From contig MU057332.1 in the NCBI GenBank assembly GCA_013239625.1, positions 6,103,001-6,167,000 on the forward strand: a DNA stretch of 64,000 bases, written 5' to 3'. The translations under genes and the position numbers were made by a program. The notes beneath the pieces are model-generated. The model was not told the origin of the DNA. It saw only the letters and a program-made list of their open reading frames with translations, and made no database searches. Each line of letters opens with the position of its first letter. The stretch's first letter is position 1. Origin of the DNA: Lama guanicoe. Taxonomy: Eukaryota. Of this stretch, positions 1-64,000 are shown piece by piece.

Positions 1-7
1 CTTGCAG

Positions 8-3000
8 GAAAACCATCACCGCCCTTGCCTTCTCCCCTGATGGCAAGTACCTGGTCACTGGAGAGGTGAGTGGGGAAAGGGGGGCTGGAGTACTCTGAAG
101 CACACGGGTGACCTGGTCTCAGCAGAGGGCTACAGTCCTGGGCCTGGTTAGGGCCTCTGCCCTTCTGGCCTCCTGAACTGATGCCAGATCCCAGTTTTTG
201 CTGTGTCTTGAAGCAGTGGTTCTGCAGCCTTAGTGGCTTACTGGGTACCAGAATCACCTGGAGGGCTTGTTAAAGTGCACGTTGCTGGGCCTACCCACAG
301 AGTTTCTGGTTCTATAGGTCTGGAAGGGGACCCCAAAATTTGCATTTCTAACAGGTTCCCAGATCATGCTGATTCTGCTGGTTTGGGAAGCGCGCTTTGA
401 AAACCACTGCCTTAGAATATTCCTTATCCCCGGAGGCCCCCTGCTGGGCACAGGAGGGACACCTCTGCCATCTCAGCCTTGTACAGGGAGGCAGTGGGGG
501 CAGAAATAGGCGTGGGTGGTAGTGGTTCTCAACCCTGGCTGCTCACCAGAATCACTTAAGGAGTTTTGAACAAAAACAGAGGTGCAAACCCTCACCGAGA
601 GATATTGAACCAAATCTGGGGCTGTTTTCTCTGTTAATTGTTGTCCTGAGATATTTATCATGTTTTCTCTATACCTTTGCCCTGTGTAGCACTCTGCTCT
701 CATCCGGGGGGGGGTCATTAGACTCTACCCAGGAGCTAGAGGGGTGGGGGCCCCCACCCTGAAAGGCTGGAGGCTGCTATGTGCCTCTGGTCCTCACTTC
801 CGGTTCTTTCCTCTCTGCAGAGTGGGCACATGCCAGCCGTGCGGGTTTGGGATGTAGCTGAGCACAGCCAGGTGGCAGAGCTGCAGGAGCACAAGTATGG
901 TGTGGCTTGTGTGGCCTTCTCCCCTAGCGCCAAGTACATCGTCTCTGTGGGCTACCAACATGACATGATCGTCAATGTCTGGTCCTGGAAGGTAAGTGGG
1001 CTCAGTGGGCTAGCCTGGCAGCCTCATGGGGGTCCAGGGGCCTTCTGGGGAGCTGGGAAACTGTTGACCTCAGCCCTTCCATTCCACTCTGCTGGTCTCA
1101 GTCTCATTCTAGAAAACAATCTGAAGCAGAAAAAAGCAACTGCGCAGCCCAGCATGTTGGTAGAAAGAGGCTAGCTTTATGCCTTTGAGGATTGAATCTC
1201 TTCAACTCCTCTAGAAAGTGATTCTCCTCCCTCCCCTCTTTTGCTGACCAGTGAATCCTGGAAAGAAACTTTTTTTTTTAAGTACAAATCCTATCTAACC
1301 TTCCTCCATCCTCTGAGCCTCTTTCTTCTTGGCCCCAAGAGGCAGAACTTTGATTCTTCCTTTGGCTTTCCCTCCAGAAAAACATTGTGGTGGCCTCCAA
1401 TAAAGTGTCCAGTCGGGTCACAGCAGTGTCCTTCTCTGAAGATTGCAGCTACTTTGTCACTGCAGGCAACCGGCACATCAAATTCTGGTACCTTGATGAC
1501 AGCAAGACCTCAAAGGTAAGGTCCTGAGGATGGAAGTAGCCCTGGAGGCCAGGGTCTGCTCAGCCCACCCCAGGAGACCCTGCTCCCTTTGGGACCCTCT
1601 CTGCTTGCTTGGTCACAATCCATAAGTTTTGGATGAGCCAATGCTATCTGGGCCGAGGGATAGTCTCAAAGGGTAATGGAGGCTTACTGTGTCTCCTCCC
1701 TCACTCTCCCCAGCCCATGGTGTCCAGTGGCCCCTGGGAGGATGGGTGGGCAGCAGAGATGTGTCTCCACAGGTGAATGCCACTGTGCCCCTGCTGGGCC
1801 GCTCAGGGCTGCTGGGGGAGCTGCGGAACAACCTGTTCACCGATGTGGCCTGTGGCCGAGGGAAGAAAGCGGACAGCACCTTCTGCATCACGTCCTCAGG
1901 GCTGCTGTGCGAGTTCAGTGATCGCAGGCTTTTGGATAAGTGGGTGGAGCTGAGAGTAAGTACCTCTGTACCAGTGCGGGGGTGGGGAGGCTGCCTGCGT
2001 CTCAGCTCAGGGGGAACTGATGCTGCGGCTCCATGCCGGGGGCAGGGCCCTTGTGCATGCAGCAGGGGACCCCAGAAGAAAGGAGCTCGAGGGAGCCAGA
2101 GCTTGGCCCGGCTCTAGCCCATGCAGATCTGTATAACTGCCTCCTCTCTGCTCTCTCTTTCTGTCTTTCTTTCCCCTGCTTTCCTCTTCTGCTCAGAACA
2201 CAGACAGCTTCACAGTAAGTGGTGCTAGACTCTCCTCTCTTTCTCTTGCTGCTCCTTTCTCTTTGTTGGGCTTTTCCTACTTTGCCTCTTTGCCAAAACC
2301 TCTAGTGCCCTAGAAGGGTCCCCGACACCCATCCCCCATCTGCACGTGGCCTTGGGCCCTCTGGCCACCTGCTGCTGGAGGGCGGGGCATCTCTACATGA
2401 CAGCTGAGGGGCTCAGGCCAGAGCAGCTGGGCTGCTTTCCCCTCTCCCCTGCCTTGGCTGGTGTCTCCTCTTGGCAGGTGACTGTTGAGGAGGGGTTGCG
2501 CAGGTGGCCCACGCTGACCTGAGCCCCTCTGCCTGCAGACCACCGTGGCCCACTGCATCTCCGTCAGCCAAGACTACATCTTCTGTGGCTGCGCTGATGG
2601 CACTGTGCGCCTCTTCAACCCCTGTAATCTGCACTTCCTCAGTACCCTGCCCCGGCCCCACGCCCTGGGGACAGACATTGCCAGTGTCACAGAGGCCAGG
2701 TGAGCTGTGTGGACCCCCTGCCCTCCATCAAAGCCTTACTCTGTGCCCAGTCTTCCTTGCCTGTGCTTCAGGGAACAAGGTAAAGAGTGTATTGATATCC
2801 CAAAGATTCTCAGAGGAACACCTCTGTACACACACAAATTTGGCTTCATTGGTACCCCGCTCACGTGGGGGACTATGGAGTGTCTTAGATGTAGGTGTTA
2901 GGAGGGACTTACTGTAAGATTTGGGCTTGTGTTAGATGATTTTAGGAATGGTTCCAGGGACTGCAGTTTTGTTCTGGTTGGATACTGTGAGGAGGTGGGG

Positions 3001-6000
3001 GCAATTCTACTATTGGACATTTAATAATTAAAGGGAGAAGGAAAGGTATGAAACTCAGGCTGTAATTGGTAAAGAAGGAGCCGTCAGTCCTGAAAGACGG
3101 GAAAGGGTGATGTTCGGTCATTTTTGTATTTTACAATGATATTTTTGTCTGTCTCAGACACAGTTACAGAGTGGTCTTGTTTTTGTTTTGCCCCTTCATG
3201 GCCACAGAGTTACCTTGTCTGACTTTGGTGTTCTGTGACCTTGTTCGTGTTCATCAGGAGAGACCGTGGCCCAGCAGCTTGTGCTGGGGCGGCTCCCAAC
3301 TGAGAGCTGTCAGAGGCAGCTTTTTCCTCTCAAGCAACTGCTTCCAAACCTACGAGTCTGGAGCGGCTCCCATGCTCTGCTCCTTCCTTTGTGGACTGGC
3401 TTCTGTTTCCATTCCCCTCAGTCCTTCATTTCATCAACTCCTCACTCACCAGTTTGCTCNNNNNNNNNNNNNNNNNNNNNNNNNNNNNNNNNNNNNNNNN
3501 NNNNNNNNNNNNNNNNNNNNNNNNNNNNNNNNNNNNNNNNNNNNNNNNNNNNNNNNNNNNNNNNNNNNNNNNNNNNNNNNNNNNNNNNNNNNNNNNNNNN
3601 NNNNNNNNNNNNNNNNNNNNNNNNNNNNNNNNNNNNNNNNNNNNNNNNNNNNNNNGGAGTGTGGAGGTAGGTGGGCTGGCTTGACCCCAGCCTGGTTTTG
3701 GGGGAGTACCACTGTGAGGTTGGAAAGTGAGGATCCCCAAGTAGAATGTTATGTTCTGCTGCCTCCTCATTTCTCCAGCAGCATCCCTGTGTATCTGCAT
3801 ATCCTCAGATGGGTCCTGAGGACGGCACTAGAATTTTAGTGCTTATACATCTCAGGCTTCTTCCAGTGTGCCCCTGTCCATCCGTAGCTTTGCCTCATCC
3901 TAGGCTGGATGATCTTGGACAAGTTATTGAACCTGACCGAGCCTCATTTCTTCAGTGGTAAAATGATGTACCTGATTTATCTAATTGTTCTAAGAATTAA
4001 ATGAAAGAATGTAAATGGGAGGCATGGAAGAATGCCTGTCCACAGTAGGTGCTTGGTTAATGTGCTTTTCCATACTGATTTGAAGAGTATCTGGTAGTTA
4101 CAGCTTACTTCCTATGTAACTGACGCAGGGCTAAGCCTTGGCCAGCATCAAGCCCTTGCTCTCATTCCCTTCTATCTCCGTGGGCAGATAAGGGACTGCT
4201 CCTAACTGGAGATCTGACTTTGTTCCCTCTGCCCCTTCAGGTCTACCCCGAAGTGAAGGACAGTAACCAGGCCTGCCTGCCCCCCAGTTCCTTTATCACC
4301 TGTTCCTCTGACAACACTATCCGCCTGTGGAACACAGAGAGCTCTGGGGTGCATGGCTCCACCCTGCACCGAAACATCCTCAGCAACGTGAGCCACGGGG
4401 TCCCCGTCCACACCTAGTACCTGCATCCCCTTGCCTTTACACTTCCTTCTTAGGAACTGGGTCCCCAGCTCTTATTTGGCTGGCCTCTGTGAGCCAAGGG
4501 TTTATCTTGTCCAGCATTCCTCTCCCCTTGCCTCTTTTCTGGGTCAGGCCTGCCTTATCCACTTCTCCTCCTGACCTGCTCCGCTAGGACCTCATTAAGA
4601 TCATCTATGTGGATGGGAACACTCAGGCCCTGCTGGACACTGAGCTGCCTGGGGGAGACAAAGCTGATGGGTCCCTGATGGATCCCCGCGTGGGCATTCG
4701 TTCTGTGTGTATCAGCCCCAACGGACAGCATCTAGCTTCAGGGGACCGTGTGGGCACACTCAGGTAAGGCCAGGTCTGGAATGGGTACTGCCTGAGTCAC
4801 GTGGTGCAGGCTGGGAGAGTTAGGTCCCCGAGGACACAGCTTTTGAAAAGTTTGGCTCAAAGAGATTGGAAAAAAGATATTCCTATACAAGGGAAAGACA
4901 ATTACTTTATAATGAAGAAACCCAGCAGAAAGCATCTTAATCAAGTAACCAAGCTTAGCATCCTCACATCAACATCATGAAGCCCATAATATGATGCACT
5001 AAGAAGGACATAGCACTTCTTTTGTGATATTCTTGCCAAAAATGTGTAAACTCAGTCTAGTCATGAGAAAAGTCAGACAACTCAAATTAAGGTGCATATG
5101 ACAGGATGCCTGTGCTGATCAGTACTCTTGGTTATGAAAGGTAAGCAAAAGCTGAAGAACTGTTACAGATAGGGGACTAAAGAGAAATAACTCAATGCAG
5201 CTTGGACTCTGGATAGGATCCTGAGCCTAAAAGAAGGACATTGTGGAAAAAGTGGTAAAATTCAAGTAAAGCCTATGTAAATTTCCTGGTTCTGACAATT
5301 AAACTGTTATGTCAGATGTTAACATTAGGGAAAGCTGGGTAAGGGAAATAGGGAAATCCTCGGTACTCATTGCAACTTTTCTCTAACCTGAAGGTTGAAC
5401 AATAAAGATAATTTTTTAAAAAGGTCATAGGAGAAGATGTAGTAGAGGAAGCAAGGTGACTCTCTCCTCCTGCAGCCTTGCAGTGACCTCCTCCCTCCTC
5501 TCCTCATCTTTGCAGGGTGCACGAACTGCAGTCCCTAAATGAGATGCTGAGGGTGGAGGCCCATGACTCGGAAATTCTGTGCCTGGAGTACTCTAAGCCG
5601 GACACAGGTAAAGAGTGGATGCCCGGTACCTGGACCAGAAAAGCACAGGGCTTCCCCAGTCCTGCTAGTGCCACTTACGCCTATCCTGGCTGTTGTATGT
5701 GGGACTGAAAATCCTTGGAATAATTTGGTGTCTTCGCAGGTTTGGAGGAGGACAACTCCATCCCTGCTCCATGGTCCACTTGGCTTAGGGATGTGGGACT
5801 CAGTTCCTCTTTGCTGGGCCCATATAGAGGCCTGCTCTGGGCACTCATGGGCTGATGGAGTTCTTCCAATCTCAGGTCTGAAGCTGCTAGCGTCAGCCAG
5901 CCGGGACCGGCTGATCCATGTGTTAGATGCTGGACGGGAGTACAGCCTGCAGCAGACGCTGGACGAGCACTCATCCTCCATCACTGCTGTCAAGTTTGCA

Positions 6001-9000
6001 GGTAGGGGCAGGGCAGTTGAGATACATTCTGCCACCTACCACTGACATCTCCCCCGCCACCCACTGCCACCTGCCTCCCACCTCCATGAGAAGGGTGTGC
6101 CTGTCAAGGGGAGTGATGGACAGTGGCTGGCAGGCCTGGGGATGGAATATGGACTCTTAGTCCAGGGGACCTTGAGCAACCAGGCTGGCTGAGGATAGGG
6201 GGGAAGAAAAGAAAGCTTGGGTTTGGAGGGATGCATCCTGGTTTAGTTGGTAGTCCCAGCCATGTAGAGTAGCTCCACAGGGGGAAAGTATGGAGGGAAG
6301 CAGAGGAAAGGCTGGCCCCCTTGTGGTGAGAGCAGTGGGAACAGCTTGGCCCCCTTTCTCCACAGCCAGCGATGGGCAAGTCCGCATGATCAGCTGTGGA
6401 GCAGACAAGAGCATCTACTTCCGCACTGCACAGAAGGTGAGGTTGCTGGGCTTCCCTGAATGGGGCAGTGGGATTGGGGCTGGGGGGCAGAGGTCGCTAC
6501 TGTTCTCCTACCTAGGGTTACAAGGAGGGAAGGGAGGCAAAAACTGGGCTTTCGGGGCCTGGTGAGGCATTTGGGCATGGGGGTCTGCCCACATGCTCCA
6601 CCCCTGCAGTCTGGAGATGGCGTACAGTTTACACGGACACACCACGTGGTACGGAAGACGACCCTCTATGACATGGACGTGGAGCCCAGCTGGAAGTACA
6701 CAGCCATCGGCTGCCAGGATCGAAATATTCGGTGGGCATCCCCTTCTCAGACCATCCGACCCTGAGAGGGTCAGCTCTAAGCAGCTCAGTCCCTGGGTCT
6801 GTCTTTTTGTCCGGGACTCTGTGCCCCGCTGAGCCTGCAGAATAGGTACTTGGCTTCACCCAAGAGGTGGTAGCCCCTTTGGTGTTGGGGAGCAGCTTCC
6901 AGAGAGCACAGGGCTGGGAGTGAAGCTGGCGTTGCTACCACCCGAGGGTGCTTGATTGTGACCGCCGCCTCATGTGAGTGTCATCCTTTACAGGATCTTC
7001 AACATCAGCAGCGGGAAGCAGAAAAAGCTGTTTAAAGGGTCGCAGGGTGAGGATGGCACCCTGATTAAGGTAAGGGCCCAGCAGGCTGGGCAGTGGGCCA
7101 GAGAATGGGAGAACAGAGGGGTGCTAGGTGGAGAGGGACTGGTGCTCCCTGTCCTCTTCCAGCTGTGTGCCCCACTCCTCAGGTGCAGACAGACCCCTCA
7201 GGGATCTACATTGCTACCAGCTGTTCCGACAAGAACCTCTCCATTTTTGACTTCTCCTCAGGCGAGTGTGTGGCTACCATGTTTGGCCACTCAGGTGAGT
7301 GTAGCCCCAGCACTGGACCCCGGGAACTTTACTCTTCCTTCCTTTAGTTGCTTGGGTCCCAGCAGAGCTGTCTGTCCCTCCCCTTTAACCAGCCTTCCAT
7401 CTCCACCTGGCTGGGACTTCAGGGTGGCTCATCAGCCATATTCTTTGTTCTTCACAGAGATTGTCACTGGCATGAAATTTAGTAATGACTGCAAACATCT
7501 CATCTCTGTGTCAGGGGACAGGTGAGCAGAGGCCAGCTTCCCTGAGACACAGATTCTCCCTCTGTGCCACAAACAGACCCTGTCCCTCCCCTCTCTTCAC
7601 CTCAGTGATGTCTTGGAAAGTGGGGCTGAACAGGGATATTTCTTGGCTGGGTCTGACCTGACACTGGAGGGTGGCTCTGGTCTCCTTGTCAGCCCGTGGA
7701 GAAGGGGTACTAGTGGTGTTGCCTCCCCCAGAGTCCTGCCTTCCTCCTCCCTCATCCACCTCTGTGTCTCTACCCCAGCTGCATATTTGTGTGGCGCCTG
7801 AGCTCTGAGATGACCATCAGCATGAGGCAGCGTCTGGCTGAGCTGCGCCAGCGTCAGCGAGGGGGCAGTCAGCAAGGACCGTCCTCTCCCCAAAGGACTA
7901 CTGGGCCGAACCGGTGAGAACAGAGTGTGGGGTGTGGAAAAGCAGTGGGTGGACATCCAGATTGCTCGCTGTGATCTCACTGCTCACCCCACTCGCTCTG
8001 GACCTGCCACTCGGCAGCTTTGTTTCCCAGCACCTGTTTCTCACACAAAGACCCATGATGCTGGCCTCTTCCTCTCGCTGTTCTCCTCTCTCCGTGACCT
8101 TCCTTGTCTTGGACTTAGGCACGAGGCCCCATCGATGCTTTCTCCTGGACCTGCTCTCTCATCAGACAGTGACAAGGAGGGAGAAGACGAGGGCACTGAA
8201 GAAGAAGAACTTCCAGCTCTGCCCATCCTTGGTACCAAGAAAGAGCCAGGTCCGTGGAAGTGCAGTGTAGGGCCAGACACCAGTTGGTACAGTGGCTAGA
8301 TGTGCCCTTGCTGGGACTGTGGGGTGAGAACAGCATGAGCTGAGGGAACTGGAGCATCGCTGTGGCCTCTGGGCTTGCGTGTGGTGGGAACTCCAGGTTG
8401 GTTGGGCAGGAGACGCTCTCTGACTGCCTGTCTCTGTCTAGCCTTGGTGCACAGCCCAGCACTGCCCCGAAGCCTGTCCCACTGGGAGATGAGCCGGGTG
8501 AGTCACCATCATTAAAATGTTCTTCCGAGGTTACAAGAGGTAAAGGAGGGTGAAAGCAGGGCTCTCTGCACCTGGCGAGACATTTGGACACAGGGTCTGC
8601 CCACGTGCTCCACCCCTTGTGTCCAAGGGAGTTTGAGCCACTGGGCTGGTCCCAGGTTGTGGGTGACAGAGCTCAGGTGTTTCCTCCCTGTGACCAGGTA
8701 AAGTGGCCTGCAGGGGTCAGTCACCACTAGGGGAAGTACTCCACTTGTTTCGCTACCTGGGAGCCTGGGGGTAAATGTGAACAAAGGACGGGTTGAAGTG
8801 GGGAGTAGAAAAGGGGTCTGAGCAGAATGGTTAGAAGTAAATTTCAAGAAAATCAAAGGGCTAAAGAGCAGAAATCTGGAGAAACCATAGTTCTAAAGAC
8901 CCAGGATAGGAGGTAAGCCCAGAACTTCTAGAAGAGTTAGAGAGATGCCATAAGAGGACCAGTAACTGAGTGGTGACTTCAGGGTAGCGAGTGGTGGGGG

Positions 9001-12000
9001 GCAGGATAAAGGCTTTCAGAGCAAGCCCTGCGGCAGCCTGGACCCTCCCTTAGTCGGGATTGCAAGAGCCAGCACCTCTCTTTGTCAGCAGTAGTGTCAT
9101 AGGATATAGTGGTGTGGTGTCCAGTGCCTTCTGACCAGGTCAGGGGGGCTCAAGCCTGGGCTATTGGTTTGCCCTTGGTGCTGTGAATGGATTGAGGCTG
9201 TCCTCAGAGTGGGGGACTTTTAGAGACTCCCAGCTCTGAGGTGTTCATGATACTAGGTGAAGACTGAGACCAGAAGGTCCTCTGGGACACGACACAGAGG
9301 GAAGCTAAGAGCGTGAACTCTGGAGCCAGACTGCTTGAGTTGTAACCTGCAGGCAGACTGTCTGTGGGACTCGGAGAAGTTACTTAAGCCCCCTGTGCTT
9401 CAGTTTTCCCATCTGTAAATTTGAAGCTAATAGTAGTACCCACTTCATAAGGTGGTTGTGAGGATTAAATGAGCTCATGTGTGTAAAGTGCCTGGCACAC
9501 AGTAAATGACACGTGTTTGCTAATACTCTCGTGTGATTGTTACCGTTACTCTACTCCCACCCCCCACCCCACACCAGGCACAGGAGACGGAGGAGTTCCT
9601 GGACCCAGCTCCTTCAGCCAACCAAAGACCCAGAAGAAGGGGGCGCTGGGCTCAGCCAGGTGTGGAGCTGAGTGTTTGCTCCATGCTGGACCTGCGGCAG
9701 CTGGAGACACTGGCCCCAAGCCCTCGGGGCCCTAGTCAGGACCCTCTGGCCATGACTCCTTCTGGTCCTGGGAAGCATGGTCAGCGGGCCTCTGAGACCT
9801 CACATGCTAGCCAGGTGAGCCCACTTTCTCCCAGCAATCTAGAGATCTCCAAGGAGCCTCAGCCAGCCTTGTGCCAACAGCTGGGGCCTGAGCCTTCATC
9901 CAGCTATGCTTGCTCTACCTCTGTGGGACATGCGTAACCTGAATGGCAAAGACAGGTGGGGCTGGCTAAGCTGTGGTACAGTGATCGGAGTGGAGAAGCA
10001 AAGGATTGCCTTTGTCCTTGGCTGGGTTCCTTGGAGGGCTCATGATGTGAAATGGTGGCTGGAGGTTGGCAGCCCAGAGTGCTGATGTAGATCTTCCAGA
10101 AGCTCAAGAACACTTGGAGCCCAGCCTGGCTTCATGGGGTCTGACCGCAGAGTTGGAGCTTCCCTTAGAATTGGTGCCCACTGAATCCTTGCCCACCTCC
10201 ACCTCTTCTCCCAGACCCTTGCTTATGTCAGCAAACACCCTGCTGCCCTTTTGTGTGTTCCCAGAATGAAAAGCCCCCTCGGCCTCAGGCTTCCCAACCC
10301 TGTTCCTGCCCCCACCTTATCCGATTGTTGTCCCAAGAGGAAGAGGTCTTTGCCCAAGATCTGGGGCCTGCACCCATCGAAGATGGTATTGTCTACCCCG
10401 AGCCGAGTGACAGCCCCACCCTGGATACCAGGCAAGGGTCCTGCAGACCTCTAGGGCCATGCACCCCTCAGTCTTCCTTCCCTCCACATGTTCTGTACTT
10501 GGGTGGGGGACTGGCCCCGGGCACTCAGGGCTTGCCCACCACTGCACCTCTGCCTCATCCCCAGTCCTGCTCACGAATGGGGCAGAGGGAAGGCAGGACT
10601 TACCACTGCTCCTCCAGCTCACCAGTGCTTACTGCCTCCTCTTTCCCCTGCTGGCCTTCCTGGCAGTGAGTTCCAGGTGCAGGCACCAGCCCGAGGGACC
10701 CTGGGAAGACTGTACACTGGCAGCAGGGGCTCAGAGAAGCACAGCCCTGACAGCGCCTGCTCTGTGGACTTCAGCAGCAGTCGTCTTTCCAGCCCTGAGC
10801 ACCCCAACGAAGGTGAGGCTGCAGCCCTGAGGTGGGGCCAGGACCGCGAAGGTCAGTGTGCTGAGGTGGGAGTGGAGGCTCGCGACAAGTGGGTGCAGCG
10901 TGATGCTTCTCTCCCCTCCCCTACGTCCAGACTCTGAGAGCACGGAGCCCCTGAGTGTGGATGGCATTTCCTCAGACCTTGAAGAGCCAGCCGAGGGTGA
11001 TGAGGAAGAGGAGGAAGAGGAGGGAGGCACTGGCCCCTATGGGCTGCAGGAAGGCAGCCCCCATACCCCGGACCAGGAGCAGTTTCTAAAACAGCACTTT
11101 GAGACTCTGGCCAATGGGGCTGCTCCAGGTGTGGTCAGAGGGCCATTTGGTTACTGCAATCTACCCTTCTTCCCTCCTCGCCCAGCTGAGAGGGAGGGTC
11201 TGAGGGCAGGCCGTGCCCTGGGGTTGCCTTCTGGGTGAGGCAGAATCTGGGCCAAGGGCTCACTCCCATACATGATTTCTGTCATCCTGGCAGGGGGCCC
11301 AGTCCGGGTACCAGAGCGGACAGAGTCTCAGAGCATCTCTTCACGATTCCTGTTGCAAGTGCAGACCCCCCCACTCAGGTACTCTCCCCACAGCAGCGCT
11401 TGCTTTCCTACAAGGAGCTCTGGCTCTCCTGACCTCACAGTGCTCCCAACAGGGCCAGTACTACCCCTGGGGCAGCAGGCAGCCTTCCTCTCTCCAAGGC
11501 TCTGTTTCCATGCCCAGCAGTATTTTGCACTCTAAGTTTTGGGACAGCCGGCTTGGCTGGCTTTGTGCCTGTCCTTCTCTCCTAGCGCCTCTCTAGTGTT
11601 GTGAGAGCCTCTCCCTGTCTTGGCAGGCAGGAGCCCTGAGCCTTCTCTGGGCCTCCTTCCACATTTCCTCCCTGTAGGGAACCGTCCCCATCTTCCTCAA
11701 GCTTGGCACTGACGTCGAGACTGGTCCAGGTGCCGCAGGCTTCTGGCAAGCAGCTGAGAGGCAATGGTGCCAATCCTCCAGGAGCACCCCCAGAGGTGGA
11801 GCCTTCCCCAGGGAAGCCTGGCCCCCAGCAGGCAGCCCCTGTGCTGTTGCCACGACGCCGTCTCAACCCAGATAGTAGCTGCGCCCCCAAGAGAGTATCC
11901 ACAGCCAGCCCCTCAGGCAGACTCCAGAAAGCCCAGTCTGTGCAGAGTCTGGTGCCACAGGGTGAGGAGCCTGGCGGGCTCAGCTCCGGGTGTGGGGGGT

Positions 12001-14103
12001 GTGGAACACGGGGGTGTGCTAGAGGAAGGTGGGCTCATGTAGCCCTAGGTGTCACTGTGCTTGTCAGTGGGTGTCCCTTGGTGGGTATGTATAAGGCACA
12101 GCAGCTCCTAGGGAGATGAGCCTTAGAACCTGAGACGCTGCCTCACCCCCTGACCTGTGTGTGTGTCTCTGTCTCTGCAGATGAGGCCCCTCCACCAGGC
12201 CCATTGCTCTTACAGGAGATGGAGGTACAGAGGCACCTGCATTCCCTACCCCAGGCTGATAGTCGTCTGTCTCGGCCCCNNNNNNNNNNNNNNNNNNNNN
12301 NNNNNNNNNNNNNNNNNNNNNNNNNNNNNNNNNNNNNNNNNNNNNNNNNNNNNNNNNNNNNNNNNNNNNNNNNNNNNNNNNNNNNNNNNNNNNNNNNNNN
12401 NNNNNNNNNNNNNNNNNNNNNNNNNNNNNNNNNNNNNNNNNNNNNNNNNNNGCCACTGCCTGATCGTCCTACCCTGGCCACATTCTCACCTGGTACCAAG
12501 GGCCGGGCCCCTGGTGAAGCAGAACAGCCTGGTTCCTCAGTTGGCCTAGGAAAGGCTCACAATACATCTGAGAGGCCGGCCTGTTTTGGGGAGGTTGCCA
12601 CTCCCAAGCCTAGGACAGAGTGCCAGGCTCAGCCTGGGCCCAACAGCCCCCATGCTCAGCAACTGCCAGTTAGCAGCCTCCTCCGAGGCCTTGAGAACTT
12701 GCAGCCCCTACCCCTTGAGAAGACTCCCAGCCCCATGGAATACACCAAGCCAGGGGCAGCCGTGAGCCGGGACTCAGGTGTGCACAGCTACCCAGCTCTC
12801 ACCTCCTGCCCCATCCTCTCTCTCCTGTCTCTGTTGGCCACTCTCTGGCTCCATCCCATTTTTGTGTGTCCAGCCTCTGGCGTCTTTCGTCCTGTCTGTT
12901 CCTGTCTGAGTCCATAAGTCACACCCCTGATGGTGAGACACTCCTGCCAACCTTCATGAGCTCCCTGTGGCCCACTTGCCCCTTCAGTGCCTTTTAGCCC
13001 CTGGGACTGGGACTGGCCCTTTCCTCTTGACCTTGTTTTCTGTGTGGTGTTCGGAGGGTGTTGGGAAGGAAGGAGGCAAGAGGAAGGGACTGAGTGCAGG
13101 TGATGCTGGGGGTGGGGGTAGGCCTTTTTCACTCTGAGTGGCCCCTGGGTGGGGAGGACTGAAAGGGCAGCTTTGCCAGGCCTTACTGAGCTGTATCTGT
13201 CCTTCCCAGAACCAGCCATGAGCCTGGAGCAATGCGAACAACTTGTGGCAGAGCTCCAGGGCAGCGTGCGCCAGGCCGTGCGGCTCTACCACTTGGTACG
13301 TGTCAGGTACCCGCGGGCAGAAGGAAAAAGCATGTCGGTAGTGCGAGCTGAGTTTCCAGAACGTAATGATAAGGCTCTTGCATTGACGGGTGGGTGGTGC
13401 AATTAAGAACATTCTGAGGAGGCGAGTGGGTTAGAGGTCAGGGCTCTTAAACTGAGCACATTGGTCATTTCTGGCTAAGAGCTGGAGATATCCTCAGACA
13501 GGAGGGTGGGGTGTAGAGAGCCCACGTGTCCTAGTTTGCTCAGAACCATCCCAGCTTATGTCTGTTGTCTCAGTGTAATTATTATTCAAAAATGATTTGG
13601 CTATAGATGTAGGGGACAGTCCAGCAGAGGCCGAGAGTTGAAGAGGAATTGATGACAAGATGTAGATGGTGCCATAATCTGATGGTCACCCCCAGGGTCT
13701 GCCGCCATCCCCTGGCCTCTGGTCATACCTGCTGATCTTGGGAGCATGGAGCTCCCAGCCATGCCCACCAGGGCATGTGGCCCCTTCTTCCAGGGCAGGC
13801 TAGACCCAGTGGGGCCTCTCCCTTTTATGCAGTCCTCCGCTGTTCCTCCAGCTCATTTCTGGGCTCCTGTTGCAGGTGTCCAGCTGCAAGACACCCTCAG
13901 TGGAGCAAAGTCGCATCACCCAGCTCCTCAGAAACACCTTCTCTTCAGTGCGGCAGGAGCTTGACATCCTGGCTGGGGCCGCAGTGTCCAGCCCAGGCGG
14001 GAGCCCTGGGGCAGTGGGGGCTGAGCAGACGCAGGCCCTGCTAGAGCAATACTCAGAGCTGCTGCTTCGAGCCGTGGAGCGGCGCATGGAACGCAGACTC
14101 TGA
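8..14103 (+). CDS. MAPKBP1: MAPK-binding protein 1 (JNKBP1; WD40-repeat scaffold), 5'-partial, 28 coding exons
   Basis: Exons with phase-consistent splice sites: 8-65, 821-991, 1378-1515, 1773-1955, 2197-2214 (microexon), 2539-2699, ~3477(gap)-3666, 4241-4387, 4588-4763, 5516-5607, 5876-6001, 6366-6436, 6610-6731, 6994-7069, 7183-7294, 7458-7521, 7779-7913, 8119-8249, 8442-8497, 9578-9814, 10265-10431 (GC donor), 10667-10812, 10931-11128, 11294-11378, 11678-11961, 12181-12777 (contains gap), 13210-13295, 13876-14103 (TGA). WD40 peptides ([46 protein letters not shown]), acidic [10 protein letters not shown] stretch, C-terminal coiled coil ([20 protein letters not shown]). Confidence 0.97.
214..409. 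mobile_element. MER5A-like hAT-Charlie DNA transposon (MITE)
   Basis: Terminal inverted repeats CAGTGGTT...AACCACTG; internal AGAATCACCTGGAGGGCTTGTTAAA and TTTGCATTTCTAACAGGTTCCCAG typical of MER5A. Confidence 0.85.
520..625. mobile_element. MER5-family fragment
   Basis: AGTGGTTCTCAACCCTGGCTGC...AGAATCAC 5' end. Confidence 0.6.
2895..3260. mobile_element. Probable old ERV LTR fragment (family uncertain)
   Basis: Compositionally distinct T/G-rich block in an intron that resembles an antisense LTR; family not resolved. Confidence 0.3.
3460..3655. other. Assembly gap (196 N) covering most of a MAPKBP1 WD40 exon
   Basis: The sequence after the gap reads (T)GG AGT GTG GAG|gtaggt = ...WSVE, phase 0 into the next exon VYPEVKDS. 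Confidence 0.9.
3880..4070 (+). mobile_element. MIR SINE
   Basis: GATCTTGGACAAGTTATTGAACCTGACCGAGCCTCATTTCTTCAGTGGTAAAATG...AGAATTAAATGA MIR core. Confidence 0.75.
4860..5420 (+). mobile_element. Old L1 (L1MC/ME-like) 3' fragment
   Basis: A-rich intronic block with L1 3'UTR-like motifs (AGTCTAGTCATGAGAAAA...CTCAAATTAAGG; GATGTTAACATTAGGGAAAGCTGGG...TTGCAACTTTTCT), ending AATAAA plus A-rich tail. Confidence 0.6.
9303..9510 (+). mobile_element. MIR SINE
   Basis: CTCTGGAGCCAGACTGC...TGTGCTTCAGTTTTCCCATCTGTAAA...GTTGTGAGGATTAAATGAG...GTGCCTGGCACACAGTAA. Confidence 0.85.
12280..12451. other. Assembly gap (172 N) inside MAPKBP1 exon 12181-12777
   Basis: The reading frame is the same on both sides (ORF 12159..12917). 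Confidence 0.9.
13515..13692. mobile_element. MER94/MER81-like hAT-Blackjack element
   Basis: TGTCCTAGTTTGCTCAGAACCATCCCAGCTTATGTCTGTTGTCTCAGTGTAATTATT...ATGGTCACCC end. Confidence 0.45.
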
Positions 14104-15057
14104 GTTCCAGAAGCCTGTCCCAAGTGAATGCTCCCCCTCTTCCAAACTGTAGCCCTTCTTCCATTCACCAAAACCTGTGGGGATGCTTGGAGTGGACAGC
14201 AGGGATCAGTGCTCAGAGGGGAAGCAGCTTTCCCAGCTGCTCCTCATGGGACCCCTGTATTTATTAATTTATTTCCCTGACTGTTGCCTCACTTTCTTGG
14301 AACTCCTGTCTCCACAGCCCTTCAAGTGGCTCATGCAGGGGTAGGTCTTGGGTGTCTTCGTCATCTTGGTGCTGTGAGGAGTAGGAGGGCAGCATGCCCC
14401 ATCTAGGGGAGAAGCTAGCCCTCTCTTCTTAGAAGCCATTTGAAATTACTGCAGGGATCAGCTCCCTGGAGTGGAGCACACACAGGGTATTCAGTGGGGT
14501 AGAGGTGAGAGGTGATCTGGTATCCATGCCCTTTAGCCAACAGCGGAGCTTTACCTCTACCTCCACTTCCCCTCCCACACCAGCTGCACTGCCCTGGCTG
14601 CCAGAGCAGGGGTTATCTGTTTCCCCCACTTCTTGGCAGTTCAGAAAGGCAGAGCCCTCTGGCCCTCCAGGGCACTCCCAGCCATCAGGAGGCTTGAGTT
14701 GGTATCAAGGCCTGAGCCCCCACATTCCACTCCCATTCCCCCTCCAAGAGGGCCCTAGCATTGTCTCTTCCTGTGCCCCCCTCTCTCTCCTGGCCGGAAC
14801 TTGTGGAGCCAGCTGTGGGACATTGCTGCAGGACAGTAAAGCCCTCTGCTGGGCATACATGAAGCCCTGGCCTCCTTTCCTCAGCTCCTTGACCTTCCCT
14901 GTCCTCCAGCCCTGGTCCCCAGCAGGTTGCTGGAGGCCACCTTCTCCCTGCATCCTGAGTGATGCCTAGTCAGAAGCCTGTGTTGGAACTTCCCTCATGG
15001 TTTACAGGGCGCTAGCCCACCTTCTAAGGACCTTGGTCACAGATGAAATCTATATAG

Positions 15058-15099
15058 ATGCACGCGCACACGCGCGCGCACACACACACACGTACGTAC
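15058..15099. repeat. (CG)n/(CA)n alternating purine-pyrimidine microsatellite
   Basis: ATGCACGCGCACACGCGCGCGCACACACACACACGTACGTAC. Confidence 0.9.
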
Positions 15100-16246
15100 C
15101 TACGTTGATGCTGGCTGATGTGTGCCTGGTTTCCTCTCATGGCCTGCCCTAGCTTTACCACCTTGCTACTATCAAAGAACGTGAAAGGGGATGGAACACA
15201 CTAAACCTGAATTCTGGATTCTTGGTGTCTGCAGCCTAGCGGAGATGGCCCATAGTTTATCTGGTTTGAGTAGAAGGAGCCTCCTCAGAGGCAGTGCTGG
15301 ACACCCAGGGGTGCTCTGGATACTGGAGGTTGAAGAGAGGGAGGTGCATGGGACTGCAGCAGGGGTCAAGAGACACACTGGAGAGGTGGTAGGTGGGACA
15401 GGTAAGTGGTAGAGGTAAGGAGATAGATGATAATTAGAAGGGCAGTTTTAGAGGTGAGGAGATAGGGCACAGTGGGCAAGTAGAGTAGGACCAAGTAGTG
15501 AAGCGAAGAGTTGGGGTAAAGAATATGTGTCTCTGGGCCCCACTGCTTCCCTCTGTCTCAGGTAAGTCAGGGCAGCTCTGCCACAGCTCTAGGCCACTAA
15601 AGCCCATCTTCCCATGGACAGGCCTTTGGGCCCTGCTGGCTTTACTGGTGGAGGCTTAGAAAGAAATTGGATTCTGAAGGGTGCCAGCTCTGTTGCATCA
15701 GTCTGAATGCACCTGAACAGATGAAACTTATTTCACCCTCACTTTCTCTGTTATCACCACCTGCGTCACCAAGCCGCAAAGAATCCTGGCCCAGGAACTC
15801 TCACAGCTGAGGGTGGATACCCGGCAGGGCTGCAGCTGCCCGGGTCAGATTAGAAATCCACTCACAGGGTACGCCTAACCAGCACACCAGCCACAGTCCA
15901 CCCTAAATGAGCTCAGGCCTGGCCCTCTGGGTTCTTCACCATCCTCAGCTAGTCTGTCCCTCATAGAAGGAGCTACACTCCTGCCAAGGTTTGTGAGAAG
16001 GTGGCCGCCCTTTCCCTACCCCAAGCCCAGCGTGGGGGAGGTCTTGCGCCCGTTCCCTTCTGCATGTCTGAGGCCACCGGCAACTGCCGCCCCCGTTGAG
16101 ATTTGCCCTGACCCAGTTTTGAAAGACCCTTATTTATAACTTTTATACTTTGTCCAGGCCTTGGCCCTTCCCTCCTCCCCAGGTCTCATGGGGCAGAGGC
16201 TGTTTTTTTTTTAACATGTTCGTTTGTATTGATGTATGAACTCGTC

Positions 16247-16252
16247 AATAAA
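16247..16252 (+). terminator. MAPKBP1 poly(A) signal AATAAA
   Basis: Canonical hexamer preceded by a T-run and TGTA motifs (16224, 16233). Confidence 0.8.
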
Positions 16253-16528
16253 CACAATCATTTGCTAATTCTGGGATGCCCTGGAGTGAGCAGGCGAGAG
16301 AAGGCACGGTTTCTAGCTCGCCGCTTGGATTCAGAATCTGTCGTCATGTCGGGGCGGGGGAGGAGGCTGCTAAAGTCAGCGGTAGGAGGAGCACAAGGTG
16401 TAGGGGAGGGCTGGGAGCCTGGCGGGCTGCAGGACCGAGCCCTGGAGCGAGGCCGCGGGGAGGGCGGGGCTTCGGGGCCGGGGCGGGGTCTCAAGGAGGG
16501 AGGGGCGGGGCCTCGGGGCGGCGGCATC

Positions 16529-22458
<5,930 letters not shown>

Positions 22459-22724
22459 CAAAGCCCTGGTGAACGTCACCAAGACAACTCGTGGAAAAGG
22501 TCGTGCCTGTCCCAGGCTGGGTCAACTCTAGAGGCAACTTGGAGTCAGAGCTGCTGGCTGCTGGCCCTGCTGGGCTTAGGGTCAGCTTTGGAGGCTGGGG
22601 AGGCGGTCTGGAGGACCAGGAGGTGCCAGGCAGGTCTGGGCTCCCTGGGAGTTGGCGCATGGGTCAGCAGCCTGTGCTGGAGGGGGAACGGGGCTCCAGG
22701 TGCAGCCTCGTCTCGCGCCAGCGC

Positions 22725-22870
22725 CATGACCTTGGGCGAGTTACTGCCTCAGAGCACTGGTGTCCTGTCTGTAAAATGGAGATAATGACGGTTCCTACCT
22801 CACGGGTGTTGAAGATGATATCTGTAAGGATGACACAGGTCTGGCACAGGGGAGGTATTCAATAAAAGGC
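22725..22870 (+). mobile_element. MIR SINE in the JMJD7 3' UTR
   Basis: GACCTTGGGCGAGTTAC...TCTGTAAAATGGAGATAATGACGGTTCCTACCTCACGGG...CTGGCACAG...TCAATAAA. Confidence 0.8.
22861..22866 (+). terminator. JMJD7 poly(A) signal AATAAA (MIR-derived)
   Basis: The only canonical hexamer seen between the JMJD7 stop and the PLA2G4B promoter. Confidence 0.75.
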
Positions 22871-23809
22871 AGCTGTGATTCACTAGTGCTCAGACTCCCT
22901 CGCAGTTGCCTGCTGTGGTCTGGTGAGGGCTGGAAGGTTTAGGTGACCTTGGTTGGGGTGAGGGCTGGGTCTAGGCTGGGGCCTGAGGACCTCTCTGCTG
23001 CCAAGACCCCTCTATCCAGGACGGCCGTTGCAGCACCCCTGGGCAGGCCGGCCTCAGGCCTGTAACTCTGGCGTGGAACTCATTGACGCAGGGCCCGTAA
23101 AGCTCTTCCTAGCTTTGCTCTGGCCTTGCTTGCTCTCCTCCGGCTGGGGCCTGGTGCCCCGAGAGTCACCCTTTTCTCTCTCACAACAAGCACAGGAAGA
23201 AGGGGACAGAACCCTCCTGAGGCTGCTCCCCAGATGAAGGAGTGGGTTTCTACACTCAGACTCCCGCCCTGCCCCACCCTGGCCCTGGAGACGGAGGAGC
23301 CCCCTTGCCCAGGAGCCAACCCAGAGGCCTCCTCCCCAGCCACCCAGCTCCAAGGTGGAGGCAGCCTGGCATGCGGCTTTCAAGGGCTGTTTCCTGGAAC
23401 AAGCCGCAGCCCTGCCAGGTTGTGCTGGGGCTTGGGGCGCTCCTCAGATTGGCCAAGCACTTCAGTCGGGACTGGGCTGTTCAGTCACCCTGGCACCAGG
23501 CGGTTGCGAAAGGCCCTATGCTGGGGGACACAGCTCTTAGATTTGCTGCTGCTGCTCCGGGGCCCACTCCCTGCTTCCTAGACCTCAGCAGCCCCTCCAG
23601 GGACCCCTCCAGTCTCGCGCGCAGCCTTTGACATTGAGGTCTCCTGGGGGCCCCTCTAGGTCCAGGCAGGGAGAGCAGGGCCGGGTGGGTAGGTTAGACC
23701 GAGATGGTGATGGCTGGAGAGAATATCTTCCCGTGTGTTGAGCCCCCATCGTGAGGGTGTCAGTGACTCCATGTATGTTTAAGGTGTCTCATTTCCCAGA
23801 CAGGTGGTT

Positions 23810-23972
23810 GGTCCGGGTGTGGGTGTGGGGCTTGGCTGGAGCGGAGGTGGCTGGGAGGAACAGGGAGGAGCTTGGGACTAGCTGGGACATCCCTGGCTCT
23901 GGGTTAAAAAGCTGACAGTCCTCAGTCCTGCAGGCACAGCCCGTCATTCTTGCCTCCCGAGGACTCCACCCC
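23810..23972 (+). promoter_or_regulatory. PLA2G4B core promoter and 5' UTR
   Basis: GT/CACCC boxes GGGTGTGGGTGTGGGG (23815-23830), TATA-like TTAAAAA (23904-23910), then ACCCCATGG at 23973. Confidence 0.55.
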
Positions 23973-26900
23973 ATGGCTCTGGTAAGATATGGTTGGGCAC
24001 TGGTCCCTCTGGGGCCGGCTTAATGCTGTTTTTTAAGGGAGTCGTGAGCTTCTCCAGGCGTTTGCTGGCCTTGGACCAGGGATGGGAGCAGAAGCCCGGG
24101 AAGGGGCAGGGTCTTGGGATGAAGGGTCATCCTGAGTTCTTTCTGCCCTAGAGATGGACTCTAGGCAGAGCTCCCTGGCACCGTGGACTTGGACCCTGAG
24201 AACTCAGGCTCCCAGCTGCTGTCCTGGGGCCCCAGAGGAAGTGGCTGCTCCAGTGTTCCTTGTGACTCAGTTGCTTCGGGTGTTGGGGCCCCAGGGCTGA
24301 CACTGATGGATGAGCTTCCCCAGCTCTGCCCCTGGACTCCATCTGTCAGAGCCCTTCTGAGGCAGGGCTGAAGGCCAAAAGGAAGAATTGGTTGGCGCAG
24401 GGTCTACATCCCCATACCCAGAGTCGTGGGTTTGGATGGGGTCACCTGGGGACTATCTTTAGCCTGAACTTGTAGGACCTGGAAGATGGGACAACCTGTG
24501 GGTCATCTGAACTGGTAACTGCCATCCTAGCCTAGTGGAGAGCCCTTTCCAGAACTGTCCCCGGGCCAGGGGTGGAGAGCACAGAAAGCAGCTCAACCAG
24601 GGGCCCTGACGTACCTCTCCGTCTGCCTCTGTAGCCTTATGTCCACACCCCTCCACCACACTGGGACCCCCCGCCACCCAAGACCAGCCTCAAGGCTGCT
24701 TAGAAAAAGGGAGCCGGGGACGTGGAATGGCAAGAGTGAGGATACCATACCAGGAACTGGAAGCAGGGAGGTGTCGGGTGAGAGCTCCAGTCAAGCTAGC
24801 CCGGTCCAGTCCTGGCCCTGGACCTCAGGGAAGCAACGACTTCGCCTTTCTGTGCCTCTCTTTCCTTGTGGGGTTGGTCATGATAAGTAGTCCCCACGCA
24901 TAGGGTGGTTGTGTGATTAAACTGAATTACTTTACATAAAGCCCTGGACCAGAGGCGGCCCGGAGTGTTGTGTAAGTGTCGACAGGCGTCATTAGGAGGT
25001 ACTGTGGCCTCATTTTGGCTCACAGCTGGTGGGTGGAGGACAGGCCTTTGGCTGGGCAGGGCAGGTCCTTTGATTCGGGATTAGGCCTCAGGGTGTCACC
25101 CCAGCCTCCCCTGGGCCCTTGTTGCTTTGGGGCCCATCAACCTGCAGTAAGCCGGTTTCTCCCTCCCTCCCTCTGCAGGCAAAGGTACCCGGGACATGCT
25201 TGCTCACCATTCGTGTCCTGCAGGCCCGTGGCCTGCCCTCCAAAGACTTAGGTGAGTGCTGGGTCCAGGGTGGGCAGTGGTTCTGCAGTGGGAAATGGAG
25301 TGGGGCAGGGCAGTGGGAAGAGGCGTCAGTAGGGCTGGGTGTGCAGGGGGTTCTTGGGGAGGGTGCTGAGAGAAGGTACCAGGTGGATCGTTGAGGTGGG
25401 GCCTGCACCTCCTGCCCCTAACCCAGCACCATTCTGTGGGTCTCTAGGTCCCCTGCTGGAAGAACATGGGCTCCGGGCAGCTGGACTGGGAAGGGCTCTT
25501 GGCCCTCACTGGGCACTTGTTCTTCTATCCCACAGTGACCCCCTCTGACTGCTATGTAACTCTGTGGCTGCCCACAGCCTCCAGCCACCAGCTTCAGACA
25601 CGCACGGTCAAGAACAGTAGAAATCCCATCTGGAATCAGAGCTTTCACTTCCGAATCCACAGCCAGCTCAAGGTGGGCGGGTGTCAGCCCTGCCCCTGCT
25701 CGCTGTCCCTGTCCACCCACTGCCACCATCCCCTCCCAGCCCCTTGTCCCCTGCCCCACCCCTCCTTCCTGCAGCGCCTTCACTCTGTTCCCCTTTCAGA
25801 ACATTGTGCAACTCAAAGTCTTCGACCAGGACCTCCTGACCAAGGATGACACCCTGTTGTCAGTGCTGTTTGACGTGGGGACTTTGCGGACGGGAGAGTC
25901 CCGGCACGAGACTTTCTCACTGAACCCTCAGGTAAGGCTGTGCGCAGGGCGGCAGGGGCCTAGGCCCTGGGAAGGGGGTGCTTTGGTGGGTAGCCAGGAA
26001 CATGGCTTCTTTCTCCAATGAGTGGCCCAGGCTTCCCTGGCATCCCAGAGGCCTCTGTCAGCCAAGAGCTACTGTCCACCAGAGAGCAGTCCTATCCTCA
26101 TTGTTTTTCTTGGTCCCTCTTTGTAACTTGCTGCTTTCTCTCTCCAGGGCAAGGAGCAGCTGGAAGTTGAATTTCGGCTTCAGAGTCTGTGAGTTGGGCC
26201 AAGGGGCGGTTCCTGTGTGGGAGGGATTCCAGCGCACGCAGAGCTGACACCCTTCCTGGGAGGCACCAGGGTGGAGGAAAGCCCAGGCCTCCTTGGAGGG
26301 TGAGAACCTGAGAACCTGGACTCTTCCTAAGGGTCAGTGGGGGCTCTTTCCAGGACAGACTGTGAGCAGCTGGTCAGCAACGGCATCCTGGTGGTGAGTC
26401 TAGAACCCTCCCTCTTGCCATCCTCTCACCGTCCTCCCCGGGCCTGAACTTTGTGCCCCACCATGGGGCTCAGGGGTAGAGCTGAGTGGGGGGCCCTGGG
26501 ATTTCAGTTCAAAGGGATACAACCCCAGCCTCATGATTGGTGACTCAGGGCCAAGGTAATAATATGCTGAGGAGCAAGACCCAGGGTCCTGGGAGGGTGG
26601 GGTCTCCAATAGGAGAGGGGCTCGAGTCTGAGGGGCTCTCTTCATGCCCCAGGCCCGGGAGCTCTCCTGCTTGCATGTTCGACTGGAGAAGGCAGGGGAT
26701 CAGAAGGGTGAGTCCCCCACCTTCTTCTTCTCCTTTCCAAGGGGACCCTGGAGGGAGGGGGCCTTGTACTAGCTGCCCTCAGCTCTCAGGCAGGAGCAGG
26801 GGTTGGAGGGAAAATCCACACCAGGGCTTTTCCCCGTAGTCCTCAGAGGGACTGTGGTGAGGGCTCCATCTTCCAGCCTAGGTCTGGGCCAGACCTCCAT

Positions 26901-29900
26901 CGCAGTAGAGATGGCCCCTTAGGTAAGACAGGGGCCTCTGTGGGGGCTCCCATTCCTAGCCTCTCTGCTCTGGTTCCTGTTTCCAGAGTCAGAGGGCAGA
27001 GTTCAGCTGGTGCTTCCTGGGTCCCGTGAAGGTCCGCAGGAGGCCTCGGTGGAAGCCGGCTCCTTCTGCTTCCATTGCCCGGCCTGCTGGGAGCAGGAGC
27101 TGAGTGTTTACCTGCAGGTAGTGCACGGCTTCCTCCTGGGTGCCGGAGCTGCAGGGCCCCTCCGCCTCCTTCCCAGCGCCTCCTGCCAGCCTGTCCCTCT
27201 GCTCACCCTGAGCCCCACCCCCCATCAGAGTCAGGCACCTGGGAAGTGTGGAGTCGACCTGTCTCCTGTCCCCCTTCCTATTGCTTTTCTGTCACTCCCA
27301 GGGGCCGTTGGTGAGGTCCCTGCTGGAACGGAGGGGTGGAGATTCTTAGGTCTTCTTTCATCCTCCCTGCAGGACGCCCCCCAAGAGCGTCTGAAGGTAC
27401 CCTTGAGGGCCCTGCCCTCTGGCCAAGTGGTGAGACTCGTCTTCCCTACGTCCCAGGTACTGGTCACCCAGAGAAAGAAAGACAGATGCACGGGCAAGGC
27501 TGGGCCCAGGCCCCAGGCCTTGAAGGGCTGGCCTGCTTCTCTAGCAGCTTCTGTCCTCAGGCCCTGACCTGGACAAGTGCTGGGCCAGACTCTGGGGAGG
27601 GGGTCCTCTGAGCATCCCTGCCCTCGGGCCTCAGACCTGGCCCCTGTGGAGATGGCTGGGGCCCAAGGGAACATGGGGAAGTCCTGGGACATGGCTTGGG
27701 TTGGGATGAGGGAACAGAGTGGCCAATCTTTGTGACTGGAGTGTTCATGGTTTTCAGGAGCCCCTGATGAGGGTGGAGCTGAAAAAAGAAGAAGGGTGAG
27801 ATGCTGGCTGGGCCCTGGGGAAGGTCACGGGGGACAGCAGCCAGGGCATTCAGCCTGGAGGAGCGAGGGGGATGGGCTGACTCCTAGCAGAGATGCTCAG
27901 GGGTTGCTCCCAGGGTGAGGCATGAGGTGTGGGAGCCTCAGCAGATGAAAGCTCTTTTTGTCAACTTTTCACATGCGTTTTTGAAGCAGTCAGAGGGGTG
28001 TGTGCCTCGTCCTGTGCCTGGCACTTAGGAGGCACTTGCTAAATGTTTGGCTGGAAGAACAGGTGAAGATGGGAGAGTGGTGAGAGGCAGACGGCAGGAA
28101 GCTGAGAGGCGCGCAGTCAAGGCCCTTCGGGAGGCAGTTGTGGACGGGCCTCTGCTAACCTTCAGGAGACAAGAGGAGCCGCCCACACGGGCCCTCCGCA
28201 TGCCCGGGAGGCTAGCTTCCCACCATGAAGTGGTGGGAGCCCTGTTCCCCACCCACTTTGAAGTCATTTTTGGGTGGGTGACACACAACAGCTGAGAGGT
28301 GGAAGTGGATCAATGGTGTTGGGTCCCATCCAGGGGCCTCTGGTCACCACTCCTGGTCCTGTGCACCTGTTGGCTGCATTGCCCAAGGGTGTCCCCACAA
28401 GGGTCTGGGTTCACCTTCTCCCATCATCCACACACGTCACACTTCAGTCAGGGCACAGGAGCAGGGCTGAGAGTTGGGGAGAGGAGGGAGAGAAGGATGG
28501 TGGTGGGCCTTTCCGGGGAGGCAGGCCCAGCTTCCCCTTCTCTGACGAGGCCGGGAGCTGCCTCACGGTCCCTTCCTTCCCACCCAGACCGAGGGAGCTG
28601 GCCGTGCGGCTGGGCTGTGAGCCCTGCGCCGAGGAGCGGGCCTTCCTGAGCAGGAGGCGGCAGGTGGTGGCCAGGGCCCTGAAGCAGGCCCTGCAGCTGG
28701 ATGGAGACCTGCAGGAGGATGAGGTCTGGGGACTGGGCTGGATTGGGTGGGCGTCCCCCAGTTCAGTGCTGGATGCTGGGACCGGTTGTTCCCTAACCGG
28801 ACCAGAGCCGGTGCCGAGCCAGGCTTGAGCCCTGCTCTGCTTCCTGCTCACGTGCTGTTGTCAGGAGCTTGACGGCATCAAATGCAGAGCGTTACATGAG
28901 GCACCTGCAGCTTTCAAGCTGCCTCGCTGGGCTAGCTTTTCTTCTCATTGTTTCTTGATTCCTGGCCTGGTCCAGATTTTGAGACTAGGCCCAGTCTGAT
29001 GGATCAGTGAGACATACAGCCTGAGGGCCACCGGCTGGTCCAGGGCAGTCCCTGGAGGTTTGGATCGACCTGGTGCATCTCCTAAGGAAATGACCTCTCC
29101 TTGCGAGAGGGAGAGGGGTGGCCATGTGGGGGACCTGGGGGCCCAGGGGCTTCAAGAAAGCAACCACCAAACTCCTCAGGGGCTGGAGGTGAGGAGATGA
29201 GGACTGGAACTTGTCCGTTCTTCCTGGAGTTCTTAAAACCAGACAGGCCTTACCCTCGCAAGGTTACTTTTGACTAGACCCTTCTTAGGATGCCTGACTA
29301 GAACTGGTCCCGAAAGCCGTGATCAGATCTTGACCAGCCTTAGCTATGGGTGAGCTGAGTCGCCTCTTGGCTTGCTACCTCCTCTCCTGTGGCATGGCCT
29401 TCCGTCTTCCTAAGGCCTCTCTGAGCCTGGCTGTTCTCTCTTCCAGATCCCAGTGGTAGCTGTTATGGCCACTGGTGGTGGAATCCGGGCCATGACCTCC
29501 CTGTATGGGCAGCTGGCCGGCCTGAAGGAGCTGGGCCTCTTGGATTGCATCTCCTACATCACAGGGGCCTCTGGCTCCACCTGGTGAGCTGGCAGCAGGT
29601 CGAGTGCTGGAACCTGGGGGTGGCTAATTGGGTCTTGGCAGGAGGGTGTGGTGGTATGGCTCTCCTAGACTCCACAGGCCTCCCTGACCAACTTGGAGGG
29701 CTGGGAGAATGCACGTGCCAGAGAGAAACGTGTTCAAGTGGACCCGGGCCCCTGGATGGTGCTTGTCAGACTCTTGTCCTAGGGTACAGAGCCCAAGGCC
29801 TATGACGGGGCCCTTGAGTGATGATCCCTCTGGCTTTGGCTTTTCCCAGGGCTTTGGCTAGCCTCTACGAGGACCCAGAGTGGTCTCAGAAGGACCTGGC

Positions 29901-32900
29901 AGGGCCCATTGAGTCACTGAAGGCCCAGGTGACCAAGAGCAAGCTGGGCGTGCTGGCCCCCAGGCAGCTGCAGCGGTATCGGGAGGAGCTGGCTGAGCGT
30001 GCCCGCCTGGGCTACCCGAACTGCTTCACCAACCTGTGGGCCCTCATCAACGAGGCACTGTTGCACGGCGAGGTGCGGGGAGGGGTGTGGCGGGGGAGGG
30101 GATTAGGGCGGGGAGTTGTTGGGGGGCGGGTGATGGGGGGTGGCCGGCCACCAAAGGGCCAGGTCCAGGGCTGGAGAGCAGCCTTGGGCATCGGGGGTGG
30201 AAAAAGCCCTGGGAAGCCATGGCTTTTGGTTCAAATTATCTTCCCCTAGCCCCATGACCACAAACTCTCAGACCAGCGGGAGGCCCTAAGTCGTGGCCAG
30301 AACCCTCTGCCCATCTACTGTGCTCTCAACACCAAGGAACGGAACCTGACTACCTTTGAATTTGGGGGTAAGTAGCCCCAGAGCTGAGGCCCGTGCTCTT
30401 GCAGTTGGCAGGATGAGAGGTAGCTGGGCCTGTGTATGAAAGTGGGCGTCACACCTAGCACTTCTGGGCCTGGCCCCATGCTTTCCAGAGCCTGTCATCC
30501 TACTGGAGTCACTCAGCTTTGGAATGGGGCCAAGGGCCGTAGGTCCAACACTCAGGGTGCCAGCAACAAGGCTGAGCCTCCTGGTCACCAGGCTGCCTGT
30601 CACGAGGCCTGTGGTGGGTGCATTGGTGCCCAGGGTCCTCAGGTTCTGGGCCCCACGGTGAGTCCGTGTGGCCTCTTCACAGAGTGGTGCGAGTTCTCCC
30701 CCTACGAGGTCGGCTTTCCCAAGTACGGTGCCTTCATCCCCGCTGAGCTCTTTGGCTCCGAGTTCTTCATGGGGCGCCTGACAAAGCAGCTTCCTGAGTC
30801 CCGCATCTGCTTCCTGGAAGGTGAGGGGTCTGGGAGGCTGGGGAAGCTGGGGTAGTGGGGAGAATGGGCCTGAGTGGAATGGTGGGCTCTGCCTTCCCAG
30901 CTCAGTCCCTGGGTGGGTTGGGGGAGGGTCAGGTTGCAACAAAGTGGGGGACTCTCCCACTCGTGTCTCCTTCTCAGGTATCTGGAGCAACCTGTATGCA
31001 GCCAACCTCCAGGACAGCTTATATTGGTCCTCAGAGCCCAGCCAGTTCTGGGACCGCTGGGCACAGGATCAGGCCAGCCTGGGTAGGTGTCCAGGCTCCC
31101 TCACCTGGATGGGAGAGGCAGCGAGTGGAGCTGTATTTGGGGAGGAGGGGGATCTCAGGCCTTTGGGAGTCCATAGAGGCCAGACTAAAGGTCCAGGGAT
31201 CCCTGTTCCTCCTTCTTGACTGCAGACAAGGAGCAGGTTCCCCTTCTGAAGATAGAAGAACCTCCCACAGTGGCTGGCAGGATAGCTGAGTTTTTCACTG
31301 ACCTTCTGACGCGGCGTCCACTTGCCCAGGCCACCCACAATTTCCTGCATGGCCTCTCTTTCCACAAGGACTATTTCCACCATCCTCACTTCTCTTCCTG
31401 GAAAGGTGTCTGCTTTTCTCTTCCTGGTCCCAGCTCTTCAAAGTCTTCCCATGGTCGCCTGAGCCTTGGGTCCCTGGTCCAGACATGTGCACTCTCCAAC
31501 CCCTCAGCCCCAAGCCCTTTGAGCTCAGTTCCCTGGGTTGCTTGGAGCTGGAACCCTTTTTACTCTCCTTATGTTGGGGTCAGGGCCCATCCGTGAGACC
31601 TCAGGAATTGAGGTGCTGCTTTGGCAGGATTGAGCAGGAGCTGGAGGGCAGGGCCTTCTTCCCTCAGCAGCAAGGAGCTGGTGTTAGGCTGGAGGGGGCT
31701 GGTGCTCAGCACCAGTGACAGCTGCTCTCCACCCGACCCCCTACCTTTCCAGCCGCCAAGCTGGATGGCCTCCCCAATGAGCTGACACCTGCAGAGCCCT
31801 ACCTTTGCCTGCTGGATGTTGGCTACCTTGTCAACACCAGCTGCCCACCCCTCCTGCGGCCCACACGGGACGTGGACCTCATCCTGTCACTGGACTACAA
31901 CCTCCATGGAGCCTTTCAGGTGGGCTGGGGGCAGGCTTGGGAGGGGGGGGGCAATCCAGAAGCATCCCGACTCCTGCCTCTGGATAGATTTGCTTAGGAG
32001 TCCGGTTTCTGGGCCAGCTTCCCTTGGGGGCTGTGACACGACCCTGTGAACGGAAGGCTGTGGAATCTGAACTCACCACCAGGGGAGTAGTGATGGGGAA
32101 GCTGGCAGTGCTTTAAAATGTATCCTGTCTGGGTCTGCTTTGCTATCTCTGCACCCCGTTTGGTCCTGGACCTCTAGAACTCCTTGCTTTGAGTTTCTGC
32201 TGGCCCAATGAAGATTTTTGTCTCCCAACTGCAGAACCTGGGGTTTGTTAGCAGCCCAGCTTGGTTGAGCCCAGAGGAGCTGCTGTAGACAGGCTACAAG
32301 GTTTAGAGCATTTTTTTAAGTCAAGTCTGGCCTGTTGGGTCCACGAGAGTCTGACTTGGCATCTGGGCACTCAGTTCCATGTCTTAGTGGCTCTCCACGT
32401 TCCATCAGCGCAGCGTGGAGGACACAGGAGCCCATGCAGGCCCATCTCACTGACACCGCCTCTGTTCGCCCTGCAGCAGCTGCAGCTCCTGGGCCAGTTC
32501 TGCCAGGAGCAGGGCATCCCGTTCCCACCCGTCTCGCCCAGCCCAGAGGAGCAGTGCCAGCCCCGGGAGTGCCACCTCTTCTCTGACCCTGCCTGCCCCG
32601 ATGCCCCCGCCGTGCTGCACTTCCCGCTGGTCAATGCCTCGTTCCGGGAGCACTCGGCCCCTGGTGAGTCACTGTCCCCCACCCCCCGCCCCCAGCGGTT
32701 GCGCCCATGCCCAGGCTGCATTCTCTCCACAGGGGTCCGGCGGACAGCCGAGGAACAGGAGGCCGGGGAGGTGAACCTGTCTTCATCCGACTCCCCCTAC
32801 CACTACTCGAAGGTGACCTACAGCCAGGAGGATGCAGACAAGCTGCTCCGCCTGACGCATTACAACATCTGCAACAACCAGGAGCGGCTGCTGGAGGCCC

Positions 32901-32953
32901 TGCGTGAGGCCGTGCAGCGGCGGAGGCAGCGCCTGCGGTGCCGGCCCAAGTGA
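23973..32953 (+). CDS. PLA2G4B: Cytosolic phospholipase A2 beta (group IVB), 20 exons, 783 aa
   Basis: Exons 23973-23981 (MAL), 25179-25251, 25536-25672, 25800-25931, 26148-26188, 26354-26393, 26653-26707, 26987-27117, 27373-27456, 27758-27795, 28588-28723, 29447-29583, 29850-30072, 30250-30367, 30683-30820, 30978-31082, 31226-31405, 31753-31919, 32477-32663, 32733-32953 sum to 2352 nt. C2 domain ([16 protein letters not shown]), TGGGIRAM, catalytic [15 protein letters not shown], catalytic Asp in LLDVGY. Confidence 0.97.
24820..24950 (+). mobile_element. MIR fragment
   Basis: TTCTGTGCCTC...CATAGGGTGGTTGTGTGATTAAACTGA...CATAAAGC. Confidence 0.5.
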
Positions 32954-33513
32954 TGGGCGGGGAGGCTGCTGTGCCCTGGCCTGCGGCTCTAGCCTGGCCC
33001 CCATGGCCCCTGATTCGTTTTTAAGGCTCACTCTCCGGCCGCCTTGCTTCTCCAGTTGAGTCGGGGTGGAGACCATCATCGACAAGTTCCAGAGCTGCTG
33101 GGGGTTTGGACGGCACATTTGTGGTACCCGGCACCACAGCCACGGCCCTGAAGCCGACACCCTTGGGTAGGGCGAGGGTCTTAAACAGGGGCTGGACTCT
33201 CTCTCCTCAGGTTTTGGTCTCCATGCTGTGGCCAGAGAAAATGCAGAGATTCTTTGGCAGCGGGGGGAGAGCGGGCAGGATTGGCCATATTTGTAAGAGC
33301 ACAAAGGCCAGGGCCTGTGTGTGCTTTCCCTTCCTGGCTACCTTGAGTAGCTGTGCAGAGTGAAATAGAGCATTTCTTGTATTACAGAGGCTCACACAAC
33401 CACGAGGCGTTATGGAGATTACTGTTACTGCTGCCAAGAGGGACATGTATCATTCCAGGCTCTTGGTTACACATGCTGAGAACTGGTTTAGAAAACAAAA
33501 CATCTCTGGCAAC

Positions 33514-36500
33514 TTACAGAGCTGGCAAGTCAGCTTGGTTGGGCTTCCCCAGGACTGCCGTGTCTGCTCCACTCAGGCCAGAGAGGAAGCCAGTTCGGGC
33601 TGGTGGCCTTGCGTCTGCAGGCCTAGCTCTGCTCCGGGGAGCAGACTCACAGGCCATGACGGCCATCACTCCTGTCCTCCTCACCCAGGGACTCAAAGGG
33701 CTGCTGCCTGTCTCATGGTAGGGGTGTCCAGACCTGGGGCCAGAGGAGCCAAGGAAAGAGGCCAGTGATAACTTTGTGACTTCAGCAAGCTGTGACATTG
33801 GTGGGGCCTGTCTTCTAACAGGGAACTGTCTATTCCAGAAGTTGGTCCTGAGGGGCCTGGTAGCTGAGTCTCCTGGTCCCCTCAAGGGTGTCCTCACTTG
33901 CAGCCCTCAGGTTTGGTGCCACAGGGTTTTTGCTTCGGGGCCCAACCTGTTGGGAAAATAGGGAGGTGGAGTGAATTTACGGCATAGCTGCTCCAGAATC
34001 TTCTAGTACTGGTGCCCTAAGCCTCCCTTGGAAAACCGCACCTGCTCCTACCATTGATGTGGGATGAGGACGCTGGGAGCTGAGAGGCACAAGTGGCCGT
34101 TACATGTGGGATGGATGGGAGATGACTGGGTCTCATGACCCCACTCACTGCATGTGTCTGCCCCGGGCATGTGGCTAGACTCTGAGCAGAATGAATGGCA
34201 GCCCTGATAACCTTAGAAGCCACTGTATCCAGGACAAGGCCTGTTCACGGAACAGCACATCATCTGAATCATAAATCGGAGCCTGTGGTCCTGCAGGAGC
34301 AGGTGGACAGTTACACCAGAGACCACAGCTGTGGCTGCGACCCGTTTTGATGTGAGTGCTCCCTCAGGTACGGGCCCGTGTGTGTGTCTCTGCGCACATC
34401 GGTGTCTGTATGTCTGCTGTGCGTGTGTGCCTCGGTGACATCCACTCCCGGCCTGTCTGGGACAGTAAGGCTCCCTTCCCCCTTGGAGCAGGGACCTGGT
34501 CCTTGGACTGGGGAAAGCACAGGAGGATGGAGGCAAGGGTGCAAGAGGGGTCTAGCTGTCCTGTCAGCAGTGCCCCATCTTGAAGAGGAAGGAGTGGGAG
34601 GAGGCCGAGGAGGGAGGTGTGTGGGGCCCCGGGCAGGCTTCCTGGCATGTGCCCTTGCCGTGGTCTGGCCTGGGTGGGACAGCCGCTAGGAGCCTGGTGC
34701 ACTTTCCTTTACGGGGCCAGCCACCTGCGGGAGCTCCTCGGGCTGCAGGTGGCTGTCAGTGCACACGGGCATCTCCCTCAGTGAGGAGGGCAGGGGACAG
34801 CCATGGAATCTGTGGGGAAAGGGAGCCTCAGGGTCCGGACTCCGTTGCCTCTGCTGAGAGTCGGGGTGGAGGTTGGCCCCACACCGTCCAGCGTAGGTCT
34901 GGGTCCTGGGACCTTGGGCTTAGGAGGGCAGCGTCTGTGCCTGTCATGGGGGCTCAGGACTCCCACCCACACACCTGGGTGCCCTACCTGAGCGGAGCGG
35001 CCGTGCTGGGGCCCCTCGCAGCAGCCTGCTCAGCCGGGAAGCCCAGGGGTCCGGCTCGAAGTTCTGGGCTCAGACTAGGGGCTGCAGAGCAAAGAAGAAC
35101 ACAGTCATCCTGGGCTGTATGCTCAGCTGCAGCCTCCCTGCCACGGCCTCAGTGTTCATGTCCTCCTCAACCTCATATGTTGAAATCCTAACCCCAAGGT
35201 GATGGTATTAGGAGGAGAGGCCTTCAGGAGGTGATCTGGTCCTGAGGGTGGAGCCCTTATAAAAGAGACCTCAGAGAGCAGCCTCCCCCCTTCCACCCTG
35301 CAAGGACACAGCAAGAAGGCGACATCTGCAGCCTGCAGGAGGGCACTTACCAGACACCCAGCCTGCCGGCGCCTTGTCCTTGGACTTCTCAACGTCCAGA
35401 ACTGTGAGAAATAAACATCTGTGGTCCTTAACCTACCCAGCCTGTGGTCTACTTGTTGCCTCAGCCCAAACAGACTAAGAGGCACCCAGAGGCACACACC
35501 AAGCCTCGCCCCCGATGAGGGGTGCAGCCCAGGCGGGGCACACAGGGCAGGCTCCCCCAGTGCACCCGGCCTCCTGGGAGACGGAATGCTGATGGTCCCG
35601 GAAAGGCTTAGCCTGGAGGAGATTCTAAAGAAACTCGGTTCCCTTTGGGATTCTGGAAGGACAGCCTCAGGGAGCTCCCGGGGGAACAGACTGACGCATA
35701 GAGCCAGCAACCCAGAGGGACTCCTGGGCGGGGCCCCTGAACACTCTCCACTTGGAGCCTGTCAGACCACAATGACAAGGGGCTTTTGGTCTAGGGGGTG
35801 CTGGGGTGCGTTCTGTGTTTCCCTCCTGGTAGAACTGGGCTTGGCTACTGTCTACAAGATACCCCCAAGGGAGGTGCATTCAGAGCTGTTTTAAGACTAG
35901 AAGGTTAGAAAAGGCCTCAGCCAGACAGAGCAGAGCCTGGGGAAGCCCACAAGGATCCTTGAAGGAAGGGCTCAGGGGAGGCAGACTCCAAAATGGGTGA
36001 AACAGAACTAGGAGGCAGCCAGGGGGTCGAGCCTGGCCTCACCTCTGCTACTAATTTAGCTTTGTGATCTTTAGTTAGTTGCTTACCCTCTCTGAGCCTT
36101 AAATTGAGAAAAGACAAGTCCTGTTTACCTCTCAGACTACAGAAGTACCAGATACGAAACTTCTGAGGATGCGTTAAACACCAGCAGCTTGGGGCCCAGG
36201 GAATCAAAGCCCCCTGCGCCCCCCAGGCTTCCCCTGGAGCCTACCTGCCATGCTGCTCAGGGCGTGATGCTGGCTTTCAGCCTGCCCTTCAGATGGTGCT
36301 GCAAACAGGGTCTCCATCCCAGACAGCCTGCCACCCAGACAGCCATAGGTCAAAGCCTGCCTCCCAGGCAGAGGACCCTGCCTCCAGCCCCTTCAGCTGC
36401 TCTGGGGAGGCCATGCCAGCTGAGTTAGCATGTCTGGGGGCCAGCATCTCTCTCCTGACTCGGCCCTCACCTTAAGGAGGTGTCTTTTCCATCATAGTGG

Positions 36501-39500
36501 TCCCTTGGCCTCTCACACTGGGCTTCTGTGAGGTCGAAGGAGGCTGTGGAAGCCACGTTCTGAGGAGAGATGAGAGGCAGGGGTTACCACGGCCATCCCT
36601 GCTTTCCCCTGTGGGGCCTCTGTCCTGTGCCCGTCCGCCCACTGCCTGGTACCTCTGCCACCGCCCTCTCATCCCAGGACAGGCTCCGGCAGCTGTCCCC
36701 CAAGGCCCCATGGCAGCTGTGCCAGCGGCTCAAGCTGGGCTGTGGAGAGAAGGCGGTGAGGCCACACCAGCCTTGTCAAGGCCTGTGTCTACAGAGGCTC
36801 CCAGGGCAGGTGCTAGGCTGGACCAAGGAGCCCACGGGGAAGCGGGAGCCAAGGAGCGACTTCCAGGGAACCCAGGAGGAGGAAGGGGGCCCACCCCGTC
36901 CTGGGTGAGGGCAGAAGCTGTGAAGTGGCCCCAGGGAGCCAGACTGTTGTGGCGGGGAGCGTGTCCACCACAACGCCAGGGTGCCAGGCCCTGTGCCTTC
37001 CGAGGCCTCCAGCGGTCCTGTGGAGGGAGCTGCAGCAGAAGGAATCTCTGGGCACTTACCTTCCTACCCCGCGGCAGGAGCTGCTACTTAAGCTCCTCCG
37101 AAGATCCCTCCGTGGTGGGGGTACCCTTTGCATCCTTACCCCTACGGCCCCGGCTGCGCGCTCCAGGGAGACAGTGGTGGCCAAGGTTATGTGCGGCCCA
37201 ACAGGGACGTCTGGCTGCAGGTCCCTTGTCCCAGCCAGCTGTGCTCCAGGCCACCAGCTTCCTGAGAAACTCTGCTGGAGGGAGGCTGGCCCACTGCCAA
37301 CTCTCTCGGGCTGCAGCCCCTTCACCTGTTGCAGCAGCTTCTGGTCCATCTTGGGGAGAGGAGAAGGGGGGCAGGTCAGGGTTCCCGTGGTCTCTGTGTC
37401 CCAGCCCCTCCTCCCCACGGCGCTCCCACCCAGAGGGAGCCCCTGCCTCCTCGTTTTTCAGCTCTTCCTGCTTTGGCTCAAGAGACTTCCCTCTCGTCCC
37501 AGGCCACAGGGTGCCCTAGCTCACCAGGAGGTGGGGGTGACAGGACACCGTAGCTGGCAAGGGAAGAGCAGCGCTCTCCTGAAGGGTCAGGTGCGGGCTC
37601 AGTGCCTGCGGATAAGCCAACTCTCGGGCTAAGACCAGGATCGCTGCCACCATCGGTCCCCAGGCCCCTGCCTCCTAGGACACCCAGCTTCTGCTCACCC
37701 TCACCTTCCTCTGAAGCTGGGCAAACCTCTCTTCCTGGGCAGCCAGCAGCTTTTCAAAGTCCTGGTGTCTGCAGAGCAGCAACTCCACGTCTGCCACTGA
37801 GTGCTGGGGAGAAGGCAGCTAGGGTGAGGCCCGGCTCCTGGGGGCACAGAGAGCCTTCCCCTCACCCTCCACAGCCTGGCCCAGGGGTCAGTGAGCAGAG
37901 GAGCCATGGGATCCGCCCTTGGTTGTGGCTGTCAGTGCAGCTGGCTAAGGGGCAGGGCCCCAGCTCACCCCGAAGTTGGGGTCCAGCAGGAGGCCCTCCC
38001 GGGAGGCCAGCCAGGCCTCGGCCTGATCCATCCCCTGCCACAGCTTCCGCAGATGCCAGCTCTCCTCACAGCGTCCCTGGCGCAGGACCCAGGCCTCCTC
38101 GAGCGCCTGCAGCCGCCCTTCCAGCTCCTGCAGACACTGGGTCACCTGGTGGGAGGGCGCCGTGGGTGGGATGCTCAGCCAGAGCGCCCGTTAGGGCGGG
38201 GCTAGAGTGCCCAGGAGAGGTGTCGGGGAAGACCCTGAGGCCTGGACCGTCCTCTTCTCTGCCCTCTCTCCCCACCTCTTTCCTGGCTTTCCCCTTCTGC
38301 TGGGGGTTCCGAAGCCCTGGGTAACTGGGCTCTGTGCCCAGCTCAGCCCCAGACTCATCTCAGTGCTCATACTTCCAAGGACATGAAGTGGCTATTGTCC
38401 ACCAGCTGCTGCCCTTCCTGCCGTACATTCTGGGCTTGAAGGCAGTGCTCCTTGATGTCTCGCCCCAGCTCCTCATGCTGCTCCAGGAGCTGCTCAGCTC
38501 TAGTCACATCCCCAGCCAGCTCCTCTGAAGACACCATCACCTGCTTCTCCTGAGCCCATGCTCTGTGGGCAGGGAGTGGAAGCTGCTATCAGGGCCAGGA
38601 GCCCTGTGGGGTGGGGAGGGGGGTGGAGCAGGGCAGGAGCTGCACAAGGGGCTGAGGACTGTAGCTCCCCAGAGAGCTGGGGTGACCCTGCAGGGGAGAG
38701 CTAAGCCAACAGCCGGGAAGGACCCACTTACAGCAGTTCCCGACAGCGTCCGAGGAAGGCGTGGCCCTGGGCAGCCTGTTCCAGCTGCTGACCCCGCTCC
38801 TGGGCCTTCACATTCAGGCTGGCCCAGGCTTTCTGCACCTCAGCCAGCTGCTTGGCCAGGCCCTCCTGAGCCTCGGGGTGTAGCTGGCCCAGCCGGCAGG
38901 CCTCAGTTGGCACCTGTGCCACCTCCTTCTCCACGGCTGTCAGTTCCCTCTGCCGCCAGAACACATGATCAGGCCTCACCCCCCGGCACCTGATGCCTGC
39001 TCCTCTTCAGGGAGCACCCAGTCCCTCTGGGGAGCTGGTTCTGCTTCCAGACTGCTCCACAACCTGGGAGGCAGGCCCTCCCGTCCCCCCGCCTTCAGGG
39101 AGGGGCTGAGACGGGCAGGCCGTGGCATGTGGATCCTCACCTCCAGGCATCTGTGCTGTTGCTGCAGGGTCTGCACCGACGACAGGCTGTGGCCACAGGC
39201 ATCTCCTGCCATCAGGCTGGCCTTCTCCTGCATCCAGCCCCGGAGCTCGGCTGCCACCTGCTCAAAGCCGCGGACCTCCCGGGCTGCAGCCAGGTTCTGG
39301 GAGAGAAGGGAGGGCCTGCTCTGGCCACGGTCCTCTCTTCCTGGAGACATGGCCTCCTGGGCTACCTCCTTTTATTTTTTCCTTATTTTTCAAAATTGTT
39401 TACTTATTTTTAAATTAAAGTATAGTTGGTGTACAATATTATATAGGTTATAGGTGTACAATGTAGTAGTTTACAATTTATAAAGGTTATACTCCATTTA

Positions 39501-42500
39501 TACTTATTATAAAATATTGGCTATTTCTCAGTGTTGTGCAGTATATACTTGTAGCTTATTTTGTACCTAATAGTTTGTACCTCTCAGTCCCTCACCCGTG
39601 TCTTGCCCCTCTTCCCTTCCCTCTCCCCCTGGTAACCAACAAGTCCACGGGGATTGGTGACTCTTCCATGAGCACCAGGTGCAGAAAATGTCCTAGATGT
39701 GGCAGCCACTCAGTGAATGTGTGATGTTGCTGATGACACGTGGTGGGGCCCCAGGGGACATTCTGTGAGGAGAGGGTCTTCAGTGCATACTTATGAGGAA
39801 GGCAGAGGTGGAGACTCGGAAGCAGGCGGGAATGGGTCCATGTGAGGGAGGAAGTTGGTTTGGGGGATCTGGTTGAGGAGAAGAGGGTCTGCTCAGGAGG
39901 CTGCCCAGTCAGGACTCTCAGAGACAGCCTCCCTGGGCTGCAGGCTCTGGCAGGGGCTCAGGGATCTGGGCTGCTTTTCTAGAAACAGCTCTGGCTGAGA
40001 GCTAAGGTGATAGGGGAACACTGAGGATTTCCTTGGCGTACAGATCCACTCAGAGCATGAGGATGAGACCTCACCCAGTGAGCTTGTGTGGTGAAGGAGA
40101 CACCAAAGAGGCATGTGTCTTAATGAAACTGAAGCCTGCTTCAGTTTAGCTGGGGGTTTAGAGGGGGTCAGATGTTGGCCAGACATGCTCTTTCTCCCTG
40201 GAGGTGTCAACTGCACAAGGAGGAAACCAAGTTGGTACAAAGACTCAGAGGGGGCTGGAGGTGGAAGATTTTGAGCCTCTTGATCTGCTTGGCACTGGGA
40301 GTTAGAGGCAGACACCTCCCTCCACTCACCCACCCACACCCAAACCCAAATGAACTGGTGGGTCTGCTGTCCCTGGCCCAGACAGAAGGCACAGATGTCC
40401 CCACCCCTCGGCTGCCCCTGGTCTGGTCTGGAGGCACCCACCTGTGTGCGGGCTTTCAGTGCCCTGTCCAGCCTCTCCCAAGTGGCCTCGACGCGGCTCC
40501 GGTGCACTTGAATCTGGGGAGAGCACCTGGGGGCTGCTCGTTCCAAGGAGCCTGCCCGCTCCCGCAAGGCCTGCACCCTGGCCTGCCCCAGGCTCTGGAC
40601 TTCCTTTCTGAAAGCATCAAACTTCTGTTCCAGCACCTGCAGGGTGTAGGGCCAGGGAGGGTCACTCTGGAGGTGTGGTATCCTGCAGCTCCCAACGCTG
40701 ACGAAGGGCTTGGCAGAATCGGCCACTTTTGACGTCCTGAGGCTCTGCCTCAAGAACTGTAGGGATCTGCCCAGAGGCCCCCACTTCCCATCTGCTCCCC
40801 CCTCACCCTCCCTCTTTGCCCTTGTGATCCACTGTCCTCCAGGTTCACTCAGGAGTGACTCACCTTGACGGCCTCCAGGTCCTGCCCATAGTCCTGGGAC
40901 TCAGCAGAGGCCACTTTGCTGGCCAGCCAGGCGTCCAGGAGCAGGGCTTCCCGCTCCAGTTGGTGGAGCTGCAGCTGCTCCCGCAGGCCTTGCCCCCTGC
41001 ACTCCGCTCTCTGCAGCAGCCCCGAGTGGGCCTCCCTCACTGCGCGCATCTGGGCGAGCACCTTAGGGCTGCAGCAGGAAGGACAACCCATTAGAGCGCT
41101 TCCTCTCCAGGCTAGATCAGCCTTCTGCCTCTGTAGGGACAGGAGGGGCCCTGCCTCTCCTCCCTATTTGGTCCTGGCAACGACCCACCTTTCTGAGTTC
41201 GGCCTGCTCTCAAGGAGGGCAGCTCTCTGCTGCAGCCTCTCGATGCGAGGACTGAATGCCTCCAACTCTCTCCTGGTGGTGTCCAGCCTCCGCAGAAAGG
41301 CTTGAGTGGCCTCGGCACTCTGGCCCATCTCCTCCGTGTCCAGGACACAGCCCTGCTCTTCCAGCCAGGATTCTGCCTCCAGGAGCTGGGGTGACAAAGG
41401 GGACAGTTTTCCCTGGGTGATACCCTCCAGGGCTCTCAACTTTGAGTTCATGACCTTGAGATTTAGAGCAGTGAGTGGTTCTCAGCCTGGCTGACTGGGA
41501 TCACCTGAGAGCCTCAACAACTCCCTATGCCTGGCTCTCCCCCCATAAGATTCTGATCTGGTCTGGAAGGGAGCCTGGGTAGCAATCAGCATTTCTCCAG
41601 GGTTCCAGGTAATTCTCACGTAAAGCATTGACTAAGAATCACTGGTTTAGAAGAAACAGCAAAGCAAAACCAACCCAAATCCGGGGGGCTGTTTTCTGGG
41701 AAACAAGCTGAAGGAAACGACTCAGTGGGGGTGACAGAAAACACACAGAGAGCCTGGAGCCCCAGCCGGGGGTTACCCTCCAGGCCTGCCTACACCTTGG
41801 GTGTTCTCCTGCCCGGCCCCACCTCACCCCTCACCTCTGTCAGGAACTGCTGGGCCTCCTGAGCCTCCTGCAGCCTCCGCCGCCTCTGTGCAGCCTCTGC
41901 CCGCAGGCGGCCCACGGCATCCTCCAGCTGCTGCACCCGGGCAGCCACGTCGCGGGCGGCAAAGTGCCCAGCCTGCACCAGCTTGCGCCCTGTGCCCAGC
42001 ACCGCCTGGGTCAGAGCCTCGTGGCTGCTCATCTCACTCTCCAGGTTCTGCAGAGACAGGACCGGGGATGCTCCTGGGTGCTCCTCAGGGGACCCAGAGC
42101 TGTGTTTGAAACCTCGTGGGATCCCACAGACGCCCCCAAAGAGAACCTTGTCCTTGTGACCAGCAAAGAATCTAAGGCCCCAAAAGCCTTTTGGAGGCAG
42201 GAAGCTCCCAGCACCAGTGGCGGATGGAGGATGGCCCCACCCTTCCTAACGGGCCCACACCTGGTGCTTCTCTTGCAGGTGCCGCACGGTGCTCAGGCTC
42301 TGGCCGCAGTCTCGTGAGGCAGCCAGAGGCAGCTTCTCCCGCACCCAGGCCAGCTCCTCATCAGCGTCCCTGAAGAACTGCAGGAGGAGGCTCCGGGCCT
42401 CCAGGGCTGTCCTGCGCTCCCGCAGGGGCTCCCTCAGGCCCTCGAACCTGCAGCAGTGGAGGGCGGGACCAGGGTGGGGGACCCTGGTCGTCACTATGAT

Positions 42501-45500
42501 GGCCAGACTGTGACCCACCCTGTGCCCCTCATCATGGGCTGGCTGGGGGAGGCCCTGGGGAGATGAGTGAGGGGCAGGGAGGAGGGATGGATCTACCTCT
42601 GAAGCAGCCGCTGGAACTGCTCTTCCAAGTCTTGGGTGAGGCTGGGGCTTTCCCGCACAAAGGCCTGGGCCTGGCCCAGCAGGGCCTGTGCCCAACTGGC
42701 CTGCCTGTCCACTGCTGCCTCCAGCTCTCCCTGTGCCCCTAGGAGCTCGTCCAGCCCAGGCTGGTCCAGGCCCCCGATGGGGGCCCTCAGCTTGACCTCC
42801 ACGGGCTCCAGCCAGCTCTCCAGTTCCTCCACACTCCGCCGCAGACGCTGGGCCTGAGGCAGAATGTGAGGTGGGGGCATGCAGGGGAGAGGCCTAGAGC
42901 TGCATCTAGCCTGCTCTGTAGCCCACAACCTCACCTCACAGGTCTCCTGTAGCTTGACTGCCTTCCTCTGGCAGTTGGCCTGCAGCTCCTCCCAAAGCTT
43001 TCTCAGCTCCTGCAGGTGCTCCTGGATGGTCTCTGAGGCCGGGTGGCCTTCCTGCAGCAGCCTCTGCCCCTCCTATAGTCACAACATGGCACACACCTCA
43101 TGGAGTCAGGACTGCTGGTATCAGGGCCCTTGTGTTGGCTCCAACTATCAGCCCCATGGCTGCAGTCTGTGTGCTAGCTGTGTGATTCTCAGGCAAGTTC
43201 CTTAACCTCTCTGAGCTCATTTTTCTTAGCCACATAATGGAGACAATAGTGGTTATTTTGTTTAAACGAGAGAAAACATTTCAAATACTTATATTAGACT
43301 GAGGGGGCCTGGGGTCAGGGCCTACCCTTTGTAGGTGGAAGAGGGTAAATAAAAAAGGTGCTGTACTTTGACTCCTGCACCCACAGGACTTCTGGCTGGG
43401 CCCTGACTCTCTGTCTTTCCAAGAGAGTTTTCAAAACCATCACATCAAAACACTATCTTTGAAATTCTTGAAAAGGCACCATTTTTGGAGAGGGTGCCCC
43501 AGGGAAGCCTCTGTGACTCACTACCCTTTGGTGCTTAGTACAGCGTCTGTATACAGAAAGCATTCACTGAGACTTCGCCATCCACTGAGACTTCGCCATC
43601 CACTGCTGTGGTTCAGAGCCAGTTGCCAGGGCTCTGTGGGGTTGCCCTGCTCTGGCCAGTAAGCCTGGCCCGGGCCCCCAGGGCCTCACCGTCTGCAGCC
43701 TTTGTTGGTGGTGTACACCCGCATCCAGCTCGGCCTGGAGATTCTGCTGCTTCCGCCACTGTGCCTGCAGCCCGGCTGGGTCCCGCCAGCCCTCTTCCAG
43801 GGCCACCAGGTTCTTCTCCCTCAGCCATGTGGCCACCTGGGCACACAGGGAGGACCAGGCTCTGCTGCCTAGGGTGCTTGTCCACCTCACCTCTGGGCTG
43901 CCCCGGGGAAGGGTGGCTTTTTCCTGGGGCAACTCCTTCCCCACCAAGCACAACCACTCCCCACTCCAACCAAGGAGAACCTCGTAGAAATCCTGCAGGA
44001 AAGCCTGCAGCTGCCTGAGCTCCTCCAGCTGGCGGTGACGGGTCCTGGCTCGCTCCAGGAGTGCCTCTTTCCTGCCGGAAGGAGGGTGTCAGGGGCCTCA
44101 GGTCTTTTCACTGGGACCTGGAGCTGCTACGGGGATGAGTGTGCACACATACACACATGCGTGCACATGCGTGCCCTTCCAGCCCTTCTTGTGGATCAAT
44201 ATACCCTGAGTCTGGGCTTTCCTTTGTTTCTTTAATTTTTTTTTTTTTAGGTGGGGGGAGGTAATTGGGTTTACTTATTTCGAGGAGTTACTGGGGGTTG
44301 AACCCAGGACCTCACGCAAGACCATGCATGCTAAGCATACGCTCTACCGCTTGATCTATACCCCACCCCTGGGCTTTCCTTTGAAATAGAGACACACCCT
44401 ACTTCCCCTCTTCATTAGTGCCTGTTATGGGCTGAATTGTGTCCCCGCAGATTCTTAGGTTGAAGTCCGAATCCTCAGTATGTCAGAATGTGACTGTTTT
44501 TGAAGATAAGGTCTTTAAAGAAGTAATTAAGTTAAAATGAGGTCATTAGGTTGGGCCCTAATCTGATACAATGGGTGTCCTTATAAGAAGGGATTAGCAC
44601 ACAGGCACACACACACAGGGACAGACCGTGTGAAGGCAAGGAGTGAGGCCTCAGGAGAAACCAGCGCTGCTGACATCTTGATCTTGGGATTTCTAGCCTC
44701 CAGAATTATGAGAAATAAACTTCTCTTGTTTAAGCCACCCAGTCTGCGATATTTTGTTATGGCAGCCCTAGCAAACTAATTCAGTGTCTACATCACTTTT
44801 TTGATCAGACACTGCTATTAGTGCGACTTCGTTGGGATGTATTTGTAAGTGTGCGTGTGTGTATATTTGTACTGATTTATATGTGTGTGTACTTCTGTAC
44901 AAATATAGTAAGTCCATTGCCATATGCGCAAAAATAGACATCAGAAGTGAGATCTATTAAAGAGGAAAAGAAGTTCTAACACCCCTCACCCTCACCCCAC
45001 CAGGGTGCACACACACCTCCCACCAGTGTAGCCCCGACGCTGGCGTTAGTGGGAATGCTTGTGTCCTCCTGCTGGGGCTGCCAAAGGGGGCTGGGGGCAG
45101 GGGAGATGCAGAGTCTTGATGGAATGAAAATGGCTTCAGAGGATGCCAGGAGCCTGAGAGGGAGGGGGTAGGGTGGCACTGTCCTGGGGGGCAGCCAGGT
45201 CTGCCAGGAACTACCTAAGGGGACTAGGGGGAGGGAGTGTTGACAGAGACCAGCACACCAACGTTTGCCATCTGTCAGTCAAAGACCTCAGGTAGCCAGG
45301 TGGGGTCCACCTGCAGGGAAGAGGAGGGGGTGGCCTCCAGGGCTCCAGCACAGGAGCCACAAGCATTGTGGGCCTTGGTGGGCTCTCTGGGAAGGAGGGA
45401 GACCCCTGCCAATCTGAGATCTAGCTTTTGGCCAAATATGCCTTGGTCTGAGGGGCTGGACGGGGCAGCTGAACCAGATGGGATTTTACGAGGGAAAAAG

Positions 45501-48500
45501 GCAGAGCTCATAGCTACGCCAGCTTCAGTTACATGAGCATAAGAAATCTGCCAAGTGACTGTCAGGCACTGCGTCAGGACATCAAGGGTCCCTTTCCCAT
45601 CCTCACCACAACCCTAAGAGGCAGGTACTGTTACCCCCTCATGGTAGACATGAGACTCCATGAGAAATTTGCCACAAGTCCCACCATGGGTGGGCAGCAC
45701 AGAAACTCAGCTGTCTAACGACTGTGCTCTGGTATCGCCATCCCATGAGGTCATCTCTCTCTCAGTTTCTCACTATATGCTGCTCTGTAAAAGTCCCTTT
45801 TATCTTAGCTGGGTGACCATGTGCTGTGTGACTCAGCAGGCTGACACACTGCAGGGCCAGGAGTGGTGGGGTCCTGGCATCCAACCTCAGCACCCGGAAA
45901 ATGCTGGGAGCCCAGGCTAACAGGCAGAAGAGCCGGGCAAGAGCCAGACATTCGTGCCAGCCCACCCACCACCCCTTAGCCCCAGAGCCGCTGTACCTCA
46001 GGAGCATGGCCTGGCACCGGCCCAGGGCGCCCTGGGCCTCGGGCCATCCACCCTGGAGCAGGCTGCGGGTGGCGGCCTCCAGTGCGCTGATCTTGTCGGC
46101 CCGTGCCTCCAGCTCCCGTTCGTGCATCTTGTGTTTCCACAGCAGGGTCTCCACGTTGGCCGGGGTGTCCTGGGGATTGATGCTGTCCACAGGGCTGCCC
46201 CTCCTCCTCCCAAGCTATCTGCTTTCCCACCTAAACCATCTGATCAAACACATCCCCCGAATCCCTCCAGGCCGTATCTGGCTTTAGGGCAGTGATTCTC
46301 AACCAAGCATGGGTCAAGAGTCAGAATTTCCAGAGCAGGTGGAGCTTCTCCACATAACAGGGACACCCCCTCCTCTGCACTCCCAGTAAGGCTACGTCAG
46401 CACAGGGCGAGTCAGCCCTGATTATTCTCTGAGCGCCCTCATGGGTCAGGCCCTCCTGCCACAGAGCTTGGGACGGTGGTGGGAAAAACAAACATCTGGG
46501 TGTAAGGAAGTAAGAAGGGCAGAGGTGAGAAGCATGTTGGGAAGGAGGCAAGAATGTGTCCAGGGCCACACACTCACCCTCCAAGCTCCCACGGCACCTC
46601 CTGGTGCACAACCGTCACCAGTGATGGATGGGTAAGCAACTGCTTGTGGTTGAGGGCTGGGAGATGCCCTTGGCCTGGGAGCTCAGGCAGCACTGTCTGC
46701 CTTGATCTCTAATGCTGCTCTTGCAAACCCTCCCTCACTCTTGCTGGGCACCTACCCCTAGACCCTCACTGGCTGGGCAGTCTTCCTGGCTGCAGAGCCA
46801 ATGTTCCATCTGCTCCACAGAGCTCAGAACTAGCTGTTGAAAAAGAAAAGGAAAAAGGCAAGAGGAAGTGAGCAGAGGGTTCAGGGAGAGTGAGCCTGTT
46901 GGGGTTCCCAGTGGGGAAACCAGGCTGCTGGGGCCTGGCTTAACAGAACGAGCCCACTGCAGGAAGACTTGCAGCGCACGAGCTGAGTGGTGCGTGGTAG
47001 GTGGTGGGAAAAGCCCCTGGTACAGCAGTCTCTCTGGCTTTGGCTTTGACCAGGGGCAGTGGGTTTAGCATAGGCCTCACGGGTGGAGTTGGGATGAAGG
47101 CTGCCTACCTGCAGCTCCAAAGCCTGCTGCAGCTGGAGCTGGTGCTCCTGCCAGGCCCGTTCCAGGCTGTTCAGCTCCTGGTCTAAACCAGCCAGGGCCT
47201 GGCGGATGTCGGGGGTGGCTGGGTGCCCGGTGGCAAGCAGTTGCTGCCCGGTGCTTCGGGCCAGGCTGATGCTGTCTGTTCGGGAGTCCAGCTCGGCCTG
47301 TAAGAGGACTGGGCTCAGATCCCAGAGGCTGAGGCTCCCTGAGTGGGAGGGAAGAGGCCCAGTGGGAAGGAGGAGAGGTGGGGAAGACAGCTGAGGGGGT
47401 TAGGGTGGAAGAGGTGAAAGGCAGAGGCAGCTGATACAGAAAGAACCCAAGAGAAAATTGGGATCACAGCAAAGGGGAGGCCAGGGAGGATGTGAGATCC
47501 CAAGAAAGGCCCCGGGGCCTGGGCTGTTCACCTTGCACTCCTGCTGTTCCTGCAGCATGTGCTGGACCTCCGCAAGGCTGCGTGGGGTGCTTCGGGCATC
47601 CATGTCAGCTCGCAGCCTCTGGGCCCAGACCAGCAATTCCTGCAGCATTGCCTGCAGCTTCTGAGCTTGGTGCAAGGCATCCAGCGAGTCCTTCCTGTCC
47701 ACCAGGGTCATTAGCTAGTCCCAGGGCCTCCGAGCCCCTCTTTCCCCCTGTGCCCACAGGTGCCTTCTCTCCCTGAATCCCCTCAGCCAAAGAAGGGGCC
47801 CATGGGCTGGGAATTAATATGGTGACAATACAGATGGTTATTGGAAGGACAGAGGAAGACTCTTAGGGGCAGTCTGGGGACTAGGCTGCTGCAGGGGACG
47901 GGTCCACGAGGGCAGTGAGGGAAAGAGGCCCCAGGGCTTGTACCGCTTCTGGGCCCTGCTCCGGAGCTGCCACCAGCTGTCCATCATCTCCTGCTGCTTG
48001 AGGCTGAGGTTGTGGGCTGCCCCAGGGCTTCTCTGGCAGAGACGGCCCACCTCACGCTCTAGGGGCTGTGTGGGAAGCTAGGGTCAGGGGCTGGGGCAGG
48101 GAGGCAGGTTGTGCTCAGGGGAGCCCCAGCTGCAGGAGGCCCCAGCCTGTGGTGTGCAGCTGAGTGGATCTGGCTGGCTCTTGAGGTCCTGACCCCCACC
48201 CTGCCGCCACATGCCTGCCCAGGGTCCCACAGCGGAGGTCCCCTGGGCCCGGGCCCACCTCCGCACCCAGCTGCACACCTCCACTTGTTCCTGGATGAGG
48301 CCCATTTCCTGCTCCACCTGCTTGTGTTTCCACATCAGCCTCTGCACACCATCTAGATGTTTCCCGTAGTCCAGGGTCTGGACCAGGGTGGCCTGGAGAG
48401 GAATGGGGTGTTACCAGTGGCCTTTGCTTCAGCTCCTCCCTCATGGCAGATGGGTCACTGGCAACAGGGTTTCTGTGTGGGAAGCAAGCGCCCAGCCTGA

Positions 48501-51500
48501 TTCCCTTCTCAGTGTCCTCCGTGGGCTGGAGCAGGACGCTGACCCTGACCAGAGGGCCCTTCCTTTTGTGAAGGGGGAAGATTCCCAGGAGGGACTTGAG
48601 CTGGAGTTAGTACCCTCCACCGGTGGTGCCTCCACATGCATTGTCTCACTTGCTCTCATTCCTTTGCGAGGACTGTGCACGGACTGGCCTGGCTGAGGCA
48701 GGAACCAGAGGGGCGGTAGGAACAGCTGGCAAGAGCCCTTTGCGTGCCCAGAACAGGGCACCACCTGCTTCCTGGGGGGCTTCTCAGGCTGCAGACCACT
48801 CTTCCACTCCGGCCTCTGCCAGCACCTAGGCCATGTTTCTCTGTGGCTGCTGACACAATCCCCGGGCAAACCTCCTGTGGGTTCTGGCCTTGCTCAGGGA
48901 CAACAGAGGAAACAGTATGTGGTGGGGGGGTCCTCTGGCCTCTGGACACAGTGCTTCTGAGGGAGAAAGGAGCCAGGTGGGCCAGCCTCCGAGCATGCAA
49001 TGGGGGCTTCTAGGTCCAGAGTTGACCCCGAGAGCTCCTGGAAGACCCCCTGATGGCCCCCTGGCGGGACGTGCCTCCCAGTACCCAGCTGGAGAGGCGG
49101 ATGAGGGGAGAGATGCAGAGACTCAGGCGGCACTGGCTCCCGGGCTGAACCGGCTTTTCCATCGCTTACCTTCTCCCTAATCAGCTCAGTGATGTCACCT
49201 AGCTTTTGGGACAATGCATGTATCTCCAGAGCCCCTTCAAGCTGCTGCTGGTACCGGAGCAGGTTGCCATGGAAACTGTTCCACCTGGCAGAGAGGGTGT
49301 AAGGCTGAGTCTGAGGTGGCCCTCCAGCCCGTCTCCAGCCCCGTCTCCAGCCCCTCTGCTTCCGGCTCAGAGACTGGCCTGCTGTTGAGCTGGTGTCGCC
49401 GCTGGCAGATGGTCTTGACTTGCTCGGGGTCCCGGTTCTTGAGCTGTAGTGACAAGTCGTTGATAATCCTGATGCGGGCGTCATCCACCGTGTCCTGTGG
49501 GGGGTGCAGGGTGAGGGCATTGGCAGCACCCACTCTGAGACCCTTCTCTGCACTGCAGTCAGCACTTGGAGGGTTTGCCTGGTCCCAGAAGAGCATGAGG
49601 AATAACATGTCTGGGGAGTGGAGGCAGCTGCTGCTTCAGCTGTGGACAGCCCACCCCATGCCGGGTGCAGTGAGGAAGATCCACTTGGGGATTGTAGCCC
49701 CAGGGCTGTCTCTAAGGCTGGAAAAAATGCTCCCCAGGTCAGGACCAGGCAGGAGGGAGAAGGCAGGCATGCACAGAGGAACAGAAGCTTTTAAAGTTGT
49801 AATGAAGCTTCTCAGGATAAGAAAAGCAAAGAATGTGTAGAAGGAAATGGTGAGTGCCAGCCCCCTGGGGTTTGGGTGTCCCCACCCCTGGGAGTCACCG
49901 GGCCTCGGATGCCACTGCTTAGACACTGGGTGGGGCTCCTGGGTACATGGGGAGGGGGTCTGTGGCACTGGGTGGGATGGCAGGCATCCTTCCGCTGTAA
50001 AAGCATCTTGCATTGGTCTACGTTTTCACAGCACTTCCCAATAGGTGTCTCAGACGAGGTGGGCAGGGAAGGGGGTTGCTCTCTCTTACAGAAGCCAGAG
50101 CAGAGCTCAGAGGCTAACATGGTGAACTTATGGCACAGGCAGGACTCAAGCCCAGCTCCTCAAGTGTATCTAATGCTCTTCTTACTACGGCATCTGGCAC
50201 AGTGGCTGCGAAATTCCACCATTAGCAAAGGCTATCTTAGATCAGAGCATTGCAGCTTTTAAAAAGTCATACATACTTACCTCAGGGGGTGAAGTTGGCG
50301 TGTTTAGGCTCTAACATTTGATTCTGAAACATTTACCCAATTTCTTTCCTCTATACCTTATAAGGAAAATAGATTTTTGGATTGTGTGTCTGGGGTAGGG
50401 GGGTGAGCAGGTGCTGAGGTGCTGAACGAGCAGCTGCAGTTTTTTGATTGTCCACTATGCCCAGACGTGTGTGTTCCTTATTTTAAAATTTTGAAATAAT
50501 TGCAGATGCACATGAAATTGCAAAAGTAGTACAGAGAAGTCCCATGTCGCCTTCACCCAGCTACCCACGATGGTTAACATCCTATGTAACTGCAGTACAA
50601 TATGAAAACCAGGACACTGACTTCAGTACAAATGTTAACTAAACTACAGACTTCATTCAGACTTCATCAGTTTCTACATGCACACATCTGTGTATGTGGG
50701 TAGCATAGTTCTAGGCAGTTTTATTATATATACAGATTCGTGTAACCACCACCATCACACATACAGGCTCCCTTACCTATGAGGTAAGCAGTAGCCCCAT
50801 TTTAAAGATGAAGAAACTGAGGCTCAGAGAGGTGAGGGCACCTGCCTAAGCATGTGCAGGTTGTAAGCGCAAAGCCAACACGAGAGTTCACATCTGGCCC
50901 CAGAGCCCGTGCTCGGTCACTGCTCTGAGCTGCATTTCCCAATGCGGGGATGCACTGGCCTACCTCTCCCCAGCGGGGCCCCCTTACCCCGGCCCAGACT
51001 CCTGGCAACTTGTGGAGCTGCCTGCGGAGCTGCAGGCAGTGCTCAAGGTCCTGGCCCAGGTCGCCGATGTCCACCGTCACCTCCTGTGGAGGCCAAGTGT
51101 CTGGAAGGCTGCACTCTGAGCATCCGGGCCCAGGTGCACCCAGCCCTCAGGCACCCAGCTGCTGGGGCAGTGTAGGGGCAGGTGGAGGCTTTGGGAACTT
51201 CTTGCTGGGGCTCCCTCCTATCAGGCAGGGAGCTGCAGGCCTGGGGCTCCCTCCCCAACCTGTCAGCCCCACAGCCCCACCCTGGCTCTGTCCTTGTTCA
51301 GCTGGGTCTCACCATCTCCTGGATCCAGGCCTCTGCACCATCTACTCTCTGCAGGAATTCCAAGAAGTTCCGCTTGTCCTCTAGGTCCCGGCCCCGGAGA
51401 GCCACCGTCTGTCTCAGCTTCTCCCAGTGCTCCTGCAACTCCCGCAGCTTCTGGGAGACCTCTCCCGCCCAAGGGTGGCTTTGTGCCAGGAGAGCCTCGC

Positions 51501-54500
51501 CCTCCTGGGAAGAGAGGGGACACCAAGAGATCTTGCCTGTCACCCTTTCTCTTGCTTGCTTTTTCTCCGTCACAGGCTCCCAGCCCCCCCCCCACAGACC
51601 TTTCCCTTTGGCCATCCTAGAGTCTTCCCTCTGGGGCAGGGTGGGGCTAAGGGCCTGGCTGTTACCTTGGCAACAGAGGTTATGACCTCTTCATGGGCCT
51701 GGACCTCAGCCTCAAAGGCCTGGTGTTTCGGCAGGTGCCTCAAGTTATCTTTCAAGTCCCCAGGAGGGACTGGCTCTTTTAGCCACTGGATTCGCTCCTG
51801 GATCCAGTCCTCAGCCTGGCAGGGGTGGGGACATGAATCTCATGATGCTGATGCTGCCTCAGTTCAGAGACATCCCCCACGCCTGCCCTCAGCCATGCCC
51901 AGGTAGCTGACTGCTGGGCTGGGCAGTGTCTGGTAAATGAGATTCAATGGTTTGAGCCCAGGAAGACACCCCCAGGCCCAGCTGGTCCCCCAGCCACAGG
52001 AAAGGGCTGAGCAGGGACCTTGGGTGGGATCTCATTTTGGAGGTGCAGCTTGCCTGTCCTAGGTTCCTAGACTGCTCTGCTCCCCCTCAGCACCTATGTT
52101 CTGGCTCTTCAAGAGCTTAGGAAGCAGAGGGGTCTCCACACACAGGGTCTTCAAATCAAATGTTCTGGGCTCCAGTATGGCCTCTGGGAAAGTCATTTAA
52201 CTCTCCAAACTTCAGTGTCCTTATCACAGGGCTGTGGTGAGGCCTGAATGAGCCCTTGAAGGCGAACATCATTTGCAAACTGTAAAATGTGCCCAGGTGG
52301 AAGGCACTGGGCTGGGGTGGCCTTCTGACCTGGGTGGTGGCCCTGGTGAAGGCAGCCATCAGCAGGGAGGTGTGCAGGGTGTGTCCCCGGATCTCCGCCA
52401 GCTTCTTCACCATAGCCCGGTGCTCCAGCACTGTGTGGAGCATGTCCTGCGTCCTGGGGCCCCCGAGCATCTTTGCCTGCTCACACAGAGCTGCCTCCTG
52501 TGGGCAGGGTGGTGGGACGGGGGACACAGCCCACTGTTTACCATACAGGGGAGGCTGGAGCAGGGGCTGGCCCTGAGGAAAGCCCTGCCCTCAGCCCTGC
52601 GTGACATAGGGCTGCCCAGTCCTCCCAGCACTACCCCCCAGCTCCCCAGTGACCATGTGATATGCAACCAACTGGCCTCTGTGTCCCTGCAGTGTGATTC
52701 ACCCCATCCCAGGCCCTCCTCTTGTACCACACGCCCAACTCTGCACAGTCAGCCCCAACCAGGCTCCCCTAGCCCCACAGGCCACCCCCAGACATAAGCT
52801 TTACCTGTGGGTTCACACCAAGCACCCTGCATACCCCATTCAGAACTCTCCAAATTTCCCAGACTCCCACCACCCACCTCTGACCACATGCAGGACTCCC
52901 CGGACCCATTACCTTCTCATCCTGGGCCATCAGCACCTTCTGGAAGGTCTTATGCTTGCTGATCAACTTCTCCACCTCTTCCACTGAGCTCCCCAGGGCA
53001 CTGGTTTTCAGGATGACCTGGATCAGCCCACAGAAAAGTCAAAGGGGCCATCAGGGACTATCCAGACAACCAGCCCCCCTCCCCATTTGCAGCCGTCTGG
53101 GCTGAGGCAGTGAACAGCCCCTGGGCTCTGAATCAGGGAAAAAACCAGAAGCCCCAGGAAGCAAGAGAGCGAGTGAGGGGGAGGGGAGAGAGGGAGGAGA
53201 GGGCCCTCTAGGAGGCAGGTATGCCTATTCCAGGATGAGGGCACCTGCCTCCCAGGCTGTGAGGATCTGGTCCAGGTGGCCGCACTTTCTGAGGAAGAGC
53301 TGCTCCTGGTGCACGGCCTGCAGCCTCTCTTGCTTTTGCTCCCAGGCCTGGAACACCTGCTCTCGCTTGTCCCTCAGGGCTCGCAGCCCTTCCTGGACCT
53401 GGGGATGGGCAGTGGGGGAAGCCTGCGCTCAGGAGAGCCACGTGGACCAGACAGAAGTGGATGCTGAGGGAAGCCTCTGAGAAGAGGCTGGTGTGGCACA
53501 GCGGGGCAGGGTGTGAGCACAGTTGTCAGGCGCAGGCTTGGCCAGGATAGGCTGAGGGGGCACCAGACAAGGGGGCCCACCTCCTTGCCGGATGTCCCGG
53601 CAGCCAGAAGCGCCTGCTGGCCCAGCTGGGCGGCGCGCTGGTACAGCTCCTCCTGGGCCTCCAGCTCTGCCCGAAGCTGGTGGTGGGTGCTGAGTTTTAG
53701 CAGGCTGCTGCTGGGCTCCTGGGAGCTCTCCTCCACCTGCAGCTCCTGCCACATGCTGGTCACCCAAGAGGTGTAGTCCTGCACCTGGATCCCAGGGAGA
53801 CAGAGGGAGAGAGTGGGGTGCAGGCTGGGATGGGCTGGGTGGCAGAGAACAAGGCTCTGAGGCACCACGACAGCCCACGTGGATCCACGCACGTACTGGA
53901 GTGGCCCCAAGGCGTCCCAGGTCAGAGCCACAGGTGAGGGCCCTGGGTCACCTGGTTCCCTTGCTGCCATCCAACTCAGTGCTCCCAGGTCCACTAAACT
54001 TCCACAGGTGCCAAGACCAGCCTCCTCCTCACCCACACCGAGACTTCTCTCCATTCTTTACTTTCACTGCCTTTCTTGCTTAGAAGTTCTTCTCCTGCCT
54101 TCCATCCCTTCCAAGTGCACACATTCATCTAGGGCCGAGGCCTTCTTTGCCTCATGAAGCCTTCCCTGGCCCCGACTTGACTTGTCCTCTGAATCTCCAG
54201 TTCAACACTCACAAGTGGCCTTCTACCGATTTGTGTGCAAACGCATGTTAGAGCTGGAAGAGCCTCGAAGCCTTGTCCAAAATCATTGCACAGATGAAGA
54301 AGGGTAAATGGCACAACATGTGTGCGAGAGTTTTGAAACCTCCAAGCGCTCACACACAGTGGATAACAAGCTAGGGGTAAGTGCCTTGCTCGAGCCCACG
54401 CTGCTAGGAAGTGGCAGAGCTAGGTCTCTAAATGCAAGCCTTTCTGCAGTGTCACACTTTGGGCCTTGCAGTCTACCAGGCACTGGGACATGGGGACTCC

Positions 54501-57500
54501 TGGGAGAGCCCAGGGCCAGGCCTGCTGTCCCCATCTGACTCTCTGGGGTGTTGGGTTTATCTCCCAGCGAGACAGGCTCCCTGATGGCAGTGGTCCCATC
54601 TTTCATAGGCTCCATGTCATCCTCCTCTCCCCACCCACAGCTCCTAGCAGAGAGCCTAACACAGAGGTTAAAAAGATGCCTGATCCAGAGGTCACTGTCT
54701 AGGACATTTGGGTCTCCAGTTACGGGCTTTCCTGGGCTGTTTTTCTCCCAAACTCTGGCTGGGACCCCTGTCTCCTGACTGTGCTGTCACTTACCTGGCC
54801 AGGCGGTGATCTAGACCTAAGGAGTCACTGCTGGGACCCATGCTCAGCCCTCTGACCAGCCAGATGGACATCGCACGTGTCTACACTCGTCTTCCATCTG
54901 GAGCTGGAGGGCCTCATTATTGCTTGCACACTCATGGTGCAACACAGACACGCACGCACACATACACACATGCTGCCCTGGGGAATGATGGCTCACCGCT
55001 GTGTGGAAGCGGGCCAGGAGCCCTGCCCGCTCTAGCCGGGCCCGGCGCTGCTCCACATGCAGCTTCAGGGCCTCCCAGGCCTGCACCAGAGCCCGCTGCC
55101 TCTGCTGCACTGCGTGGGCTTGAGGCCTGGGGCCCAGCTTCTGCACGGCGCCTCCAGCCTCCAGCAGCTCCTGCAGCTGGGGACAGGGTAGAGGGTAGGG
55201 AGGGAAGGAGGGAGTCCTCCTAGAGGCTGAAGGGCCTGCTGGTCCCACAGCTCCCTCCGGGGGTCATGCCTTGCCATGCACAATGGGCCCAACTGGCGGC
55301 CCTGAGGGAGTGGGGACAAGCTAGAGAGCAGACGGGCAGGCCTGAGGGGGCCTGCGGGGCCTGCAGTAGGAGAGGCGGCCAGACTGGGCTCACCTGCTGC
55401 TCAGTGCCCACAAGTTCAAGCTCCAGCACCTTGTGCCTCCTCAGCTGGGCCTCCAGCCCACACAGGTTCTGGGCCACGTCACAGGGGAGGCTGGTGGCTT
55501 TCTCCTGAGGAAAGGAGATGGCCAAGGGGATGAGGAACGGAAAGTGGGGTGCTGAGCCTGGGTCCACTTCTAGAAAGGACCCCCTTCCTCCCCCCCAGGC
55601 TCACACCTGGACCTGGGTGAGGGCTTCCAACAGATCTCTGTGAACTTTGAGGGTGATCTCAGCATCTCGGAGCCGGCGGCCACGGGCCTGGGTCAGCTCC
55701 CACAGCTCCGACCAGGCAGCCCTGCCCATAGGTGCGTGGGAGACCCGCAGCACATCAGCTGTTGACCTAGCACCTTGTTCCACCCCCTTGCTAGGCTGGT
55801 CAGCCCACCTGCTCTCTGGGATGCATCTAGGACTGGCCCGAGTCTTCCCTTCTTAACCCCCTCTCCTGTCTGGCCCTGTTCCTGGAGCCTGTCTTTCTAG
55901 CTTCGCTTTGTATTCAGTCCTTTGCTGCTGTCACACTCAGCACTTAACTGATTTCTATGCTTTGTGATACTCCGTTCATCTTGCGCCTTTGAGTCTCAAT
56001 AGGTCAACGAGATTATAATCGCTCGAGCGCAGAGGCCACATCTCCTCTCCATTCCTTATTCACTCAGCAAACTCTCCCTGAGCTCCTAAGGCTTCCACTG
56101 GACCAGGCTCTGTGCTGTGGGTTATGAACAGGGACGACCTTGCCTCAAAGCTCACAGGTTGGGGGAGGCCCCCCACCAGCCAGTAGGCAGCTAGGAAGTC
56201 TTCCCACAGCAACTCATCCAAGTCCTAGGAGCCAGTGGTTTGGAAAAGTGCTGCTGGGGGTCTGGGCAGGGCTCTCTAACCTGCACACCCAGCCTCCCGG
56301 CCCCACCAGCCCAGGGCCACCTGCGGCAGGCTGGGCTTCCCTGGGGGCAGGCCCCTCTACAGAAAGACACCTCAGGGGCAGGCAGAGCCCGGGTGACCCT
56401 GGGAGCACATGCCCTCTCTTAATGCTCCGGGCCCGCTGGGCACTCACTGCAGATCCTGCTGCATCTGCCGAGCCTGGGGGGCAGCACTGTGCCCCTGCTC
56501 CAGCAGGCTCTCCGCCAGCTGCTGACAGGTTGCTACCTGTCGGCCGCCCAGCTCCACTTGATGCTGAAACTTCGCAAACTTGGTGCAGAGACGCTGAAGA
56601 GAGAGGGGAGTAGGTGACAGGGTGGCCCCTAGCTGGTGAGGCAGCAAGTGGCCCGGGGAGAGAGGCACCTCAGTGACGTCTGGGCCATGTGGGTTGGATG
56701 GCCGCAGCGCCTGCCCACTCTAGTCAGAGGGCCTGTCCTCAGCTCCTGACCCATGGCCCCTTCTCCACACAGTGCAGCCGGCCCCCTGGCCCGCAGTGTC
56801 CGGCCTCAGGGCTTCCTCCTTGCTCCAGGCCCCTTCTCACCAGGACGTCCTCGTGGTCCTCCCCAAGGCTCTCTCCTCCTCTGGCTGCCTGCTTCTGGCT
56901 GACCAGCCAGCCCTGTAGCTCCTTGGCCTCCCTCATGAACTCATGCAGCTTTAGGGTTCCTTCCAGCTCCTGGTCCCTGTGGGGATAGCCCGTGGTTCCC
57001 CAGGAGTTAGCCCCCCCACCCCGGGACAACTGGCCCAGCCAAGATGGATGACCTGAAGGAGGACCTAGTTAACTCAAAAGACGATATTCAAATTTGTGGT
57101 CTCTGGCCAAGCTTGAGACTCTGGATTCAGGAAGAAGTAAACATAGGAAAGCCAGAGTAGGGCAGGTAAGGGTGTGGATGTGGGGAAGGGATGGGTAGTT
57201 GGGAGCTAGAGGGTAGGAGTTCCTGCCCAGTGAAATTATGGAAAGAGGGGATCAACACAGCAAGGAATCACCTGACAGCTCTGTGGGCCTGGGGTCATGG
57301 GCCCCTTAGAACTCAGGGTTACCGTATGGAAACAGTCAACTGTGGCTAGGCCCCCTAAACCTTGGGGCACAGTAACCCTCACCGTATGGCTGCCAACTCC
57401 TGCAGTGCCCGCAGCCGCTCCTGCAGCCTCTCCCACACCATGCGTAGCTGCGCAGGGGCCTCAGGGCCAGTGAGGGTTTGGGCCCTCTGTTCAAGCTCCT

Positions 57501-60500
57501 CCAGGGAGCTCCAATAATGAGCCAGTTCCTGTTGCAGGGCCTGCCAGCACACAGGGACCTGTGCCAGGCTCAGGCTGGGTGATTTGTTCATCCACCCATC
57601 CATCCACCTGTCCATTCAACTGTTGATAACACACCCATACATCTTCTCCTTCCACTCATCCACCCACCGGCTCACTCACCCATCCTCTCACCCCACCCCA
57701 TCTGCTCACTCATGCACCCATCATCCACCTACACAATAGGGATGGAGTTCTGACTATACCATGAGGTGAAGACACAGAGCCCCCGCAGAGGGCTCACTGT
57801 TTAGCAGGGAAGAGTGAATGCTGGGTAATGTGGGCCAAGGAAGACAGGGCATGGGAGGCACTGTACTGGGCCCCAGCATCACAGTATGAAAATGGACAGA
57901 GTTAAGCAAGCTGCCCAGGATGCCCGGGATGCCGAAGCTCCACGAGGCCAGGGCTATGGCGTACCCCCTGAGGAACGGCTCACTGAAAGTCCTCAGGCAC
58001 AGGACCCTGAAACATTGACCGTTAGGGCTATGTAGATGAAATGCCCAGACAGGAGGAAACTTCCATGACCAGAGGAACCAGGACTCCTGTGGGGTCCAGG
58101 GCTCGTGTGCGGTTCTGAGAGTCAGATTCCAGAAAGGAGGAGGGGTGCTCCAGGTCTCCCTCGCTTTAATCAGGGATGCTTGTGAGGGGAGGTAGGTTTC
58201 AGGAAGGGCATTTGGTTAATTCAAAAGATGACATTCAAACTATAGGAGGAAGAAACCTGTAGAAGATGTGGGGATGGTGGGAACAGGTGATCCTGAGACA
58301 GAAGAGAAATGCCTGGGGAGGAGAAGCAGGAAGAGAAGGCAAAGACATCCTGGGGCCACAGGAGTGTGGCTGCTACAGAGATGAGGAGGAGTGGACTCCT
58401 CAAAGGGGTGGCCTCTGAAGAAGGAAGCCCTGTGAGGAGCAAGGGGCCCTAGAGGATCTGGGTGGGAGTGGGGAAGAGGCTGGACAGTCTCCAGGAAAAG
58501 AGCAGGGCTTTGTGCTTCTGAGAAGCTGGATGTGCCCTTTGTGCATGTGACAGATGCGTTCCTCACAGCCCGGGATCACTGTGGTCCAGACCATGCCAGG
58601 GATGCTCAGGACACAGTACCTGGTGCTTCCTGATGAGCCTAATGGTGACTGTCTCGTCCCCGCCGTAGTCCTGCCCGCTCACCAGCGGCCACTGTTCCTC
58701 TGCCCAGTCCTCCAACTCTGACACATCCAGGAAATACTGCCAAGAATGGTGCCAACTCACCCTGACGATCTCAGATGGGCCCCTCCAGCACCCCTTGAGG
58801 GCATCATGCCCTGCTCTCCAGCAGGCAGCACAAAGAGGCTTCTGTGCCCTCAGGCACCAGGCAGCTCTGGGCCCAGACCTCTCCCCACTGACCCAGCTCC
58901 CTGAGAGTCCCAGGTCCCACACACCTCGCTTAAGAGGCTACCAACTTTGGCTACTCCCCCAACCCCGTGCTCTCTGCATCCTACCTGCTGGAGAGCAACA
59001 ACATGCTGCAGGCGCTGGGCCTGCACCTCACATGCCTGCTCCAGCTCTGCCCAGCGGCCTTCCAGCTTCTGGCACTGCTTCATGATATGCTGGGCCTGGG
59101 GATGCCCCGAGGCTGCGAGGCTTTGCCCAGAACCCAGCACCCATTGCAGGTGTCCCTGGTGGCCTTTTACCTCTGCCCAGAGTACCTGCCAAAGAAGAGC
59201 ATGAGGGGCTGCCGCCTCCAGGGTTCCCTTAGCCACATTGTGCCCGGAACAGAGCCGTGGATGCAGCTCTGGGGCCCAATCATGGCAAAACTTACAGGCA
59301 GAGAAGGGCTGGAGGCAGGGACTTGGAAATCAGGGCTCCCTGAGGAGTGGCAGTGCAGAGCATCTAGGGTCTGGGAATGGAATGTCAGGGATCCTGGAAG
59401 AAAACTGAGACCATTACCTTGTGCTTGCGGAGAAGCCTGTTCGCACCATTCAAGTCTTTGGCAGAGCTGGCACTGGGTGCTGGCATGTGCTCTGCCACCC
59501 ATGTGAACTCCGTGTCACTCAGGTGGTAAAACTGACACAGCTCAACCGAGGCCTGCAGCTGTATTCGCCGGGCGGCCAGATGTCCCTGCAGGGACTCGAA
59601 CCTGGGTGGAGGGAGGAGATGGGAGAGGCTGGGAACAGGTGAGGTCCAAGGCTCAGTCCTTTCCTCGGAGCAGCCAGGGACCCACGAGGAATGAGGCAGG
59701 GGATGCGGAAGCCTCATTTGATGAAGGGGAGGCAGCTGGAGAGGGCCCCAGGTGCAACCTCTCGCCCAGCTGAGCCAGCTGGCTTCAGGCTGTGGGGTGC
59801 TTAGGATGTCTGGCTGGGCTCTCTGACCCTCCTATCCCAGGAATGGCTCTACTCATAAGGGAAGGAGGTTTGGACAACCTCAGGGTTTCCCTGCTGGGCT
59901 CACTGGGTGAAACCATCTCATGTTCACATGGTGGCAGTTACACACGATAGGATGGAGACAGAAGAAGCAGGCGAGTACCTCTGGAGGTACTTTTGGGTTT
60001 CCTCCACGATGGTCTGGGACTTAACCACCTGGTGGGCCTGGGAGACGAGGGCAGCCATCTTGCTGGCCAGCGCCTGGCTCTCGCCCTCCAGCTGGCGGTG
60101 CTGTTTCTGCAGCCTCCGGCTCGAGCCCAGGTCCTGCCCCAATTCTGCACTCTGCAGGGCCCCCTCTAGCTGCTCCATCTTCTCCTTGGCTTCCTGGGGA
60201 GTGAGGTGGGCCGCTGCATTAGGCTCTCCACGTCCAGGCTAGCAGGCAGCCCTTCTCGGGCTCTAAGGCTGCAGGGCTTGTAGCACATAGGATTCACCAA
60301 GGACTTCTGAAGACTTCTGTCCCTGCCATTGTCCACCCTCCACCCTTGGTGCCCAAACCTTGTCCCAGAGTCTCATGAATACCCCCGACCCCTTACACTT
60401 CTTCCTCTCTGGGGGACTCCAGTTGTGCTGACCACACACGGGCACACAGGAGACAACCTGGATTGGCCAATGATGGTTAAAGCCAGGCTTAACGTGCCGG

Positions 60501-63066
60501 AGGCCAGAGGCCACCAAAGCTGCAGGACTTCCCAGGGCCGCTTGAGTCAGCAGACCACCCAGACTCCTCCTCTCCCCTTCCTGTCCTGTCTGTTCCCAGC
60601 CCACCCCAGCCTCAGTCTCCCTCCCTTCCCGTGCTCTACCCTTCTCTTCGGCCGACCTGTAGCAGCCCCAGGAGCTGGTCCTGTCGCAGAGCCCGCCGGA
60701 GCTGCTTCCCAAGCTCCGCCACTTTGCGGTGCAACTCTTCCCACTTGCCACTCAGGCCCTGGAGCGCCACCTGCACGTCCTCCTGGGCATGGGGCCAGCT
60801 GCTCAACAGCCCTCTCCCAACCTGCAGTGGACACAGAGGCCCCGGGTATCCTGTTGAGCTGCAGGTACCCGGAGTGGCAGTGGTGGGCTGGGCCTGGGCG
60901 GGGTAGGGAAGTGGGGGTGGCTGTAAGCTGCACCTCACAGGCCTCAAGGGCTCGGGCTGTTTGTGTGGCCCCAGATCTGTGGGCAGAGGTGGGAGGGCTT
61001 TTCTCTGATGCCCACAAATAGTGCGGGGGGAGCAGGCACCAGATTGCTGGTGGGAAGGGCTGTGCTCAGGTGGAGGCGGCAGGTTCTGGGGCTGCCTCGG
61101 AGAGTTGAAGGGAAATGAGGATGGCAACTTTCTGGGCCAGTTTGGGTACCAAGACCAAGGGTGCCTGCTGAGCGAAGGGCAAAGCTAGGGGATCATAATT
61201 TCATGGTAAGTGAGGTTGATTCTTCCTTCAGGGAGTGTGTTCCATGAAAACATGCTGTGAAGCTGGAGATGTGAAGCCAAGTAGGCCCTGTACCCTGTGC
61301 CCAGTGTCCCACACCTGCTGCAGGCCCTCCACGTGCCCACGGGTGGCCCGCAGCTCGCGCTCAACTGCTTCGTGCCACTTGAGTTTCCACAGGATGTTGC
61401 CAGGGTCTTGGGAGCACTTGTCCACCACCATCAACCCCTTCTCCTCCAACCATAGCATCAGCTCCGCCATGTCCTGCTTCCATTCCTGCCCCAGAATAGG
61501 GAGAGAGTGGGTGTCACAGAGTGGGGACGAAGACAGGTATGAGGTCCTCTGGGGAAGGGGTTTCAGGGCCCCCAGGGGAAGAGCAGGATGAGGAGTCTAT
61601 CCAGGGGTATAAGAGAGTCGAGGCCTGGGGTCAGGGAAACCGAGATGGGGAGAAAAATATCTCAAGGAAAACAGCTCAAGAGGCCTGGAGAATCAGGGTC
61701 CGGCCCCACGGCACCCTGTGCCCAGAGAGAAGGAGCGCCTGGCCAGGTCCCCACCGTTCAAGGTGCATCAGATCACATACGGCCCTCTGCCTCCAGACAG
61801 GCTTAGGCTCCAGGAGGCCTGTGGACTGGCTCAGCTCTGAGCCCCCATGTGGGCAGAATAAATATCTGACAAAGCTGAAGTCTACAGCTGGAGCCCATGG
61901 CCCATGCAAGAGCCTGGAGTGTGGCCAGAATGGGGACACATGGGGGCGGGGAGCATTGGATGAGGGAGGGTGAGGGGTTATTCAAGAAGCCTAGGCTTTG
62001 TGCCCAGTCCTGCCTCCGAGCGGTGTGGCCTCAGCCTCAGTTTTCTTCATCTGGAAACATTAGAGCCATAATGCCTGTCTCACAAGAGGTGATGGGAGGG
62101 TCAGTGACATTAACGTGTGAGGAAGTGCTCTGTCAACTGTAAAGTGCTCCGCATAGCACACAGTTGTTAGTGTGGCAGAGGACTCAGCCTTTGCCCCTGG
62201 GGAGGCCTCAGGCACCAGGGCCGGCCCCTCACCTGGAGCTGGAGGGAAGCCAGCAGCTGCCTCCTCCTCTGCTCGCTCCGCTCCTGGACCCTGATCCACT
62301 GCACCTGGATGCTCCGCAGCTGCTCTCTGACCCTGGAGGGCAGCGGAGTAGGGGAGGGTATGGGGAGGCTCCACTCCACCTGAGGCCCACCCTAAAGGTG
62401 GGGCCCACTGCAGCTCAGGGTGCCCCACTGTGCCCCCACTCCCTGCACACTCTCTCAGCCTCAGGGCAACAGGCTGGGTATGCTAAGAAACCTGGGGCAT
62501 GCAGGTGCGGCCCAGACAGGCCCAGGCTCACTTGTGAACAGCAGGGTGTTGTCTCTGAGCCAGCTTCTTGCCCCGTGCCTGTAGATCCTCTGCCCGAAGG
62601 CCAAGGGCACCCAGGAGCTGTCCAAACTCCTGGTGCCGCTGCAACAGGCTCTGGGCCTCCCCTACGTCCTCCTGGGGATGCAGAGACTGAGGTCATGGCC
62701 CGGCGAATGGGGTCAGCACCATCTCACCCACTGCCAATCCAGAGGCCTCCCTCCCAGACTGGCTTCTAAGCTCCTACTTCCTGGGGAAGTAGCACCCCAG
62801 CTGCACACTCCCAACTCCGTACCCCAAGGCTGTCCAGCTGTAGGAAGTTGGCCTCATGGTTGGCACAGGTGGCAATGAAACCATCTACTTCTCGACCAAA
62901 CCTCTGCAACTCCAGCCCCTCGTGCAGCTGCTGCTGTCTCTGCTCCCAGGCAGCCTTCAACCCCCGGCCTTGCTGGCCCAGGAGCCTCAGAGCACTGGCT
63001 ACCTCTCGGGAGTCTGCGGAGTCCGAGGCTGCCATGCGTTGGCCCTGAGCCTCCAGCTGCTGCAGC
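33514..63066 (-). CDS. SPTBN5: Spectrin beta, non-erythrocytic 5 (beta-V spectrin), 5'-partial; rod exons intact, PH region disrupted or rewired
   Basis: 44 open, in-phase rod exons (5' to 3'): 62823-63066, 62532-62671, 62233-62332, 61315-61485, 60657-60821, 59979-60193, 59418-59601, 58985-59185, 58620-58736, 57383-57540, 56841-56976, 56448-56593, 55607-55721, 55394-55504, 54997-55176, 53581-53784, 53249-53398, 52913-53017, 52330-52497, 51666-51815, 51313-51504, 50988-51083, 49379-49494, 49170-49284, 48279-48392, 47944-48065, 47532-47694, 47109-47297, 46756-46833, 45997-46169, 43981-44071, 43690-43836, 42935-43072, 42597-42853, 42261-42447, 41835-42047, 41189-41385, 40864-41068, 40442-40636, 39141-39296, 38732-38949, 38373-38562, 37969-38145, 37705-37803. 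Then 37349-(37215/37140/37060), 36653-36739, 36471-36559, 36245-36327, 34988-35081 and a tentative last exon 33514-33733. Spectrin-repeat signatures: FFRDADEELAWVREK, DYGQDLEAV, LLWKHK. Confidence 0.95.
35140..35484 (+). mobile_element. MLT1A-like MaLR solo LTR
   Basis: CATATGTTGAAATCCTAACCCCAAGGTGATGGTATTAGGAGG...GCCCTTATAAAAGAGACC...CAGAACTGTGAGAAATAAAC...AGACTAAGA. Confidence 0.85.
39370..39640 (-). mobile_element. L1 3' end with poly(A) tail (artiodactyl-type)
   Basis: T-rich tail then AAAGTATAGTTGGTGTACAATATTATATAGG...GGTTATACTCCATTTAT...TAATAGTTTGTACCTC...CCCTGGTAACCA. Confidence 0.8.
41474..41644. mobile_element. MER5-family DNA transposon
   Basis: AGTGGTTCTCAGCCTGGCTG...GATCACCTGAGAG...AAGAATCACTG terminal repeats. 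Confidence 0.65.
43140..43270 (+). mobile_element. MIR fragment
   Basis: CTAGCTGTGTGATTCTCAGGCAAGTTCCTTAACCTCTCTGAGCTCATTTTTC. Confidence 0.6.
43565..43605. repeat. 18-bp tandem duplication (x2.3)
   Basis: CACTGAGACTTCGCCATC CACTGAGACTTCGCCATC CACTG. Confidence 0.9.
44227..44368 (-). mobile_element. Camelid-type tRNA-derived SINE (Vic-1-like) with 15-bp TSD
   Basis: Minus strand GGGTGGGGTATAGATCAAGCGGTAGAGCGTATGCTTAGCATGC...GAGGTCCTGGGTTCAACCCCCAG...A-tail; A and B boxes present; TSD CTGGGCTTTCCTTTG at 44212-44226 and 44369-44383. Confidence 0.85.
44423..44783 (+). mobile_element. MLT1B-like MaLR solo LTR
   Basis: TGTTATGGGCTGAATTGTGTCCCC...GTTAAAATGAGGTCATTAGG...GAGAAATAAAC...GCAGCCCTAGCAAACTAATTCA; TG..CA ends; near-perfect 5-bp TSD GTGCC/GTGTC. 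Confidence 0.9.
49322..49354. repeat. Short tandem repeat (11-12 bp x3) in a 94-nt SPTBN5 intron
   Basis: CTCCAGCCCGT CTCCAGCCCCGT CTCCAGCCCC. Confidence 0.7.
50480..50760 (-). mobile_element. Old L1 (L1MC/MD-like) 3' end
   Basis: TTTTGAAATAATTGCAGATGCACATGAAATTGCAAAAGTAGTACAGAGAAGTCCCATG...GTGTAACCACCACC. Confidence 0.75.
50770..50925 (-). mobile_element. MIR SINE
   Basis: CCCCATTTTAAAGATGAAGAAACTGAGGCTCAGAGAGGTGAGGGCACCTGCCTAAG. Confidence 0.8.
57588..57735. repeat. Degenerate (CCAT)n/(CCAC)n low-complexity tract
   Basis: CATCCACCCATCCATCCACC...CACTCATCCACCCACC...CATCATCCACC. Confidence 0.65.
61990..62170 (+). mobile_element. MIR SINE
   Basis: GCCTCAGTTTTCTTCATCTGGAAAC...AATGCCTGTCTCACAAGAGG...ACTGTAAAGTGCT. 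Confidence 0.6.
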
Positions 63067-64000
63067 CTGTCCAGGACAACAGGCAGAGATGGTCAAACTC
63101 TATCTGCTCCTCTGGCCAACCTTCCTCCCCGCTTGCCTCCACATTCTTTCATCTTCAAGTTCTGATGTGAGGGTAACTGGTTAGCCCAGGAGCTTCACAT
63201 GCCCCGTAAGACAGCGGTGCCCTGCCCTCTAGTGAGACATCAAATGTAACAAGCCCGGCACGGCACTGGGACTCACTAGTTCCCATGCTCCCTGCCGTGT
63301 CACACCTTTGCTCCAGTTGGCCATGCTCATGGTGATGTCCAGGCAAGTGGATACGTTGGGGCAGCACAAACCAGAAAAAAATCACTCAAACCACTTCCCT
63401 GCCTGACTGCAGGGCCCAATGGAGCCTGGAGCAATTAGGAAAGGTGCCCCTCTCTGCTGGGTGCAGCCCATAGGCTCACTGCTTGGGAACAGGTGACACC
63501 TTTGTGTGAATTAGGAAAAGGCTCCCCTTCCCTGAGCTGATGCAGCCCTGAAGTGGGTAGTAGAGTCTAGCGAGCAGGGGCTGGGCTGTATTTCAGTGCC
63601 TGCTTGGCCACCTGTCAGGCTCCTTCACGTGAGGCACAGTCTGTTTGCAGTGGCCCTACCTGCCTGACAGGCCTGAACCATCACCCCTGCAGGAAATGAG
63701 GTGGCATCGCCATACCGAGGAGCTAGGTGTCCCAGGGGGACCCTGAGCCATTTGACTCCAGGGGCCAGTGGGGTCCTCATTACTCATAATAGGTGTGGAG
63801 GCTAGGCCTCCCTGGCAAAGCAATACATCAGGCCCACCTGGATGGGGTGTGGTCAGGCCTGGACTGGACAGAACCTTCTAGGAAGCTCAGATTCTGCTCT
63901 GGGTCCCTCCCCAAAGTATGTAGGATGTCTGACAAGTCCTTGGTTAGACCCTACTCTTTGTAAACCTGCCTTAAGCACCATGCCAGACACAAGCCTGGGC

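Follow-up and report, generated by a model that had tools for sequence, protein, structure and literature searches.

On the minus strand of the window (the whole 64,000-nucleotide stretch of DNA analyzed here), the gene for beta-V spectrin, SPTBN5, probably contains a dead mini-exon for the first strand of its PH domain, left behind by the collapse of the preceding intron and skipped by splicing from an old donor at 37140 to an acceptor at 36739, as in the gene models of Camelus. The proposed course of events would start from an ancestral Laurasiatherian layout in which a linker exon (MEQKLL..) ended at a donor after ..SGA followed by V or L and then R or G, and was separated by an intron of 63 to 180 nt from a 72-nt mini-exon (DAKG..MEGxLELKQQLLPGxRQ) encoding PH strand 1. 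In camelids, the body of this intron would have been deleted and GTAAG left, such that the old donor GGG/GTAAGG (37140/37139; slashes mark exon boundaries throughout) came to adjoin the mini-exon, which, lacking a polypyrimidine tract or branch region, would not be recognizable as an exon and afterwards would have gained a TAG, a 3-nt insertion, and radical replacements. Productive mRNA would then run from the old donor to the next available acceptor, at 36739, and the predicted protein would consist of the rod plus a tail of ~190 residues without a foldable PH domain. A relic donor, AAG/GTAAGT (37060/37059), is still perfect and probably captures some transcripts, carrying them onto a TGA at 36732-36730 and making them NMD substrates; we read these transcripts as a by-product, not as a demonstrated control device.

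We rate the case as an ordinary lineage-specific exon loss, and it adds one more example to a known kind of event: the exon is coding in outgroups, its splice signal has been lost, a lesion lies inside it, and its neighbors are joined in frame. What would set it apart is the proposed cause, a near-complete deletion of a short intron that fused a live donor to the exon, as opposed to a point mutation in a splice site. The locus illustrates how a very large gene may lose an essential-looking domain yet survive, through intron collapse, death of a mini-exon, and in-frame joining of the old donor to the next exon. For annotation, it accounts for SPTBN5 models of camelids that skip a conserved exon, and it calls for caution, in that the strong relic donor may yield unproductive transcripts. 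Our literature search returned no account of the loss of this mini-exon in camelid SPTBN5, and the matches of our protein search included no camelid transcript ORF for the gene.

The SPTBN5 gene in the window

The named proteins that match the window best are SPTBN5, spectrin repeats (Pfam Spectrin) are found in translations of the upstream exons, and tblastn alignments of the fox and camel SPTBN5 proteins cover positions 63071 to 33897 colinearly. An ORF for a cPLA2 C2 domain (27010-27564, plus strand) and another of the MABP1/WDR62 WD40 type (6974-7522, plus strand) lie in the SPTBN5 neighborhood, in agreement with what we take to be the human order, PLA2G4B/MAPKBP1 beside SPTBN5. Judged from its sequence, the gene is the syntenic SPTBN5 ortholog of a camelid other than Camelus. 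Our Camelus references are two NCBI RefSeq models, XP_032336758.1 of C. ferus (3249 aa; P0037) and XP_074222690.1 of C. bactrianus (3823 aa; P0135), both automated and of a kind that favors open frames. The 5′ end of SPTBN5 lies outside the window; the N-terminal text of the C. bactrianus model is that of the fox model, which has CH domains (PF00307), and the C. ferus model begins ~590 residues in.

Guided by the camel model, we resolved ~47 junctions between 63071 and 33897, all with GT/GC-AG boundaries, no length change, and no stop; frames across junctions were checked by script from the coordinates. Some 47 exons with ~2,600 codons are open and have canonical splice sites, and stops in the tblastn alignments are confined to read-through introns. 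The initial annotation had described the rod as intact, and indeed, apart from the mini-exon, all exons in the window are open along the camel-type path, which makes a plain pseudogene of long standing unlikely; the lesions are not spread over the coding exons, and an open path exists, contrary to what defines a unitary pseudogene.

The two Camelus models follow the same chain of exons through the window, including the junction from 37140 to 36739, but come from another genus, show ~92.5% amino acid identity to the window, and are silent on the skipped relic, its stop, and its donor. Two further parts of this chain bracket the region of interest. An 81-nt in-frame cassette exon (37525..37605, minus strand; ALSPH..HPHLL; acceptor ATCCGCAG/, donor CTG/GTGAGC) is stop-free, is identical to Camelus at 26 of 27 residues, and occurs in both Camelus models, while missing from the other 26 mammal models aligned. 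The C-terminal tail exons (33897..35401, minus strand) are of the Camelus type and lie at ~35401-35349, 35085-34987, 34817-34719, and 33946-33897; the tail segments are identical to Camelus at 16/17, 31/33, 32/33, and 14/16 residues.

The linker exon and the relic of the mini-exon

Behind an acceptor AAG/, the linker exon begins at 37349 in phase 0, and its conserved first part (37215..37349, minus strand; MDQKLLQQ...GTRDLQ) aligns with all SPTBN5 models and is identical to Camelus at 41 of 45 residues. There is no GT at 37214, where the bases after the conserved part read CCAGAC; an 80-nt spacer (37214-37135) follows, open in frame 1 and ending in ..GGG/GTAAG. Its first 75 nt (37140..37214, minus strand; PDVPVG..AAGAVG; 21 of 25 residues identical to Camelus) correspond to an ancestral Laurasiatherian coding extension of the linker exon, up to a donor in the ancestral position, and its last five (GTAAG, 37135..37139) are the core of that donor and, by comparison with relatives, the sole remnant of the intron before the PH mini-exon. 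The segment that comes next (37060..37134, minus strand) reads DAKGTPTTEGSSEELK, a stop (TAG at 37086-37084), and QLLPRGRK, and runs directly into the relic donor AAG/GTAAGT (37051..37059 on the intron side, with GTAAGT at 37059-37054). The following exon (PSLSRW..) is in phase 0 and begins at 36739. Ending the linker exon at the donor 37140/37139 gives a 210-nt version that keeps the frame, and the 290-nt version shifts onto the TGA at 36732-36730. The coordinates and frame arithmetic given in the initial annotation all stood up to recomputation, and the human peptide that it quoted is consistent with the gibbon model P0044 (..RGPQ/DAKGTPTMEGSLEFKQ..), that of a non-human ape.

The stop-skipping junction that had been proposed appears as ..AAGAVG/PSLSR.. 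in both the C. ferus and the C. bactrianus models. The donor that serves it, described in the initial annotation as a nearby in-frame donor, is neither new nor cryptic: bat, hippo, and ruminant models end an exon at the same aligned position, and in those of Hipposideros, Rousettus, hippo, and five ruminants the protein continues with DAKG or DVKG. The accompanying notion of an exon/intron swap holds against primates (the gibbon, colobus, and capuchin models compared here) but must be limited to them because the spacer is coding in bat, hippo, and ruminant relatives. Across the models more broadly, those of fox, dog, stoat, bat, hippo, ruminants, tree-shrew, sloth, and Camelus treat it as coding, and only those of primates, felids, seals, bears, pig, and reindeer splice it out.

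What would be specific to camelids is the collapse, to 5 nt, of the intron between this donor and the mini-exon. Relatives carry an intron of 63 to 180 nt there, as sized from genomic read-through ORFs (P0001, P0003, P0005, P0007, P0009, P0014, P0150, and P0012) and the rhino and pangolin models. In six read-through ORFs (P0001, P0003, P0005, P0007, P0008, and P0014) the residue after the donor position is Val, whose GTN codons fit a GT donor; pangolin (P0009) has Ile. In these relatives, intron-derived text then leads to a conserved 3′ end, ..ILHFQ/D. At the same boundary, the window has only GTAAG. The 20 nt upstream of the mini-exon have a pyrimidine fraction of 0.35, below all 46 acceptors of the gene (mean, 0.71; minimum, 0.45), and the mini-exon is left out of both Camelus models. 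We infer from proteins and read-through ORFs that a deletion was the mechanism, how large it was, and that Camelus shares it, just as we infer which donor serves in vivo.

The relic itself, 72 nt in relatives and now 75, differs from the 24 models aligned with it (DAKG..GGRQ) by one extra codon (the 3-nt insertion) and by S/S in place of the core residues F/L. Counted on alignment rows, it is ~67% identical to rhino, as against 52 to 59% for the retained PH exons, and is thus no more diverged than they are, which would fit either a recent death or near-neutrality of the whole PH region. Reading the fox model P0006 as one uninterrupted exon, with a 1-nt deletion in the window, is ruled out by the intron present there in the read-through ORFs and in the bat, hippo, and ruminant models.

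Erosion of the PH domain

That the skipped segment encodes the first PH strand is borne out by the gibbon model, whose Pfam PH match starts at MEGSLEFKQ, residue 3536. In the window, this strand cannot be translated, the mini-exon containing a TAG and lacking acceptor context. The exons that follow are retained on the minus strand. PH exon A (36653..36739; 87 nt, phase 0-0; PSLSRW..AVAE) is identical to Camelus at 28 of 29 residues and has a second AG at 36736-36735 that would permit a start at 36734; PH exon B (36471..36559; 89 nt; NVASTASFDL..) is likewise identical at 28 of 29. PH exon C (36246..36327; (R)LSGMETLFAAPSEGQAESQHH..) has Q at the position of the hallmark PH tryptophan. The conserved tryptophan of the C-terminal helix is accordingly gone: the window reads ..AESQHH.. 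and Camelus reads ..AESRHC.., against ..AESWWR.. in gibbon (in fuller form, ..AESWWRAL). No PH match (PF00169 or PF15410) was found in the camel model P0037, even at E ≤ 1, whereas the gibbon model P0044 gives 33.6 bits; Pfam searches with exons A and C singly returned no matches, but these were very short queries, with exon C entered in the wrong frame.

Erosion of this region extends to other Laurasiatherian models, from which different exons are missing. Exon A is absent from ruminant, hippo, and Rousettus models, and both the strand 1 exon and exon A are absent from those of Rhinolophus and Glossophaga. On these models, the PH domain appears to have been dismantled independently through different exon losses, which suggest that several mammalian lineages can do without the PH domain of beta-V spectrin. 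Such dispensability fits the mild phenotype of Spnb5 knockout mice, which are reported to have normal hearing (bioRxiv 10.1101/2021.02.01.427491).

Beta spectrins without a working C-terminal PH domain that keep the rod are familiar in another form. Erythroid beta-I sigma-1 is an isoform without the PH domain, produced by regulated alternative 3′ exons of a gene that encodes one. In camelid SPTBN5, unlike in that system, PH coding capacity itself appears to be lost.

Donor choice and competing explanations

Both donors are strong, scoring 8.1 bits (37140) and 12.5 bits (37060) with an approximate donor matrix; among the 43 donors that the gene has, the former beats 24 and the latter beats all. 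In consensus strength and in closeness to the acceptor, the relic donor has the advantage over the one at 37140 and should win the competition, which counts against the explanation that we favor. The two strong sites are also what invites the proposal, in our judgment unlikely, that they compete, one productive and the other frameshifting, and that their balance, perhaps dependent on tissue, sets beta-V spectrin output through NMD. The TGA at 36732-36730 precedes at least six junctions (36653, 36471, 36246, ~35349, ~34987, and ~34719), so the 50- to 55-nt rule for NMD is satisfied; furthermore, 13 to 19% of the words of 36200-38200 are present in RNA runs, an indication that the locus may be transcribed. 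The arrangement thus resembles NMD-coupled alternative 5′ splice sites, with tandem donors 80 nt apart, one of which leads to a premature stop well before later junctions. In known regulatory cases, however, the decoy elements are conserved and the isoform ratios have been measured; the present comparison is at the level of sequence. The relic donor bears no mark of selection as a regulatory element; it is the leftover of a donor that was constitutive in the ancestor, and by our estimate an unchanged 9-mer would survive by chance over ~20 My with a probability of roughly 0.8. A broader version, to which we give a similarly small chance, has the relic donor kept as a decoy that sends a large share of transcripts to NMD and tunes output, possibly by tissue, amid the independent dismantling of the PH domain across lineages.

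That the gene as a whole is undergoing incipient or recent pseudogenization in this lineage, with C-terminal lesions coming first and the Camelus-type path being an annotation convenience, seems to us quite improbable. It would explain a TAG and a frameshift within one exon, the loss of the PH hallmark Trp together with the absent Pfam signal, and the normal hearing of the knockout mice in the preprint cited above; SPTBN5 is also, on sequence comparison, fast-evolving, with ~92 to 93% amino acid identity between window and Camelus in rod and tail alike. Against it stand the open codons and canonical splice sites of the remaining exons and the C. bactrianus model, uninterrupted over its full length and using the same junction. 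Moreover, if the exon was already lost when the two camelid tribes diverged, 7.8 kb of neutrally decaying sequence should by now contain several stops, along with indels numbering in the tens (our estimate, at a per-lineage divergence of ~2 to 3%).

The main mRNA might alternatively take another in-frame route, either from 37060/37059 to the second AG, at 36734, or from 37140 to exon B at 36559, although we regard this as very improbable. Frame 1 is open across 37349-37060, tandem AGs (CACAG/CCCAG) are present, and joining 37060 to 36734 would offset five extra bases and read the relic in its stop-free frame 1 (a carried AG plus C, then TTG AGC..). Skipping of the 87-nt exon A is also frame-neutral, and a model of Rhinolophus ferrumequinum (P0004), a gene model and not RNA evidence, joins ..SGAVR/ straight to the equivalent of exon B. 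However, the first AG past the polypyrimidine tract is normally the one used, and exon A, spliced in at 36739, is retained in both Camelus models.

It is scarcely credible that an error of sequencing or assembly produced the TAG or the 5-nt remnant. The region is GC rich (62.7% in 36001-38000), but 14 DNA runs from 7 studies, labeled as five organisms, contain 85 to 95% of sampled words of 36200-38200, the mini-exon is also omitted from two Camelus annotations made on independent assemblies, and three separate defects (the remnant, the TAG, and the extra codon) occur together.

The skipped mini-exon and the PH domain

The mini-exon that encodes strand 1 of the C-terminal PH domain in SPTBN5 (beta-V spectrin; domain layout in PMC9248767) has been lost in the camelid lineage, a modest example of lineage-specific exon loss. 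On the minus strand of the window, the first part of the linker exon (MDQKLLQQ...GTRDLQ, 37349-37215) is preceded by an acceptor AAG|, and the bases 3′ of 37215 are CCAGAC, so that GT is absent at that point. An 80-nt spacer (37214-37135, minus), open in the linker-exon frame and ending ..GGG|GTAAG, leads into the mini-exon relic (37134-37060, minus), which reads DAKGTPTTEGSSEELK*QLLPRGRK in a frame differing from that of the linker exon, contains a TAG at 37086-37084 (minus), and ends at AAG|GTAAGT. Exon A, the exon after it, starts in phase 0 at 36739 (minus): the 210-nt exon version ending at 37140 keeps the frame, and the 290-nt full exon causes a frameshift, with a TGA at 36732-36730. The initial annotation had placed the exon, TAG, spacer, donors, and frames correctly throughout, as a re-reading of the window confirmed.

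Its proposed productive junction, 37140 to 36739, is the identical join used in both Camelus models at NCBI, P0037 (C. ferus) and P0135 (C. bactrianus, full-length, 3823 aa): both read ..AAGAVG|PSLSR.., which corresponds to donor 37140|37139 spliced to acceptor 36739, skipping the DAKG segment (the mini-exon). That this transcript would lack the first PH strand also holds, because the gibbon Pfam PH match begins (MEGSLEFKQ, residue 3536) within the mini-exon peptide. The mini-exon itself bears a TAG and one extra codon as lesions, has S/S at strand 1 positions where relatives carry hydrophobic residues (F/I/S-L), and follows 20 bases with a pyrimidine content of 35%, lower than at any of the gene's 46 acceptors (mean, 71%; minimum, 45%). 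No Pfam PH match is returned for the camel model, even at E≤1. At the conserved tryptophan position of the PH helix (exon C, 36246-36327, minus), seals, ruminants, rhino, and primates have W, but the window has Q, Camelus R, fox P, and Rhinolophus C. Our literature search for SPTBN5 exon loss in camelids found no description.

Gene identity and the open reading path

Translations of the upstream exons contain Pfam spectrin repeats, and a related open frame, compared with protein representatives, led to a full-length fox SPTBN5 model (P0006), whose C-terminal region listed 120 named SPTBN5 models in a word search. Fox and camel proteins align colinearly to the window from 63071 down to 33897; relative to Camelus ferus, rod exons are 81-100% identical and the linker exon matches at 62/70 residues, which identifies the window as coming from a camelid of a genus different from Camelus. 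Two plus-strand neighbor genes, represented by a cPLA2 C2-domain ORF (27010-27564) and a MABP1/WDR62-type WD40 ORF (6974-7522), converge on the SPTBN5 3′ end, matching the gene order of the human locus. N runs occupy 3460-3655 (196 bases) and 12280-12451 (172 bases).

With the camel model as a guide, a script seeking GT/GC-AG pairs that preserve frame and length solved about 47 junctions across the window, including those of an 81-nt cassette exon and of the tail exons down to 33897, with no stops and no length changes. A rod exon at about 38145-37969 (minus) covers 38102-38138, a stretch that was masked in the analysis. The cassette exon (ALSPH..HPHLL, 37605-37525, minus), in frame and with good splice sites, separates the last rod exon from the linker exon; both Camelus models include it, and none of the other 26 aligned mammal models does. 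Read in the fox style, the terminal exon at 34668-34817 (minus) contains a stop (..APGS*RLS..). In the Camelus-type model, splicing leaves this exon at about 34719, and the last exon is at 33946-33897.

Ancestral layout of the donor and spacer

Aligning the C-termini of 27 models revealed three types of join before the mini-exon. Primates, a felid, seal, bear, pig, reindeer, and mouse lemur have a donor soon after ..RDLQ that joins DAKG, leaving the spacer non-coding. Hipposideros, Rousettus, hippo, and five ruminants have a coding spacer and an exon end that aligns to the window's GGG|GTAAGG, followed by DAKG. In fox, dog, stoat, tree-shrew, and sloth, DAKG adjoins a coding spacer, and protein sequence does not show whether an intron is hidden at this join. 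Genomic read-through ORFs (Logan contigs, one Rousettus fragment, and one pangolin) mostly have a Val codon (GTN) right after the donor position, compatible with a GT donor, with Ile at that residue in pangolin; the next 21 to about 60 codons are not conserved and in three cases end in ..ILHFQ|D, corresponding to a pyrimidine-rich acceptor in front of DAKG. The rhino model and one pangolin model translate the intron before DAKG in frame. Together, these joins and ORFs indicate that the 37140 donor occupies its ancestral position and that an intron of 63-180 nt, of which only GTAAG survives in the window, formerly separated it from the mini-exon. The initial annotation, right about the junction and the missing strand, was thus mistaken about where the donor and spacer came from, which it had read as an exon/intron swap: models of several relatives show a coding spacer and a donor at the ancestral position.

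Donor choice, decay, and PH exons in other mammals

Scored with an approximate matrix based on published frequencies for human donors, the 37140|37139 donor (GGG|GTAAGG) reaches 8.1 bits and outscores 24 of the gene's own 43 donors, and the relic donor (AAG|GTAAGT, 37060|37059) reaches 12.5 bits and outscores all 43; competition between them is therefore plausible on motif strength. The frameshifted product that the relic donor would give is a predicted NMD target by the position rule, and use or regulation of this donor is hypothetical. Tandem AGs (CACAG/CCCAG, 5 nt apart) lie at 36734-36741 (minus); joining the relic donor to the second (36736-36735) would cancel the 5 extra bases and bring exon A back into frame, and the relic exon (37060-37349, minus) is stop-free in frame 1. 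A further in-frame route would splice the 37140 donor to exon B (36559), the join seen in the Rhinolophus model. At 37068 lies one more in-frame donor, the weak GGG|GTAGGA.

Recent decay of the whole gene is a possible alternative to loss of one exon, and knockout mice are described in a preprint as having normal hearing (bioRxiv 10.1101/2021.02.01.427491). The window holds about 2,600 open codons, and the full-length Camelus model is uninterrupted; if the exon was lost as early as the divergence of the two camelid tribes, we estimate that neutral decay would have left several stops and numerous indels. Tail identity to Camelus (260/281) about equals that of the rod, and SPTBN5 evolves fast along its whole length. 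A premature stop in the tail would trigger NMD, so selection there may act chiefly to keep the frame open.

Other mammals seem to have lost PH exons too. Hippo, five ruminant, and Rousettus models miss the exon A equivalent (36739-36653 in the window) and keep the mini-exon, and Glossophaga and Rhinolophus models are without both (models compared: P0040, P0046, P0054, P0055, P0057, P0060, P0062, P0041, P0134, and P0004). Among the 120 SPTBN5 models listed, precomputed Pfam PH matches occur in bird, squirrel, primate, and rhino models and in no carnivore, bat, artiodactyl, lemur, or xenarthran model; no cetacean model is among these 120. Different Laurasiatherian lineages thus seem to have lost different PH exons, a lead rather than a result because the models are automated. 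In two Logan genomic ORFs with hippo-like text (P0150 and P0153), the strand 1 exon continues after ..ILHFQ|DAK.. as METFGAY.. and not in the register of MEGFLELKQQ, which suggests a frameshift in this exon in their source species too.
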